From the IMG/VR virus record IMGVR_UViG_3300045988_149609: 64,000 nucleotides of DNA; one strand, given 5' to 3'. Of the stretch, positions 1-64,000 are shown one piece after another. A model generated the notes under the pieces. The model made no database searches. It worked only from the letters and a program-made list of their open reading frames with translations, and was not told where the DNA came from. Source of the stretch: a virus. The translations under genes were made by a program, and so were the position numbers. The stretch's first letter is position 1; every line of letters starts with the position of its first letter.

Positions 1-181
1 ATAGAAGATTTAATATAGCTGTTTTTCTTAGTTGTTTAGGACACTTTTCTTTTACTGATTCAGTATAATATTTATTGTAAAGACCTATTAAAACAATATC
101 TCTTATTGATAAAGAACTATTATTTAATATATCATTTATTTTTATTTGTATTTTGTTGACTTTCATTTTTATGTGTTGTTA

Positions 182-424
182 TTAGTTGTTTTTAATAAGT
201 TTATAAATCTCTGCATTGTGTTTTTTAATTGTAAAGAAATAGCAATGACCTTTTCTTAAATGATACAATGCCATATTCAAACAATTTAAATAATTTCTTG
301 TAGAGATAAGATACCATGTAGAACCATCAAGTTTATAAAACATAATTTTATATTTATGTTTTATAAAAAGAGGTTTATATAAATAGGTATTTATTAGATT
401 ATTGATTTTTTCTTTTAGTTTCAT
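182..424 (-). CDS. hypothetical small protein (80 aa)
   Basis: ORF on the minus strand, the last gene of the minus-strand small-gene block; no recognisable motif. Confidence 0.4.
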   Translation of the reverse strand: MKLKEKINNLINTYLYKPLFIKHKYKIMFYKLDGSTWYLISTRNYLNCLNMALYHLRKGHCYFFTIKKHNAEIYKLIKNN

Positions 425-650
425 TTTTATTTATAATATAAAAAATATGCCTATTCTCACGAACCAGCATATCTTCATTAACTATAAATGTTAGCATCAA
501 AATGTTATTTTCTTTTTCTTTATTTTACCACATTTCTTACATTGTAGAATATATGCTACACCTGCTATGTAATTTTTATAATCAGGATCTTCTAATTTAT
601 ATTCTTTAATTGTTTCGTATTGATGGTTACAAAACAACATTGTAAAAAAC

Positions 651-974
651 TTAATCATAATATTCTAAAGTAATATCTCCACAACTCATCAATTCTTCCT
701 CCATTTCTTTAGCATAATCAAGATAAGAACCAATGAAATTAAAAACTTCTGAAAACTCTTCAATATCACCATCAAATTTATAAGGTGTTATTGATTCTAT
801 GAAAGCTACTGTGTTTTTCATTTTATCAGTAACTTTCTTTTTATATGTTCTTGTTTTACTAATTATCCAATCAGGACGATTAGCAAGCATTTTGAAACCA
901 AAAGCTTCATTATATGTTGTGAACTTTGAAATGAAGTTACCTTCTGTATCTAGTACTCTGTATAATTTATCCAT
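651..974 (-). CDS. hypothetical protein (107 aa)
   Basis: Minus-strand ORF in the same orientation as its neighbours; the antisense 799..993 ORF is rejected. Confidence 0.5.
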   Translation of the reverse strand: MDKLYRVLDTEGNFISKFTTYNEAFGFKMLANRPDWIISKTRTYKKKVTDKMKNTVAFIESITPYKFDGDIEEFSEVFNFIGSYLDYAKEMEEELMSCGDITLEYYD

Positions 975-1017
975 TGTTGTGTTTATTTTTTAGTTATTGA
1001 ATATATAATTTTAAGTG

Positions 1018-1500
1018 TTATTTATAAATAGTATCAAGAATCCCTCTAAAGTTAGGATTATCTCTTACTGCTTTAGCATCTTCTACTCTATTAAAAGCAG
1101 CTTCTATACCAAAGCTATAACATGGAGAAATTGAATTAACTGTATAATTTTGTGTTCTTTTATCATATAAAATTACATATGGTCTATCAATCATAGTATG
1201 TAATCTATTATAATATTCCACAATATTAAGAAGTTGGTTTAATGCTAACAATCTTTCAAGTTGTTTTCTATTTGTAGCATCGTTTTTAGTATCCATGACA
1301 CTACAAACACATAGATAGTTATCTATTCTTCCAAAATTTGTTATATAGAAACTATTTTTATTTTTGAAAAGGTATTCATATATATCTTTATATGTAATAT
1401 TTTTCTTTATAGGTTTGAACTTGACACACTCAAATGTCGAGTTTTCTTTATCAATTTCATAACCTTCTGGTATTTGTATCTTGAATTCTTTTGTTTCCAT
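1018..1500 (-). CDS. hypothetical protein (160 aa)
   Basis: Minus-strand ORF packed tightly against the downstream gene (1500/1507). Confidence 0.55.
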   Translation of the reverse strand: METKEFKIQIPEGYEIDKENSTFECVKFKPIKKNITYKDIYEYLFKNKNSFYITNFGRIDNYLCVCSVMDTKNDATNRKQLERLLALNQLLNIVEYYNRLHTMIDRPYVILYDKRTQNYTVNSISPCYSFGIEAAFNRVEDAKAVRDNPNFRGILDTIYK

Positions 1501-1506
1501 GTTATT

Positions 1507-1881
1507 TTATTCTTTAATGCCAAATGGTGTTCCATCAGCAAATTTTAAATTAAAAACATTAATAAAATTTAAATAACGATTAGCTATACCATCATAAATG
1601 AAAATTCCAGTTTTTTGAATATTTATGATATTACAAATAGTTGAGGTGTCCTTTATCCACCCTAAAGGTTTATGTTTTTGCATTTCTTCCCAACATTCTT
1701 TTATATTAGCAAATGGCCTATATTTTGGTTCAGGCTTAATGCGATACTCATGTAATAAATCAAATTTTGGAGTAGTTGTTTCTATCCATTTGCTAATGGA
1801 ATTAGTTCTAAACTCTATTGTTTTACCTTCTGCAAATGCTTGTATGATAGGTAATAATTCTTTTGCTTCTTGTCTGTTCAT
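1507..1881 (-). CDS. hypothetical protein (124 aa)
   Basis: Minus-strand ORF separated from 1885..2181 by 3 nt, consistent with one operon. Confidence 0.55.
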   Translation of the reverse strand: MNRQEAKELLPIIQAFAEGKTIEFRTNSISKWIETTTPKFDLLHEYRIKPEPKYRPFANIKECWEEMQKHKPLGWIKDTSTICNIINIQKTGIFIYDGIANRYLNFINVFNLKFADGTPFGIKE

Positions 1882-1884
1882 AAT

Positions 1885-2181
1885 TTATTCTATGTAATTA
1901 TCATAAATGATTATAGTAGAATCTGCAATAGATTCAATTTCTTCTGGTATATATAAATCTGAACTTGAACCTATAATAATAGATGATCCTACTAATTTTT
2001 GTAATTCTACTAATGAAAATATATTATTAATAGTAACTATAGTATACTCTACTTCTTTATTATATTCATTTATTTTGATAGTTTCTAACTTATACTTATC
2101 TTTTAATTTATCAATATACTTAGGAAAGATTTTATTTGCTCCATAAGTGTATTGACCAGTATCAACAATAACAAATTTCAT
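1885..2181 (-). CDS. hypothetical protein (98 aa)
   Basis: Minus-strand ORF in the coupled operon. Confidence 0.55.
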   Translation of the reverse strand: MKFVIVDTGQYTYGANKIFPKYIDKLKDKYKLETIKINEYNKEVEYTIVTINNIFSLVELQKLVGSSIIIGSSSDLYIPEEIESIADSTIIIYDNYIE

Positions 2182-2225
2182 AATATTCTAGTAATTATTA
2201 TAATATAAATGTATTAAAATGTAAA

Positions 2226-2250
2226 AGCAGAGAGCAATCTCGCTCCCTGC
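2226..2250 (-). terminator. putative rho-independent terminator
   Basis: Imperfect GC-containing hairpin (gcagagagc...gctccctgc) followed on the minus strand by TTTTAC; it lies just downstream of the small ORF 2263..2442. Confidence 0.3.
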
Positions 2251-2262
2251 TTTAATGTGTTT

Positions 2263-2442
2263 TTAATAGTAGATTTTAGCTATTGTTTCAATACCTTTGA
2301 GAACTAATGCATCTGTAGCTTCCTCAAATTCTGGATCTATTTGTTCATGTGTTATTTTAGCACAAAGTTTTTCAAAAGTATTGAAATGATAAATTTGTAA
2401 CACTTCATAATCTTTGAAAATAAAAATTGTATAATCTGACAT
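2263..2442 (-). CDS. small ORF (59 aa), not in the supplied track
   Basis: Begins ATGTCAGATTAT... and reads MSDYTIFIFKDYEVLQIYHFNTFEKLCAKITHEQIDPEFEEATDALVLKGIETIAKIYY. It starts immediately after the upstream stop and fills an otherwise empty 400-nt gap in the minus operon. Confidence 0.4.
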   Translation of the reverse strand: MSDYTIFIFKDYEVLQIYHFNTFEKLCAKITHEQIDPEFEEATDALVLKGIETIAKIYY

Positions 2443-2580
2443 AATTTAATTTGTTTTTTGAGTTTCTTTTAATAATGTTAATAGATTAGCTTTAAATTTA
2501 TCATCTTTTGTATCATAACAAGCTACAAAACGGTTAGTTGTGAATACCCACCAACCTGATCTAATATTTAATGGATTCAT
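2443..2580 (-). CDS. small ORF (45 aa), not in the supplied track
   Basis: ATG at 2580-2578 overlaps the TAA stop of 2580..2810 (TAATG coupling). Reads MNPLNIRSGWWVFTTNRFVACYDTKDDKFKANLLTLLKETQKTN. Confidence 0.35.
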
Positions 2581-2810
2581 TAGTAAGTGTAGATTTTGAA
2601 CCCTTCATACATGGAGAGTTCGGATTCTTGAATGTTAACTATCTTGCCAAAGACTTTAGTATAATATCTCTTTTTGACAATAATCGTCTTAGAGATTTCT
2701 ACTATTGTTTGGCTTTGATGGTTTCGTGCTAAATCATTATGATGAGCACGAATAGAGGATTCATAGCCCTCTGAGCTACAAATCCTCTGTGAGTTAAAAC
2801 GCTTTCTCAT
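2580..2810 (-). CDS. hypothetical protein (76 aa)
   Basis: Minus-strand ORF with slightly higher GC than its neighbours. The His/Asn-rich stretch RAHHNDLARNH gives a weak, unconfirmed HNH-like impression. Confidence 0.4.
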   Translation of the reverse strand: MRKRFNSQRICSSEGYESSIRAHHNDLARNHQSQTIVEISKTIIVKKRYYTKVFGKIVNIQESELSMYEGFKIYTY

Positions 2811-2813
2811 GGT

Positions 2814-3053
2814 TTACCAAGACTCAATTTTAATAATTACATCTAAATCATATTGAACCCATGCTTGATCTGAGTAAATAATGAGATCTTTATTTTCTAA
2901 TGAAAACTCAAAAGGGTATTCAAAAAAGTCATTATTTTCTAGCTCGGTAAAAATTTTAATATCGTGATGTAATTTTTGAGCCGATGTCATGGCTTGATAT
3001 ATATTATCTGCTGTCATTTTGTTTTGTTTTAGTCTATAAAGATTGTAGTACAA
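2814..3053 (-). CDS. hypothetical protein (79 aa)
   Basis: Minus-strand ORF overlapping the next gene by a few codons. Confidence 0.5.
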   Translation of the reverse strand: MYYNLYRLKQNKMTADNIYQAMTSAQKLHHDIKIFTELENNDFFEYPFEFSLENKDLIIYSDQAWVQYDLDVIIKIESW

Positions 3054-3316
3054 GATTTGCCTTGATATTCTTCATATACATAATCACTCTCCTCTTCAAG
3101 GAGTTTCTCCATATGGAAAACATCTGACATATCATCTGTTTTACCATCTACATTACAGATAAACTCTGCAATTTCATGGAGAGTGAGCTTACCATAAAAA
3201 GTAAACTCTGTATAGAAAGTTTTATTGTGCATACATGCAAGTTTTGCTATTCTGCATACATCTAGTAGCCAAATGGCATAGTCAAAGTTTTTATTTTTCG
3301 TTACCATCTTCTTCAT
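3029..3316 (-). CDS. hypothetical protein (95 aa)
   Basis: Minus-strand ORF in the operon. Confidence 0.5.
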   Translation of the reverse strand: MKKMVTKNKNFDYAIWLLDVCRIAKLACMHNKTFYTEFTFYGKLTLHEIAEFICNVDGKTDDMSDVFHMEKLLEEESDYVYEEYQGKSCTTIFID

Positions 3317-3491
3317 CTAATTTAATGAATAAAACACCAGCAGCTAAGAATGCTGCAATAAAAATTATCATGTAGGTACCTGCAACATAGCAATCTCTTG
3401 CTATTATTGACGCGATACCTGAAACTGCTACTATGAGCAGTAAAAATATGATTAATATGTATGGTAGATAGAATTTCATTGTTGTTAGCAA
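3291..3491 (-). CDS. small membrane protein (66 aa, 2 predicted TM helices)
   Basis: Strongly hydrophobic sequence FYLPYILIIFLLLIVAVSGIASII...MIIFIAAFLAAGVLFI. Confidence 0.5.
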   Translation of the reverse strand: MLTTMKFYLPYILIIFLLLIVAVSGIASIIARDCYVAGTYMIIFIAAFLAAGVLFIKLDEEDGNEK

Positions 3492-3561
3492 TTTAAATAT
3501 TAAAAAAAATGCATCCTTTATTCTGTTGCCAAGAAAAGGATGTGAAAACTCCGAAACTTAT

Positions 3562-3933
3562 TCAATTTAAACCATATTTAGCACGTATGAGATCTTCTTT
3601 ATAGATCTCTGGATAGTATGTACGTAGAACATAGTCTATGTACAACTTTGTGTTATACGGTAATAATTGAAGTATTTCTTCTTTGTTATCCCAAACATAG
3701 CCACTATTGACCATGTTTGTTATAACGTTCTCCAAATGCTTCATGGTGTTTCCACCAAGCACTTGGAGAATGTCTAATGCTAAAGAAGCATTAGGTGTAA
3801 CAACATTGGACAATGCTTTATAAGCATCGTCAAAATTTGTATATGTTACATTCTCAATGAAATAATAAGTTGTCATGATAAACAAATGTTTTAGTTGTTT
3901 GGCAATATCACCATTATCCTCTGTATTTCTCAT
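3562..3933 (-). CDS. hypothetical protein (123 aa)
   Basis: Minus-strand ORF. Confidence 0.5.
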   Translation of the reverse strand: MRNTEDNGDIAKQLKHLFIMTTYYFIENVTYTNFDDAYKALSNVVTPNASLALDILQVLGGNTMKHLENVITNMVNSGYVWDNKEEILQLLPYNTKLYIDYVLRTYYPEIYKEDLIRAKYGLN

Positions 3934-4032
3934 GCGGGCTTGGAACCGCCAAAGGCTACATTATAATGGAGTAGTAATATCTCTTGACATATCTCTTTCA
4001 AGATATGAAAGAAATAAGTCAAGAGATGGTAA

Positions 4033-4230
4033 TCATTTAATAATGAGTTTTGCATTCAATGAATCCATATCTATTCCATGGATTTCACCATATTTATCAG
4101 CTAAATCTCTAAGTGTCTCTACAGCTTCAAAATACTTACGTTTTTCTTCTGGTGTTGCAAGATTTGTGTTTAACAATTTATTTGCATATTTAGTATATAC
4201 TAATGCGCGCATACCTGTTATGTTTCTCAT
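4033..4230 (-). CDS. hypothetical protein (65 aa)
   Basis: First ATG-started ORF of the AT-rich minus operon, downstream of the GC-island terminator. Confidence 0.45.
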   Translation of the reverse strand: MRNITGMRALVYTKYANKLLNTNLATPEEKRKYFEAVETLRDLADKYGEIHGIDMDSLNAKLIIK

Positions 4231-4340
4231 TTTTTTTTATTTTTTATAAGTTGTTATTAAAGTTCTCACTCTGAGTTCTAACCTCAGTACAATAGTTTTA
4301 TTTAAGTGAGAATGGGACTTTTTGCTAGTTGTTTAAAAGC

Positions 4341-4376
4341 CCCCAAAAAAAACCAACCAGCACTGTTGTGTGCTGG
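4341..4376 (-). terminator. rho-independent terminator of the GC-island gene
   Basis: The hairpin CCAGCAC-tgttgt-GTGCTGG (4357-4376) is followed on the minus strand by TTGGTTTTTTTTGGGG (plus A8 run at 4345-4352). It sits 13 nt downstream of the stop of 4389..4718. Confidence 0.7.
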
Positions 4377-4388
4377 CTGGTGTGGTGC

Positions 4389-4718
4389 TTACAGTTCGAT
4401 AGTAAGCACAGAAGTGCCTTTCGTACCTGTAACTTCGCCATTGCCTATGCAAAGAAGTGGCACCCAAGATGCGCCATTATCCTGCGAACATTCGCAGAAA
4501 TAGACTGCATCTTTTTTGCCATCTTGCAAGGCTGCTACTGCATCTTCTGTGCAATAGCAATGACTGACGATGTTTTCGTGATTGTCAAGGTCTTGCTTAT
4601 TAGCATAAAAGTAAGCACAGTGCTTGTTGTTGTCATTCTCACGAACATTGCACCATTTGATGCCCTGTTCACGAAGAGAAAGAAAACTCATGCTGTTGCG
4701 GAATTTAGCTGTTGCCAT
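4389..4718 (-). CDS. Cys-rich small protein (109 aa) in a GC-rich island, possibly metal-binding
   Basis: The minus ORF has a correctly placed terminator. Local GC is about 45-50% against about 28% background. There are seven Cys residues, including HCYC...FCEC (CxC-17-CxC). The plus-strand ORFs 4306..4503 and 4329..4754 are rejected as antisense. Confidence 0.55.
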   Translation of the reverse strand: MATAKFRNSMSFLSLREQGIKWCNVRENDNNKHCAYFYANKQDLDNHENIVSHCYCTEDAVAALQDGKKDAVYFCECSQDNGASWVPLLCIGNGEVTGTKGTSVLTIEL

Positions 4719-4741
4719 TTTTGTATTGTATTAAGAAGGAA

Positions 4742-4820
4742 GCCCCCTAATTGATTGTCAGCCAGTTGAGCGGGGGCATTAACCCAAACGGCCGAAGGCT
4801 GGGGGAGGTATTGGGTGGCT
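4742..4820 (-). promoter_or_regulatory. GC-rich structured 5' leader of the Cys-rich gene
   Basis: On the minus strand, ACCCAA...UUGGGU encloses a GCC-UUCG-GGC tetraloop hairpin, and GCCCCC...GGGGGC forms a second stem. A UUCG tetraloop inside a GC-rich stretch of an AT-rich phage suggests a functional RNA structure. Confidence 0.4.
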
Positions 4821-4998
4821 ATCCCTCGCTCTCTTTAATATAACAATCTTCAAAAATTTTAGAAAAAAAATTATTTTTTACTTCTGTTTTAATAGAGTAA
4901 AATTATAATTTAAATACCATTCTAAAAGATAAGAAGAAAAGAAGTAGGGAAGTCATTGATTATCAGATAGTTATAACATTTTAATGTTGTGTATTACA

Positions 4999-5109
4999 TA
5001 ACTAATTGTTGTCATATACTCAACTAATTATGGAGAAATACTCAACTTATACTAACTATTTTTGTCATGTTTATATCATTAATGTAATTATAACTTACAA
5101 TGTTTGTCA
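4999..5109 (+). repeat. iteron-like direct repeats in the divergent control region
   Basis: TAACTAATTGTTGTCAT (4999-5015), TAACTATTTTTGTCAT (5053-5068) and TTGTCAC (5104-5109). ATACTCAACT(A/T)AT occurs at 5016-5030 and about 5038-5052, giving a mirror-ordered X-Y...Y-X arrangement. Confidence 0.4.
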
Positions 5110-5118
5110 CTTTATTTA

Positions 5119-5126
5119 TATCTTTG
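5119..5126 (+). promoter_or_regulatory. Bacteroidetes-type -7 promoter box TATCTTTG(CA)
   Basis: Matches TAnnTTTG and lies 26 nt upstream of ATG 5152. Confidence 0.5.
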
Positions 5127-5151
5127 CAATAAATTAAAATATAATGTATAT

Positions 5152-5586
5152 ATGTATCAAACTAAAGTCAATAAAGACTATTCTTTAATTCATAATGAAA
5201 CAGGAGAAATTATTGAATTTAAACAAACTAAAAAAGTAAAGCAAGAAGAGTTTATGCTTTTATTTTTAGCTGCTACTGAATTGCTTAATCAATTAGATGG
5301 AACTTCAATTAAAATTCTTATTTTTTGTTGGAAATATTCAACATTTAATAACAATGTAGAAAAGGAAGGAAACTTAGTTTATAATAATGTTTACTTTAAA
5401 GAAAAGCTTAGAGAAAGTGGATTAACTTATTCAGATAATACAATTAATATTTATATAGGTAGATTGTGTAAAAAAGAATTACTTATTAAAAAAGGTAGAG
5501 GCGTTTATATGTTAAATCCTAAATACTTCTTTAAAGGTACTTTGACGGATAGAAGTAAATTAAGAATGACTTTAGAAACAGAATAA
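5152..5586 (+). CDS. winged-helix DNA-binding protein, putative regulator or replication initiator (144 aa)
   Basis: The C-terminal GRLCKKELLIKKGRGVYMLNP resembles the wing of a winged HTH. Start revised from the track's TTG at 5104 to ATG 5152, because the promoter box lies inside the track ORF. The gene is next to the iteron-like repeats. Confidence 0.5.
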   Translation: MYQTKVNKDYSLIHNETGEIIEFKQTKKVKQEEFMLLFLAATELLNQLDGTSIKILIFCWKYSTFNNNVEKEGNLVYNNVYFKEKLRESGLTYSDNTINIYIGRLCKKELLIKKGRGVYMLNPKYFFKGTLTDRSKLRMTLETE

Positions 5587-5614
5587 TGTTATTTTATTTG
5601 TTTAAAATATTGTT

Positions 5615-5622
5615 TAATTTTG
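5615..5622 (+). promoter_or_regulatory. -7 promoter box TAATTTTG(CA)
   Basis: TAnnTTTG located 21 nt upstream of ATG 5643. Confidence 0.45.
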
Positions 5623-5642
5623 CAACTTAAAATATATAATAT

Positions 5643-6203
5643 ATGATAGGAACGCATGATAGTTTTACTTATTTAAAAGCAAAACATAAAATATATGAAT
5701 TGTTTTCATTTTTATGGAGAACACAAACTAAATCTCTAGAAGAACAAATAGAAAATGGAGTTACCTACTTTGATATAAGAGTACATAGAACTAAAGATAA
5801 TCAATGGGAATTGTGTCATGGATTAGTAAACTTTGATAAATCCTACCAATCTTTAGCTACTCTACTCAAAGAATTAGCTAGGTTTAATATTAGATTAATT
5901 TTAGAAAAAGGTACAAAACAAGATGAAATAGAGTTTGAAAAATTGATTTATGTACTTAAATACAGATATAATAATTTAGTTTTTTCAGCTATTAAAAAGA
6001 ATTGGAAAGTATTACATAATACACATTTAGCTATTATGGATTATACTTATATTCCTTTTTATTCAGATCTTTCATTTTGGCAAAATATTAAAAGGATGAA
6101 TTGGTTTAGTACTATTAAAAAATGGGCTAAAAAACATAATCCTGTTATTACACAAGATATGAAAAATGATATTAATGTTGTTTATTTTATAGATAGATTA
6201 TAA
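5643..6203 (+). CDS. PI-PLC X-domain-like phosphodiesterase (186 aa)
   Basis: IGTHDSFTY, ...EEQIENGVTYFDIRVH... and WELCHG align with the bacterial PI-PLC catalytic motifs IPGTHDSGTF, IFDIRGR and HHG. Confidence 0.55.
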   Translation: MIGTHDSFTYLKAKHKIYELFSFLWRTQTKSLEEQIENGVTYFDIRVHRTKDNQWELCHGLVNFDKSYQSLATLLKELARFNIRLILEKGTKQDEIEFEKLIYVLKYRYNNLVFSAIKKNWKVLHNTHLAIMDYTYIPFYSDLSFWQNIKRMNWFSTIKKWAKKHNPVITQDMKNDINVVYFIDRL

Positions 6204-8503
6204 TGAGTAGAACAAAAGATAATAAAACAAATAAAAATCAAAATACTTCACAAGAACAAATAAAAGAACAGGAAATGACTTTTCCTTATTATGATTGGAT
6301 AAATGGATCTTATTATCATAATAAAGAAGAGTATGATGTTCATGCTCCTAATAATATTCTTTGGAAAGAAGTTTCTCAAAAAACTTTAAATGAAGTTAAT
6401 AAAAAATATAATTTAGGATATAAAGTAGATAAAAAAGGAAATGTTGTAAGAAATAAATATACGCATTCACCAATATATGCAGATGGTCGTGAGAATTACC
6501 CAGAAGGTGAAGAATATAATAAGTTGTATGAAAATAATGTTGAAACAAATAAAAGAAGATTAGAACTTGAAAAAACAGCAAAAATAAAAACAAAATCTTC
6601 TTCAACTGTAGATCCTGGAGGAGTAAAAATAGCTGGAATAATTCAACAAATAGGAGCTACAACTCCAAATAATAATCCACAAGCAGTAGCACAAAGAAAC
6701 GCACAAGCAAAACAAAGGCAAGTACAGCAACAAACAGAAAATAAAGATTATATAGAAAATCAAAAAAAATTAGGAGAATTATTTTTAAATTCTGCAGCAC
6801 TTGCTACTTCTATTGCAGCAATGGGGTCTCAAATAGGTAGTGCTGTATATAACAATAAAGCAAATAATTTATTATTTAGACAAGGATATGCTACAGGAAT
6901 AAATAATCCAAAATATATAAACTATACAAATATTGCTAATGATTTAGATCGTATATATAAAGTAGCAGATGCTATAAATTTACCCATAGATATTGCTCAA
7001 TTTGCAACAAGTTCTGGCCCAAAAGAACAAGTTTATAATGGAATACAATTAGGGCTATCAGGTATAAAATATGTACCTATAAATAATCCTGCTTTCGGTG
7101 TAGTTAAACCTGTTACTAGTTTTGTAGGTAATTTAATGGAACCTATTTCATTAGGTTTTAAAGAAGGAGGCCCACTTAAAAAATCATACAAAGATTTTTC
7201 TACTAGATTATCTAAAGCATGGGGTAATCAAGATTTAAGTCAAGATAATTATGATTATCAAAAGTATTATAATGATGATCCAGATAGAGCTTATAGGCAA
7301 CTAGAATCTATTGAAAAAGGAGGGCAAGGCCATTTTGATGATGAGGGAAAAAGTGGCACTTATAAAACACCTAATCATGCTACTTATCCTGATTTAGGTG
7401 CTAATTCTTGGCTTGATGATGGTAGAATATTTAATATATCTGCAAGACAAGCTAATCAAGGATTAGATAATATAAGAGATGAAATAAATACAGATAGAAT
7501 ATTAGACTATTTAGGACATGATTTGAATTATAATAATGGAGCTACTAAAGTAATATATGATGGGGCATATCAATTACCTTCAGTAACAGTTGTTTCTACT
7601 CCAAAAGGTAATTATGCAAGAACAGAACTTATCCCTAATGAATTAGGTACAGGTTGGATGTATAGAGATAGAGCTGGAAGGTTTGCTAATTTTAATTATG
7701 ATTATGTAAATCGTTATGACGGAAATCAAAAAGCATTAAGTGGTAATTTATTTAGAAATGGTTCTTGGATGCCTAATAAACAATGGCGAAATAGAATTTC
7801 TGCATGGGAAGGTTCTTCAATGTATAGACCTGCACCTGATACAGGTAGAGTTAATAGTTCTTTTCAAGCAGAAGCTAGTAGATTTTTATCTGTTTTACCA
7901 AAAAAAGCATTACAGAAATTACCTGAACAAGCAATAAATGCTTTATATAGTTATAGTTATAATGTAGGTGCAGGTAACTTTAAAAAGAGAGTTGTACCTG
8001 TATTAAATAAATATCTTGATGGAAAAGCTTCTTTACAACAAGTTACAAATAGTATGTATGCTACTAAAGATTCTCAATTAAGAGGTTTACAAAAAAGAAG
8101 AAGATATGAAAGAGGAGCTTTTGAAGCAGCTATTACAGGTAAAGATTTAACAGGTACTAATGCTTATCAGCAATATGATCCATTAACAAGTAATTATCAA
8201 TCAAGTAATTCACCTGCCACTAAAAGAAGAAATATTCAATGGACAGACACAATTAATTTAAATGATGGTAGTTTAATACAACCAAATCAACAAGCTCCTT
8301 CTTTAATGCAACAATTAGCACATTCTGAAGAAATTTTAGCTGAAGCAAACAAGAGAATAAATCAAGTTACAACAAGAATGATGCCTGATGCACAAAGTAA
8401 TGATCCTTATATTAATGCTGTTTATAATTCTTCTATTCAAGATAATAGAGAACTTTTAGCAAATGATTTAAAAACATATTTAGAAACAAGTTTAAATTAT
8501 TAA
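6203..8503 (+). CDS. large protein (766 aa) with a C-terminal GH24 (T4-lysozyme-like) muramidase domain
   Basis: WEGSSMYRPAPDTG matches the catalytic E-G-x4-Y-x4-D-T-G motif. LYSYSYNVGAGNF and LRGLQKRRRYERGAF match the C-terminal signature of phage lysozymes. The N-terminal ~500 aa are of unknown function. Confidence 0.55.
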   Translation: MSRTKDNKTNKNQNTSQEQIKEQEMTFPYYDWINGSYYHNKEEYDVHAPNNILWKEVSQKTLNEVNKKYNLGYKVDKKGNVVRNKYTHSPIYADGRENYPEGEEYNKLYENNVETNKRRLELEKTAKIKTKSSSTVDPGGVKIAGIIQQIGATTPNNNPQAVAQRNAQAKQRQVQQQTENKDYIENQKKLGELFLNSAALATSIAAMGSQIGSAVYNNKANNLLFRQGYATGINNPKYINYTNIANDLDRIYKVADAINLPIDIAQFATSSGPKEQVYNGIQLGLSGIKYVPINNPAFGVVKPVTSFVGNLMEPISLGFKEGGPLKKSYKDFSTRLSKAWGNQDLSQDNYDYQKYYNDDPDRAYRQLESIEKGGQGHFDDEGKSGTYKTPNHATYPDLGANSWLDDGRIFNISARQANQGLDNIRDEINTDRILDYLGHDLNYNNGATKVIYDGAYQLPSVTVVSTPKGNYARTELIPNELGTGWMYRDRAGRFANFNYDYVNRYDGNQKALSGNLFRNGSWMPNKQWRNRISAWEGSSMYRPAPDTGRVNSSFQAEASRFLSVLPKKALQKLPEQAINALYSYSYNVGAGNFKKRVVPVLNKYLDGKASLQQVTNSMYATKDSQLRGLQKRRRYERGAFEAAITGKDLTGTNAYQQYDPLTSNYQSSNSPATKRRNIQWTDTINLNDGSLIQPNQQAPSLMQQLAHSEEILAEANKRINQVTTRMMPDAQSNDPYINAVYNSSIQDNRELLANDLKTYLETSLNY

Positions 8504-9207
8504 TTGAAATAAATAATTTTGAAGATTATGTTGCAGCAATTACTGCTAATGCTAATCAATATTCACCAACACTTCCAAATAATCTTCAAACAGGAATTAA
8601 TACTTATGATTCTGTAAATGAATTACCTTTGGATAATTATTATTTTTCAGATGTACCATTAGAACAACATCCAGAAATTAATAAAAGCATAGCTAATAGT
8701 TTAGCTAATTCAGTAGTTACACCAACTACACCAGTTACAACATTACCAGAAGCAACAGTAACTGCAAAAAGAAAAAATAGATTTGTAAATGTTAAATCTA
8801 CAAATTCTAAACCTACAAGAGAAGCTTTAATGAAAAAATTAAATTCAGGAAATATTACATTTATAGATAAAAATGGTAAACAAGTAAAAGCAACAAAAGA
8901 ACAAATAGAAAAAATGAAACGTTGGGTATCTGGGCCTATGACAGGTAATCCTCCTTTAACGATAAGGGGGTTTGCATATAATATGCTACGAATTGCAGGT
9001 GCTCGAATAGCACATAAATTACCAATGATTGGAAAAATAGGATCTACAATAAAATCTGGTCTTAAAAAAGTAGAAGATATGTTACCTAAAAGATATGATA
9101 ATCCAACCCCAACAAATGGAAGATATATAAGTGCTGGTAAAAAAGGACTTAAACGTCTTTCTTCTAGTAGTAAAGCTGCTACTAGAAATGCTTTATTAAA
9201 TCCTTAA
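8470..9207 (+). CDS. -1-frame ORF with no ATG start; possible frameshift extension of the 766-aa gene
   Basis: This frame is open from 8467 and has no in-frame ATG before the track's TTG at 8629. It overlaps the last 12 codons of 6203..8503 in the -1 frame. A U_UUA_AAA slippery heptamer sits at 8467-8473. The product is basic, rich in K and R. Confidence 0.35.
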   Translation, partial: KNIFRNKFKLLIEINNFEDYVAAITANANQYSPTLPNNLQTGINTYDSVNELPLDNYYFSDVPLEQHPEINKSIANSLANSVVTPTTPVTTLPEATVTAKRKNRFVNVKSTNSKPTREALMKKLNSGNITFIDKNGKQVKATKEQIEKMKRWVSGPMTGNPPLTIRGFAYNMLRIAGARIAHKLPMIGKIGSTIKSGLKKVEDMLPKRYDNPTPTNGRYISAGKKGLKRLSSSSKAATRNALLNP

Positions 9208-9255
9208 AAAATATTAAAATTTAATTAATTGTTTGGTTATAAATAAATAATTAAC

Positions 9256-9263
9256 TATCTTTG
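9256..9263 (+). promoter_or_regulatory. -7 promoter box TATCTTTG(CA) for the tRNA operon
   Basis: TAnnTTTG located about 40-110 nt upstream of the first tRNA-like gene. Confidence 0.45.
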
Positions 9264-9371
9264 CACTGCTTCTGTGAAGAAGTAATGCAAGTTAAATGGT
9301 TATTGGGGATAGTTTATATTATCTTGAAGGTTCTAGATATAAACTTTTATGTAAGATTAAACCTTCATATT

Positions 9372-9443
9372 TGGCTAATAGTTCAATGGTTAGAACAGTA
9401 GACTGTTAATCTATTAATCTAAGTTCGATTCTTAGTGTCCCAA
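9372..9443 (+). tRNA. tRNA-like gene, possibly a degenerate tRNA-Asn (anticodon GTT)
   Basis: Good D arm (GTTC-aatggtta-GAAC), anticodon arm (GTAGA-CTGTTAA-TCTAT) and T arm (CTAAG-TTCGATT-CTTAG), but only 4 of 7 acceptor pairs form. This may be a pseudogene or a noncanonical tRNA. Confidence 0.3.
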
Positions 9444-9447
9444 CAAT

Positions 9448-9525
9448 ATTTCGGTAGCTCAGATGGTTAGAGTACCAGAGAGAGAGGAACTCTGGAGGTC
9501 ATTGGTTCAAATCCAATCTGAAGTA
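9448..9525 (+). tRNA. noncanonical tRNA-like gene with an expanded 9-nt anticodon loop
   Basis: The acceptor ATTTCGG/CTGAAGT pairs 7 of 7 (two G-U), the D arm is GCTC-AGATGGTTA-GAGT and the T arm is ATTGG-TTCAAAT-CCAAT. The anticodon stem CCAGAG/CTCTGG encloses a 9-nt loop AGAGAGGAA with no U33. Isotype is undetermined. Confidence 0.35.
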
Positions 9526-9540
9526 TTATTTTATGAAAGG

Positions 9541-9606
9541 CCCATAGTCCCTGAATATAAATAACTTAGCTGCAGCAATATTGTTATTATTAATTCAAAC
9601 TATGGG
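9541..9606 (+). repeat. structured repeat R1 (stem CCCATAGT / ACTATGGG around a ~50-nt loop)
   Basis: Ends 4 nt before tRNA-Thr. About 70% identical to R2. Its loop contains the palindrome GCTGCAGC. Confidence 0.4.
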
Positions 9607-9610
9607 ATAT

Positions 9611-9683
9611 GCTTCTATAGCTCAGTTGATAGAGCAATGGTTTTGTACTCCATGTGTCATAGGTTTGAATCCTATTAGAAGCT
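9611..9683 (+). tRNA. tRNA-Thr (anticodon TGT)
   Basis: Folds as a clean cloverleaf: GCTTCTA-TA-GCTC-AGTTGATA-GAGC-A-ATGGT-TTTGTAC-TCCAT-GTGTC-ATAGG-TTTGAAT-CCTAT-TAGAAGC-T. Confidence 0.8.
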
Positions 9684-9688
9684 CAAAT

Positions 9689-9761
9689 GACGCTATCTTC
9701 TAAATGGTTAGAAAACAAGATTTTCAATCTTGTAATTTGGGTTCGATTCCCAATGGCGTTA
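9689..9761 (+). tRNA. tRNA-Glu (anticodon TTC)
   Basis: Acceptor GACGCTA/TGGCGTT pairs 7 of 7 (two G-U). Anticodon arm is CAAGA-TTTTCAA-TCTTG and T arm is TTGGG-TTCGATT-CCCAA. The D stem is weak (3 of 4 pairs). Confidence 0.6.
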
Positions 9762-9778
9762 CAATTTAATATTTAATT

Positions 9779-9842
9779 CCTTGTAGTCCCTGATGTAGGA
9801 TAACTAGCCATGGTGATATTGTTATCATTTCAAACTATAAGG
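9779..9842 (+). repeat. structured repeat R2 (stem CCTTGTAGT / ACTATAAGG)
   Basis: Ends 4 nt before tRNA-Arg. Relative to R1 the stem shows compensatory changes (C:G to T:A, A:T to T:A) and the loop carries CCATGG in place of CTGCAG. Confidence 0.4.
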
Positions 9843-9846
9843 TTAA

Positions 9847-9920
9847 GCATCAGTAGCTCAACTGAATAGAGCAACGCCCTTCTAAGGCGTGGGTTGTGAG
9901 TTTGAGTCTCACCTGATGTA
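9847..9920 (+). tRNA. tRNA-Arg (anticodon TCT)
   Basis: Folds as a cloverleaf: GCATCAG-TA-GCTC-AACTGAATA-GAGC-A-ACGCC-CTTCTAA-GGCGT-GGGTT-GTGAG-TTTGAGT-CTCAC-CTGATGT-A. Confidence 0.8.
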
Positions 9921-9938
9921 CTATGAAAAATTTAAACT

Positions 9939-10064
9939 ATGAAAGATTTAGACACAAATAAAAAAGAAGATTTAAAATTTCATGAATATAAAATTGTTAT
10001 AGAAGATGGAATAAATTTAGATGAATTAATACGTTTTACAAAAGAATTATTTATTAAAAAATAA
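9939..10064 (+). CDS. small ORF (41 aa) between tRNA genes
   Basis: Reads MKDLDTNKKEDLKFHEYKIVIEDGINLDELIRFTKELFIKK. It has ATG and TAA and is not in the track. Coding status is uncertain. Confidence 0.25.
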   Translation: MKDLDTNKKEDLKFHEYKIVIEDGINLDELIRFTKELFIKK

Positions 10065-10109
10065 ATTAATAATTATTTTTAAAGTCAGTATTTTGAATAA
10101 TACTTATTA

Positions 10110-10182
10110 GAACTGTTAGCTCAATTGGTAGAGCATCACACTTTTAATGTGAGGGTTATGGAATCGTACTCCATACAGTTCA
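10110..10182 (+). tRNA. tRNA-Lys (anticodon TTT)
   Basis: Acceptor GAACTGT/ACAGTTC is perfect. D arm is GCTC-AATTGGTA-GAGC and anticodon arm is TCACA-CTTTTAA-TGTGA. Confidence 0.8.
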
Positions 10183-10190
10183 CAAGAATA

Positions 10191-10265
10191 GGACTCTTAG
10201 CTCAGATGGTTAGTAGCAACAAACTCATAATTTGAAGGTCATAGGTTCAAATCCTATAGAGTCCA
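10191..10265 (+). tRNA. tRNA with CAT anticodon (elongator Met, or Ile2 if lysidinylated)
   Basis: Acceptor GGACTCT/AGAGTCC is perfect. Anticodon loop is CTCATAA and T arm is ATAGG-TTCAAAT-CCTAT. The D stem has 3 pairs. It is not initiator-like. Confidence 0.65.
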
Positions 10266-10267
10266 CT

Positions 10268-10534
10268 ATGTGTTATATAGGAAAATTAATTAAAAATAAT
10301 ACAGGAGTAAGTTCAAAGAATTTCTTCTTAGTAGTAGTAACTATAATTGGTTGTATATTACTTATCATACCTGCTATTATATTAGCTATTGAAGTATTTT
10401 ATAATCATACAATTGCTACAAATTTAGATGGAATGGCAGCATATATTGCATCAGTAGCAGCAATATTTACATCTGCAGGAATTACTAAAGCTTGGTCAGA
10501 AAGATATGAAAACAATAAAACAAAAGAGAATTAA
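10268..10534 (+). CDS. small membrane protein (88 aa)
   Basis: Start moved to ATG 10268, because the track's TTG at 10232 overlaps the tRNA. Hydrophobic core FFLVVVTIIGCILLIIPAIILAI plus a second helix. Confidence 0.45.
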   Translation: MCYIGKLIKNNTGVSSKNFFLVVVTIIGCILLIIPAIILAIEVFYNHTIATNLDGMAAYIASVAAIFTSAGITKAWSERYENNKTKEN

Positions 10535-10820
10535 AATATTTAATACTACATATACTATTAAATATATAGATAAAATTGAAAATAACGAAAATAAATTTGT
10601 GTTTGGTAGAACAAATGCTATAGATAAACATATTTATATTGCTACTAAAAATGATAATAACAAAAAGTTATCAAATGTTGAGATAAAAACAACTCTTTAT
10701 CATGAATTAATTCATGCTATTCTTTCTGAAGGAGCTTATGGAAAAGAATCAGATAATGAACCTTTAGTAGAATGGATAGCTAAATGTTTAGTACAACTAA
10801 ATACTAATAATATAATATAA
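10506..10820 (+). CDS. HExxH-motif protein (104 aa), putative small zinc metallopeptidase (ImmA/IrrE- or SprT-like)
   Basis: TLYHELIHAILSEG carries the HExxH motif. It overlaps the upstream membrane-protein gene by 29 nt. Confidence 0.4.
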   Translation: MKTIKQKRIKIFNTTYTIKYIDKIENNENKFVFGRTNAIDKHIYIATKNDNNKKLSNVEIKTTLYHELIHAILSEGAYGKESDNEPLVEWIAKCLVQLNTNNII

Positions 10821-10831
10821 TAAAATAAAAT

Positions 10832-10917
10832 GGCTTCATGGTGAAAATGGTAGACACGAAGGACTTAAAATCCTTTGGGCAGAAATGTCCGTGCGAGTTC
10901 GAGTCTCGCTGAAGCTA
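10832..10917 (+). tRNA. tRNA-Leu (anticodon TAA)
   Basis: Class II tRNA with a long variable arm. Acceptor GGCTTCA/TGAAGCT, anticodon arm AAGGA-CTTAAAA-TCCTT, T arm GCGAG-TTCGAGT-CTCGC. Confidence 0.75.
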
Positions 10918-10936
10918 CTTAATTAAAATAAAAAAT

Positions 10937-11140
10937 ATGATAGGCAAAAAAGTAAAATCTATTAATACTATTGATCAACAATGGCAAGCAGAAAGTGATG
11001 CTAGAACTCTTGCTACATATCAAGAAATATTAGCTGATAAAAATAGAATGAATAGAGCTGTTAAAGAAGCAAATAAGCAAGCAGCAAATCTTACTAAAAG
11101 AGCAGCTTTAATGAAGAAAGCAGCTATTAAAAAGAAATAA
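10937..11140 (+). CDS. small basic protein (67 aa)
   Basis: ORF immediately after tRNA-Leu; K- and A-rich C-terminus. Confidence 0.45.
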   Translation: MIGKKVKSINTIDQQWQAESDARTLATYQEILADKNRMNRAVKEANKQAANLTKRAALMKKAAIKKK

Positions 11141-11142
11141 TT

Positions 11143-11280
11143 ATGATAAAAACATTACATGCTGATACAGCTAAACAATTAGCTGAAGCAATAAATAAAA
11201 GAAATATTACAAAGAACGAAATACTTAATATCATTAAGATGGAAGATCAATTTGTAGTATTTTATGAAAAAGAATATTGA
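11143..11280 (+). CDS. small ORF (45 aa), not in the track
   Basis: Reads MIKTLHADTAKQLAEAINKRNITKNEILNIIKMEDQFVVFYEKEY and fills the gap between two tightly packed genes. Confidence 0.3.
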   Translation: MIKTLHADTAKQLAEAINKRNITKNEILNIIKMEDQFVVFYEKEY

Positions 11281-11282
11281 AT

Positions 11283-11510
11283 ATGAGTGAAAAAATAGTT
11301 TTAAAAAATCCCACTCATACAAAAGCAGAATATAATGAAGAAGAAGTATATTATTGTTTAAATTGTTTATCATTACGTGTAGTTAACATTAGTGATTTAG
11401 ACTACTGTGATAAATGTGGTTCTATTGATATAGGACATTGTAATATAAAAGAGTGGGAAGAAAAGTATATAAAAAAGTACGGACATAAATACATACAAAA
11501 TGGAAAATAA
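11283..11510 (+). CDS. zinc-ribbon protein (75 aa)
   Basis: CLNC...CDKC forms a pair of CxxC motifs. Start taken as ATG 11283; the track used TTG 11277. Confidence 0.5.
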   Translation: MSEKIVLKNPTHTKAEYNEEEVYYCLNCLSLRVVNISDLDYCDKCGSIDIGHCNIKEWEEKYIKKYGHKYIQNGK

Positions 11511-11835
11511 ACAACGAATAAACACTGAAAAACTAAGTTATGAAGAATTGAGTAATGTATGTAATCAACTTGATACAAAGTGTAGACAACTTTCACAACA
11601 ATTGTATCAATTGCAACAATCACAAGCATTACTTAGACTTGAATTTCTTTTTAAGATTATAGATAAGAAAGATTCTTTTGATAAAGATTTTGTTAATAAT
11701 TGTGTTAATGAAATTAAAGAAATTATGACAATTAAAGAAGAATCTGAAGTTAAAGAAGAAATAAAAGAAAATAAAGAATCTGTTAATGAATCATCAAATG
11801 AAGTAGCAGGTTGTAAACGTTTTATAGCAGAATAA
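11500..11835 (+). CDS. coiled-coil hypothetical protein (111 aa)
   Basis: Q/L-rich heptad-like N-terminus and an E/K-rich C-terminus. Confidence 0.5.
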   Translation: MENKQRINTEKLSYEELSNVCNQLDTKCRQLSQQLYQLQQSQALLRLEFLFKIIDKKDSFDKDFVNNCVNEIKEIMTIKEESEVKEEIKENKESVNESSNEVAGCKRFIAE

Positions 11836-11836
11836 T

Positions 11837-12214
11837 ATGGAAAAGAAAGTTATTAGAATACCAACAAATTTAAATGATTTTTTTAAATGTTGGTTTATTT
11901 TCCTTTCTCCTTTACATAATCTTACTAATCGTGAATTAGATGTTGCTGCTGAATTTTTAAAGAAAAGATATGAATTAAGTAAGAGCATTATTAATAATGA
12001 TGATTTATTGGAAAGTACTCTTATGAATGAAGCAACTAAAAGAGAAATTAGAGAAAGTTGTAATCTTTCAGCTACTCATTTTCAAGTAATTATGGGTAAA
12101 CTTAGAAAAGCTAGAATTATAGAAAATAACAGAATTAATCCTAAATATATTCCTAATTTGAAAGAAGATAAAGGTGTTATTCAATTAGTTATTTTATTTG
12201 ATATAAATGAATGA
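11837..12214 (+). CDS. HTH DNA-binding protein (125 aa)
   Basis: SCNLSATHFQVIMGKLRKARII is a typical helix-turn-helix. A regulatory or small-terminase-like role is possible. Confidence 0.4.
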   Translation: MEKKVIRIPTNLNDFFKCWFIFLSPLHNLTNRELDVAAEFLKKRYELSKSIINNDDLLESTLMNEATKREIRESCNLSATHFQVIMGKLRKARIIENNRINPKYIPNLKEDKGVIQLVILFDINE

Positions 12215-12458
12215 AATTTATAAACAAGTAGCTAATAAGTTAGGGTTATCCAAAAAAGATGTAGAATTAGTATATAAAATGTATTGTTCTCTTATAAGAG
12301 AGAAAATTGAAAAAGTTGATATTGATAATATAGATTATACTGATACTACTAAAGGAGAAGGTTCTTTAATGAGTTTTAATCTAACAAGATTAGGTAAAAT
12401 TTATTTGAATAAAAATAAAATAAAAAGGAAGAATGAAGTTAAACATAAAGAAAATTAA
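12207..12458 (+). CDS. HU/IHF-like DNA-binding protein (83 aa), tentative
   Basis: The N-terminus MNEIYKQVANKLGLSKKDVELVYKMYCSLIREKIEK follows the HU N-terminal pattern. Confidence 0.3.
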   Translation: MNEIYKQVANKLGLSKKDVELVYKMYCSLIREKIEKVDIDNIDYTDTTKGEGSLMSFNLTRLGKIYLNKNKIKRKNEVKHKEN

Positions 12459-12915
12459 ACCAATGAATAATGTCCTTATAACTACAAAAGATGTATATAA
12501 GGATGATATTAAAACAGGAAGTATTGTTACAAAGGCTTCAGGTACAATGAAAGAATATCAAAAGGTTATCGCAATAGGGCCTATGGTGAGAAACATTAGT
12601 GTAGGTGATATTGTTATGATAAATCCTTCAAGATATGCAGTTAGAAAGTATAATGAAAAACCTATGGAAAATTCTATTAAAAATGATATGGAATTGAATC
12701 CTGTAGTAGGTTATAGATTTAATACAATAATGCTTGATAACGTTGAGCATCTTGTACTTTATGATCAAGATATTTCGTATGTAATTGAGGATTATGAAGA
12801 AATTTCAGATGAAGATTCAAATGCTAAAAATATTATTGGTGCTAAACCTTCAAATTCTATCATCCTACCCAAACAAAGAAAGATAAAATCAAGCAATCTG
12901 ATTATTCCTAATTAA
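12433..12915 (+). CDS. GroES (Cpn10)-like co-chaperonin (160 aa)
   Basis: IKPMNNVLITTKDV...KTGSIV...QKVIAIGP...ISVGDIVMIN...EHLVLYDQDISYVIE follows the GroES pattern, with an acidic C-terminal tail added. Confidence 0.45.
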   Translation: MKLNIKKIKPMNNVLITTKDVYKDDIKTGSIVTKASGTMKEYQKVIAIGPMVRNISVGDIVMINPSRYAVRKYNEKPMENSIKNDMELNPVVGYRFNTIMLDNVEHLVLYDQDISYVIEDYEEISDEDSNAKNIIGAKPSNSIILPKQRKIKSSNLIIPN

Positions 12916-12938
12916 TAACATAAAAAATTTAATATACA

Positions 12939-12970
12939 GGGGAAAGTTTTTACTTTTCCCTTTATTTGTT
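12939..12970 (+). terminator. rho-independent terminator
   Basis: GGGGAAAGT-tttt-ACTTTTCCC forms a 9-bp stem and is followed by TTTATTTGTTTG. It separates the small-gene block from the packaging module. Confidence 0.6.
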
Positions 12971-12976
12971 TGTAAT

Positions 12977-13534
12977 ATGAAACTAGTAAAATTAGATAAT
13001 TATGAAATTAAAGTAGAAGATGAGCTTCTATTACTTAAACCTTTTAATATTGTATATAAAGCAGATAAAACGTCTAATAAGAGTAAATTTTATGACTTTA
13101 TGACAATATTATATTTCACTTATGATCCAAGAAGTGATTTTAATTATATAGCAAATGAAGAACTTAGACTAAAAGAAGTATGTGAATCTAATGGTTTTAA
13201 AGTTCCTAAATTTAATAATAATGAACAAGAATGTATTAAACTTTATCAAAAATTAACTGAAACTTCAGCAAGTATTCTTCTTGAAAGAACAAGAATAGCT
13301 GTAGATAAATTAGGTAAATTTCTTGAACAAATAGACCTTACTAAAGAAGATGATAAAGGTAAACCTAAATATACAGTTAATTCAGTAGTTACTGCAATTA
13401 AACAAGTACCTCAACTAGCTAAAGATGTAATGGAAGCAGAAAAAGCTGTAGCTAAAGAAATTGAAGAACAAGGTAGAGCTAGAGGTAGTCAAGGTACTAA
13501 AAAATTAATGGATGATGGTATTTTAACAATTTAA
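12977..13534 (+). CDS. hypothetical protein (185 aa), first gene of the packaging module
   Basis: ORF directly after the terminator; acidic. A small-terminase role is possible from position alone. Confidence 0.45.
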   Translation: MKLVKLDNYEIKVEDELLLLKPFNIVYKADKTSNKSKFYDFMTILYFTYDPRSDFNYIANEELRLKEVCESNGFKVPKFNNNEQECIKLYQKLTETSASILLERTRIAVDKLGKFLEQIDLTKEDDKGKPKYTVNSVVTAIKQVPQLAKDVMEAEKAVAKEIEEQGRARGSQGTKKLMDDGILTI

Positions 13535-13536
13535 TT

Positions 13537-13788
13537 ATGATAATAGAAGATATTTTTAAGATAAAAGGAGAAGTAGATAAACAACATTATATTGTACATA
13601 AAACAATAACTCCAGATAAGCATTTTAAAGCAGTTAAAACATATAAAATTGATGTTTATATAACTCATGATAATATAGAACCTATTAAGAAATATAGTGT
13701 TCAAAAAATAACTAAACTAAACGATGAAGTTTGGAATGAATTAGAAAAAGAATTGCTAAAACAAATTTTTAATGAAAGAAGAGACTAA
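13537..13788 (+). CDS. hypothetical protein (83 aa)
   Basis: Tightly packed ORF overlapping the TerL start. Confidence 0.45.
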   Translation: MIIEDIFKIKGEVDKQHYIVHKTITPDKHFKAVKTYKIDVYITHDNIEPIKKYSVQKITKLNDEVWNELEKELLKQIFNERRD

Positions 13789-16048
13789 TTTAAATAAACT
13801 TACAGAAGATACTATTATTCCTACAAATAAATATCAAACACCAATTACTAAACAATTATTAGAAAAATATCCACAAGAAGTACAAGAACAATTTTTAAAT
13901 TTTGTAAGAAATGTACCATATATTAAAAATTTAATATCTCCTACAAGACCTCATGCAAAAGATTGTAAAAGAGATAAAAATGGAAGAATTATTATTGATT
14001 TAACTAATCCAATATTACATGATAATATGGATTATTTTAGACCTACTGCTATTAATTATCAAAAATATGGTAAAATAAATAATCTTAGACCAAATCCTAA
14101 TCCCAATAGTGAATATGGAAAATGGATTAGAGAAGAAATAAGAAGATGTTATTATGGGTATACAAGAGAATCAGATGGTGATTTTGTTACAGGAGATATG
14201 TATTTCTTTTTAAATTATTGTCCAATTCTTTTATCTAAAATTGTAGATCAAAAGAAAGCTTTACGTGTTTGGGATTTTCCTGAATATTGGGAGGGACATA
14301 ATTTAAAATTTAATTATATAGAACAAGCTAGAAATCATGGACATCATGGTGCAGAATTAGCTTCAAGAGCAAAAGGTAAGTCATTTTCATTAGCTGCAAT
14401 GACAGCAAAAAGATTTATTTTAGGGGAATCTCCTAAAGTAAATAGAGAAGTTAAATGTTTAATTACTGCCTATCAAAAAGAATATTTAACAAAAGATGGA
14501 ATATTAAATAAGTTTCAATCATATATTGATTTTTGTGCGCAAAATACTGAATTTCCATCAAGAAGAATTAAATCTTCTTTAAATGAAATGGCATGGAAAA
14601 TGGGCTATGTTGACCTTGATACTAATACTCAAAAAGGAACTTTAAATGAAGTATTGGGTGTATCTTCAAAAGATGATGAATCAAAATTAAGAGGTAAACG
14701 TGGTGTCTTAATAGGAATTGAAGAATTTGGTTCATTTCCTAACTTATTAGGTTTATATGGTACGTTAAGACCCTCAGTAGAAGAAGGTGATCTTACTTAT
14801 GGATTAATATGGGCACAAGGTACAGCTGGTGATGATACTTCAGATTTTGCTGCAGCTCAAGAAATTATGTATAATCCTATTGGTTATAATATGGAACCTA
14901 TACCTAATGTTTATGATATTGAAGGACAAGGTAGAAAGTTTTTTACTTATTTTTTTCCTGGATATATAAACAGAAAAGGTTGTTATGATAAAGATGGAAA
15001 TAGTGATGTAGTAAAAGCACTTTTAGAAATACTTATGAATAGATATATGGTTAAGTATAATTCTACAGACATTAACGCTATTACTAAAACTATTTCTGAA
15101 ACACCTATAACTCCACAAGAAGCAATTATTAGAACAAAAGGTAATATATTTCCTGTTACTGAATTAAATAATAGATTGAATGAAATTGATAATAATCCTT
15201 CATTTTATGATCAAACTTATGTAGGAGATTTAGAATTAAATAATAAAGGAGAAGTAGAATTTGTAGCTACTAATGATAAACCTATTAGAGAATTTCCATT
15301 AAAAGATAATAATGCAAAAGGTGCTATTGAAATATTTGAAATGCCTGTTAAGATTAAAGATAAAGTACCAAATGAAAGATATATTTTATCTTTAGATAAC
15401 GTAGAAAATGATGTTGCTCAATCTATGTCATTAGGTAGTATATTAGTATTAGATCTGTGGACTGATAGAATAGTTGCTGAATATACAGGTAGACCTATGT
15501 TTGCTGATGATTTAAATGAAATAGCAAGAAAAATGTGTCTTTTTTATAATGGACGTATTATGGTAGAAAACAATAAGAAAAATACTTTTTCTTATTTCAG
15601 TAGAATGAATAGTTTACATTTAATGGCAGATTGTCCTGAATATCTTAAACAAAAGCAAATTATTAAATATAGCACATTCGGTAATAGTAGTAAAGGTATT
15701 ACAGGTACTCCAGCTATATTTAACTTTGCTTATACTTTAATTAGAGATTGGTTGCTAAAACCTATTACTATTACTAAAGAAGAAGGAGGAGAAACTATAG
15801 AATATACTGTACCAAATCTTCATTTTATTAATAATAGGGCATTACTTAAAGAGCTTGTTCTTTTTAATCCAGATATAAATGTAGATAGATTAAAATCATT
15901 GTGTCAATTAATGTTATACAGAGAAGAAAAGATGATTCTTTATCAAAACAATATAAGTAATGCTCAAAATAGAGATGATGATAAGGATTTAAGTAATGAT
16001 CCATTTTTTAAAGACAATTATGATAATAAAGAATCAATATGGGTATAA
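13772..16048 (+). CDS. terL: terminase large subunit (758 aa)
   Basis: Walker A-like SRAKGKSFS, Walker B-like VLIGIEEF and a C-terminal nuclease-like acidic cluster (ILVLDLWTD). Its size and its position before the portal fit TerL. Confidence 0.6.
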   Translation: MKEETNLNKLTEDTIIPTNKYQTPITKQLLEKYPQEVQEQFLNFVRNVPYIKNLISPTRPHAKDCKRDKNGRIIIDLTNPILHDNMDYFRPTAINYQKYGKINNLRPNPNPNSEYGKWIREEIRRCYYGYTRESDGDFVTGDMYFFLNYCPILLSKIVDQKKALRVWDFPEYWEGHNLKFNYIEQARNHGHHGAELASRAKGKSFSLAAMTAKRFILGESPKVNREVKCLITAYQKEYLTKDGILNKFQSYIDFCAQNTEFPSRRIKSSLNEMAWKMGYVDLDTNTQKGTLNEVLGVSSKDDESKLRGKRGVLIGIEEFGSFPNLLGLYGTLRPSVEEGDLTYGLIWAQGTAGDDTSDFAAAQEIMYNPIGYNMEPIPNVYDIEGQGRKFFTYFFPGYINRKGCYDKDGNSDVVKALLEILMNRYMVKYNSTDINAITKTISETPITPQEAIIRTKGNIFPVTELNNRLNEIDNNPSFYDQTYVGDLELNNKGEVEFVATNDKPIREFPLKDNNAKGAIEIFEMPVKIKDKVPNERYILSLDNVENDVAQSMSLGSILVLDLWTDRIVAEYTGRPMFADDLNEIARKMCLFYNGRIMVENNKKNTFSYFSRMNSLHLMADCPEYLKQKQIIKYSTFGNSSKGITGTPAIFNFAYTLIRDWLLKPITITKEEGGETIEYTVPNLHFINNRALLKELVLFNPDINVDRLKSLCQLMLYREEKMILYQNNISNAQNRDDDKDLSNDPFFKDNYDNKESIWV

Positions 16049-16092
16049 ATTAATAAAGTTATAATTTATTTGTTTATATTGATAAAATGTTA

Positions 16093-16100
16093 TAATTTTG
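16093..16100 (+). promoter_or_regulatory. -7 promoter box TAATTTTG(CA)
   Basis: Located 22 nt upstream of portal ATG 16122. Confidence 0.4.
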
Positions 16101-16121
16101 CATCAAATAATTTAAAAAATT

Positions 16122-18536
16122 ATGAGTGAATTTGTACAATTTCCTCCACAGCAATTATCTTTTAATAAAAAGACTAAAGCTTGGAGAAAAACTGTATTAG
16201 ATTGGGCTGACACCAAATCATTTACTCATTATTCACCTGTAAGAAAAAGTGTATTGCATAAGAAAATCAATTATGATTTACTTAATGGTGTACTACATAT
16301 GAAAGATTTAGCTCAAATAATAAATCCTGAAGATTTAAAAGCTAAATATATTCCTGAAAAAATACAACATTTTCCTATTATAAATAGTAAATTAAATGTA
16401 TTAATAGGTGAAGAATTAGGAAGAGTTTTTGATTATAGAGTTGTAGTTACTAATCCAAATGCAGTATCAGAAATAGAGGAAAATAAGAAACAACAAGTTC
16501 TTCAACAAATACAACAAGAAATAGAAAATCAATCACAATCTCAAGAAGAATTTCAACAAAAGCTTGAGAAAATGAATGAATATTTTACATATGATTGGCA
16601 AGATATGAGAGAGCAAAGAGCTAATTATTTACTTAATCATTATGTAAAAGAATATAATATGCCACTTATATTTAATAAAGGCTTTATGGATGGTCTTGTT
16701 GTAGGTGAAGAAATTTATAGATGTGATATAAGAGGTGGAGAACCAATTATTGAAAGACTTAATCCAAACAAAGTATATGTATTTAAATCAGGTTATTCTA
16801 ATAAAATTGAAGATGCTGATGTAATAGTTATTGAAGATTATTTATCTCCTGGTCAAATTGTAGATAGATATTATGATTCTTTATCAGCAAAAGATAGAGA
16901 TTATATAGAAAAGTTACCTTATAATAATACTTCTACTCAAGGAGATGAGGAGGAACCAAGAAATGCTTGGATTTCTGCAGATTTAGTTGGAGATGATAGT
17001 AGAAATTTCTTTTCTAGTATGTTAGAATTTACTGATGGAAATACAACAGCCATTGATACTCCTTTTGATATGTATGGTAATATTAGAGTATTACAAGTAT
17101 ATTGGAAGTCAAGAAGAAAAATTAAAAAAGTAAAATCTTATAATCAAGAAACAGGTGCTGAAGAATTTAATTTTTATCCTGAAAATTATGTTTGTGATGA
17201 AGCTAAAGGTGAAGAAGAAACTACTTTTTGGATTAATGAAGCATGGGAAGGTACTAAAATAGGTAAAGATATTTATGTAAATATGAGACCTAGAGTTGTG
17301 CAATATAATAGATTGAGTAATCCTTCAAGATGTCATTTTGGTATTGTAGGTTCTATTTATAATCTTAATGAAGATAAGCCTTTCTCTTTAGTAGATGTGA
17401 TGAAACCTTTTAGTTATTTATATGATGCAATTCATGATAAACTAATAAGATTAATGTCAAGAGATTGGGGTATTCTTCTTCCTGTTGACTTAGCTAAAGT
17501 TCCTGAGCATTGGGATATAGATAAATGGCTTTATTTTGCTAAAGCAAATGGTATTTTTGTTACAGATAGTTTTAAAGAAGGTAATAAAGGTGCAGCTACA
17601 GGTAAACTTTCTGGAGCATTAAATAATGCATCAAGTGGTGCAATTAATGCAGAATTAGGTAATTCTATTCAAGCTTATATTAGTATGCTTGAATATATTA
17701 AAACTGAAATGTCTGATGTAGTTGGTATTAATAAACAACGTGAAGGACAAATTGCAAATAGAGAAACAGTAGGTGGTGTAGAAAGAGCTACTTTACAATC
17801 TTCTTATATTACTGAATATTTGTTTAATACACATGAAGATGTTAAAAGAAGAGCTATAGAATGTTTTTTAGAAACAACAAAAGCTGCTTTAAAAGGAACA
17901 AATAAAAAGTTTCAATATATATTACCTGATGGTGCTTCAAAGATATTAGATATAGATGGAGATGAATTTGCTGAAAATGATTATGGTTTAGTTGTAGATA
18001 ATAGTAAAGGTACACAAGAACTTAATCAGAAACTTGATACTCTTGCACAAGCTGCTTTACAAAATCAGTCATTAAATTTCTCTACTATTATGAAATTATA
18101 TAGTAGCGCTTCTATGGCTGAAAAAGAAAGAATGATTGCATTTAATGAACAACAATTACAACAAAGACAACAAGAGCAAATGCAACAACAGCAACAGATT
18201 CAACAACAACAGATTCAACAACAAGCTGAAACAGCTCAAGCTAAAATGGAACAAGATTATAAAATTGCACAAGAACGTAATGAAACTTCAATTGTTGTTG
18301 CTCAAATTAATGCTCAAGCTGAAGCACAACGTTATGCTTTATTAGATAATCAAAATGATGGTGTACAAGAACCTATTTTTAGTGAAGAAGCAAGAGCTAA
18401 ATTAAATGAATCTATTAGACAATTTGATGCTAAATTGAAATTAGATAAAGAGAAATTAGCATTAGATAAAACAAAAGCTAGTAGAGATTATGATATAAAA
18501 AAGAAACAATTAAAAAATAAAAATAGCAATTCATGA
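16122..18536 (+). CDS. portal protein (804 aa), tentative
   Basis: Large ORF immediately after TerL. The Q-rich C-terminus is encoded by a tandem DNA repeat. Confidence 0.5.
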   Translation: MSEFVQFPPQQLSFNKKTKAWRKTVLDWADTKSFTHYSPVRKSVLHKKINYDLLNGVLHMKDLAQIINPEDLKAKYIPEKIQHFPIINSKLNVLIGEELGRVFDYRVVVTNPNAVSEIEENKKQQVLQQIQQEIENQSQSQEEFQQKLEKMNEYFTYDWQDMREQRANYLLNHYVKEYNMPLIFNKGFMDGLVVGEEIYRCDIRGGEPIIERLNPNKVYVFKSGYSNKIEDADVIVIEDYLSPGQIVDRYYDSLSAKDRDYIEKLPYNNTSTQGDEEEPRNAWISADLVGDDSRNFFSSMLEFTDGNTTAIDTPFDMYGNIRVLQVYWKSRRKIKKVKSYNQETGAEEFNFYPENYVCDEAKGEEETTFWINEAWEGTKIGKDIYVNMRPRVVQYNRLSNPSRCHFGIVGSIYNLNEDKPFSLVDVMKPFSYLYDAIHDKLIRLMSRDWGILLPVDLAKVPEHWDIDKWLYFAKANGIFVTDSFKEGNKGAATGKLSGALNNASSGAINAELGNSIQAYISMLEYIKTEMSDVVGINKQREGQIANRETVGGVERATLQSSYITEYLFNTHEDVKRRAIECFLETTKAALKGTNKKFQYILPDGASKILDIDGDEFAENDYGLVVDNSKGTQELNQKLDTLAQAALQNQSLNFSTIMKLYSSASMAEKERMIAFNEQQLQQRQQEQMQQQQQIQQQQIQQQAETAQAKMEQDYKIAQERNETSIVVAQINAQAEAQRYALLDNQNDGVQEPIFSEEARAKLNESIRQFDAKLKLDKEKLALDKTKASRDYDIKKKQLKNKNSNS

Positions 18537-19543
18537 AAAAAATAAAAGATATAATATTATCTGATAAAACACCAATGGATAAAAACTCATTGTGGCTGAA
18601 AGATGGTAATTTGAAATATTTTGAAGGTGTATGGAAAAATATTGATACTTCAAAAATGTTAACTAATACTTCTGATATTATTTTAGATTTTGAAAAATGT
18701 TCAACGGAAAATAAAAATGATGATATCAAATATTTAAAAAATTTTATAGAACAAGGAGAAACTTGGGCTAAAAATAATGGTACATATGAATCAAATGCAA
18801 GTGAAGCTGTATTTAGTTTTCCTGTTTTAATGAAAGATCATTATATGTTGATACCAAGTGTTGCTTATTCATTAAATAATGAAACGGTAGTATTTACAAA
18901 ATCACAATATATATATTATCCTTATATCGATTCTATAGGAGAAAATGACATTTTTGTAAATCAAAGTTGTATTATTACAGGTAAGATTACGATTGATTTA
19001 AATAAATCTAATTATTTTGAAAATACACTTGATATGGATTCTGAAGACCTAACAGCCAGGTTATTAAAAATTTCATTTACTGATAATAATCAAACACAAC
19101 TTTCACGAGAAAGTTTATTAGCAATCCGAAAGGAACTTGACAATGGCCCATGTTCTTGTATTTTAAATGGAGTTGTTGTTTCTTGTAGACTGAGTGATGG
19201 TTTTAATGATGGTTTTAAGGATAATATTATTATTACATCATCTATAAAATATGGCAATCCTAAGGTTGATACTTCAGGTGGTAAGGCAGAAGAAAATATA
19301 TACAAAAATTATGATAGTATATTTAATCTTCTTATTGATTCTGAATCAGGGAGAGTATTAAGAAAGAATCAACAAGTAAATGGGCCTATTGCAGGTATGT
19401 CTGCAAGTCCAGGTATGGTTAAGCAAATGCCTAAGATTCCAGCTTTACCTCCATATGCAACATTAGCTACCGTAATTGATTCTTATAATACACTTTTAAC
19501 TAAATTACAAGATGCATATATGATGGCAAAAAAAGAAAATTAA
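18533..19543 (+). CDS. virion-module hypothetical protein (336 aa)
   Basis: ORF overlapping the portal stop. Confidence 0.5.
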   Translation: MKKIKDIILSDKTPMDKNSLWLKDGNLKYFEGVWKNIDTSKMLTNTSDIILDFEKCSTENKNDDIKYLKNFIEQGETWAKNNGTYESNASEAVFSFPVLMKDHYMLIPSVAYSLNNETVVFTKSQYIYYPYIDSIGENDIFVNQSCIITGKITIDLNKSNYFENTLDMDSEDLTARLLKISFTDNNQTQLSRESLLAIRKELDNGPCSCILNGVVVSCRLSDGFNDGFKDNIIITSSIKYGNPKVDTSGGKAEENIYKNYDSIFNLLIDSESGRVLRKNQQVNGPIAGMSASPGMVKQMPKIPALPPYATLATVIDSYNTLLTKLQDAYMMAKKEN

Positions 19544-19554
19544 AATGTTGAATT

Positions 19555-20685
19555 ATGATATTTACAAGAAGTGATTATGAAAAAATACAGCAATGGTTAC
19601 TATTAAATTCAAAGAAAGATAGCGAGTTTCAATATTTTAATTTTAATAATTTAAATAATAATTATAATTTAGAGTTTTCTGGAATTAGTCAAAACTTAGA
19701 AACTACAAATTATGATAATTATAGAATTAAATTTGAAGATCTTAGGTCTTATTTAAAGCAGTCTTATTCAAATGAATTTCTTACTAGAGATTATACATAT
19801 GCTTCATATGTAAAACCTTTTGATGTTTATTTTGATAAAAGTCAAAATAGTTTCTTTAAAAATTGGTTTAAACTAACATTAGGTAAAGAACCAGTTTTAG
19901 GAATAGAAAGAAAGAGAGATACTGAAGATTATGTTTCATTAGTTAGAATTTCAGAACACCCTACTACAGAACTTAATCCTAATGAAGATCATTGTTCTTA
20001 TGGAGGTGAAATTAAGATTTTAGGTTATGATGATTATACAAAATCATTTGAAGAAGATCCTAAATATGTTAATTTAAATAGACATAATTCTTTTGAAATA
20101 AGAATAGGAACAAGAGCAGAACTTGGTGTAGGTGTTTATCCTTCAAATTATATTGAAGAAGATAGAGGTGAAATACCTAAAGATTTCAAAGGACTTTATA
20201 TAAACAATGAAGATAATTATACACCACATAAAACTACAAATGCAGGTGTTTATATTAGAGGAGCTAAAGAAAATGAAATTCTTACAGCACAAGGTTCTAA
20301 AACTATAAATCCTGTACTATATTTAGGTGATTTAAATTTATCATTGGAGGAAATTGATGAAAAATATCTGATTAATCCTAAAATATGTTTTAATAAAGAG
20401 ATATCTACTATTACTTTTATAAATACTATAAAAAATAATAAAACTAAAGCATTAAGTACGGTATTTCAAGTTAATAGTGAATTAAATGCTGATGGGCATA
20501 ATATAAAAGGGGTTACTCAATATTTATTTATAAATAGTCAAATAATAAAATGTAGAACTTTTTCAATGATAGACAATATATTATATAAAAGTAACTGGAA
20601 AATTTTAAGTAATATAATAACAAGAAATGGTACTTATTCTTTATTTAATAATACAGATATTGATACAAGAATAATTGCTGAATAA
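19555..20685 (+). CDS. virion-module hypothetical protein (376 aa)
   Basis: ORF. Confidence 0.5.
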   Translation: MIFTRSDYEKIQQWLLLNSKKDSEFQYFNFNNLNNNYNLEFSGISQNLETTNYDNYRIKFEDLRSYLKQSYSNEFLTRDYTYASYVKPFDVYFDKSQNSFFKNWFKLTLGKEPVLGIERKRDTEDYVSLVRISEHPTTELNPNEDHCSYGGEIKILGYDDYTKSFEEDPKYVNLNRHNSFEIRIGTRAELGVGVYPSNYIEEDRGEIPKDFKGLYINNEDNYTPHKTTNAGVYIRGAKENEILTAQGSKTINPVLYLGDLNLSLEEIDEKYLINPKICFNKEISTITFINTIKNNKTKALSTVFQVNSELNADGHNIKGVTQYLFINSQIIKCRTFSMIDNILYKSNWKILSNIITRNGTYSLFNNTDIDTRIIAE

Positions 20686-20703
20686 TATATAAAATAAATA
20701 AAA

Positions 20704-21828
20704 ATGGGAAAAATAAAAAATAAAGTTTTTGGTTTAGTTGTAAGTAAAAATGTAACTGATTCTTTAGCTGATAGTATAAAAGATAACAATCAAGCTAATT
20801 TTTATTTAGCTCAAGATAAGCTTCCTAATGGACAAGCTCTTGATGATGTTACAAGTCCAAATGAATTAACAGATAGAAATGTACTTATTATAAACGGTAA
20901 TAAAATTCAAGGTGTTAATCAAAAGGATCTTTCTAAATTAGATGCTATTACTGATGTAAGTAAGCTCTTTAAATATAAAGGTTCTGTTGCAACAGGAGAT
21001 GAACTTTTGAAAAAAGTTCCACCTGAAGCAGAAGTTGGAGATGTATGGAATGTGGAGCAAGAATGTGAAATTGATGAAGTTAAATATCCAGCTCATACTA
21101 ATTTTGTTTGTTCTTCTGCTAAAGCATCTATTGCTGGGAAACCTGCTTCTTCTACTTGGGACTCATTAGGCGGTACTATGCAAATGGGTACAGGAGCGGA
21201 GGCTCACAAAAATGATGAACATATACTTACATATTATACTTATGATCCGACAATACCAATAACTCAATTTTCTTTAATGTTGTCTGACAATGGAGGTTTA
21301 TATGTAAATTCACAGAATCGGTTAGACCTTAATCATAATAATGCAGATGAACAACGTATTATTGCTGTAAACAATCGTTCACAGCAATTGATTTATAAGA
21401 GAAAGCCAAATTCCATCATAGACAATATTTCAATTCGAGTAGGTACACCTTTATGCATAAGTACAAATAATGAAATAGAATTAAAAGTTGGTACTGGCTT
21501 AGCTGTTGACGATAGTTATACTGGTTCTGTTTATTTGAATTTAAAGTCAGATCCTAAAGTCACAGCCCTAGATCATAAATACGAAGGTAGTGGTCTTTCG
21601 TATGATTCTAATCAGGCATTATCTATTTCATTAGCTACTTCAGCAGTTTATTACAATGATATAATTCCTAACGGTTTAGGACTAGCAACTTATGCTGGTA
21701 CAGCAGCAGGTCACGCAACTGGAGGTCTTTACATATCTGAATCAGCAATTGTTGACTTTATTAAAAACGATATATCAATAAAAACATATATTAACTCCCT
21801 AATTAACGAAAAACTTAAAGCAAAATAA
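20704..21828 (+). CDS. structural protein (374 aa), fibre or receptor-binding-like
   Basis: G/A/T-rich C-terminus and locally higher GC. Confidence 0.45.
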   Translation: MGKIKNKVFGLVVSKNVTDSLADSIKDNNQANFYLAQDKLPNGQALDDVTSPNELTDRNVLIINGNKIQGVNQKDLSKLDAITDVSKLFKYKGSVATGDELLKKVPPEAEVGDVWNVEQECEIDEVKYPAHTNFVCSSAKASIAGKPASSTWDSLGGTMQMGTGAEAHKNDEHILTYYTYDPTIPITQFSLMLSDNGGLYVNSQNRLDLNHNNADEQRIIAVNNRSQQLIYKRKPNSIIDNISIRVGTPLCISTNNEIELKVGTGLAVDDSYTGSVYLNLKSDPKVTALDHKYEGSGLSYDSNQALSISLATSAVYYNDIIPNGLGLATYAGTAAGHATGGLYISESAIVDFIKNDISIKTYINSLINEKLKAK

Positions 21829-21847
21829 TAAGTAAATTAAATATATA

Positions 21848-22726
21848 ATGGAAGAGAAGAATATTAAAGTAAGTGTTGTAATTACAGCATATAATGTAGA
21901 GAAGTATATTAAAAAAGCAATTAATTCAGTATTAAATCAAACATATAAGAACATAGAATTGATTATAGTAGAAGATTGTTCAACAGATAATACACTTAAA
22001 ATCATTAAAGATTTACAAAAATCTGATACAATATTCCCTATTAATCTTGTACAACATAAAGAAAATGTTGGTGCAGGATTGTCAAGGAGAGATGGCATTA
22101 AAGCTTCTACAGGTGATTTTATAATGTTACTTGATGCTGATGATTGGCTTAATAAAGATTATATTGAACATCTTGTTGATAAACAAAAAGAAACTGATGC
22201 AGATATAGTAGGAGGAGGAATGACTTATTGTTATGAAGATACTGACAAGTTTGAGACTAAAACTTTTGGTACAACTGTAAGTGAAGGATTTCAAAAGTTT
22301 ATGGATTATAATGATGGTAAGATTGTTTTCTTAAATAATAAGATTGTAAGAAGTACTATGTATGATACAGTTGAATATTGTGATAGAAGATATGTTGAAG
22401 ATACTCCTGTTATAATGAAACTTCTTTACAATGCAAATAAAGTAGCTTATGTAAATGAAGCTGGTTATAATTATTTACAAAGAAATGGTTCTCTTTGTCA
22501 TGATTCTTCTAGATGGAAACATAATTTATTCTGTGCTTTATGCTGTGCTGAATTAATTGAATGGTTTAAGGATAAGCCAGAACCTTACAAAACAATATTT
22601 GATTTAAGTCAATTTGTTGAGTATCTTAAAGCTATGAATGAAATACAAGTAACTAAAGAAGAAAAACAAACATATATTGAAGAATATGATCAATGTATGA
22701 AATATTTAATTAGTCATATTTCATAA
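21848..22726 (+). CDS. family 2 glycosyltransferase (GT-A fold, 292 aa)
   Basis: N-terminal VSVVITAYNVEKYIKKAINSVLNQTY...IELIIVEDCSTDNT...GDFIMLLDADDWL, with a DxD motif, is a classic GT2 signature. Confidence 0.7.
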   Translation: MEEKNIKVSVVITAYNVEKYIKKAINSVLNQTYKNIELIIVEDCSTDNTLKIIKDLQKSDTIFPINLVQHKENVGAGLSRRDGIKASTGDFIMLLDADDWLNKDYIEHLVDKQKETDADIVGGGMTYCYEDTDKFETKTFGTTVSEGFQKFMDYNDGKIVFLNNKIVRSTMYDTVEYCDRRYVEDTPVIMKLLYNANKVAYVNEAGYNYLQRNGSLCHDSSRWKHNLFCALCCAELIEWFKDKPEPYKTIFDLSQFVEYLKAMNEIQVTKEEKQTYIEEYDQCMKYLISHIS

Positions 22727-22734
22727 GTTAAAAT

Positions 22735-22775
22735 AAAAAAACTCAATTATACTATTGTATAGTTGAGTTTTTTAT
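22735..22775 (+). terminator. rho-independent terminator (bidirectional-looking)
   Basis: CTCAATTATAC-tatt-GTATAGTTGAG forms an 11-bp stem with A7 upstream and T7 downstream. Confidence 0.65.
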
Positions 22776-22777
22776 TA

Positions 22778-22785
22778 TATTTTTG
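22778..22785 (+). promoter_or_regulatory. -7 promoter box TATTTTTG(CA)
   Basis: TAnnTTTG immediately after the terminator and 23 nt before ATG 22808. Confidence 0.45.
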
Positions 22786-22807
22786 CAAAGAATTTAATGT
22801 AAATGAA

Positions 22808-23071
22808 ATGGATAATTACAATAAAATTATAAATAAAAATCATGCGCCTAATTCTTTACAAATTAGTTGTTTAAAAGATATAGTTGCAGGAAAAGATTTT
22901 GAATTACAAAGTGGATTCTTAATTAAGAATAATACAGATGAAGATTTACAAGTAACTATTATTCCTTTAGATGGTGAGGAAGAGATTACTACAACTATGT
23001 ATATAGGATGGAATCCTGAATTAGTAAAGAAAGTTATTAACGCTCCTTCGGGACTTCAATACGGATATTAA
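22808..23071 (+). CDS. hypothetical protein (87 aa)
   Basis: Start moved to ATG 22808 (MDNYNK...), because the track start at 22763 lies inside the terminator and promoter. Confidence 0.45.
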   Translation: MDNYNKIINKNHAPNSLQISCLKDIVAGKDFELQSGFLIKNNTDEDLQVTIIPLDGEEEITTTMYIGWNPELVKKVINAPSGLQYGY

Positions 23072-23072
23072 T

Positions 23073-23861
23073 ATGGGAACAGCTATTACGGGAACACAAA
23101 TGCGTACACCTAAAGCTTCTGTTGTAACAGAATTACCAGATAAAGGTGTAAGTAATAAAATATATTATGTACCTAATGGTACTACAGGTGATAATAAATA
23201 TGATGAATATATTTGGATAAAAGATGCTGAACATCCTAATGGATACTTTGAAAAAGTAGGTCAGAAAGATATTGATTTAGAACCTTATGCTTTAACAGAA
23301 GAAGTTGATAAAAAACTAAAAACTAAAGTTGATAAAGTTATAGGGAAAGAGCTTTCAACTAATGATTTTACTAATGAATTAAAGCAAACACTTGAAGATC
23401 TTAATTCATGGAATTATATAGGTATTTTATCTAGTTGGAATGGTATTGCTAAATTAACTACAGAATCTACTGAAGCTGATATATTAAATGCATTAACCAT
23501 AACTCCTTTAAGAGGAAATAAAATTAATACTAAAACTGAATTATTTAAAGTTTTAGATCAATGTGCTATTAATAAGAAATTCTTAAAAGAATCCAGTACT
23601 AATGCTCATGTATTTGTAGAACATATTGGTTCTTGCTATGTAATTCAAATATTAGGTAATAAGGCAGCTGTATTAAATGGCAATTTAGTAGGAACACCTG
23701 TTCTTAGACATATTACTATTTCTGCTAATTCAAATGAAACACTTACTGTACGTAAAAATCCATTTGAAATTAAATTAGAAGATATTAATAAAAAAGTAGC
23801 TAATTTAGAAACACAAGTAAAAGATTTAACTGATAGAATCACAGCACTTGAAACTAAATAA
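23073..23861 (+). CDS. fibre-like structural protein (262 aa) with a C-terminal coiled coil
   Basis: The final ~40 residues form an LxxLxxQ heptad (KVANLETQVKDLTDRITALETK). Confidence 0.4.
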   Translation: MGTAITGTQMRTPKASVVTELPDKGVSNKIYYVPNGTTGDNKYDEYIWIKDAEHPNGYFEKVGQKDIDLEPYALTEEVDKKLKTKVDKVIGKELSTNDFTNELKQTLEDLNSWNYIGILSSWNGIAKLTTESTEADILNALTITPLRGNKINTKTELFKVLDQCAINKKFLKESSTNAHVFVEHIGSCYVIQILGNKAAVLNGNLVGTPVLRHITISANSNETLTVRKNPFEIKLEDINKKVANLETQVKDLTDRITALETK

Positions 23862-23885
23862 TATTTAATTAAAAACTATAATAAT

Positions 23886-24005
23886 ATGGGAATTAAAATT
23901 AAAGGTAGACCAAAACCTATTACTCCAAAAGCAGGTATAACTCATGGTAAGTATGCAATGGGTGGTAAATTAAAGAAAGGTGGTAAGAAATCTAAAAAGT
24001 GTTAG
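23886..24005 (+). CDS. small K/G-rich basic ORF (39 aa)
   Basis: Reads MGIKIKGRPKPITPKAGITHGKYAMGGKLKKGGKKSKKC. Not in the track. Confidence 0.25.
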   Translation: MGIKIKGRPKPITPKAGITHGKYAMGGKLKKGGKKSKKC

Positions 24006-24006
24006 T

Positions 24007-24411
24007 ATGTATAATAAAGTATGGTATAAAATATTTTTAATAATCTTGAAATATATTCCTGCTATTATTACAATATTTTATGTATTAAATACTTTTCTGT
24101 CTTTTGTAGGTATAGATACTTTCTGGATGAGTTATGTTTCAGGAATATCTATACTTACTTGGATATTTTTATATGTATCTAGTTTTGTTTTTAATTATTG
24201 TATTTATCATAGATTATTCTTATATTATATAGCTTTAAATGATATAATAACAATAATAGATTATCATTACAAAATACCTATTAAAAATGAAACTTTATTT
24301 ATGTTACATAGTATTTTATTAGGTATTTTTATTATATTAATTGTAATTAAATATGTTACAAATCATAAAAAGAATACTACTAAAAATAGTAGACAATATA
24401 GATTCAGGTAA
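24007..24411 (+). CDS. 4-TM membrane protein (134 aa), holin candidate
   Basis: Four hydrophobic helices. Start taken as ATG 24007, in frame with the track ORF. Confidence 0.4.
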   Translation: MYNKVWYKIFLIILKYIPAIITIFYVLNTFLSFVGIDTFWMSYVSGISILTWIFLYVSSFVFNYCIYHRLFLYYIALNDIITIIDYHYKIPIKNETLFMLHSILLGIFIILIVIKYVTNHKKNTTKNSRQYRFR

Positions 24412-24418
24412 TTCTAAT

Positions 24419-24679
24419 ATGACTTCTTCAGATCAGTTGAAAATATTAGAAGTGCTAAAAGAATATACAGATAAAGAAGTAAGACTTAGTAAATATCAAG
24501 CTTGTAAATATATAGGATTAAGTAGAGCTTTTTTTGATAATTATGCTAGATTTGGTTCTTTACCTAAAGGTATAAAACAACAAGGATTTAAAGAATTATT
24601 TTGGACAAAGAAATCTTTAGATAAATTTCTAAAGGAAAGAGAAAAGAAAGAGAAGAAAAAAGAAAAGAATAACGTATGA
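24419..24679 (+). CDS. HTH protein (86 aa)
   Basis: YQACKYIGLSRAFFDNYARFGSLPKG resembles an Xis/MerR-type HTH. Start taken as ATG 24419. Confidence 0.4.
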   Translation: MTSSDQLKILEVLKEYTDKEVRLSKYQACKYIGLSRAFFDNYARFGSLPKGIKQQGFKELFWTKKSLDKFLKEREKKEKKKEKNNV

Positions 24680-25068
24680 AATATTTTTATGTATTCATAG
24701 TTTTACTTTTATGTATTAGTTGTAAAACTAAATATCAATGTGTAGAAGTACCAAAGGAAATAATAAAAGTTGAGTATAAAGATAAATTGATACATGATAG
24801 TATTTATAATATAGATAGTATTTATATTAAAGAAAAGAATGATACAATTTATTATTTTAAAACTAAAATTCAATATAAATATAAATATATTAAAGATACT
24901 ATTTTTAATACAGATACTATTAAAACTACAACTATTAAACCAATAGAAGTTACAAAAGAAATAGTTACAAATAAAATTAAATGGCATCAAAAAATCTTTA
25001 TGTGGTTAGGAGGAGTATTTATGTTATTTATAATATATAAATTAACAAAATACATTAAGAGAGAATGA
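24676..25068 (+). CDS. N-terminal lipoprotein signal plus C-terminal TM protein (130 aa), unimolecular-spanin-like
   Basis: Signal-like N-terminus MKYFYVFIVLLLCISCK and a C-terminal TM segment IFMWLGGVFMLFIIYKL. Confidence 0.4.
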   Translation: MKYFYVFIVLLLCISCKTKYQCVEVPKEIIKVEYKDKLIHDSIYNIDSIYIKEKNDTIYYFKTKIQYKYKYIKDTIFNTDTIKTTTIKPIEVTKEIVTNKIKWHQKIFMWLGGVFMLFIIYKLTKYIKRE

Positions 25069-25385
25069 TTGATTTAGGTGTAATAATTACAGCTTTAGTA
25101 GGAATAATGACGAGTGGTGCTACAAGTTGGATTACTTGGTTTCTTACTAAAAAGAAATATAATGCAGAAGTTGATGGAGCATTGTTAGATAATATGAAAG
25201 AATCACTTAATTTTTATAAAGAATTAAGTGAAGATAATAAAAGAAGATTAGAAGATGTTTTGGATAGAAACAAACAATTAGAAAAGGAAGTTTCAGATCT
25301 TCGTAGACAAGTTACAGCAATGCTTAGTACAATATGTACAGATTTAACTTGTATGCATAGAATAAGTAAAAATTTAGAGGATTAA
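25065..25385 (+). CDS. N-terminal TM plus coiled-coil protein (106 aa), holin or i-spanin-like
   Basis: TM segment IITALVGIMTSGATSWITWFL followed by a charged coiled coil. Confidence 0.4.
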   Translation: MIDLGVIITALVGIMTSGATSWITWFLTKKKYNAEVDGALLDNMKESLNFYKELSEDNKRRLEDVLDRNKQLEKEVSDLRRQVTAMLSTICTDLTCMHRISKNLED

Positions 25386-25389
25386 ATAA

Positions 25390-25869
25390 ATGAAAATTGT
25401 TGTAGATAGAAAATATAAAAAGTCAACATATACAATAAGTAATCTTACTATTGATGGTAAATGGTTTTGTAATGTTGTAGAAGATACAGATAGAAATTTA
25501 GATAATACAATGTCTGTTACTCACATACAAAAGGTTAAAGATGTTAATGGTAATGGTGTAAATGATGATGCAATTACTGCAATACCAAGAGGAACATATA
25601 AAGTTACACTTGATGTAGTTTCTCCTAAATTTAGTAAAAAGGATTATTATAAAAAGTTTTGTAATGGTAAAGTTCCTAGATTACTCAATGTACCAGGTTT
25701 TGATGGCGTTCTAATGCATTGTGGATCTACTGCTAAAAGTAGTGCTGGTTGTTTAATTTTAGGCTATAATAAAATTAAAGGTGGAGTTGTTGATTCACAA
25801 AAAGCTTTTGAAACAGTATATAAGGAATTATTAAAAGATAAAAATAATATCACAATTGAAATTAAATAA
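25390..25869 (+). CDS. putative peptidoglycan hydrolase (159 aa), endolysin candidate
   Basis: The H...GC motif LMHCGSTAKSSAGCLILG resembles the His/Cys catalytic pair of an L,D-transpeptidase or peptidase. It follows membrane-protein genes. Confidence 0.3.
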   Translation: MKIVVDRKYKKSTYTISNLTIDGKWFCNVVEDTDRNLDNTMSVTHIQKVKDVNGNGVNDDAITAIPRGTYKVTLDVVSPKFSKKDYYKKFCNGKVPRLLNVPGFDGVLMHCGSTAKSSAGCLILGYNKIKGGVVDSQKAFETVYKELLKDKNNITIEIK

Positions 25870-25918
25870 TTAGCAGGTTCTTGCTAAATTGTTCTTAGTG
25901 TTTTCATGATGTTTATTT

Positions 25919-25952
25919 GAGGAGTAGTAACATTAGTTATTACTCCTTTTTA
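25919..25952 (+). terminator. rho-independent terminator
   Basis: GGAGTAGTAA-cattag-TTATTACTCC forms a 10-bp stem followed by TTTTT. Confidence 0.6.
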
Positions 25953-25956
25953 TGTT

Positions 25957-25964
25957 TAATTTTG
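25957..25964 (+). promoter_or_regulatory. -7 promoter box TAATTTTG
   Basis: TAnnTTTG directly after the terminator and 52 nt before ATG 26017. Confidence 0.4.
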
Positions 25965-26016
25965 TGATGTAAGCTTACAAAAATATTGTTTATTAATCCT
26001 TTAAATAAATAAAATT

Positions 26017-26925
26017 ATGTCAGAAGAAGCAACTAAAACTTATGTATTTGGACAAGATAATAATAGTTTATTGTCTATGTTAGCTCCATTATGTCAACAA
26101 AGAGGTGTTGATCCAAATGTTCTTTTAGCAATGAAAGATAAAAATAGTTTTGGAGATGGTGGCTTTCTATGGGTTATCTTCCTCTTCTTCCTTATGGGAT
26201 GGGGTGGTTATGGTAATGGATTTGGCTTTGGTGGTAGAAATGGTGAAGGTCTTGCTAATCAAATTAATAATGATTATGGTAGAGACTTACTCCTTCAAGC
26301 TATTAATGGGAATGGTAATGCTATTAGTCAACTTTCCACTACTCTTAATTGTGATATTAATGCTGTGCAGAATGCAATAAATGCAGTAAATAATAATGTA
26401 AGTAGTGTAGGTAATCAAGTAGGTATGACTGGTCAGCAAATTGTTAATTCTATTCAAAGTGGTAATCAACAAATTGCTGCTCAATTAGCTCAATGCTGCT
26501 GCAATACACAGCAGTCTATTCTTAAAATGGGTTATGATAATCAAATAGCAACACTTAATCAAACAAATCAGTTAAGTGGTAAAGTTGATACAAATACCTC
26601 ACAAGTAACTAATGCTATTGCTAATCAAACTGCATTATTAAATGATAAATTCTGTCAACTTGAAATGAGAGATATGCAGTCTAAGATTAATCAGTTACAA
26701 GAAGAAAAGAGTACTTTGCAGAATCATATAAGTAATTCAAATCAAACTTCACAGATTCAAAGCTACATTGCAAGTGTAGTTAATCCAATTGCTCAAGAAG
26801 TTAATGCTATAAAATGCGCACAACCAAATACAGTTACTGTTCCTTATCAACCTTTTGTTACAGTTCCTAATTGTGCTGCTTATCAGTTAGGTTTAGTTAA
26901 TGGTAATCAAAATCTTTGGTTTTAA
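26017..26925 (+). CDS. TM-anchored Gly/Asn/Gln-rich protein (302 aa)
   Basis: Hydrophobic segment LWVIFLFFLMGWGG, then a GNGFGFGG stretch and N/Q-rich repeats. Confidence 0.5.
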   Translation: MSEEATKTYVFGQDNNSLLSMLAPLCQQRGVDPNVLLAMKDKNSFGDGGFLWVIFLFFLMGWGGYGNGFGFGGRNGEGLANQINNDYGRDLLLQAINGNGNAISQLSTTLNCDINAVQNAINAVNNNVSSVGNQVGMTGQQIVNSIQSGNQQIAAQLAQCCCNTQQSILKMGYDNQIATLNQTNQLSGKVDTNTSQVTNAIANQTALLNDKFCQLEMRDMQSKINQLQEEKSTLQNHISNSNQTSQIQSYIASVVNPIAQEVNAIKCAQPNTVTVPYQPFVTVPNCAAYQLGLVNGNQNLWF

Positions 26926-26939
26926 GAAAGGAGGTGACT

Positions 26940-27263
26940 ATGGCTATTAATATAAGATACCTTAGTAATATGAATGGTATTCCTAGATTAGAATCAAATA
27001 GTGTTGCAGTAAATACTGCAAATGTAGTATTTACCTTTACTAATCCTGGCCCTAGATTTAATAATGAGTATAATGGTTTAGTATTATTGAAATTTAATCA
27101 AATAATACCAACAGGTACAACAGGAACATTACCAATATTAATAAATAACCAAGCAATTACAACATATAATGGTGCAGCTTTAACTGTTACTGCTTTTAAA
27201 GGCACAGGTATTTATTTGGCTTATTATGATAGTGGTAGTAAAACTTTACAAATTATAGATTAA
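26940..27263 (+). CDS. hypothetical structural protein (108 aa) with a strong SD
   Basis: AAAGGAGGTGA lies 2 nt before ATG 26940. The track start at 26916 is upstream of the SD. Confidence 0.5.
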   Translation: MAINIRYLSNMNGIPRLESNSVAVNTANVVFTFTNPGPRFNNEYNGLVLLKFNQIIPTGTTGTLPILINNQAITTYNGAALTVTAFKGTGIYLAYYDSGSKTLQIID

Positions 27264-27280
27264 TATTAAAACTATAGAAT

Positions 27281-27805
27281 ATGTTTCAATCATTAAGACA
27301 AAATAGTCCAATTTATATATTTCATAAAATAGATAATCCTTATTTAGAAATAGGAACTATATCAACAATCAGTTTACCTAAACCTAAATATGCAGTTCCT
27401 GCTACTTTCAATAATACACAAGAAATGTGTGTAGATATTGTAGTTAAAATAAATAATAATGTTGTTAACTATAATAATTTACCTGCAACTCTTGATATTG
27501 CTGATAGTACTAGTAATGGAGATAACATTGTAATTGCTTCAAGTAAAGAAGCAATGAATGCTGAAATACTTAGTTTAAAACAAAAAAGTATTGATGAATT
27601 AAATAGGAAAGAATATAATGAAAATATAGTTAGAAATTGTGATAAAATATTGGCAGACTTAAATCCTGAATTTGCAGAGAAACAAGCACAAAAAGCTGAA
27701 ATAGATTCTTTAAAATTGCAAATGCAAGAAATGTCTAAAAATATGCAAAGTCTTATTGAATTAAATAAACAATTAATGAAACAAACTTCTAATAATAAAG
27801 AATAA
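27281..27805 (+). CDS. hypothetical protein (174 aa) with a C-terminal coiled coil
   Basis: ORF. Confidence 0.5.
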   Translation: MFQSLRQNSPIYIFHKIDNPYLEIGTISTISLPKPKYAVPATFNNTQEMCVDIVVKINNNVVNYNNLPATLDIADSTSNGDNIVIASSKEAMNAEILSLKQKSIDELNRKEYNENIVRNCDKILADLNPEFAEKQAQKAEIDSLKLQMQEMSKNMQSLIELNKQLMKQTSNNKE

Positions 27806-27809
27806 AACT

Positions 27810-28013
27810 ATGAAACTTTGGGAATTAAGAGAAAACGCATCATCTAGAGATTCATATCCTAGAAGGAATAGAGAAGATGATTATGAATACCCTATGAAAA
27901 ATAGAGGTAGATATGAAGAAGATGAAGAATGTGATGATTATGAAGAAGGTTATAAAGCTGGTTATAAAGCAGCAAAAAGAAAATACTCTCACATGATAGA
28001 AGATAGATATTAA
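27810..28013 (+). CDS. small acidic protein (67 aa)
   Basis: E/D/Y-rich ORF. Confidence 0.4.
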   Translation: MKLWELRENASSRDSYPRRNREDDYEYPMKNRGRYEEDEECDDYEEGYKAGYKAAKRKYSHMIEDRY

Positions 28014-28059
28014 TTATTAACTAAGGGAGTAGTAATACTCCCTTTTATTATTTACAATT

Positions 28060-28467
28060 ATGAGATTAGATATATATGAAAAGTTACCATCTGGAATGAA
28101 AGAATATCTTACTTATTATGGATGGCATTTTAATAAAAAGATGTGTGAATTTGCTTGTAAAAATATGTATAAGACTGATAGTAATGGACATAAAGAATAT
28201 ATACAAATTTATACCAAAGAACAAATAGATGATTTACTTAAATCTTATAATATAAAACTACATGACAATACATATGATTATGTATATATAGGTAATATGT
28301 GTAGAGCAGATTTTTATGGTTCTTCAATAACAGATGAGCATAAATTATGTCTTTATATTAAAGATGTAGTTGAAGATAATGATGCTTATGAAGGTATGAT
28401 TTTTACAAGATTTTATGCTGATTGTATAGGTAGTGGTACACCAATTTATTGGGAAGATTTTATTTAA
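28060..28467 (+). CDS. hypothetical protein (135 aa)
   Basis: ORF. Confidence 0.5.
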   Translation: MRLDIYEKLPSGMKEYLTYYGWHFNKKMCEFACKNMYKTDSNGHKEYIQIYTKEQIDDLLKSYNIKLHDNTYDYVYIGNMCRADFYGSSITDEHKLCLYIKDVVEDNDAYEGMIFTRFYADCIGSGTPIYWEDFI

Positions 28468-28535
28468 AAATAACAAGTTTTTAATGTATATATTATTAAT
28501 GTATTTAAAACGTATTCTTAAACTATAAATATACT

Positions 28536-28543
28536 TAATTTTG
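28536..28543 (+). promoter_or_regulatory. -7 promoter box TAATTTTG(CA), with an SD at 28555-28560
   Basis: TAnnTTTG lies 24 nt before ATG 28567, and an AAGGAG SD lies 6 nt before the ATG. Confidence 0.45.
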
Positions 28544-28566
28544 CACTAAAATTTAAGGAGAAATTT

Positions 28567-29784
28567 ATGGAAGTAATTAATTTTAGCGCAGATAATATAA
28601 TACCAGAATCAGAAGTAGAACAACTTCTAAATGGTACAGAATCTGCTTCAGATAGTTCTTCAAATGATACTACATCTAGTGATGAATCTAATGAATCTAA
28701 TGTAAGTACATCAGCTGAAGAAGATAACAATGAAAACAAAACTGTTTCTGCCGAGGGTTTAACTTTTGATGATAAGTTAGAATTTCCAGAGAGCGTAGGT
28801 GGAGAAGAAGATAATGATATAAGTCAGAATCAAGATGATGGAGAAAACTCCTCTGAGCTAGAGGATAATATTTCTCCTAAACAAAACTTCTACTCTTCCA
28901 TTACAAATGCTCTTGCAGAAGATGGGGTTTTCTCTAATCTTGATGATGATGCTCTTTCTAATATAGAAACACCTGAAGATTTTTCAGCATTAATTGATGA
29001 AGAAATTAGTAGGAGAATGGATGAAAGACAGAGAAGAATTGAAATGGCATTAAATAATAATGTACCTTCTACTGAAATTCAAGCTTATGAACAAACACTT
29101 AATGGTTTGTCACAGATTACTAATGATGTATTAGATGCTGAAACAGAACAAGGAGAAACAATAAGAAAGAATTTAATATATCAAGATTATGTTAATAAAG
29201 GGTTTACACCTGAAAGAGCAACTAAAGAAGTACAGAAATCTTTAAATGCTGGTACTGATATTGAAGATGCAAAAGAATGTTTACAAAGCTGTATAGATTT
29301 TTACAATAATCAATATCAACAATTATTGACTAATGCTGAAAATGAAAAACAACAAGAGCAACAAGCCATTCAAAATAGAGCAAAAAATATAGAAACTTCT
29401 ATTATGAATGATAAAGATCTTTTAGGAGGTTTAGAAATTGATAATAATACTAGAAAAAGAACAATTTCTAATATTTCAAAAGCAGCATATAGAGATAATG
29501 AAACAGGTGAATATTTAACAGAACTTCAGAAGTATCAAAGAGAAAATGAAGATGCTTTTATTAAGAATGTTGGATTGATTTTTACTCTTACTAATGGTTT
29601 TAAAGACTTTGATAAATTTGTTCAAAGTAAAGTAAAAAAGGAAGTTAAGAAAGGTATTAGAAATCTTGAAAACGTAATTAATAGTACTTCTAGAGGTAGT
29701 GATGGTTTACTTAAATTTGCAGGACAATATGCAAAAGAAGATCCTAATTCATTTATTGGAAAAGGATGGAAATTAAATATTTAA
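28567..29784 (+). CDS. scaffolding-like protein (405 aa)
   Basis: Acidic, S/D/E-rich and low-complexity N-terminus, helical and charged thereafter, located immediately upstream of the putative major capsid gene. Confidence 0.4.
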   Translation: MEVINFSADNIIPESEVEQLLNGTESASDSSSNDTTSSDESNESNVSTSAEEDNNENKTVSAEGLTFDDKLEFPESVGGEEDNDISQNQDDGENSSELEDNISPKQNFYSSITNALAEDGVFSNLDDDALSNIETPEDFSALIDEEISRRMDERQRRIEMALNNNVPSTEIQAYEQTLNGLSQITNDVLDAETEQGETIRKNLIYQDYVNKGFTPERATKEVQKSLNAGTDIEDAKECLQSCIDFYNNQYQQLLTNAENEKQQEQQAIQNRAKNIETSIMNDKDLLGGLEIDNNTRKRTISNISKAAYRDNETGEYLTELQKYQRENEDAFIKNVGLIFTLTNGFKDFDKFVQSKVKKEVKKGIRNLENVINSTSRGSDGLLKFAGQYAKEDPNSFIGKGWKLNI

Positions 29785-29843
29785 TTCTTTATTGATTTAT
29801 CTTGATTTATATATAATATGAATACTTTTAAATTTAATATATA

Positions 29844-31364
29844 ATGGCAGGTAAATTAGGTAAGTGGCAAGTAAAAGGCTTTACTTCATGGAAAGGTCTT
29901 ACTAATAGAAACCACTTGTTAGCTGCTTTTGGTGCAGCTCCTCAAAAGGCAAGCAATATCATGGTTAAGTTGCTTGCTTATCAATTTGGTAACTTGACCA
30001 GCTCAACTTTGGAACAGTTACCTGTTAAGTATTTCGATACTGATGAAGAATATACTTGGGATATTGTTGGTTCAAATCAACGTAATATTCCTTTGGTAGA
30101 AGCTAGAAATTATGCAGGTGAATCTCTTACTGGTACAAAAGATATTGTAGGTAAGAATGGTGAACCTTTCTATCTTGTATTTCCTGAAGATTGGTTCTTC
30201 AGAAATGAAGTTCTTTTTGGTGAACTTAATGAGCTTTATCCTATTAAAGTAATGGAGGAAGCTAAGATGGAAGGTACAAATGCTGTTTATAAATGCTATT
30301 TGTTTGGCCTTAATGAAGATGGTATTCCTGCTAAAAGACTTCAACCTGGTGAAAGATTCTCACATGAGTTTTCTCCTATTGAAAGAGAAATGTCACGTGA
30401 ACAAGGTGGTATTAGATATTCAACTCCTGTAGAAATGAGAAATGAATGGTCTAGTATCAGAAAGAAACTTAAGATTAATAATGCAGCCATGATGGATCAA
30501 AAACTTATGGTTGGTGTACCTGTGATTAAACCTCTTGCAAATGGTGGTTATCAAGAAGATACAGTACATTCTTGGTTGCTTTATTCAGATTATCTCTTTG
30601 AAGAAGAGTTCCGTGAAGAAAAGAATAGTGTGATGATGTTTGGTCGTTTAAATCGTGATGCTAATGGTATGTATCATGATGTAGGTGATTCAGGCTTTGT
30701 TATTAAACAAGGTAGTGGTCTTAGAGAGCAAATGGAATCAGCTAATACTATGTATTATAATACCTTTAGTTTGAAACTTATTGAAGATGCTCTTTATCAA
30801 TTGAGTGCTTCTAAGTTAGGTATGGGTGATAGAACATTTGTGATGAAAACAGGTGAAGTTGGTGCATTGCTTTTTCATAAAGCAGTATCAGATTTGACTT
30901 CTGGTTGGACTCAATTTATTATGGATAATAGTTCTATTGGTGCTATTAAGAAAACTAATTCTAATCTTCATACTAATTCTTTGAGTGCTGGTTTTCAGTT
31001 TACAGAGTTTAAAGCTCCTAATGGTGTTACACTTCAGGTAGAAGTTTCTCCTGAATATGATAATCCTGTTAGAAACAAGATGCTTGATGCTAATGGTAGA
31101 CCTCTTGAAAGTGGTAGATTTGATATTTTGAAGATTGGTTCTATGGATCAACAAAATATCTTCAAATGTGAAATTAAGAATCGTCCTGAAGTTAGAGGTT
31201 ATCAGCCTGGTTTGAGAGATCCTTTTACTGGTAAGCAAGTTAACTATATGAGTACTGATGAAGATTCATGCACTGTACATAAGATGGCAACATTTGGTGT
31301 ATGTGTACTTGATCCTACTCGTACAATGTCTATTATTCCTGCACAACTTAGTGGTGTAGAGTAA
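29844..31364 (+). CDS. major capsid protein candidate (506 aa)
   Basis: Markedly different codon usage (GGT, GCT, CTT, CGT codons and higher GC), as expected for a highly expressed gene. It is followed by a strong terminator, has a size typical of a crAss-like major capsid protein, and follows a scaffold-like gene. Confidence 0.5.
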   Translation: MAGKLGKWQVKGFTSWKGLTNRNHLLAAFGAAPQKASNIMVKLLAYQFGNLTSSTLEQLPVKYFDTDEEYTWDIVGSNQRNIPLVEARNYAGESLTGTKDIVGKNGEPFYLVFPEDWFFRNEVLFGELNELYPIKVMEEAKMEGTNAVYKCYLFGLNEDGIPAKRLQPGERFSHEFSPIEREMSREQGGIRYSTPVEMRNEWSSIRKKLKINNAAMMDQKLMVGVPVIKPLANGGYQEDTVHSWLLYSDYLFEEEFREEKNSVMMFGRLNRDANGMYHDVGDSGFVIKQGSGLREQMESANTMYYNTFSLKLIEDALYQLSASKLGMGDRTFVMKTGEVGALLFHKAVSDLTSGWTQFIMDNSSIGAIKKTNSNLHTNSLSAGFQFTEFKAPNGVTLQVEVSPEYDNPVRNKMLDANGRPLESGRFDILKIGSMDQQNIFKCEIKNRPEVRGYQPGLRDPFTGKQVNYMSTDEDSCTVHKMATFGVCVLDPTRTMSIIPAQLSGVE

Positions 31365-31375
31365 TAACATATAAG

Positions 31376-31410
31376 GTAATAGAGATTGGGTTCTCTATTA
31401 CCTACTATTA
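31376..31410 (+). terminator. rho-independent terminator
   Basis: GTAATAGAGA-ttgggt-TCTCTATTAC forms a perfect 10-bp stem followed by a T-rich run. Confidence 0.65.
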
Positions 31411-31421
31411 ATTTTATTTAT

Positions 31422-32429
31422 ATGGAAGAGTTACTTAATGAAATGAATGTAGATTTATCTTCAATTCCTATGAAAGAAGTATTAAAAGGAAATAAATCTA
31501 CAACAAAGAAAAAAGAAAAAACAATAACTACTAAAAAAGTAGTAGAAGATACTGATGATGATCAATTAATTAATTGTCTTAGAAACGAAAGAGTTGTTGT
31601 AAGACATATTAATAAAAACAGAATGGGTATTACAAATCCTAAACATATAATGTATGGAGGTATGTTGGAAAATGCTACTAAAGTATATACAGTACCTAAA
31701 CTTAAATCAGGTGGATTTGTGAATGTTCTTACTAATGAAGAAAAAGATTTTCTTGAAGATGTTATGGGATTAGAACATAATGCTTTATCTGTTTATAAAA
31801 GAGAAAATAACTTTTGGAGTGATGCTAATGAAGAAGGTATTTCAAGAGTTTTTCTAAAAAAGTCTGATAATATACTTGATCTTTCTAAACCATCAGATTA
31901 TATTAAATATAAAATTCTATTGGCAAATAAAGACTTTATTTGTCCCGATTTGAAAACATTGAGAGAAGCTCCTTTAGTATCTTATGAATATGTAATTGTA
32001 ACTAAAAATGCTGATGTTACAGAAGATAAGAATAAGATGTCTAATATTATGAAAGCTTATAGATTGTTTGGTACTATTGAAAATGATGATGATAAATTAA
32101 AGACTATAGTAGAATTATTGACAGGTAGACCTGTTGCAATAAATACAAAGTCAGATTTCCTTAAAGTACAAATCAATAAGTATATCCAAGAATCTACAAA
32201 AGAGTTTCTTAATATTGTTGAAGATAAATATCTTGATGCAAAGATTCTTGTTAAGAAGGCAGTAGAAAATGGCATTGTTTCTAAACGAGGTAATTACTAT
32301 TATTATCGAATTGATAATACACCTTTATGTGAAGCTAATCAAGAACCAACACTTGATATTGCTGCTAAATTTATAATGTCACCTAAGCATCAAGAACTTA
32401 AAATGTCAATAGAAGCTCAACTTAATTAA
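31422..32429 (+). CDS. hypothetical structural protein (335 aa)
   Basis: Start moved to ATG 31422, because the track's TTG at 31386 lies in the terminator loop. Confidence 0.5.
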   Translation: MEELLNEMNVDLSSIPMKEVLKGNKSTTKKKEKTITTKKVVEDTDDDQLINCLRNERVVVRHINKNRMGITNPKHIMYGGMLENATKVYTVPKLKSGGFVNVLTNEEKDFLEDVMGLEHNALSVYKRENNFWSDANEEGISRVFLKKSDNILDLSKPSDYIKYKILLANKDFICPDLKTLREAPLVSYEYVIVTKNADVTEDKNKMSNIMKAYRLFGTIENDDDKLKTIVELLTGRPVAINTKSDFLKVQINKYIQESTKEFLNIVEDKYLDAKILVKKAVENGIVSKRGNYYYYRIDNTPLCEANQEPTLDIAAKFIMSPKHQELKMSIEAQLN

Positions 32430-32475
32430 TAAAAACAATTCTTCATGAGATACATGAAGATATAAATTTTAAAAT

Positions 32476-33678
32476 ATGACTTGTGAAGAATTTTCAAATG
32501 AGTTTGACATACTATATAATAATGTAATGTCAAATAAAGCTCCTGGGTTAGATGAGTATGAAAAAAGTGTTTTTCTTACTAGGGCACAGGATGATATAGT
32601 TAAAAGATATTTTACTCCTAAGGGTAATAAAGATTTTGAAGGATTTGATAGTTCTTTAAAAAGAAATATGGATTTTAGTTCTCTTTATAGAAATTATATT
32701 ATATATGCTAAAAATATAGCTTTTCAAAAATTAAATAAAGAGAATGTAAAAACAAATTTTTTTAATAAAGTTAGTAACATAAAATTAAAAGCTACAAGTG
32801 AGTTTGAAATAACAAATAATTTAAAACAAGATAAATCTTCTTATTGTATATATAATCGTTCAGGAATTAGTAAATGCTATTTTGCTCTTTGTGACAATGA
32901 TTTAAAAAGTATTAGTGGGGCTTTAGATATAATATTTAAAAATAAAAATTATCTTCCAATAGAATTTTCTTATTCTACTGAGGATGGTACTGCTTGGAAT
33001 GCAATTTGTGAAAAACATAAAACTGAAATTGTAGCTTATATAGATTCTTTTTTTAATTCTTCAAATAATACATTTGAAATTAAAAATAGTGTTGCAGATA
33101 ATATTAAAGATGTAATCAATATCTCTTTATTATTTTCACAAGAAAATGATTCTGTATTCTTACCAATTAATGATCAATTATTAGTTGAAGATACAGTATT
33201 AAAGAAAGATAGATTACTACAAATATTACCTATTACTTCAGTAGAATATATAAGATTAATGAGTAAACCTTTTAAGCAACCACTTAAAAATCAAGCTTGG
33301 AAATTACAAGAACAATCAACAGATACTTCTTTATCTTATAAATTATTCTTTGGTAAAAATAATAACTTCAAAGAATATACTTTAAGATACCTTACTCATC
33401 CTAAACCTATTATTCTTACTAATTTAGGTAATGAAGGTCTTAGTATTAATGGTTATATTGGAGCTAATGAAGATAATCAACTTGTTAAAGAGGATGCAAC
33501 TACAGGTTATACTTGTCAATTAAATTCAGAATTACATTATGAAATTTTACAAAGAGCTGTTGAATTAGCTAAAGCTGCTTATACAGGAGATTTATCTTCT
33601 ACTGTACAAATAGGTAATATTAGTTCTACTAATGTAGGACAAGGTGTTGATCCACAACAAGTACAAAGAACTAGATAA
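32476..33678 (+). CDS. structural protein, paralog A (400 aa)
   Basis: Its N-terminus MTCEEFSNEFDILYNN...DEYEKSVFLTRAQDDI and C-terminus PKPIILTNLG...RAVELAKAAY are homologous to the adjacent 244-aa ORF. Confidence 0.55.
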   Translation: MTCEEFSNEFDILYNNVMSNKAPGLDEYEKSVFLTRAQDDIVKRYFTPKGNKDFEGFDSSLKRNMDFSSLYRNYIIYAKNIAFQKLNKENVKTNFFNKVSNIKLKATSEFEITNNLKQDKSSYCIYNRSGISKCYFALCDNDLKSISGALDIIFKNKNYLPIEFSYSTEDGTAWNAICEKHKTEIVAYIDSFFNSSNNTFEIKNSVADNIKDVINISLLFSQENDSVFLPINDQLLVEDTVLKKDRLLQILPITSVEYIRLMSKPFKQPLKNQAWKLQEQSTDTSLSYKLFFGKNNNFKEYTLRYLTHPKPIILTNLGNEGLSINGYIGANEDNQLVKEDATTGYTCQLNSELHYEILQRAVELAKAAYTGDLSSTVQIGNISSTNVGQGVDPQQVQRTR

Positions 33679-33683
33679 TAATT

Positions 33684-34418
33684 ATGACTACTTCAGAATT
33701 TAGTAATGAGTTTGATGTATTGATTAATGCTTATGCTAATAATAATGCTATTGGTGATAATTATGATAAAAATAATTTAGCTTTTGATGAATATGAAAAA
33801 TCAATATTTTTAACTAAAGCTCAAGAAGAAATTCTTTTATCATATTATAATGGTACAAATAGTAATCAAATTGGATTTGAAGCAACTGAAGAAATAAGAA
33901 GATATTTAAGTGATTTAAATACACATGTTACTATTGATTCAACAGAAACTGATAATTCTATTAAAAAAGGAAGTTTAATATCTAATACAAAGATTTCAGA
34001 TAAATGTTTTAAAATACCTGAAAATCTTTGGTTTATTACATTAGAAACATTAACTTTGCAATCAACAAATGAATGTTTAAATGGTAAACAACTTGAAGTA
34101 ATTCCTATTACACAAGATGAATACAATAATGTAATAAATAATCCTTTTAGAGGTATAACTAATAATCGTGCATTAAGATTAGATGTTGAAAAAGGACAGC
34201 TAGAAATTATATGTAAATATGATTCATACACATATAGAATATATTATCTTTCTAGACCAACACCAATAATTTTAACTGACTTAGGAGATTTAAGTATAAA
34301 TAATATATCAACTAAAACAGAATGTTCTATTAATGAAAATTTACATAAAACTATATTAAATAGAGCTGTTCAATTAGCAATAGCTAGTAAAATAGGTTAT
34401 AGAACATCACAACAATAA
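33684..34418 (+). CDS. structural protein, paralog B (244 aa)
   Basis: N-terminus MTTSEFSNEFDVLINAY...DEYEKSIFLTKAQEEI and C-terminus PTPIILTDLG...RAVQLAIAS mark a tandem duplicate that lacks the middle insertion. Confidence 0.55.
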   Translation: MTTSEFSNEFDVLINAYANNNAIGDNYDKNNLAFDEYEKSIFLTKAQEEILLSYYNGTNSNQIGFEATEEIRRYLSDLNTHVTIDSTETDNSIKKGSLISNTKISDKCFKIPENLWFITLETLTLQSTNECLNGKQLEVIPITQDEYNNVINNPFRGITNNRALRLDVEKGQLEIICKYDSYTYRIYYLSRPTPIILTDLGDLSINNISTKTECSINENLHKTILNRAVQLAIASKIGYRTSQQ

Positions 34419-34461
34419 AGGTAGTTTTTACTACTTATGTTTAATTTAATATTTTAATAAA

Positions 34462-35517
34462 ATGCAATTTTCGCAAAATCAAGTACAACAACTTTATGTT
34501 GTTAACAAATTGTCTGCAACACTTTCAGATCCTGCAGCTAAAGGTGAAGCTGCTTTTCATGCAAAAGATAAAGAAGGTTATGTAGAATATAAAGGTGCTA
34601 AAGGTACCTATCGTACTGATATGGTGTTAGGCCCTCAAATTCTTAGTATTACTGTGACTTCTGGTAAAGCTAAATCACAAGTAAGACATCTTAAGCAATG
34701 GACAGTTAAAGTTAGTGATAATGCTATTGCTGCTATTGGCCAAGTTTGTATTCTTAGACTTTCATTTAGAAATTGGATTGGTATGAGTGATTTTGATACT
34801 TATACTAAAGATGTTGCAGTTAAGATTGTTAAAGGTATGACTAAAGAAGCTTTTTATACTCAGTTAGCAAAAGCTATTAGACAATCATTTGCAAGAGAAT
34901 ATGATAAAGTTATTACTGCTACATCTGATGCAACTTCAGTAATTATTAAAGAAGTTGGTACAGACCTTGATGAATGGCAAAGAGGTGTGAAGTCAGTAGC
35001 TCCTATTAATCTTACTGTTTCTGCTGATATGATTACTGTTAGTGATGGTGTTGAGGAAACTTGGGTAGATACAACTGAAGCTAATGCTGATAATATTGAT
35101 GCTGAAGCTTCAAATGAATTTGGTACTAAGATTAAAGCTACGAATTCAGCTACTACTGTAGGTAATGCTAAAGCTATTGCAGATCTTGAATATTTCTGTG
35201 CTGGTAATAGAGGTGATATGTATCGTAATATTGGTTGGCCTAATGTCATTCCTACTGAATATTTAATTACAAATACAGATAATGATACAGCTTATGATAT
35301 TGTTAATGTACATTATTATTTTGTAGGTGCTGGTGTTCAATCAGCTAAATCTGAAAAAGATATGACTTTTGTATGTAAACATGATGCAGAGATTACTGTT
35401 GATTCTAAGAATCCTACTGCTTTATCAGGTACATCTACTGCAGAAACACTTGCTAAAAAGTTTAAGGCTCTTACTGGTTTTAATGGTGAAGTAACTGTTG
35501 TTGCTGACAACAAGTAA
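34462..35517 (+). CDS. highly expressed structural protein (351 aa)
   Basis: Codon usage like the capsid gene and followed by a strong terminator. It may be a head-decoration or major tail protein. Confidence 0.5.
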   Translation: MQFSQNQVQQLYVVNKLSATLSDPAAKGEAAFHAKDKEGYVEYKGAKGTYRTDMVLGPQILSITVTSGKAKSQVRHLKQWTVKVSDNAIAAIGQVCILRLSFRNWIGMSDFDTYTKDVAVKIVKGMTKEAFYTQLAKAIRQSFAREYDKVITATSDATSVIIKEVGTDLDEWQRGVKSVAPINLTVSADMITVSDGVEETWVDTTEANADNIDAEASNEFGTKIKATNSATTVGNAKAIADLEYFCAGNRGDMYRNIGWPNVIPTEYLITNTDNDTAYDIVNVHYYFVGAGVQSAKSEKDMTFVCKHDAEITVDSKNPTALSGTSTAETLAKKFKALTGFNGEVTVVADNK

Positions 35518-35569
35518 GATTCACATATTTAATAAGGTATAGTCTACCTTAAAATATGACTATATATGA

Positions 35570-35603
35570 AAGGGAGGACATCATGTTCTCCCTCTTTTTG
35601 TTT
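35570..35603 (+). terminator. rho-independent terminator
   Basis: GGGAGGACAT...ATGTTCTCCC hairpin followed by TCTTTTTGTTT. Confidence 0.6.
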
Positions 35604-35631
35604 AATTAATTAACTTATTTAATTTAAAGAT

Positions 35632-36204
35632 ATGTTAGAATTTACACTACTTGAAGTAAGTGATGATAATTCATGTATTCACATTAAAGCTAATGTTGTA
35701 GATGCTTCTTATACACAAGATGTTTATATTAATAAAATAGTGATTGTAACTAAAGACAATTATGATGCAATTAATATACCTGCTAAAGAAAAAGCAGTTT
35801 ATTATGATAATACTTTAAATGTAAAGAAATTAGATTTATCACTCACTTTAAATCAATTAATAGGTTTAAAATCATTAGAAAATCAATTATTATATGTATA
35901 TGTATATACAGAAGATTTACCTACTGTAGAAGTTTTAAAATATCCTTGTGGTGCTGATAAAAATTTAATTGTAGGTGCTTTATTTAATTGGTATCCTCTT
36001 TATCAAAGAGGAATGAATAAATTCAAAGCTTTTAAGGATTCATGTAATGTGAATAAAGATTTTATTGATTTTATTTTATTGTTTAAATATTTGCAATTAG
36101 CAATTAAATGTAATGATATACCTACAATAAATAATATTTGGGATAAGTTATTCTTAAATTCAAATACATTAACTTCTAATAAATGTAATTGTTATGCAAT
36201 ATGA
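35632..36204 (+). CDS. hypothetical protein (190 aa)
   Basis: ORF. Confidence 0.5.
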   Translation: MLEFTLLEVSDDNSCIHIKANVVDASYTQDVYINKIVIVTKDNYDAINIPAKEKAVYYDNTLNVKKLDLSLTLNQLIGLKSLENQLLYVYVYTEDLPTVEVLKYPCGADKNLIVGALFNWYPLYQRGMNKFKAFKDSCNVNKDFIDFILLFKYLQLAIKCNDIPTINNIWDKLFLNSNTLTSNKCNCYAI

Positions 36205-36532
36205 TGATCAACTTTATAATGCTTTAAGTTCTTATTATACAATTCTTAGTAATACAGGATATTATAATGAATCTGTAAATAATCTTTTAGTTGTAGATTT
36301 TATTAATACATTTATAGAAAATTGTTATTCTTTTATTACAGATGAAGATATACAATTAATAAATAGTATTATTCCTTGTTTAAATGATTGTTTATTACAA
36401 ATACCTTTGCTTAATACTTCATTGAGAAAGTTAACAACTAAAGATGATATTATTACTTTAAATAAAGTAAGAAGGCATGAGATTAATGATTTAAAACTTA
36501 CTGAAAAAATAGACTATAGAGAAACAGAATAA
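36194..36532 (+). CDS. hypothetical protein (112 aa)
   Basis: ORF overlapping the upstream gene. Confidence 0.5.
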   Translation: MQYDDQLYNALSSYYTILSNTGYYNESVNNLLVVDFINTFIENCYSFITDEDIQLINSIIPCLNDCLLQIPLLNTSLRKLTTKDDIITLNKVRRHEINDLKLTEKIDYRETE

Positions 36533-36536
36533 TAAT

Positions 36537-36588
36537 TTAAAACTCTTGTGTAAGATAATGATAATAATTATCTTTGCAAGAGTTTTAA
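36537..36588 (+). promoter_or_regulatory. 12-bp perfect inverted repeat (TTAAAACTCTTG / CAAGAGTTTTAA) enclosing the -7 box TATCTTTG (36569-36576)
   Basis: A promoter box lies inside the 28-nt spacer of the inverted repeat. This could be a terminator-promoter pair or an operator. Confidence 0.4.
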
Positions 36589-36610
36589 TTATATATAAAG
36601 TATAAATTTA

Positions 36611-37342
36611 ATGGCAACAACATATAGAGAACTTGCTTATTTTTGTTTAGATAATGCTAAGCTATCCTCTGATGATAGTTATTATACAGTAGATCATGTA
36701 ATATTTTTAATAAATAAAATTAGAGCAGTTCTATTAGATCAAAGATATGCAAATGGAAAAAAAGAAATTCCAGATAGTAATTATCAAACCTTATGTTTAG
36801 ATTTACAAGAAACTAATAAAATAGATAATGTTCCTTGTATAGGTAATATTCTTAAAAGTATACAAAAAATACCTGATGTGTTATTAGGTAATCCTTTAAT
36901 ATATCCTCAATCATATTTCACTAATAGTGAAATAACTTTTATAAATAAAGAAAGATTTAGATTTGTAGGACATAATAAATGGTTACAAAATATTATATAC
37001 GCTACAGAATTTAATAATAATATTTATTTGACTTCTGCAAATCCACAATATAAATATTTAAAAAAAATACAATTAAAAGGTATTTTTGAAGATCCTACTA
37101 AAGCTTTTGAATTAGAATGTAATAAAGATAATAAAACTAATTGTGATATTTTAGAACAAGATGTTCCTCTAGAAGAAACATTAATGTCACCTCTTATTGA
37201 GTTAGTAGGTAAAGTATTAAAATCTAATCTTTATTTAGCTAAAGATGATATAAATAATGCTTCAGATGATCAATCACAATTAGCAACATTTATTGCAAAA
37301 AATGCTAAATCAGCTTTACAAAAACAAATAGATGGACAATAA
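36611..37342 (+). CDS. hypothetical tail-module protein (243 aa)
   Basis: ORF. Confidence 0.5.
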   Translation: MATTYRELAYFCLDNAKLSSDDSYYTVDHVIFLINKIRAVLLDQRYANGKKEIPDSNYQTLCLDLQETNKIDNVPCIGNILKSIQKIPDVLLGNPLIYPQSYFTNSEITFINKERFRFVGHNKWLQNIIYATEFNNNIYLTSANPQYKYLKKIQLKGIFEDPTKAFELECNKDNKTNCDILEQDVPLEETLMSPLIELVGKVLKSNLYLAKDDINNASDDQSQLATFIAKNAKSALQKQIDGQ

Positions 37343-37862
37343 AACATTATTAGCTGAAATACAAAAATTACATAGTACAAAAAAACATTATATAAAAAAT
37401 TCATTTGGTATTAAATTAATTTTTCAAGAACTAAGAAGAAGGAAATTTTATAATAAACTTACTGTTACAGATTCTCAATTTTATGCTATAATTAAAGAAG
37501 TTAACACTTTATTGGCTGAGCAATTATGTAAAGGATTAATTGTAAAATTACCATATGGCTTAGGTCAATTAGAAACTTTTAAAATTAATACTACTGTTAA
37601 ATTTGAAAATAATAAACTTGTTACTAATAAACCTGTTGATTGGAAAAAGACTCTTGATTTATGGCTATCAGATGAAGAATGTTATAGAAATAAAACTTTA
37701 ATTAGAAGAGAAATAAAAGCTCTTATTAAATTACATTGGAATAGAATCGGATGCAAATGTAAAAATATAAAATATTTTTCATTTAAACCTTCAAGAGAAT
37801 TATGTTGTAAATTAGGAGCTTTATTTCAAAATGGTTTATTAGATACATTTAATAAAGAATAA
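37332..37862 (+). CDS. hypothetical protein (176 aa)
   Basis: ORF. Confidence 0.5.
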   Translation: MDNKTLLAEIQKLHSTKKHYIKNSFGIKLIFQELRRRKFYNKLTVTDSQFYAIIKEVNTLLAEQLCKGLIVKLPYGLGQLETFKINTTVKFENNKLVTNKPVDWKKTLDLWLSDEECYRNKTLIRREIKALIKLHWNRIGCKCKNIKYFSFKPSRELCCKLGALFQNGLLDTFNKE

Positions 37863-37864
37863 AA

Positions 37865-38566
37865 ATGAATTATATATCAATAAGAGAAATATTTGATAAT
37901 ATTTTAGACAATCCATTACTTAAAGATATTTCTTTAGAAAGAGTAGTTAATTATGCTCAAAGATTTATTAGAAGAATTGGAATGCCTAAAGAATTTATTG
38001 AAAAGACTGAAACAATAAACATTGAAGATTGGAGAGGACAATTACCTTGTGATTATTATCAAATGATACAGGTAAGGTCTGCTTATACAAAAAATACAAT
38101 AAATGAACATCCTATTTATTATAGGTATTCTACAGATAATTTTCATATGTCTAATCATAAAACAAATGAATTTAAAGATCCTACTTATAAAATTCAAGGT
38201 AAAATTATTTTTACTTCAACTAAAGAAACACCTATTGAAATTGCTTATAGAGCAATAAAAGTAGATGAAGAAGGTTATCCTATGATTCCAGATAATAGTA
38301 CATTTGCTGAAGCATTAGAAGCATATATTAAAGTAAAAGTTTATACTAATTTATTTGATCAAAATAAAATAAATAATGCAGTACTTCAAAATGCACAACA
38401 AGAATATTGTTGGGCAGTAGGTGCAGCACAAACTGAATTAGTAATGCCTTCTATTGATGAAATGGAATCTCTAGCTAATCTTTGGAATCAAATATTAATA
38501 AGAACTACAGAACATAAGCATGGCTTTAAAACTGAAGGTACTAAAGAACATTGGAGGACTCATTAA
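37865..38566 (+). CDS. hypothetical protein (233 aa)
   Basis: ORF. Confidence 0.5.
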   Translation: MNYISIREIFDNILDNPLLKDISLERVVNYAQRFIRRIGMPKEFIEKTETINIEDWRGQLPCDYYQMIQVRSAYTKNTINEHPIYYRYSTDNFHMSNHKTNEFKDPTYKIQGKIIFTSTKETPIEIAYRAIKVDEEGYPMIPDNSTFAEALEAYIKVKVYTNLFDQNKINNAVLQNAQQEYCWAVGAAQTELVMPSIDEMESLANLWNQILIRTTEHKHGFKTEGTKEHWRTH

Positions 38567-41500
38567 TGCAAAAGAAAGAACAAAAATTTACACCAACAAA
38601 AATACAAACAGATATTAGTCCAACTAAGATTAAATCTGATTCAGCAATAAAAATACATAATTTTAGAATTGATAATAATGGAGAAGATTCTTCTACTTTT
38701 GCTTTAACTTTAGAAAAAGAAAGTAAAAAATATAATTATACTGGCCCTATTACAAGTGTATTTAAAGTAGAAGATAATATTGAAGTAAACATTAAATATA
38801 TGTTTACTATTAATTCTGAAATAATTTGTATTTTTTATACACAAGAAGAAAAGAATAAACCTGAAACATTAACTTCTTATATATCATTATTTACAGATGA
38901 TTTTCAAACAAAAGTTAATGTTTATAGTGCTGTTTCTAATATATTTGGAGAAAACATTCAAGCTACTTTTGTATATGAAACAGATAAAATACAAAAAATA
39001 TATTGGATAGATAATATAAATCAACCAAGAATATTAAATATTTCTGATTTCATAAATAGTAATGGTACTTTAAATCAAAAGGCTATAGCATATAAAAATG
39101 GTATTTTAGATTTTATTCCTGAATTACCTAATAAAACTGAATGTAAAATAACCAAATCTTATACAGGAGGTGAATGGGCTTGTGGATGTATTCAATATTT
39201 AATATCCTATTGTATTCCTTATGTAATTGAAAGTAATATTGCTTGGTATTCATCTTTATATTATATTACAAAAGATGGTAAAGGTCTTAATCCTGATGGT
39301 AAAATAAAATCTACAGAAACATTTTATTTAAAGATTACAAGTAATCTTAAAGATATCACACCTAATTATACACACGTTAAAGTTTATAGATTACAATATT
39401 CATCTTTAGATCAACCACAAATGTATGATTTAGGTTACTATAGATTAGATAATAGTAAAAGGTTAGATGGTAATTATGGCTTAATTATAAAAGATACAGG
39501 TATTATTAATGAAAAAGCAACACCTACTGATGCTACATCATTTAAATTTAATAATCTATTTTATCCTATTCAAGCAAATTCTTTTCAAACAAAAGATAAT
39601 CACTTCTTAGTAGGTGGATATACATTACATGATAATTATTTAGAAGAAACAGAAAATAATAGTTTTAGTATTTCTAATAAAGAAAATGAAAATGAAAATT
39701 TAGATTTAAAAACTTTATTAGTAAAAAATGATAATGAAACTACTCCCATAAATATTGAAAATACTACATTCTTTCATAAAAATGAAAGTTATAATTTAGG
39801 TGTACAATATATGAATAAATATGGAGTATGGTCTAATGTACAATCACCACAAAATGTAGTTATTGACAATAATACAACAAATGTAGAACTTACATTAAAT
39901 AAAATTCCTGATGATCAAATTGCTTGTAGAGTTGTATGTTCATATAATACTGTAGATAAAAGAAATTTTATTGCTGAAGGAGCAATAAATAATAGTATAC
40001 AAGATGGTGAAAATCCATCAATTTATCATAGTGATTATCTTCTTACGAACTTTGACTCATTTAAGTATGGAGCAGAAATGCTTTTAAATAGTGGAGGTGG
40101 TTTTAATGATAGAAACTCATATAATTTTTTCAGTAGAACTAATAGAGTATTAAGTTTCTTATCTCCTGAATTTAATAGCTCTATTAATGATTTAGATTGG
40201 GTTTTAAGTGGTGACTTATATTGTAAACATATAGCTAATCTAAAATGTGGTGATATTGATTATGGATTATTTATGGATATTAAAAATCCATTAGTTGCAT
40301 TACCTACAGGTATAGATGATTTAGATAATGGTTATGTTTATAAAGGCACTTCTTACATACCATCTTTATCTATAATGTTACCTACTTATATGGGAGATAC
40401 AAAAGTAAATATTCCTTTGTATAAAGACGGTAATAATAAATTCCATTATGCACAATATCCTATACCTATTTGGAAAGAAAAGAGATCTCTCAATAATGCA
40501 TCAAATGTTTCTCCTATTAATCCTACTATTCAAGTAAATAGTAAACAAGATAATGATGTAAATCAAACTACAGCTACAGGTGAATATCAATATTTTTGTA
40601 AAAAGAAAATTATTAGTAGACTTTGTATTTTTAATAAAGAAAAGGTTAAAGATGGGCCATGGAAAACATTTAGTTCATCAAAATATATTAATGAAAATCA
40701 AACAAAACTTTTCAAGTTAAATAAAGACGCAAAAGAAAATAATATATTTTATAAAGCAAATCCTCAAACATTATTTACTAATAATGCTCAGATTACATTA
40801 CAAGTATTTAAAAATATTTCATTTGTAGATAATATTGATTCAACTATTATATCTTCATCTTTATTTGATTATGATAAAGAGATACCAAGTGTAACAGTAG
40901 ATAATGCTGAAAATGCAAAAGAAAATGATTCTGCTAAAACGAGTATGTTATCAGGTACAATAAATGTAAACTACAAAAATGGTAGTCATTTATTGCTTTA
41001 TAATGATTCAGATTTATACGATGATAAAGAACCAAATAAAATAATAGAACCTAATTATAAAAGTTTATATGCAGCAACAATTCCTTTATTTGTACAATTA
41101 GTTTGGATGAGAGATGATAATAAAGCTGTACATCTTTGTAATAGAAGAATTGGTTCTACTGAAAATAAAAATTCTTATTTAGCAGTAAGAGAAATTAGTG
41201 GTGATAACGATAAGATGTCTGTTTCTACTGAATTATTTTTCTTAAATCATAATACAGATGATAATGGTGTTTATAGTATACCAGAATTTCCTTTAGCTAA
41301 TGCAGAATGGGTAAATGGTGGAGATAATGATGAATGTAGATATCATTTAATAGGTTTTAATGAAACAGGTAAAACTAAAAGTAAACATTTAGGATTTGCT
41401 ACAACTTGGCTTGGTTATACCTATAATAATATAAATAACATTTTTACTGGACATCATTTATTTAAAGATATACCAGGACGTAAATTTCATTTACAATTTC

Positions 41501-44500
41501 CTACTTCTGTTGATGAAAATGGAGAACATTATGATTTAGATTATTTTTCTACTGCTTATGTAGAAAATGTAATTGAACCAGAAAGAAAAAATAATAATAC
41601 TCAATATGATGGATATCCTCATAATAAAAATTATTTTACTTTTGGTATAAATAGTAATGAAATAGTAGCTGTAAATGGTAATTTTGCATATGATGTAGGT
41701 AATTTACCTTATAAAAAGTATTCTAGATTTTTTAATCATTTTAATTTAGTTAGAACTACAGATAAAGAATATTATGATAATGTTTATTTACCTAGTATTG
41801 CTAAGAATGATCCAAATAAAGGTATTATTTATGGTAAGACTACAGATACAGCAAATACAAACTTTAAAGAGTTCTATCAATTTATAGAATGGTATTTTAA
41901 CAGCTTTTATTTTTATATTAAAAAGTTTGATTATAATCCTAAAACTGATAAATTATATCCTACAGGTACAAATGAAATAGATGAAAATGGTTGGTTTAAA
42001 TTTAATTATAGTGATAAATATTTAGTAAACTTAGCAACATTCCTTGTTTTATTTTCATGTGAAGATGGAAAAATTAATCAAAATAAAATAGGGCCAATTA
42101 AAAGTACAGATGGTAAAGATGTTTATATTGTAGTAAGTCCTGATCCTGAAAAGGAAAATGAAAAAGATAGAAGTATCTATAAATTTAGATTAGGATCTGA
42201 TGCAGAAGGTAAACCTAAAGAAACAACTTATACTACAAATAATTTAGTATCTGTAAGATTTAAACCAAGTAACGATATAGATGTAGCACAAGCAAATAGA
42301 AATGCTCTTGATTTCTTTAAGAATTTCTTAGAAGCTTATTGTAAAGATGCATTTGACACAAAATCTGGACTTAAAGAATGGACTCATAGTAATCATACAT
42401 ATTATGCAAATCGAAAGATTTTAAATATGTTACTTAATAGAATTACTGAACAAGTTGGTACTAGTAGTACTACATCTAGTACTACTTATACTAATGAATT
42501 TGATTTAAATCCTGCTTCAGATTTAACTTCTTATTGGACACAAGTAAGAAATTTATCACCTTCATCTTTTGGTAATCCAGATGTAAATGTTTATTATTCA
42601 GCTAACTTTCCTAATATGTCTCCTGTTTGTGTTATTACTACAAGAGAAATAGTGGAAGATGAAAAAGTAAATAAATTATATATAGGTTTACCTTATAAAG
42701 CTGTTTCAAATGAACCTTATAATAATAGTAATACAGGTAAACAATTAAATACAAGATTATGGAATGATGATAATGATAATAAAGATAATCCATTATTAAT
42801 TGATAAGAATTTAAAGGAGTGTTATTTCTATGAAATAGAACTTGATGAAAATGATAAAAAAGTAAATGAGCAACAAGGATTTACTTTAACTATTGAGATG
42901 TTTTATAAATATTTGAATAGATTTAGTAATGATATAAAAAATGGAACTTACCTTGGTTGGCTAACTAAATTGAAAAAAAGTGGAGATCTCAATAATACTA
43001 ATAAACCTTTATTATATAAAACAATAAATAATCAAGCTATTACTGATTCAAAAAATATTTATTTTGTATTTCCTTTTGCTAATTGTGGTATAGTTACATC
43101 TGAAAATAAAACTAATTTAGTTTATAGAACTGTAAATAATGTAATGGATGGAGAATATCCAGCTGTTAGATTTAATGTAACTACAATACAACCTACAGGT
43201 ATTATTGTACAGTATAGTAAAAAGAGTACAGTTACTGAATATAGTGATAGAACAATACCTTTATTTACTAGATGTTATACAAAGAATTTTAACTATAATG
43301 TAGTTGAAAATGAAACAAAATATACAGGTAGATTTATAAGTGATACAAGTCCAAGATATACTTTAATTGTAGGAGGAAATAATCCAAAACATCCATATGG
43401 TAATATTACAGATGGTTTAGATATACCAGCAACTCAGGAAGAATTGAAAGCTGCAGGTTGGTCACAAAGCGAAATAGATAATTGTTGGAAAGACTTAAAC
43501 TTTAATGATGCTGGTGTAGGATTACAAAAAATTCAATCTGCTGATCATAATATAGTAAATGTAGCAGTACGTGAAATATATGCAGCTTGGGATGGTAAAG
43601 ATGAAGTTACTGATCATTATTCAAAAGATAATGTAAGTATACCTATTTATGAATTATATAAAAATGATAAACTTACAAAAGATACTAATGTAGATTTTGA
43701 ACATATTTTGTGGCAAGTATGTAGTCCTATATATTATATTAAAGATATAAAAGAGAATAAAATTAAAGCTACAATAGGTGATTGTTATTATGGAGATTAT
43801 TATCATATATTAACTATTCCTTATACTAAAGAAGCGAATAATCAATTAGTAGATATTGATAATTTTCAAGTAGCTACACATTGTAATTTATTAGGTATTT
43901 ATGATGGTAGAAAAGATTTAATAAATCATGTTACTACAGATTTAACTAATATGAATTTATTTAATAATGTTTATAATCAAACATTTAATTTCTTTTCTGT
44001 AAATTATCTTAATCCTAAAGAAAATAAAATAAGTCATTATTATCCAAATCAAATTATATATTCATTAGCTAAAACTATTGGTAGTAAAGAAGATAATTGG
44101 ACAAAAGTTAATCCTGGTACGGGTTTTTATGATGCTCCTGGACATTTGGGTAAAATAACAAATCTTTTAAAAAGTGGAGATAAATTATATGCTTTACAAG
44201 AAAGAGGTGCTAATTATGTATCATTTAATGCAAGAATACAAGTTTCTGCATCAGATGGAGTACCAATTGAATTAGCAAACAGTGGTAAACTTGATCAAAT
44301 AATAACTATAAGTGAAACATATGGTTGTAATAATTATAAACAATCAGTATCTACAGATTTAGGTATTTATTTTATTGATTCTTATAGTAATGATTTATGT
44401 TTATTAAAAGATACTCAAATACAAGATATAGCTAAAACTACATTTAATAGTAGTTTGTTTAAAAGTAATAATGGAGATTATGTATTATTCTTTGATAAAA

Positions 44501-45060
44501 TAAAACAAGAATTATATATTCAAGATCAAAGTAAAAATTATAGTATTCTTTACTCATTACCATTTCAACAATTCTTAGGTACATTTGATTATAATAATAT
44601 TCAAAACATGATTAATTATAAAGACACTTTAATTTATGATTGTTATGATGATACTTATCTATATGCTATGAGAAAAGGAGATAATTATTTCAATAATTAT
44701 GAAATAAGTGTTGTAAATAATGATGAATTATCTAATTTATTAGAAGCATTTACTTTTAATAGTAGTGATTCATCTGAATTAAAATCATATAGAATTAAAG
44801 CAAATGCTTTAGATAATCAACTTATACAAAGAGGTAATAAACCTTTTAATCAAATAAGTGTAAAAAATGATTATCAAAATGCTACACATGATAATAAAAC
44901 TTTAATTAAAAAATTAAGAACATGGAGATGGCAAATACCTAGACAAAAAAGAAACAGAATTGTTGATAGATGGAATGAAATTACTATTAGTAATTATTCA
45001 AATAATACTATCTTGGAACCTTTAAAAGTATATGATTTAAGTTTAACTTATTGGATATAA
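38551..45060 (+). CDS. giant protein (2169 aa), function unknown; virion-associated (tail or ejected) candidate
   Basis: A single uninterrupted 6.5-kb ORF. I found no DxDGD or other catalytic motif by eye. Confidence 0.6.
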   Translation: MEDSLMQKKEQKFTPTKIQTDISPTKIKSDSAIKIHNFRIDNNGEDSSTFALTLEKESKKYNYTGPITSVFKVEDNIEVNIKYMFTINSEIICIFYTQEEKNKPETLTSYISLFTDDFQTKVNVYSAVSNIFGENIQATFVYETDKIQKIYWIDNINQPRILNISDFINSNGTLNQKAIAYKNGILDFIPELPNKTECKITKSYTGGEWACGCIQYLISYCIPYVIESNIAWYSSLYYITKDGKGLNPDGKIKSTETFYLKITSNLKDITPNYTHVKVYRLQYSSLDQPQMYDLGYYRLDNSKRLDGNYGLIIKDTGIINEKATPTDATSFKFNNLFYPIQANSFQTKDNHFLVGGYTLHDNYLEETENNSFSISNKENENENLDLKTLLVKNDNETTPINIENTTFFHKNESYNLGVQYMNKYGVWSNVQSPQNVVIDNNTTNVELTLNKIPDDQIACRVVCSYNTVDKRNFIAEGAINNSIQDGENPSIYHSDYLLTNFDSFKYGAEMLLNSGGGFNDRNSYNFFSRTNRVLSFLSPEFNSSINDLDWVLSGDLYCKHIANLKCGDIDYGLFMDIKNPLVALPTGIDDLDNGYVYKGTSYIPSLSIMLPTYMGDTKVNIPLYKDGNNKFHYAQYPIPIWKEKRSLNNASNVSPINPTIQVNSKQDNDVNQTTATGEYQYFCKKKIISRLCIFNKEKVKDGPWKTFSSSKYINENQTKLFKLNKDAKENNIFYKANPQTLFTNNAQITLQVFKNISFVDNIDSTIISSSLFDYDKEIPSVTVDNAENAKENDSAKTSMLSGTINVNYKNGSHLLLYNDSDLYDDKEPNKIIEPNYKSLYAATIPLFVQLVWMRDDNKAVHLCNRRIGSTENKNSYLAVREISGDNDKMSVSTELFFLNHNTDDNGVYSIPEFPLANAEWVNGGDNDECRYHLIGFNETGKTKSKHLGFATTWLGYTYNNINNIFTGHHLFKDIPGRKFHLQFPTSVDENGEHYDLDYFSTAYVENVIEPERKNNNTQYDGYPHNKNYFTFGINSNEIVAVNGNFAYDVGNLPYKKYSRFFNHFNLVRTTDKEYYDNVYLPSIAKNDPNKGIIYGKTTDTANTNFKEFYQFIEWYFNSFYFYIKKFDYNPKTDKLYPTGTNEIDENGWFKFNYSDKYLVNLATFLVLFSCEDGKINQNKIGPIKSTDGKDVYIVVSPDPEKENEKDRSIYKFRLGSDAEGKPKETTYTTNNLVSVRFKPSNDIDVAQANRNALDFFKNFLEAYCKDAFDTKSGLKEWTHSNHTYYANRKILNMLLNRITEQVGTSSTTSSTTYTNEFDLNPASDLTSYWTQVRNLSPSSFGNPDVNVYYSANFPNMSPVCVITTREIVEDEKVNKLYIGLPYKAVSNEPYNNSNTGKQLNTRLWNDDNDNKDNPLLIDKNLKECYFYEIELDENDKKVNEQQGFTLTIEMFYKYLNRFSNDIKNGTYLGWLTKLKKSGDLNNTNKPLLYKTINNQAITDSKNIYFVFPFANCGIVTSENKTNLVYRTVNNVMDGEYPAVRFNVTTIQPTGIIVQYSKKSTVTEYSDRTIPLFTRCYTKNFNYNVVENETKYTGRFISDTSPRYTLIVGGNNPKHPYGNITDGLDIPATQEELKAAGWSQSEIDNCWKDLNFNDAGVGLQKIQSADHNIVNVAVREIYAAWDGKDEVTDHYSKDNVSIPIYELYKNDKLTKDTNVDFEHILWQVCSPIYYIKDIKENKIKATIGDCYYGDYYHILTIPYTKEANNQLVDIDNFQVATHCNLLGIYDGRKDLINHVTTDLTNMNLFNNVYNQTFNFFSVNYLNPKENKISHYYPNQIIYSLAKTIGSKEDNWTKVNPGTGFYDAPGHLGKITNLLKSGDKLYALQERGANYVSFNARIQVSASDGVPIELANSGKLDQIITISETYGCNNYKQSVSTDLGIYFIDSYSNDLCLLKDTQIQDIAKTTFNSSLFKSNNGDYVLFFDKIKQELYIQDQSKNYSILYSLPFQQFLGTFDYNNIQNMINYKDTLIYDCYDDTYLYAMRKGDNYFNNYEISVVNNDELSNLLEAFTFNSSDSSELKSYRIKANALDNQLIQRGNKPFNQISVKNDYQNATHDNKTLIKKLRTWRWQIPRQKRNRIVDRWNEITISNYSNNTILEPLKVYDLSLTYWI

Positions 45061-45070
45061 TATAATTAAA

Positions 45071-45106
45071 ATAGTAGTACTATTACAGTACTGCTATTTT
45101 TTTTAT
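45071..45106 (+). terminator. rho-independent terminator
   Basis: ATAGTAGTACT-attac-AGTACTGCTAT forms an 11-bp stem with one G-U, followed by T8. Confidence 0.6.
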
Positions 45107-45126
45107 TTGTTACTTTATTGTATATT

Positions 45127-45134
45127 AATTTATA
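45127..45134 (+). promoter_or_regulatory. -7 promoter box TAACTTTG(CA)
   Basis: TAnnTTTG located 43 nt before ATG 45177. Confidence 0.4.
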
Positions 45135-45176
45135 ATTAACTTTGCAATTAATATAATATAACAAAGCATTAATAAT

Positions 45177-48002
45177 ATGGCAATTTATGATAATTATGCT
45201 GATTTTGCAGCAATGGGTAAAGAAAAACCTCTTGCTCCAGGAGGAGGTGTTTTAGCCCCAAATAATGAAAACAATGATGGAACTAATAATAATGGAAACA
45301 ACAATAATAGCACTAAAAATAGTAAATCAAATAATGGATCTAATGCAATGGGAATTGTTGCAGGTGCAATAGGAGCTGCAGGTAATGTATTAAGTCAATT
45401 AACAGGAGCTACACAAGAAGTAGAACAAAATGCACAAAATATGCAAAGTAGTATCAATAATAAATTAGGTCAAGTTAATAATTTAGATACTTCTTCTTTA
45501 GATGCTTTTGTTGATAGTTCTAGTATAATGAGTGGACTTAATCATACTACTTTTTCTAATGTATATGGTAGAAGTGCTGGTGATGATATATTAGGTAATT
45601 TACAAGCTAGTATACAAGGTGCGCAAGCAGGTGCTGCAGGAGGGCCTTGGACTATGGCAGCAAGTGCAGCTGCAGGATCATTCGCTAATTTATTTAGTAG
45701 AGCAGCAGCAAGAAAAAAAGCGAGAGACCTTACAAAACAACTTAATGCAGCAGTAGATGCAGGTAATGCTTTAATGGCAGCTTCAACAGATCGTGCTGCG
45801 CATACTGCAAGTATGACAGACTTTAATAATTTAATGAATAATGCAGTATTAGCTGCATATGGTGGCCCAATTAATATGAAATATACAGGTATAAATTCTC
45901 CTTTTGGTAATAGATTTAATGATGGAGGTATAAATATAAAAAAAGAGAATAAAGGTAAATTTACAGCTTTAGCTAATACACATGGTATGACACCTTTACA
46001 AATGGCTAATCATATATTTGCCAATAAAGATAATTATAGTTCAACTCAAATAAAAAGAGCTAATTTTGTTAGAAATGCAGCAAAATGGCATGCTGAAGGT
46101 GGAAATCTTGATAATCAATTTAGTGATTTTAGAAATGGAGTTATAGAATATAATGCAGGTGGTACACATGAAGAAAATCCTAATGATGGAGTTCAAGTAG
46201 GAGTTGATCCACAAGGTACACCAAATCTTGTTGAAGAAGGAGAAGTAAATTATAATGATTATATATTTTCAGATAGATTAAAAGTACCTAAACAATTTAG
46301 AAAACAATATGGATTAGGTACTTCAAAAAAACAAATGACATATGCTGATGCAGCTAAAAAATTGCAAAAAGAAAGTGAAGAAAGACCTTTAGATCCTATT
46401 AGTAAAAGAGGTCTTGATTCAGTATTAGGTGCTCTTGCAGAATCACAAGAAGATACTAGATTTAAGAAACAAATGCAAGATCCTCAATTTAGACAGCAAG
46501 TAATGCAATCTATGGCACAGCAACAAACTGAACAACAAGCAATGCAACAACAGCCTTCAGAAGAAGAAATGATGGCTATGCAACAACAAGCTGCAGAACA
46601 AGGACAACCGTTTGCTTATGGTGGTAGAAAAGGTAATATGTTTGATGGCACAGGTGATAAATCACAAAAAGTAAATTCTTTTGCAGTACCTATTCCAGAA
46701 ATAGTAGATGAAATGAATTATTATGATAATCCAGTAAAATTAGATTTTACTAAAATGATGGATTATTTAGATACTTTTATTCCTGCTGCTAATGTTAACA
46801 CAAATCTTCCATATTATAGAGATAATACAAATCAAAAACAATATTATAATGCTGGAAAATATACACACAATAATATAACGGAAAAATTAAAAAGTGGATA
46901 TGCAATCGGTGATCCTAATACAGTAAAATATATAAACACTTTAGCTGAAAAAATAGGTATATCTACAAAAAATCTTATGGATAATTTTGATTCATATCGT
47001 CTTAGACAAGGTGATGCTGTTCCTGAAGGAATTAATGCAAAACCTGGAAATGGATATGTATCTGCAGATATACCTGATGCAATATCTTATGATCATCAAC
47101 AATTTAATCCTTATAATCTTCCACATACAACAGAAAATAGCGATAAAGTAAATAAAGATAAAGATAAAGAAACTGAATCTGATTTTAGTTCATTAACAGG
47201 ATTACCTACATGGTTAAGATATGCACCAATAGCAGCTTCAGCTATGGGTTTATTTAGTAAACCTGATTATAAAAATGCAAATGCTTTACAAGATATTGTT
47301 GCTAATAATGTAGGTTATACTCCAATTGAAGGAAATTATATTGGTGATTATTTAAGATACAATCCTTATGATGTTAATTATAATGCTAATCAAATAAGAC
47401 AGCAAGGTAATGCACAATTAAGAAATATTATTAATAATAGTGGAGGTAATAGAGCTGCAGCTATGGCTAATATGGCAGTAACTAATTATAATACACAATT
47501 AGCTATGAGTGATTTATTTAGAAAAGCTCAAGAATATAATGATGCACAACAAGCTAAAGTTGGTGAATTTAATAGAGGAACTAATCAATACAATGCTACA
47601 ATGGCTAATCAAATTGCTCAATTTAATGCAGGGCAAAGAGCTAAAGCACAAGAACAATATATTAATGGTATGACACAAGCATTACAATGGAAAGAAGCTC
47701 AAAAAGCAGCAGCAGATCAAGCTAAGAGTAATGCTATTTCAGCTATTGGTAATTCATTAGGAGATATTGGTAGAGAAAACTTTGCAGCTAATCAACAATT
47801 AGGTTTAATTGCTTCAGGATATTATGGTGCAATTAATCCTGATATATTACCTTTAATTCTTAAAAATAATGGTATCAATCCTAAATCTAAAGTAGGAAAA
47901 CAATTTATTAAAAATGCTACGACAAGATGGGAAGAACAAAGAGAATATGATAAAGAAATAAGAGAAGCTAATAAGAAAAAGAATAAATCACAATCTAAAT
48001 AA
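45177..48002 (+). CDS. large protein (941 aa) with Gly/Ala-zipper segments and N/Q-rich tracts
   Basis: GIVAGAIGAAGNV and AQAGAAGGPWTMAASAAAGSFANLF are glycine-zipper-like; there is a polyN block and a Q-rich region. It may be an internal, ejection or tape-measure-like protein. Confidence 0.5.
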   Translation: MAIYDNYADFAAMGKEKPLAPGGGVLAPNNENNDGTNNNGNNNNSTKNSKSNNGSNAMGIVAGAIGAAGNVLSQLTGATQEVEQNAQNMQSSINNKLGQVNNLDTSSLDAFVDSSSIMSGLNHTTFSNVYGRSAGDDILGNLQASIQGAQAGAAGGPWTMAASAAAGSFANLFSRAAARKKARDLTKQLNAAVDAGNALMAASTDRAAHTASMTDFNNLMNNAVLAAYGGPINMKYTGINSPFGNRFNDGGINIKKENKGKFTALANTHGMTPLQMANHIFANKDNYSSTQIKRANFVRNAAKWHAEGGNLDNQFSDFRNGVIEYNAGGTHEENPNDGVQVGVDPQGTPNLVEEGEVNYNDYIFSDRLKVPKQFRKQYGLGTSKKQMTYADAAKKLQKESEERPLDPISKRGLDSVLGALAESQEDTRFKKQMQDPQFRQQVMQSMAQQQTEQQAMQQQPSEEEMMAMQQQAAEQGQPFAYGGRKGNMFDGTGDKSQKVNSFAVPIPEIVDEMNYYDNPVKLDFTKMMDYLDTFIPAANVNTNLPYYRDNTNQKQYYNAGKYTHNNITEKLKSGYAIGDPNTVKYINTLAEKIGISTKNLMDNFDSYRLRQGDAVPEGINAKPGNGYVSADIPDAISYDHQQFNPYNLPHTTENSDKVNKDKDKETESDFSSLTGLPTWLRYAPIAASAMGLFSKPDYKNANALQDIVANNVGYTPIEGNYIGDYLRYNPYDVNYNANQIRQQGNAQLRNIINNSGGNRAAAMANMAVTNYNTQLAMSDLFRKAQEYNDAQQAKVGEFNRGTNQYNATMANQIAQFNAGQRAKAQEQYINGMTQALQWKEAQKAAADQAKSNAISAIGNSLGDIGRENFAANQQLGLIASGYYGAINPDILPLILKNNGINPKSKVGKQFIKNATTRWEEQREYDKEIREANKKKNKSQSK

Positions 48003-48025
48003 ATAAACATTATAAAACATAAAGT

Positions 48026-49900
48026 ATGATATTTAATATAAATAGTACATTTAAACCATTCACATTTGAAGATTTTGCTAAGCCAATGATTATGTATAAG
48101 CAAGCATATGAAGATATGGAAAAAAACATAGCTACGCTTACAGATCAAACAGAAATGTGGAAAAATATAGCAGAACAAGAAAAAAGTCCTGTTGCTTATA
48201 ATCTTTATAAAAGTTATTCAGATAAATTAAATTCTGTAGCTGAAGATTTTAGTAGAGGTATGTCTATGTCTAATAGAGGAGAATTATTAAATTTAAGAAA
48301 AGGATATGCTACCAATATAGTACCTATTGTAAATGCTTACAAAAGAAGGCAAACTTTAATAGATGCTGCTCAAGATGCTGCATTAAAAAATCCAACATTA
48401 GAATTTCAATATGATCCTCGTACAATGTCACTTGATGATGTAATAGCAGATCCAAATAAAACTTGGGGTAATGTTATTAATGGTGCATTGTTAACAGAGC
48501 AAGCTGGTAAAATGGCAGCTAATTTAGCAAGAGCTGCACAAAGTGGAGATAAAGATGCACAAAAACAACTTGAACAAATACTCCCTTATCAGTATGAATA
48601 TATTAAGAAAACAGGTTTTGATTATTCAGAAGTAGTAAGAGCTATAACAGATCCAGAACATGGAGCTGAAGCACTTACTAGGATTATTGATACTGTAATG
48701 GCAGGAAGTGGAATTAATGATTGGACAAATCTTAAAGATGCAAATGGTAATTTTACTAAAGAAGGCTTAGCTAGATATAAGAAAATAAGAAGTTATGCAG
48801 AACAAGGTTTATATAATGCAATAGGTCAAGAACAAACTCAAATACTTAAAGATGATTTTGGTGCAAATGTGGCAATGAAACAATATGAAGCACAATTCGC
48901 AGCAGCTGCAGCAAATGGTGATTTACCTGAAGAAACATTAATGGACACTGACACTTTAACTTTTTCTACTGCAGAAGATGATGTAAAAGAAAGAGATGAA
49001 GCTGCTAAATTATTAGGATATAATACAGATACTAAAAAATTTGGAAATTTTGTGACTGTACGAATTACTGAGCCTTCTATTACGAGTTCTACTACAGGTA
49101 CTACTCTTTTTAGGGATTATTATAAAACAATAAGACTATGGAATACAAAAAATGATCGTCTTGTAAGTAAAAAGGAATTTGTAGCACAAGGTAAAAATAA
49201 TCATGAAAAACAAGTACTTTCTAATTATTATGATCGTGCTTTTAAAGCAGCAGGTACATGGAATTTACATACTTCACATCGTACTGAAAAACAAAATATT
49301 TTTATGGGATTGGAAAAAATAAAAAGAGGAAATTATGGAATAAAAGCACTTAAATATAATACAGATGATAATGTAGCTGTTATTGCTCCTTTTGTTAATG
49401 CAGGACAATTAGTAGAAATACAAGGTATGGATTCTAAAGGTAATCTTAAATTTAATAGCCCTGGAGTTAATCATGCAGTCGGAATATCGCAAAAGGATAT
49501 TCAATCATTTAATCAAAGATCTGATCCAGATAAAGGAAAAGCAACTTTAACTAGTGGTCAAGTATCAATTCATATTTTACCAGGAGATTCTAAACGAACT
49601 GATAATAAAGGTATTGTTATTTCATTTCCTAATGCAGATGGTAAAAATAAATGGTATTTACTTCGTCCTCAATCAATGAGTGATAATGTTAAATCAGCAT
49701 TTATTAGTTATAATCAAGCTGTGATTAAAGCAAAAGAAAATGCAAAAAAGAGTAAATTAAATGCTGAACAAACGGAACGATATATAAAACAAGTAACAGT
49801 ACAAGAACTTTCAGCATTTATTCGTATATTTAATAATTCAGTAAATAATAAATACAGTACTACAAGTGTAAGTACTTATGATAGTTCTAAAGAAAAATGA
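48026..49900 (+). CDS. hypothetical virion protein (624 aa)
   Basis: ORF. Confidence 0.5.
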   Translation: MIFNINSTFKPFTFEDFAKPMIMYKQAYEDMEKNIATLTDQTEMWKNIAEQEKSPVAYNLYKSYSDKLNSVAEDFSRGMSMSNRGELLNLRKGYATNIVPIVNAYKRRQTLIDAAQDAALKNPTLEFQYDPRTMSLDDVIADPNKTWGNVINGALLTEQAGKMAANLARAAQSGDKDAQKQLEQILPYQYEYIKKTGFDYSEVVRAITDPEHGAEALTRIIDTVMAGSGINDWTNLKDANGNFTKEGLARYKKIRSYAEQGLYNAIGQEQTQILKDDFGANVAMKQYEAQFAAAAANGDLPEETLMDTDTLTFSTAEDDVKERDEAAKLLGYNTDTKKFGNFVTVRITEPSITSSTTGTTLFRDYYKTIRLWNTKNDRLVSKKEFVAQGKNNHEKQVLSNYYDRAFKAAGTWNLHTSHRTEKQNIFMGLEKIKRGNYGIKALKYNTDDNVAVIAPFVNAGQLVEIQGMDSKGNLKFNSPGVNHAVGISQKDIQSFNQRSDPDKGKATLTSGQVSIHILPGDSKRTDNKGIVISFPNADGKNKWYLLRPQSMSDNVKSAFISYNQAVIKAKENAKKSKLNAEQTERYIKQVTVQELSAFIRIFNNSVNNKYSTTSVSTYDSSKEK

Positions 49901-52900
49901 TATGGCAACAACAAATAAAAAAATTCAAGAAACAGGCCCAGTAGGTTTAAAAGGTGTAAGAGGTGAAGATTTATATCCTAAAGGATTTAAAGGAGAACAA
50001 TTACAAATAAGTGCTGCAAGAAATAAAGCTGCATTAAGAACAAATGTAAATCCTACATTGTTTGATAATATAGGTATTGCAGAAAAAACAAATGACACAC
50101 AGCAAGGTAAATCAATGTTTGATGATGCTGTAATGATAAATCCTACTCCAGAAACAATTCAAGATACTAGAGCTAATAATCAGCCTTGGTATGCACAATT
50201 AGCAGCAGGTGTAGGTAAAGGTGCAGTATTAGCAGGTACTACTTTTGTTGATGGAACATTAGGTATTATTGCAAGTCTTGGACAAATTATAGCAAATAAA
50301 GTACAAGATGCTAATGGGAATCCAATGACTACAGGCCAAATATGGAGTGGCTTTTATGACAATCCTATCACAAGAGCTATGAATGATATAAATAAATTGT
50401 CTGAAGAATTGATGCCTAATTATTATTCAACACAAGAAGAAGGCAAAGCTTTTGATTTTGGTTCAATGAATTTTTGGGCAGATAAAATTATTAAGAATAT
50501 AGGATTTACTATAGGTGCATCTTGGTCAGGTGCTGCTTGGTCAAGACCTCTTTCTTTATTAGGTAAAAGTTTAGCTGAAAGTACTAAATTTAAATCAATG
50601 CTTAATATTACTAAAGAAGCAAGAGATTTAGCAACAAAACAAGGTAAAATAACTCAAAATTTAGTTAGTTCTTCTGTACAAAATGGTTTAGGTGCTACAA
50701 TGTCAGCTTTAAGTGAAGGTAGTATTGAAGCACTTAATACTAAGAATGATTTTATTAGTAAAAAAATACCTGAAATACAAGAGCAAAGAGATCAAAGAAT
50801 TAGATATATTAGAAAAAAATATGGTAATTCAAAAATGGCAGAAGATCTTATAGCTAGAGAAAATAAAGCTTATAATGCAACAGTAGAAAAAATTAAAGAA
50901 GATGCTGCAGCTGCAGGTAATGTAGATTTATTAGTTAATATTCCTATATTAACTGCATCAAATATGATTCAATTTACTAGATTATATTCAGGTGGATTTA
51001 AAAAAAGTCTTGAATCTTTAAAAGTTAAAAGACTTGCAGATGGTACTTATGATATAATGAGTAAAGCTAAAGCTGTAGCAAAAGCTGTGTCTAAACCAAT
51101 AATATCTGAAGGTAGTGAAGAAATATTACAACAATATGCTTCTGATGTTCCTACTAACTATTATAACACAGATGTAAATAATTTTTATAAAGCTAAAACG
51201 AACAGACAAAGCGAACAAGAAGTATTAAGTTGGAGTAAAGCTTTAGGTGAACAATTAGCATTAACTTTTGGTAGTGCTGATACTTGGGAACAATTTTTTA
51301 TTGGTGGTTTGACAGGTCTATTAGGAGTTCCATCTTTTATAAAAACTAAAGCTAATGGTAAAATGGGCTTTGGTCTAAGTTGGCAATCTGAAGCTATTTC
51401 AGGAGCTAAAGAAGCAGCTAAAAAAGCAGCAAGATATAATTATTTATCTGCTTATATGAATGCTAGAATTGCTAATAATGAAAAATTTAAAAATTATTAT
51501 CAAGGCTTGATTAGAAATAATACTTATGCTAAAGCTATGGATGCAGCATTAGAACATAATGATAAAAAAGCTTTTCTTGATAATGATTTAGCTCAACTTT
51601 ATTCTGATTTTACAATGTTTGATTCTGCTGGTAGACTTGATGATTTACGAGCAATGGCTAAAGCAGCAATACCTACTTCTGATGCAGATGTACAAGATTT
51701 AATTGATAATACTTCTACTAAAGATTTAAAAGGAGAAGAGAAAGAAAAAGCAGAAAAAGAAAAAGAAAATTTAAAACAAGCTACTACAAAAAAAGAGCAA
51801 ATAACTCAACAAATACAAGAGTTATTAAATGAAAGAGAAGAAAAAGATTTAATACCTGAAGAAAAGCTTAAGCTTGATAATTTTAAACAAGAATTAAATT
51901 CTGCAGAAGAAGAAATTACTACAGCTAAAGCTAATATTAAAGATATATATGATAAATCAAAAGAACCTTGGAGAGGGCCATATATTAAAACAACAGGTGA
52001 ACAAAAATCTATTGAAGAAGTTAAAGAAGAATTAAATAAAAATGTAAAGACTTTTACAGATCATCTTAATCGTTATCAAGAAATTAAAGATGATGTAGAA
52101 TCAATATTAAGAGGAAGATTAGATTCTCCAGAAAGAGAAAAAGATGTTGTTTCAGAATTAGTATTTAGAATTGCACAATCAGAAAATTGGAAAAATCGTA
52201 GTGATGAAATTCTAAATAAGTATAGAGAAATATTCCCTGATTCAGAAGAAAAAGATAGTTATCTTGCTCAATTACAAGAAAAAGGTTCACAATTAGATGA
52301 TGTTCTTGAAAGTATCAATGAAGCAAAAGAAAAGTATATTGCATATGCTAAAGCTAAAGCAGAACGAGAAGGAAAACTAGATTCTTTTGATGAAAGTAAA
52401 GTACAATTTCCTAAAAGTATAACAGAAGTTGAAGAACGATATAAAAAAGCAAATGATACAAATGTAGCATTAACAAATTCAGCTGCAGCTTTTAGAAAAT
52501 TTAAAGCTTCAACAAATGAAGAAATAGCTAATTTATTATTAACAGATCCAAATTTTAAACAAGGATTTGCAAATTGGATTTTAAATACAGATAAAATTCC
52601 AGCAGAGAAAAAAGATGAGTATATTGCTAGATTAAATGACGTAGAAAAAATGTTAATATCTAAGCAAAATGCTAGTATAGCTATTGCTAAATATTTAGAA
52701 GATCCTAATACTTTAGCTCAAGAACAAGAAAAAGCAGATGAAAAAAATAAAGAAGAAGTTGCTGAGGAAAAACATAAAGAAGTAGTTGAACGATTAAGAA
52801 ATGCAACTGTTTCTGATATTAATAATGCTAAAGCAAATGGAGAAGATATTTTTTCTGGAGTTAGAGAAGAATGGTTAGAAGAAGGAGATAAAGAAAAAAT

Positions 52901-55900
52901 AAAAACTGCAAATGATGTAGAAAAAGTAAAAAATCTATTACTTAAAAGATTGCAACAAGCTTATGAGAGTGGTAAATGTTCTAAGATGTATTATGATTTA
53001 TTTAGTGATGCTATTCAAAGAAACTATAGCAAAGCAAATAGTGTAGAAGAAATGTTAGATCCTTCAAATGAAAACTATGTTGAAGCAATAGAATCAAATG
53101 AAAATATTACAAATGATGATGTAGATGCAGCTTATCAAGTACTAAATGATGTTATAAATGTAACACAAGAGGATATTGAAAAAGCACAAGAAGTAAAAGA
53201 TTTTGGAGATAGTATAGAAGGAACAACTGACGCTCTTACTATAAGTTTAGATGATGAAACAGAAGGTGAATCAAAAGCAGAAGATAAAGAAAAAGATAAA
53301 ACTAAAAAACCTAATACTGGCTCAACTTCTGCAACAGAAACTAAAACTAAAGCTAAAACTAAAACTGATAAAAAATCTGATGAAACAAATGGAGAAGAAG
53401 CTTCAGCAGGTAAAGATCCTGTAACTCAACCTAAACCACTTAAATTTCCTACTTGGCAATGGCAGTTGTTAGAAACAGGAGCTGTATTATCTGAAAGTTC
53501 TGTACAAAGTATTGTTGAAAATCCTACATTTGTCAAATTTGATTATTATGATCCTTTGACAAAAAAATTAAAATGGTCAAAAGGAAATAATATGTTTAGA
53601 TGTCCTAATGGTTATTATCTTTGTTTTATAAAAATACCTAAATCAAATGTAGTAGTTCCTTTCTTAGGTTATAGTAATGGAAAAGGCCAGTTAGAATGGA
53701 ATGTTGCTGTAAAAGTAGATCTTAATGATACTTCAAAATGTTTATGTGTAAATTCTGGAGATATTTGTGCAGAATTAGGACAAATTGCATATGCAATGAG
53801 TAAAAGATGGAGTAATACATCAGTAGCTGCAAAAAGAGTTCTTGAATTAAATGATAATTTTACAAGAAATGTAATTCAAACTCAGATGTTAGATAATATG
53901 GAAAAAAGTGGCATTGATTATGCAGACTTATATTTAAATCGAAAAGAAGATGAAGATATAACTTATGCTTTAAATAGTGCATTTGTACCATATAAAAAAG
54001 TTTTAGATGAAGCAGTAATGAAAGCATATCATTCAACACTTAAATCTAATACTTTTGATGAAACTTCTTCTAACACTGTACAAAATGCTACAAATATTTC
54101 ATCTGAAGATTTAGAGAAAGAAATAGAAGATAATAATAAAAAATCTAACGCAGTTGCTAATTCACAGCCAACTCCTGATAATCCTATTACTTCAAAAAAT
54201 ATATATGAATTTTGGAGAGATTCTACAACAGAATATAAAATACATAGAGATAGAGGAGATGATCATCCTTATTGGGAAACAAGTGGAAATCCAGCACATA
54301 AAATTTTATTTGAATATTTACAAAAAGCTGGAGTTTTTGATAGAAGAAAAAATACACCTGTTGAAGATATTCCACAATCATTTAAGTTATCTTTTGACCA
54401 AAAATTAAATGAACAATTAGGATTTCCTGTATTATTATTAACAGATGAAGATGGTAATATTTGGGGAGATATACCTAATCCTAAAGATGCTACTTTTAGT
54501 AAATATAGAGGATTACAAGAGTTTTATAATAAAGCTATTGAAGAATACAATCAAAATAAAGATAATATAAAAAATGGTTTTTATACATTAAAAGATGAGA
54601 TAACAACAGCTGGTATATTAATTGGTACTCCAAGATATTTAGCTACAGGTGAAAGATATACATTAAATGAAATATGTAGCACTAAAGATAGTTCAGGTAA
54701 AAGAGTTACTAAAAAAGGAGGGCCTAAAATAGGTATCATGGTTAATGATGAATTAAAAAGTGGTTGGAATATGCGTATTAGTGGTAATGAAAAAAGAGAC
54801 ACTGCTATGAGTATGCAAGAGAAAAAAATACTTCCTCCTTTGACTTATAGAAATGGACAACCTTTCTTATTAATTGAAACTTTAGATCCTAAAAGAAGAT
54901 ATTATCCTGTTCCATTTACTATGAAACCTTTTAGTGTAAAAGATAATTCAAGATTAGCTAATGCTGTAAAAACATTATTTGATAAAAATAATTTACCTAA
55001 AAATCAAAGTGAAGCTAATACCTGGGCAGCTACATTAAAACACATTTTAGCTTTAGAAAATGTTGAAACATTCTTTAAAGATGGTAAACTATTATCTATA
55101 AGAGTTAAATCATTTAATGCAGAAAAAGCAATAAATGTACGTACTGTAAAAGATCTTGAAAACATTCCATTTAATATAGATACTTCTTTAGTAGGACTTA
55201 AAGTAGGTAATGCTGAAGATGAAATTTTTAGTGGTTTACTTACAAAAGAAGTTGATTATAATGAATTAATTGGTGAAGTTGCAGAAACAAATTTACCTCC
55301 TAGTGCAGATAGAACAATAAATGATAGTATTGTAATAAATCCTATTATAAATGGTAAATCAACTGCAGCAAAAATGCCTCAAGGAAAGACTAAACAAAAA
55401 GAGGCAGCAAATAGTGAAACTGATACTTCTAAAAAAGTAACAGATATTACAGAAACTGATATAAAAACTGATACTCAAGTTGAACTAAATAATAATGATA
55501 AGGATTGGTATTATTCAGATAACTATCCAGTCTTTGCAATTAATACTAAAACAAATGCTGTATTAAATAGAGCTACACATAAAGTATATACTGTTGAAGA
55601 AGCATCAAATCTTAATATTATTCTTAAAGGTAATATTGCAAGAGTTTATATTGAAGCTAATAATTTAGAAGCTACAGGTAAAACTATTATAGAAACTCCT
55701 TATGGATGGTATGATATAAAAAATGGTAATTTTGTAGCAGCACCTGTTGAAACACCTAAAGCAAAACAATCTTCTTCCACTGAAACTATTAGTGAAGATA
55801 ATACTGACTTTAATGTAGATACTGCAAAAGAAACTCTTAAAAAACTTGTTACAGATCCTGTTATTAGAAGTAAAGTTATTGAAAAATTAAATGTTGCTTC

Positions 55901-56759
55901 TTTACAAATTCTTATTGAATTACCATCAATGAAAGCAAGAGGTATTTTAAATAGTTTGAAAACAATGTGGAGAAATAAAACGCCTGAACAATTAGAGGAA
56001 TTTATTAAAACTGCAAAAGCTAAAATGAAATTAGTAGCAGATACTAAATTTGAACAAGCAGATTTAGATAAGGAAATTAAAACTTTAAACAGAATGCTTC
56101 CTCAAATAGATATAAATGATTCAGTTAGAATAGTTAAAGGATTAATTAAAACAGTTGATGGAGATGCTTATGGTAAATTCTATAAAGGTATTATTACTTT
56201 ATCTAAACAAGCAACTGTAGGTACAACTTATCATGAAGGATTTCATTATGTTGTTAATACTTTATTTAATCAATCAGAACGTGATGCTTTATTTAAACAC
56301 GCTAAAGCTTTATATGGTGAAGAAAATGAAGCTCAATTAGAAGAATTAATGGCTGATGAATTTAGTAAATATGTACAAGATAGAGAAAATAAAGTTGTAG
56401 ATAATGAGCAAAATCCAATTAAACGATTCTTTAAAAAATTATGGAATATTGTTTCTTCAATGTATAGACATAAAGCATATGTAGATTCTGTTTATAGAAA
56501 TATCTATAATGGTAAATATGCTAATAGAAGTATTATAAGAGAACAAGAAAAAAGTAGAAGAAAACAATTAAAGGATAAAACATCAAAAGTATTAAATAAT
56601 ATTAAAACTCCAATTAAAAGTTATTATAACAATAAGTATAAATATGAAAATCTTTCAGTAGAACAACAGCAATATCTACAAGATAGAGGTATTAATCTTA
56701 AGGATTATAATAATATGAATAATGAAGAAAAAGAAGTATTATTTAAATGTATGAATTAA
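49878..56759 (+). CDS. giant protein (2293 aa) with long coiled-coil regions and a C-terminal HExxH zincin-like motif
   Basis: A 6.9-kb ORF. TTYHEGFHYVVN (HExxH, 56232-56246) is followed by an acidic EENEAQLEELMADE stretch that could supply the third zinc ligand. Extensive K/E heptad regions. Confidence 0.6.
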   Translation: MIVLKKNDMATTNKKIQETGPVGLKGVRGEDLYPKGFKGEQLQISAARNKAALRTNVNPTLFDNIGIAEKTNDTQQGKSMFDDAVMINPTPETIQDTRANNQPWYAQLAAGVGKGAVLAGTTFVDGTLGIIASLGQIIANKVQDANGNPMTTGQIWSGFYDNPITRAMNDINKLSEELMPNYYSTQEEGKAFDFGSMNFWADKIIKNIGFTIGASWSGAAWSRPLSLLGKSLAESTKFKSMLNITKEARDLATKQGKITQNLVSSSVQNGLGATMSALSEGSIEALNTKNDFISKKIPEIQEQRDQRIRYIRKKYGNSKMAEDLIARENKAYNATVEKIKEDAAAAGNVDLLVNIPILTASNMIQFTRLYSGGFKKSLESLKVKRLADGTYDIMSKAKAVAKAVSKPIISEGSEEILQQYASDVPTNYYNTDVNNFYKAKTNRQSEQEVLSWSKALGEQLALTFGSADTWEQFFIGGLTGLLGVPSFIKTKANGKMGFGLSWQSEAISGAKEAAKKAARYNYLSAYMNARIANNEKFKNYYQGLIRNNTYAKAMDAALEHNDKKAFLDNDLAQLYSDFTMFDSAGRLDDLRAMAKAAIPTSDADVQDLIDNTSTKDLKGEEKEKAEKEKENLKQATTKKEQITQQIQELLNEREEKDLIPEEKLKLDNFKQELNSAEEEITTAKANIKDIYDKSKEPWRGPYIKTTGEQKSIEEVKEELNKNVKTFTDHLNRYQEIKDDVESILRGRLDSPEREKDVVSELVFRIAQSENWKNRSDEILNKYREIFPDSEEKDSYLAQLQEKGSQLDDVLESINEAKEKYIAYAKAKAEREGKLDSFDESKVQFPKSITEVEERYKKANDTNVALTNSAAAFRKFKASTNEEIANLLLTDPNFKQGFANWILNTDKIPAEKKDEYIARLNDVEKMLISKQNASIAIAKYLEDPNTLAQEQEKADEKNKEEVAEEKHKEVVERLRNATVSDINNAKANGEDIFSGVREEWLEEGDKEKIKTANDVEKVKNLLLKRLQQAYESGKCSKMYYDLFSDAIQRNYSKANSVEEMLDPSNENYVEAIESNENITNDDVDAAYQVLNDVINVTQEDIEKAQEVKDFGDSIEGTTDALTISLDDETEGESKAEDKEKDKTKKPNTGSTSATETKTKAKTKTDKKSDETNGEEASAGKDPVTQPKPLKFPTWQWQLLETGAVLSESSVQSIVENPTFVKFDYYDPLTKKLKWSKGNNMFRCPNGYYLCFIKIPKSNVVVPFLGYSNGKGQLEWNVAVKVDLNDTSKCLCVNSGDICAELGQIAYAMSKRWSNTSVAAKRVLELNDNFTRNVIQTQMLDNMEKSGIDYADLYLNRKEDEDITYALNSAFVPYKKVLDEAVMKAYHSTLKSNTFDETSSNTVQNATNISSEDLEKEIEDNNKKSNAVANSQPTPDNPITSKNIYEFWRDSTTEYKIHRDRGDDHPYWETSGNPAHKILFEYLQKAGVFDRRKNTPVEDIPQSFKLSFDQKLNEQLGFPVLLLTDEDGNIWGDIPNPKDATFSKYRGLQEFYNKAIEEYNQNKDNIKNGFYTLKDEITTAGILIGTPRYLATGERYTLNEICSTKDSSGKRVTKKGGPKIGIMVNDELKSGWNMRISGNEKRDTAMSMQEKKILPPLTYRNGQPFLLIETLDPKRRYYPVPFTMKPFSVKDNSRLANAVKTLFDKNNLPKNQSEANTWAATLKHILALENVETFFKDGKLLSIRVKSFNAEKAINVRTVKDLENIPFNIDTSLVGLKVGNAEDEIFSGLLTKEVDYNELIGEVAETNLPPSADRTINDSIVINPIINGKSTAAKMPQGKTKQKEAANSETDTSKKVTDITETDIKTDTQVELNNNDKDWYYSDNYPVFAINTKTNAVLNRATHKVYTVEEASNLNIILKGNIARVYIEANNLEATGKTIIETPYGWYDIKNGNFVAAPVETPKAKQSSSTETISEDNTDFNVDTAKETLKKLVTDPVIRSKVIEKLNVASLQILIELPSMKARGILNSLKTMWRNKTPEQLEEFIKTAKAKMKLVADTKFEQADLDKEIKTLNRMLPQIDINDSVRIVKGLIKTVDGDAYGKFYKGIITLSKQATVGTTYHEGFHYVVNTLFNQSERDALFKHAKALYGEENEAQLEELMADEFSKYVQDRENKVVDNEQNPIKRFFKKLWNIVSSMYRHKAYVDSVYRNIYNGKYANRSIIREQEKSRRKQLKDKTSKVLNNIKTPIKSYYNNKYKYENLSVEQQQYLQDRGINLKDYNNMNNEEKEVLFKCMN

Positions 56760-56770
56760 TTAAATATAAT

Positions 56771-56807
56771 AAAAAGGTGGTAGAAAATATCTATCACCTT
56801 TTTTTAT
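56771..56807. terminator. bidirectional rho-independent terminator
   Basis: AGGTGGTAG-aaaatat-CTATCACCT forms a 9-bp stem flanked by A5 upstream and T8 downstream. It lies between convergent giant genes. Confidence 0.65.
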
Positions 56808-56822
56808 TCTTATTTTAATAAA

Positions 56823-59800
56823 TTAATAAGAAGCTTTACCATAAAATTGAATAGATGAATCTAAATCATTTAAAAATCTATCCATCTTTTTATAATTACT
56901 TATTCCTGGTACAGGAAGTTTCCAAAATCTACTATATAAAGTACTATGTCCTTCAAATGGGCCACTTTGTTTTTCATCTAACCAATAAGGAGGATACATT
57001 GCTGCCCACATAAAATTGATAGTATTATTTACAGCTGAAATACAAGCTGCTGGACTCTTTAATGTTGCAAGCATTTCGTTACCCATTGTTAAAGATGGAG
57101 TTAAATTACCTAATTCATGAGTACTTTTCTTTGCTAAATATTCTGCAAATTTAATAAACCATGAACGATTTTTATCATCAGGCCATTTAATTAAACTAGC
57201 AAGACACCATACCGCTGCAAATTGAACTATTTCAAACAATCCACGTTTTACATTAGCTTTTTCAATATCAGAAAGTTTACTCCAATTTAAAGCTAATGCA
57301 TCTTTACCTTTTACTAAATCAATTAATAATCTACCCATTGTTCTATAATAGCCTTCTTCCCACTCACCAGTATCAAGATTTTTTTGACCTTTCATAAATC
57401 TTTTATTAAACTGTGGTTTAATCCAATTTCTATATTGTAAGATTAATCTACCTGCAATAACTTGTTTTGCTGCATTTTGATCATCTTCATTATAAATACC
57501 AAACAATGATTGATTAACATGAGCTATTTTTCTAGCAAAAGATTTAGCAGTAATTGATTTACCATGTTCATCTGTAAAACCATCATCAAGTATCATTTTC
57601 TTGATACCTTCTCCAACATCAATTATTTTAAGATTATCCCAAATAGAACCCATATCTTTACCATCTTTATACAAATGTTGTTTTTTACACATAGCTATTG
57701 CAGTTCTATTATATAACCAATGATCGCCACACTCTTGTCCTAAGTATGCTAATCTTGCACCAAAAAATCTTTTAAACGCACTAGTTGATTGATTCTTTAT
57801 TGAAGATTTAAAGTCTTGTTTTACATCAAACAATTCATCAAATAATGATAATTTACTTGTTTGAATCCTTTTACCTAATTCAGGTATAAAATCTTTAAGC
57901 ATTGCTGTATAAGCTCCATCTGCTGAAGCTAAAGTTTTAACATTAAAATATTGACCTGCTGCAGCTTCAATATTTTGCATACCAATACCTGTAGTGACAT
58001 TTGTAATATTAGCTAACCAATGAAAACCCATTTGAGCTAAAGATGTCATTTTTAATAAAAGAGAGGTTGCTTTATTGTTATTTATTTTTTTACCAGCGAT
58101 TTCTGTAAATCCTGCATCTTTTAAATGTTTTCCATAAACTTGACTTGCCATTAAATCATCAAGTTTTTTATCAATATTTGTACCACTAGGATGTATAATA
58201 TCATTAATAAAAGTATTACCGAGACCTGTGACTACTTCATGAAGTCCACTATTACCTCTTGTTACTTTTACTTCTCTATCATGTAATATTTGTCTACCTA
58301 CTTCTAATTGATCTATAATATTATCTAAATGTTTATAATTTGTAGCAGCTACAGCATAACACATTAAACTTTTAAATATATCTGTAGAAAGTTCATCAGT
58401 ATTTTTTAATTTATTTGTATAAAGAACAGGCATAACCATAAACTCTTTACCTTCAAAATCAGTTAAACCTTTTCTTACATTAGAACCAAATATTTGATCA
58501 TCATCTTCACTTTCTAATACAGCACTTGCTAAATTTTCTTTAATATTAGATAATATTGAAGATGGTGAAGAAATTGAATCAAAAAATCTTTGAACACCAT
58601 CTTTTCTTATTTGAATAGCTCTATTAGCATAAACTCTATTAGGAGGATAATTACTATCTAATTTATTTTTAATTTTCATAAATTTATCAAGTAAATTTCT
58701 TTGTGTACTTGATAAAGATGAAAATGCTGAATTTTTATATCTTTCGTTTGGTATTCTTGTCACTTTAATTGAACCATCAGATTGTTCTTCTTTTAATTCT
58801 TTTGTATGTGTTTTTAACCATTCTTTTTTCTCTTTTATCTTTTCTTTAGCTTTATCTCCTGATGCATTCTTTCCATATTTTTCATCTAAATTATCTAACA
58901 TTTGTTGATAATCTTTTTCATATTGTCCATAATTATATTCACTAATATAATTACCTGTTTTTTTACCTGTATTATCAACTTCAAACATCCATTCAAAATT
59001 CTTAATTCCAGCATTCTCTGCTTTTTTCATAAGAATTTGTATTTCTTTAATAATATCAATAGCTTCTATACGTGCATCATCTTTTGCGTTTTTAATAAGT
59101 TTATCCATAGTTCTAAGCATAATATCTGAACTATCCCCTAAACTATCTAGCCATCTATCTAATAAAGAAATATCACCTTCTGCTACTTTAAGTAATGTTT
59201 CAATAGGAACTTTAGAATTAGGATCATTCATAATAGTTTGTACACTATCACCTAATATAGGTCTAATAAATTCAGCAAAAGCAGGGAGAGCTTTTTGTTG
59301 ATATTGATTTGCTATTTTTTTAGATAAAGTATTTAATTTATCAACTAATTCACCTAAACTTATTTCATTAACATTACCAAAAGCATCTTGTGAAGTAATC
59401 ATAGTTTTATAAGCTTCATTTTCATTACTTTCCATTACAGGATTACCATAATCATCATATTCATCAGTACTATGTGTATTATTAACAATATCATTAAGTG
59501 ATTTAATTAAAGGTACATAAGAAGCAAGAGAAGATCTTATACCTCTTAATTTATTACATACAATTTTTAAATCAGAATTTGTACCTGTATTTAAGTCAAT
59601 TAAAAGTTGATGTGCATATTTTAAATCTTCAACTGCACTTAATGCATATGAACCTAAATTTTGTATTAAATCTGCAGTATCAGTAGAAGATGAAGCAGCT
59701 AAAAGTTTATTTATTTTTGTTTTTAAGGCAGCATTATTTTCATTACCTAATATTTTCCATCTTTTAGTTTCATTATTAGCAGCTTTCTTTAATGTTTCTG

Positions 59801-60872
59801 CCATTACTTTAACTTCATCACTAAGTTTATTAAATTGTATATTTTCTCTTTGAAGATTTGATATTTCATGTTCTGTTAATGTTATTTTATTAACTACATT
59901 TTTAGCAATATCACTTGTTATATTATTAACTTCATTTAATACACTAATGATAGCAGTAGCATCTTTATCTTTAAATTGATTTCTAATACTATCTAACATT
60001 CTATTGAATAATGCTGAATTGGCACCATTCATTTTTTGAGCTAATATGTTACTTTCTAAAATTTGACCTAAAGCTTCTTCAGCAATTACTTCATCAATAT
60101 CGTCTCTATAATCATAAAATTCTAATAGTTCGTTATATTCTTTTTCTCCTAAAATACTTACCACTAATTTTTTATTATTAGTAAGTAAATTTAAAGCTCT
60201 CTGAACTAAAGGATTATCAGACATTGCTCTAATAATTAAGTGAGAAAATTCTTCACTAATTGCATTATGTCCTTCAATATTATTAGCTCTTCTAATAATA
60301 GCTACAGTATCATTTGCTAAATTCTTTGCAGTTCTTAAATCAGTAACTCCCAGTCTACCAGCATTAATTTCAACATCTGTAAGATCTTCTATATCAATAC
60401 CCATACTTTCTAGTTGAGATGCTAACTCTTTATTAATTTTGAATGAACCATATTGATCTGTAAATCTTTGTTCATTTTCTTCAGTTCTATCCAAAACTGT
60501 AGTTCTAATCCCATCTTCTGTATAGTCAACTATTGCTACAAAATCTTCATTTTGTTGATTAAATTGTTGTGCTTCATTCAAACATTGTTCATAATTATAA
60601 ATTGTATCTTCTTTACTTTCAAAAGCATTTTGATATACTATTTTTTGTCCTTCTTTACCAATATAATTTTTAATATATTTATTTTTAAGTAAAGATTCAA
60701 AAGTAGGGATTCCCTCTCCATCAAAAGAGAGAGAATCCTTATAATCATTTTGAAATTCAGGACTAATAGCTATACCATATATGTTCCAAGCCATATTATA
60801 ACCTAATGATGATTTGAAACTTCTAAACATTTTAACTCCTTTTTTAGGAGCAATTACACATGATTTAGCCAT
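56823..60872 (-). CDS. very large protein (1349 aa), function unknown
   Basis: A 4-kb minus-strand ORF with no Walker or polymerase motif found by eye. Confidence 0.55.
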   Translation of the reverse strand: MAKSCVIAPKKGVKMFRSFKSSLGYNMAWNIYGIAISPEFQNDYKDSLSFDGEGIPTFESLLKNKYIKNYIGKEGQKIVYQNAFESKEDTIYNYEQCLNEAQQFNQQNEDFVAIVDYTEDGIRTTVLDRTEENEQRFTDQYGSFKINKELASQLESMGIDIEDLTDVEINAGRLGVTDLRTAKNLANDTVAIIRRANNIEGHNAISEEFSHLIIRAMSDNPLVQRALNLLTNNKKLVVSILGEKEYNELLEFYDYRDDIDEVIAEEALGQILESNILAQKMNGANSALFNRMLDSIRNQFKDKDATAIISVLNEVNNITSDIAKNVVNKITLTEHEISNLQRENIQFNKLSDEVKVMAETLKKAANNETKRWKILGNENNAALKTKINKLLAASSSTDTADLIQNLGSYALSAVEDLKYAHQLLIDLNTGTNSDLKIVCNKLRGIRSSLASYVPLIKSLNDIVNNTHSTDEYDDYGNPVMESNENEAYKTMITSQDAFGNVNEISLGELVDKLNTLSKKIANQYQQKALPAFAEFIRPILGDSVQTIMNDPNSKVPIETLLKVAEGDISLLDRWLDSLGDSSDIMLRTMDKLIKNAKDDARIEAIDIIKEIQILMKKAENAGIKNFEWMFEVDNTGKKTGNYISEYNYGQYEKDYQQMLDNLDEKYGKNASGDKAKEKIKEKKEWLKTHTKELKEEQSDGSIKVTRIPNERYKNSAFSSLSSTQRNLLDKFMKIKNKLDSNYPPNRVYANRAIQIRKDGVQRFFDSISSPSSILSNIKENLASAVLESEDDDQIFGSNVRKGLTDFEGKEFMVMPVLYTNKLKNTDELSTDIFKSLMCYAVAATNYKHLDNIIDQLEVGRQILHDREVKVTRGNSGLHEVVTGLGNTFINDIIHPSGTNIDKKLDDLMASQVYGKHLKDAGFTEIAGKKINNNKATSLLLKMTSLAQMGFHWLANITNVTTGIGMQNIEAAAGQYFNVKTLASADGAYTAMLKDFIPELGKRIQTSKLSLFDELFDVKQDFKSSIKNQSTSAFKRFFGARLAYLGQECGDHWLYNRTAIAMCKKQHLYKDGKDMGSIWDNLKIIDVGEGIKKMILDDGFTDEHGKSITAKSFARKIAHVNQSLFGIYNEDDQNAAKQVIAGRLILQYRNWIKPQFNKRFMKGQKNLDTGEWEEGYYRTMGRLLIDLVKGKDALALNWSKLSDIEKANVKRGLFEIVQFAAVWCLASLIKWPDDKNRSWFIKFAEYLAKKSTHELGNLTPSLTMGNEMLATLKSPAACISAVNNTINFMWAAMYPPYWLDEKQSGPFEGHSTLYSRFWKLPVPGISNYKKMDRFLNDLDSSIQFYGKASY

Positions 60873-60891
60873 ATCTTATTAATTTATTATT

Positions 60892-63800
60892 TTATTTTAA
60901 ATCTTCCATATCTACACCTAATTTAGTAAGATTTACCATTTCTGCCATATTTATTCTATTTTTCTTAAAATCTTCAATTCTTTTTTGAATTTCTGGACTA
61001 TATTTTTTACCAGCTGGTGCAGGACAAGGTTTCATATCTTGTTTTTCTAATTCCTCTTGAGGTTTATAATCTTTTAGTTTTTCTTCTTCAATTGTAGTTT
61101 CAGGTGTTTCATTTGCAAAAGGATCTTCTATTTTTAATTCATCTTCTGTTGAATTATTAAGAAAAGCAAAATCTTCTTCACTTTGCATACCAGAAACAAA
61201 TCCATTTTGAGTAGCAAGATTTAATGCTGTTTTCAAATTAGGATTTACTGTTCTATTATAAATATCATTTACTGTTTCAGAACTATTATAATAATCCAAA
61301 GTTTTATTGTTTATTTCATCATGTTCAACATCATGTAAAATTATATATTTTGGATGCTTAGAAAATTGAGTATTAGGATCTAATCTTACATTATAATTTG
61401 TTCCCATTGCATCAACAAGAGTCATATATTCAAAATATCTATGTCTATCAGTTCTATAATTAATTACAGATGCTGCGTTATCAGGAATAAACATATCACC
61501 ATGTCTTGAAAATCCTTTTACAGATCGTTTAGTAACAAATTCACCTAAATGATTAAACATGAATTGAGCAAAAAACTTTCCATCTATATCTACTAAATGA
61601 TTATCTATATTTCTTAAAGTATCAATATATTCAGGGAAACTACTTAAAAATTGAGTACTAAAGAAATTACCAAAACTATTATGACTAAACTTAAATCCTT
61701 CTTTATAATAAGCATATTTAAATAAATCTTCAGCTAATTTTTTAGCTTTATCATTACCATAAAGTAAACTATCAAAATCACGCATAAATCTATTTCTTAC
61801 ATCTTCTGTAACTCTACCTGATTTATCTAAAACTATTTCTCCATTATTAACTCTTAATTTATTTAAAGCACCTAATTGAAATACTTCTTTTAAATCAGGA
61901 TCTGTTTGCATTTTTTGTAAATCAGCTGGAAATTTATATAAGTAATAATTACGCTTTTCTGCAAAAGTTCCTTCTTCACTATCACCAAACATTTTAGATT
62001 TAGTTAATTCATAAATGATATAACTATCCATAAAATCTTGAATTGTTGCTGTTGGTAGATTATAATTAGCACTTTCTTCAAAAAGATAATTTAATGCTAA
62101 TTGAAAACTTTCACTAGTTTGTGTAAATAAATCTCTCATTACAGTAGGTACTGAATTAATACCTAATGAATAAAATGCTTGTAATTTAGCTAAAGGAGAT
62201 TCTTGTAATTTAGTTCTAATTGTTTCTAAATCTCCAAAAGGATTTATAAGATCATCTTGAATTAATTGTTCAGCATTATTTAATGTAAATTCAGGTTGTT
62301 GTGCTTTATAATTAAATGCTTTTAATGCTTGTTTTTGTCTATACATTTCAGCAAGAGTAATACCAACTGAACCATTAGGTGAATCAGCTCTACCTAATTG
62401 AGTAACAGTTCTTAAATCTTGTGCTGCAGCTTCAATTTCAAGTAAAGGCCCAACTAATTTATTCATTCTTGCTATTACTGAAGACATTAATACTAAATCA
62501 GTATTTACATCAGTTTTAATATCTATATTCTTATATAAATTATAATAAAATGTAGCTTCTCGCATTGTATCAGAATCAAAATTAAAGTCAGAACTAGGTA
62601 TACTATTAGATATACTTAAAATTTGTTCTGTTAATTCTTCAATCATTTTATTTGCTTTTACTTTATCAATGCTTGAATCATTTTCAGCAAGTTTATTTAT
62701 TTTAGCTTTAGCTGCTTTAATTGCTAATAGCTTAGGTAAATCTTTTATTGTTTTAGCATCAATCAATCCATAAAGATCAATAATATCACGAAAACCAGGT
62801 AGATTAAATACAAGAGATATTTCTTCTGAAGTCATACCAGCACATAACATAAAACAAGTAATATATGCTGTATTTGGTGTTTGTGCTAATCTTGCTAATA
62901 CAGGGTCTTTTACATTATCTACTGAAGCTGCACTAAATTCAGCACATAATTTTGAAATTCTTATTGTTTTTCCTTCAACTGTAGTATAAGCATCATGTAA
63001 TGATTTTATTGTACGATTATTTATAACAATTTCTTTTTTCAATTCCAAATTACTAAATTGTCTTTTTGCTTGACCAACATTGTTATTTGCATAAATACCA
63101 ATAAGTGATGCACCTGCCATATTTTGTTTATGAAAATAAATAAAAGTTTCCATTGATAAAGGATCAAATGTTTTCTTATTCTTTGATAAGAAATCTTCAA
63201 CTTCATCTAATGTGGCTTCTTTAATACTTTTATTTAAAGCATTAACATCACTTGCAAATGAATTATAGACTGCTGCACCATCTTCATCATTTTGTATATT
63301 ATTTAATTCTTCAATAAAATTAGTATTAATTCCATGTGCTTTTGCCCAAGCATTTAATAGTTGCGGATCATTTACTATATCTGTTTTATAAGCATCTGTT
63401 TTAATGGTATCATAACCACCAGGACTCATTACTTGATCTCTTATTTGAGGACTTCCCCAAACTTTTCTATATAAATCAAGTAACATATTTTCTCTAGCTT
63501 GTCTGCTATTACCTGCTACTCCTTTTGACCAATCATATTCATATGTTTTATATTTGCCATCTTTGGTCTTATAATAGTTATAAAATTGTAAAAATTTCTT
63601 ATCAATATCAAAATCTTCACCTGCATAAACAATTGTATCAGCAGGCATCATTATAGTTGAACCATTTTCTTGAGGTAAAAATCCTTTAATTATAAATGAC
63701 ATCATTGAATATTTACCTTCTGTTGGTATACGATAGCCAAATCCTTCGAGTAGTTTAGGATCATTTTCCTTTACTTTTTCAATATCTATTTTTTTACCAA

Positions 63801-64000
63801 TAACTTTACCATCATCATCTAAAACATCTACTAAAAATGGAGCTAAATGTTTTTGAGAATGCCAAGGCATATAAACTTCAAATTGTAAATTACCTTCTTT
63901 ATCTTTAATAACATGTAAATCATGAGTAAAACCAAAACTAGATACCAAAGTACAAGCTGCACCTTTTTTATTTTTTTGTTTAGTTATTCTATTACTAAAT
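60892..64000 (-). CDS. very large protein (>1018 aa); the N-terminus lies beyond the window
   Basis: The reading frame stays open to position 64000, and the track's first Met is a TTG. It contains an acidic cluster AGEDFDIDKK. Confidence 0.5.
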   Translation of the reverse strand, partial: FSNRITKQKNKKGAACTLVSSFGFTHDLHVIKDKEGNLQFEVYMPWHSQKHLAPFLVDVLDDDGKVIGKKIDIEKVKENDPKLLEGFGYRIPTEGKYSMMSFIIKGFLPQENGSTIMMPADTIVYAGEDFDIDKKFLQFYNYYKTKDGKYKTYEYDWSKGVAGNSRQARENMLLDLYRKVWGSPQIRDQVMSPGGYDTIKTDAYKTDIVNDPQLLNAWAKAHGINTNFIEELNNIQNDEDGAAVYNSFASDVNALNKSIKEATLDEVEDFLSKNKKTFDPLSMETFIYFHKQNMAGASLIGIYANNNVGQAKRQFSNLELKKEIVINNRTIKSLHDAYTTVEGKTIRISKLCAEFSAASVDNVKDPVLARLAQTPNTAYITCFMLCAGMTSEEISLVFNLPGFRDIIDLYGLIDAKTIKDLPKLLAIKAAKAKINKLAENDSSIDKVKANKMIEELTEQILSISNSIPSSDFNFDSDTMREATFYYNLYKNIDIKTDVNTDLVLMSSVIARMNKLVGPLLEIEAAAQDLRTVTQLGRADSPNGSVGITLAEMYRQKQALKAFNYKAQQPEFTLNNAEQLIQDDLINPFGDLETIRTKLQESPLAKLQAFYSLGINSVPTVMRDLFTQTSESFQLALNYLFEESANYNLPTATIQDFMDSYIIYELTKSKMFGDSEEGTFAEKRNYYLYKFPADLQKMQTDPDLKEVFQLGALNKLRVNNGEIVLDKSGRVTEDVRNRFMRDFDSLLYGNDKAKKLAEDLFKYAYYKEGFKFSHNSFGNFFSTQFLSSFPEYIDTLRNIDNHLVDIDGKFFAQFMFNHLGEFVTKRSVKGFSRHGDMFIPDNAASVINYRTDRHRYFEYMTLVDAMGTNYNVRLDPNTQFSKHPKYIILHDVEHDEINNKTLDYYNSSETVNDIYNRTVNPNLKTALNLATQNGFVSGMQSEEDFAFLNNSTEDELKIEDPFANETPETTIEEEKLKDYKPQEELEKQDMKPCPAPAGKKYSPEIQKRIEDFKKNRINMAEMVNLTKLGVDMEDLK

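Follow-up and report, generated by a model that had tools for sequence, protein, structure and literature searches.

A tRNA-like gene with a purine-only anticodon loop in the variable tRNA array of a crAss-like phage

The window, by which is meant the whole stretch of 64,000 nt analysed here (IMG/VR virus record IMGVR_UViG_3300045988_149609), has a G+C content of 27% and encodes a large terminase and a portal protein of crAss type (PHROG 6681 and 6547). It is a human-gut crAss-like phage, Steigviridae-like, and the nearest named phage by terminase is Pamirivirus faecium cr116_1 (Crassvirales, Steigviridae) with 65% identity. The ENA contig ERZ28573143 scaffold_73 was found to be identical to the window across the 16.3 kb checked. 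A tRNA-like gene with a length of 78 nt, including the discriminator base A9525, lies at 9448-9525, some 4.3 kb upstream of the gene for the terminase. It takes second place in an array of eight tRNA genes, all of them on the + strand. The gene is in register with the array, starting 2-3 nt after the preceding tRNA gene, and in common with the other tRNA genes of the array it does not encode CCA. No sizeable open reading frame overlapping it was found in the window. A scan of the array for promoters and terminators gave nothing informative, promoter-like sites being fewer than in shuffled sequences, and one terminator-like hairpin is situated upstream of the array at 9162-9187. The features of the region are collected in Table 1.

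Table 1. Features of the tRNA-like gene and its surroundings in the window.
Feature	Position	Strand	Details
Chimeric tRNA: 5' part of tRNA-Asn(GTT) with the last ~10 nt of tRNA-Gln(TTG)	9371-9444	+	From alignment; three acceptor pairs broken
Acceptor stem ATTTCGG/CTGAAGT	9448-9454 with 9518-9524	+	7 of 7 paired: 5 Watson-Crick, 2 G.U
D arm GCTC-AGATGGTTA-GAGT	9457-9473	+	A14, G15, G18 and G19 all present
Anticodon arm: 6-bp stem CCAGAG/CTCTGG with 9-nt loop	9475-9495	+	Stem strands 9475-9480 and 9490-9495
(AG)5 microsatellite	9477-9486	+	Crosses the stem-loop boundary; source of the 2-nt length difference between alleles
T arm ATTGG-TTCAAAT-CCAAT	9501-9517	+	From sequence and Rfam alignment
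Hairpin element, copy 1	9527-9610	+	84 nt; paired core 9541-9606; from fold, alignments and nhmmer distribution
Remaining array: Thr(TGT), Glu(TTC), Arg(TCT), Lys(TTT), Met/Ile2(CAT), Leu(TAA)	9611-10918	+	From ARAGORN and Rfam; normal 7-nt loops throughout
Hairpin element, copy 2	9763-9846	+	84 nt; between tRNA-Glu and tRNA-Arg; in most strains

Upstream of the array the window carries a lysozyme/LysM-like gene (6203-9207) consisting of 766 aa and a separate 192-aa open reading frame. Elsewhere, among contigs L011, L012, L013, L018 and L021, this gene is either a single frame of 1353, 1447 or 1666 aa or is divided into 754 + 421 or 766 + 409 aa. The product of this highly variable gene is possibly a tail or lysis protein.

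The covariance model for tRNA (Rfam RF00005) aligned with the tRNA-like gene from end to end and gave a score of 49.6 bits (E = 1.3e-7 for the whole window). Allele A of the gene, described below, scored 52.5 bits in contig L062. As the curated gathering score is 29, homology to tRNA is indicated. The window gene reads ATTTCGG TA GCTC AGATGGTTA GAGT A CCAGAG AGAGAGGAA CTCTGG AGGTC ATTGG TTCAAAT CCAAT CTGAAGT A. A preliminary description of this DNA had given a fully paired acceptor stem together with good D and T arms, and all three were found where it had placed them. The body has the 7-bp acceptor stem, the 4-bp D stem with G18 and G19, the 5-bp T stem, the UUCRANY loop and the U54:A58 pair of a tRNA. 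The bases making tertiary contacts are likewise complete (U8, A14, G15:C48, G18, G19, G46, U54, U55, C56 and A58) as judged from the sequence and the cmscan alignment, and the variable loop is AGGTC. An eighth acceptor pair, T9447/A9525, is possible and was drawn by ARAGORN, whose call spans 9447-9526 and names the gene tRNA-Pro(agg). This ARAGORN fold was rejected; it depends on a slipped stem in the AG repeat, a G.G mismatch and a displaced D arm, and the Pro(agg) label is therefore nominal.

In the anticodon arm, the Rfam alignment leaves 11 nt between the two strands of a 5-bp stem (CCAGA/UCUGG) instead of the 7 nt of the model, everything else in the gene being aligned. Since the first and last of these 11 nt (G and C) can pair, the arm becomes a 6-bp stem closing a 9-nt loop, and both the MFE and the centroid structures calculated by RNAfold retain this hairpin. 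The same stem, the same loop size and the lack of U33 had been proposed beforehand, and the sequence, the Rfam alignment and RNAfold all bear this out. The loop, AGAGAGGAA (9481-9489), is composed of purines only and, as it is without any pyrimidine, U33 is missing. A decoding tRNA has a 5-bp anticodon stem with a 7-nt loop; the corresponding values here are 6 + 9 or 5 + 11 for the window and 6 + 7 or 5 + 9 for allele A. The U33 on which the U-turn depends is lacking in every allele; allele A has an A at position 33, and both the window and contig L076 have a G. Across all loci fetched, U33 was present in 141 of 147 distinct tRNA sequences and a purine at this position occurred solely in alleles of the tRNA-like gene. 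According to the ARAGORN register, C33 in place of U33 is found in tRNA-Arg(TCT) and tRNA-Thr(TGT) of L007 and in tRNA-Lys(TTT) of L033, all otherwise normal. The idea that the loop might be Shine-Dalgarno-like, anti-Shine-Dalgarno or a GGA loop of the CsrA type, which came from the 3' end of Bacteroides 16S rRNA, was considered and would be speculative; the complement of the loop is not enriched in the window (3 matches where 2.5 were expected).

Sister contigs were collected from public assemblies via the terminase (98-100% identical) and a 104-aa protein. The tRNA-like gene was present in 6 of the 20 contigs of the same species, namely the window, L076, L062, L070, L075 and the incomplete contig L078, and absent from the other 14. 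The contigs lacking it have tRNA-Asn, a spacer of 124 nt, tRNA-Gln(TTG), tRNA-Thr, tRNA-Glu and so on, with a gap of 3 nt between tRNA-Gln and tRNA-Thr and no trace of the gene. Accessions of the carrier samples are ERZ28573143 (SAMN02334023), ERZ28572813 (SAMN02334024), SRR1761679, ERZ19697565 and ERZ1749184. In all six carriers the gene is situated between tRNA-Gln and tRNA-Thr and the first copy of an 84-nt hairpin element comes next. The gene and this hairpin copy are always present or absent together and form a module of 161-163 nt (163 nt in the window, 9448-9610). Over 7.6 kb these strains share 98.3-99.7% identity with the window. The presence of the gene is patchy among close relatives, in the manner expected of a pseudogene.

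Three alleles of the gene were distinguished. Allele A (76 nt; L062, L070 and L075) has C at position 2, the loop AAAGGAA, A at position 45 and G at position 59. Allele B (78 nt; L076) has C at position 2, the loop AGAGAGGAA, G at position 45 and A at position 59. Allele C (78 nt; the window) has T at position 2 (9449), replacing the C-G pair 2-71 of the other alleles with U.G, together with the loop AGAGAGGAA, G at position 45 and A at position 59. The stem CCAGAG/CTCTGG is common to all three and the loop is purine-only in all three. The two loops differ by one A/G change, which lengthens the AG run, and by one extra AG unit; comparison of the alleles, read as sequences, shows the 9-nt loop to have come from the 7-nt AAAGGAA by one A-to-G change plus slippage in the AG repeat. 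It had been suggested in the preliminary description that a normal 7-nt-loop tRNA at this position in related phages would imply recent decay. A loop of 7 nt is indeed carried by L062, L070 and L075, but AAAGGAA is still purine-only and without U33. Given that allele A has this loop on the same 6-bp stem, the extra two bases are recent and the purine loop lacking U33 is older.

The four substitutions which separate the alleles are all transitions (C2/U2 opposite G71, position 45, position 59 and one loop base). None of the differences among the three alleles breaks a pair or hits a conserved tertiary base, and the chance of such a harmless placement under neutral change was estimated at roughly 7%. 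The stem-breaking mutations which would accumulate in a pseudogene were not found, the sole stem change being that at pair 2-71. The gene has changed quickly. Between the window and L062 there are 4 substitutions and one 2-nt indel in the 78-nt gene. The rest of 9446-9921 amounts to 398 nt, holding hairpin copy 1, tRNA-Thr, tRNA-Glu, hairpin copy 2 and tRNA-Arg, and shows just 2 substitutions, and the downstream background is 99.4-99.7% identity over 7.6-11 kb (99.4% for the 11 kb that follow). The divergence of the tRNA-like gene is about ten times that of its flanks, a raised rate of the kind expected of a pseudogene. This excess would fit relaxed constraint; few events are involved and diversifying selection would also be possible.

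Comparison of the window with the sister contig L076, from a neighbouring sample accession, revealed exactly three events in 1 kb. The first is a deletion of 199 nt between identical T-arm sequences (ATCTAAGTTCGATTCTTAG) of tRNA-Asn and tRNA-Gln. Both of these tRNAs are intact in L076; tRNA-Gln has been lost in the window and the resulting Asn/Gln chimera scores 58.0 bits versus 71.3 for the intact tRNA-Asn of L062. The second event is the C>T change at 9449, which weakens pair 2-71 of the tRNA-like gene. The third, G>A at 9712, breaks a D-stem pair of tRNA-Glu(TTC) and lowers its score to 54.0 from 58.9 bits, the other strains compared having G.

Further differences were noted in and around the arrays of sister strains. 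The array is a hot spot for accessory genes there, among them an HNH endonuclease gene, a GIY-YIG endonuclease gene directly after tRNA-Leu and a sulfotransferase-like gene (coordinates L015:3082-3441; L051-L054, e.g. L051:2001-2651; and L016:2728-3330). The sulfotransferase-like gene, of 200 aa, lies between tRNA-Arg and tRNA-Lys, where the window has a 41-aa open reading frame (9939-10064) instead. The CAT tRNA (10191-10266 in the window) is exchanged for tRNA-Ile(GAT) at the same position in L013 (2870-2944) and L020 (614-688). Contig L014 (ERZ28580903 scaffold_13) has an identical terminase, zero tRNA genes in the 7 kb upstream and different genes on the minus strand; either the whole array is replaceable or this contig is chimeric. 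Many independent contigs (L019, L053-L055, L058 and L059) stop just past tRNA-Leu, near 10880-10936 of the window, and in the same region L065, L066 and L068 start 56 nt before a 67-aa gene. These shared ends may represent a genome terminus or a recurrent assembly break. Some terminase homologues have 1092-1113 aa and contain the homing-endonuclease Pfam domains PF14528 and PF05204 (P0024, P0026, P0029 and P0032), and the terminase match of L006 extends over 3240 nt. These lengths and domains suggest that in related strains the terminase gene is interrupted by inteins or by inserted endonucleases.

Identity between the two hairpin copies is ~65-70%. Both fold as long and irregular hairpins, and when they are compared, two pairs of the outer stem prove to be compensatory. 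No match to the element was obtained in Rfam and it was not found in relatives with 65-77% terminase identity. Processing of the tRNAs may set the element free as a small stable RNA. Since the copies are only ~65-70% identical, the module must be much older than the 0.3-0.7% divergence of the strains.

Beyond the species, no counterpart of the tRNA-like gene was found in phages with 65-77% terminase identity, though their tRNA arrays are rich, and the best global match to it in those phages was no better than the match to the window's own tRNA-Met. Searching INPHARED (50,697 phage records) with megablast and blastn produced generic tRNA similarity alone and no homologue, the top matches being tRNA-Phe of Staphylococcus phages at 79%. 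Exact and gapped pattern scans of IMG/VR gave no match to the gene, a pattern scan of JGI metagenomes gave unrelated initiator-Met and Phe tRNAs with a shared T arm and nothing else, and a pattern scan of GTDB genomes gave one Bacteroidota tRNA-His and one non-tRNA match, with no homologue. The contig of the outgroup L080 (82% terminase identity) does not reach the array, and the contigs found via the 192-aa upstream protein stop before the tRNA-like gene. The conservation across related genomes which would be expected of a decoding tRNA is thus not seen, the gene being missing from all of the relatives with 65-77% identity as well as from most contigs of its own species. No parent tRNA with the same body and a normal loop was found in the arrays of the relatives or in the IMG/VR, JGI and GTDB scans. 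An origin from tRNA-His was considered and is not claimed; 47 of 51 core bases match the Bacteroidota tRNA-His, but tRNA-Met(CAT) reaches 44 of 51, and 6 of the 7 acceptor pairs are different from those of the tRNA-His. Because the search pattern itself dictated 22 of these 51 bases, and in view of the score of tRNA-Met(CAT), the resemblance to tRNA-His is weak evidence. The literature yielded no report of a phage tRNA with such an anticodon loop.

We regard it as somewhat probable that the tRNA-like gene is a non-decoding tRNA relic, a dispensable passenger in a recombination-prone array, and that it is processed. It would be transcribed along with the array, and the host RNase P, 3'-end and CCA-adding enzymes would excise from the transcript a stable tRNA-shaped RNA. 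Such excision is to be expected from the established substrate rules of these enzymes, given that the acceptor, D and T arms and the tertiary bases are intact. With an anticodon helix one pair too long and a loop containing neither U33 nor any pyrimidine, a U-turn would be impossible and, as a result, no anticodon would be presented to the ribosome. Judged by general knowledge of tRNAs, the gene would very probably be unable to read codons, and it therefore combines homology to tRNA with a defect that appears incompatible with decoding, as a tRNA pseudogene would. It would then drift, and be gained or lost with the neighbouring hairpin through recombination. The preliminary description had offered three possibilities, a frameshift-suppressor-like tRNA, a pseudogene and a decoy for host nucleases that target tRNA. 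The second of these is favoured by the 14 contigs out of 20 in which the gene is missing, by a loop length which varies through AG slippage and by the faster change of the gene. The lack of homologues in the phages and databases searched and the damage to neighbouring tRNA genes in this strain also speak for a relic. Against the relic reading count the purine-only loop kept by all three alleles and the lack of broken stems, since a pseudogene as old as the module appears to be ought to have suffered damage to its stems.

By analogy, the closest parallels to the gene would be the pseudo-tRNAs and small stable RNAs encoded in phage tRNA clusters. The tRNA region of phage T4 encodes the RNAs known as species 1 and species 2 and the homing endonuclease SegB. 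As in that region, there is here a tRNA-sized gene for a structured RNA in register in an array, presumably handled by the same processing enzymes and with no known decoding role, and in related strains of this phage GIY-YIG and HNH genes lie nearby as SegB does in T4. Unlike species 1 and 2, the present gene has a complete canonical cloverleaf in which the anticodon arm alone is aberrant, and its presence is polymorphic within the species.

Set against the relic reading is a possibility which we hold more tentatively, that the gene specifies a functional non-decoding RNA of tRNA shape, the body of which would recruit host tRNA-processing or tRNA-binding factors while the loop, (A/G)AGGAA, would be the working part. 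Within this reading the loop might be a decoy or sponge that occupies an RNA-binding protein or a defence nuclease directed at tRNA, might find a partner in a pyrimidine-rich RNA, or might be a handle for freeing the 84-nt hairpin, and these alternative uses are likewise possible without being probable. It is rather doubtful that the RNA has been kept for a non-decoding job in which the purine loop does the work, AG slippage tunes the loop between strains and the hairpin possibly belongs to the same module. A functional RNA would account for a cloverleaf and tertiary bases which remain intact in three alleles, with differences only at structurally tolerated positions, and for a loop which stays purine-only despite changes in both sequence and length. 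The constant co-occurrence of the hairpin as one module, and the age of that module relative to the divergence of the strains, also point to it. In other strains the same hypervariable region also holds the HNH, GIY-YIG and sulfotransferase-like genes, and phage tRNAs are known to take part in conflicts involving anticodon nucleases (PMC10264068, PMC11464382, PMC11555353). Against a functional RNA stand the ~70% of sampled strains which do without the gene, the finding of nothing similar outside the species, a loop length which is not fixed and the lack of enrichment of the loop complement in the window. The flanking normal tRNAs would, moreover, release the hairpin anyway.

The nearest viral analogy for such a module is eukaryotic. 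The TMERs of murine gammaherpesvirus 68 are transcribed by Pol III and yield miRNAs. Like a TMER, the module has a non-decoding tRNA-like element followed by a stable hairpin which tRNA 3'-end processing would free. Unlike a TMER, its hairpin is bounded also by a normal tRNA downstream, and it is known from sequence alone.

Comparable with a possible decoy are phage tRNAs which escape or neutralise tRNA-targeting defences (PMC10264068), among them the tRNA-Lys of T5 acting against PARIS (PMC11464382) and a tRNA-Tyr acting against retron effectors (PMC11555353). The gene described here shares with these a phage origin, an altered anticodon loop and a location in a variable tRNA array. In the tRNAs of those systems, unlike this one, the loop has its normal 7 nt, U33 is present and the anticodon is that of the host tRNA being replaced; the tRNA-like gene cannot replace any host tRNA. 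An escaping tRNA of the kind described in PMC10264068 would have the anticodon of the targeted host tRNA in a loop of normal size with changes at 32, 37 or 38; the loop here is enlarged and purine-only and provides no context for a usable anticodon. The anticodon nucleases so far known target specific anticodon loops containing pyrimidines (PMC10264068), which the loop of this gene does not resemble, a further point against a functional RNA.

It is improbable that the gene is a non-canonical decoder, whether as a tRNA-Pro-like molecule with the anticodon AGG reading CCU or as a suppressor of frameshifts reading more than 3 bases. In every allele the loop has, towards its 3' end, AGG and then AA. 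Of the proline codons in the long open reading frames of the window, 69% are CCT, there is no other tRNA-Pro in the array, and this CCT usage agrees with the AT-rich-codon logic seen in the remaining tRNAs of the array. In bacteria G35, G36 and A73 are identity elements for proline. All of these points would suit a decoder, but every allele has a purine at 33 and a 6-bp anticodon stem, and most strains manage without the gene. Enlarged loops are able to decode in suppressors of the sufJ and sufB2 type and in the yeast mitochondrial tRNA-Thr1 (PMC4238358, PMC3113583).

The suf suppressors (sufD, sufA6, sufB2 and sufJ) have enlarged anticodon loops (PMC4238358, bioRxiv 10.1101/2020.12.31.424971). 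They resemble the present gene in having an otherwise normal tRNA body and a loop of more than 7 nt, and in sufJ the extra base is also located 5' of the anticodon. They differ from it in having one extra base, U33 and the identity of a parent tRNA, where the gene has a 6-bp stem, a loop of 7 or 9 bases, every one a purine, no U33 and no identifiable target. Known natural and selected suppressors keep U33 and have one base inserted in a parent tRNA; in this gene there are 2-4 extra loop bases relative to a 5-bp stem, no U33 and no recognisable parent loop. Over the ~16 kb compared, the called genes have equal lengths in carriers and non-carriers, and no sign of a frameshifted target is seen in that stretch. 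The frameshift-suppressor option of the preliminary description accordingly found no support in either the gene lengths or the frequency of the loop complement.

The yeast mitochondrial tRNA-Thr1 has an 8-nt loop and is derived from tRNA-His (PMC3113583, PMC4756836). It is likewise a natural tRNA with an enlarged loop, which in its case arose by the remodelling of another isoacceptor, and the analogy is a formal one only. Its origin is weakly echoed here in that, among normal tRNAs, the Bacteroidota tRNA-His gave the closest match to the core of the tRNA-like gene. Unlike this gene, tRNA-Thr1 is essential and has been conserved between species; its U33 is retained and its anticodon can be read.

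That the unusual arm is an assembly or sequencing artefact in the low-complexity AG run is hardly credible and can be dismissed along with chance, for although a polymerase or an assembler might slip in the dinucleotide repeat that holds the length difference, the gene is in register with the array, a second sample (L076, ERZ28572813) gave an identical 9-nt-loop arm on assembly, three more (L062, L070 and L075) gave the 7-nt-loop allele, and (AG)5 is short for Illumina slippage.

If the tRNA-like gene is a relic, as we are inclined to believe, then it shows the tRNA arrays of crAss-like phages changing by recombination between T arms, by the gain and loss of modules and by microsatellite slippage inside a tRNA gene. 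It also carries a caution against taking ARAGORN calls of 'tRNA-Pro(agg)' in genomes of this kind for genuine proline tRNAs, which they are not. If instead the RNA proves to be functional, it would be a natural use by a phage of the tRNA shape for a non-decoding purpose, and would bear on the contest between phage tRNAs and tRNA-targeting immunity.
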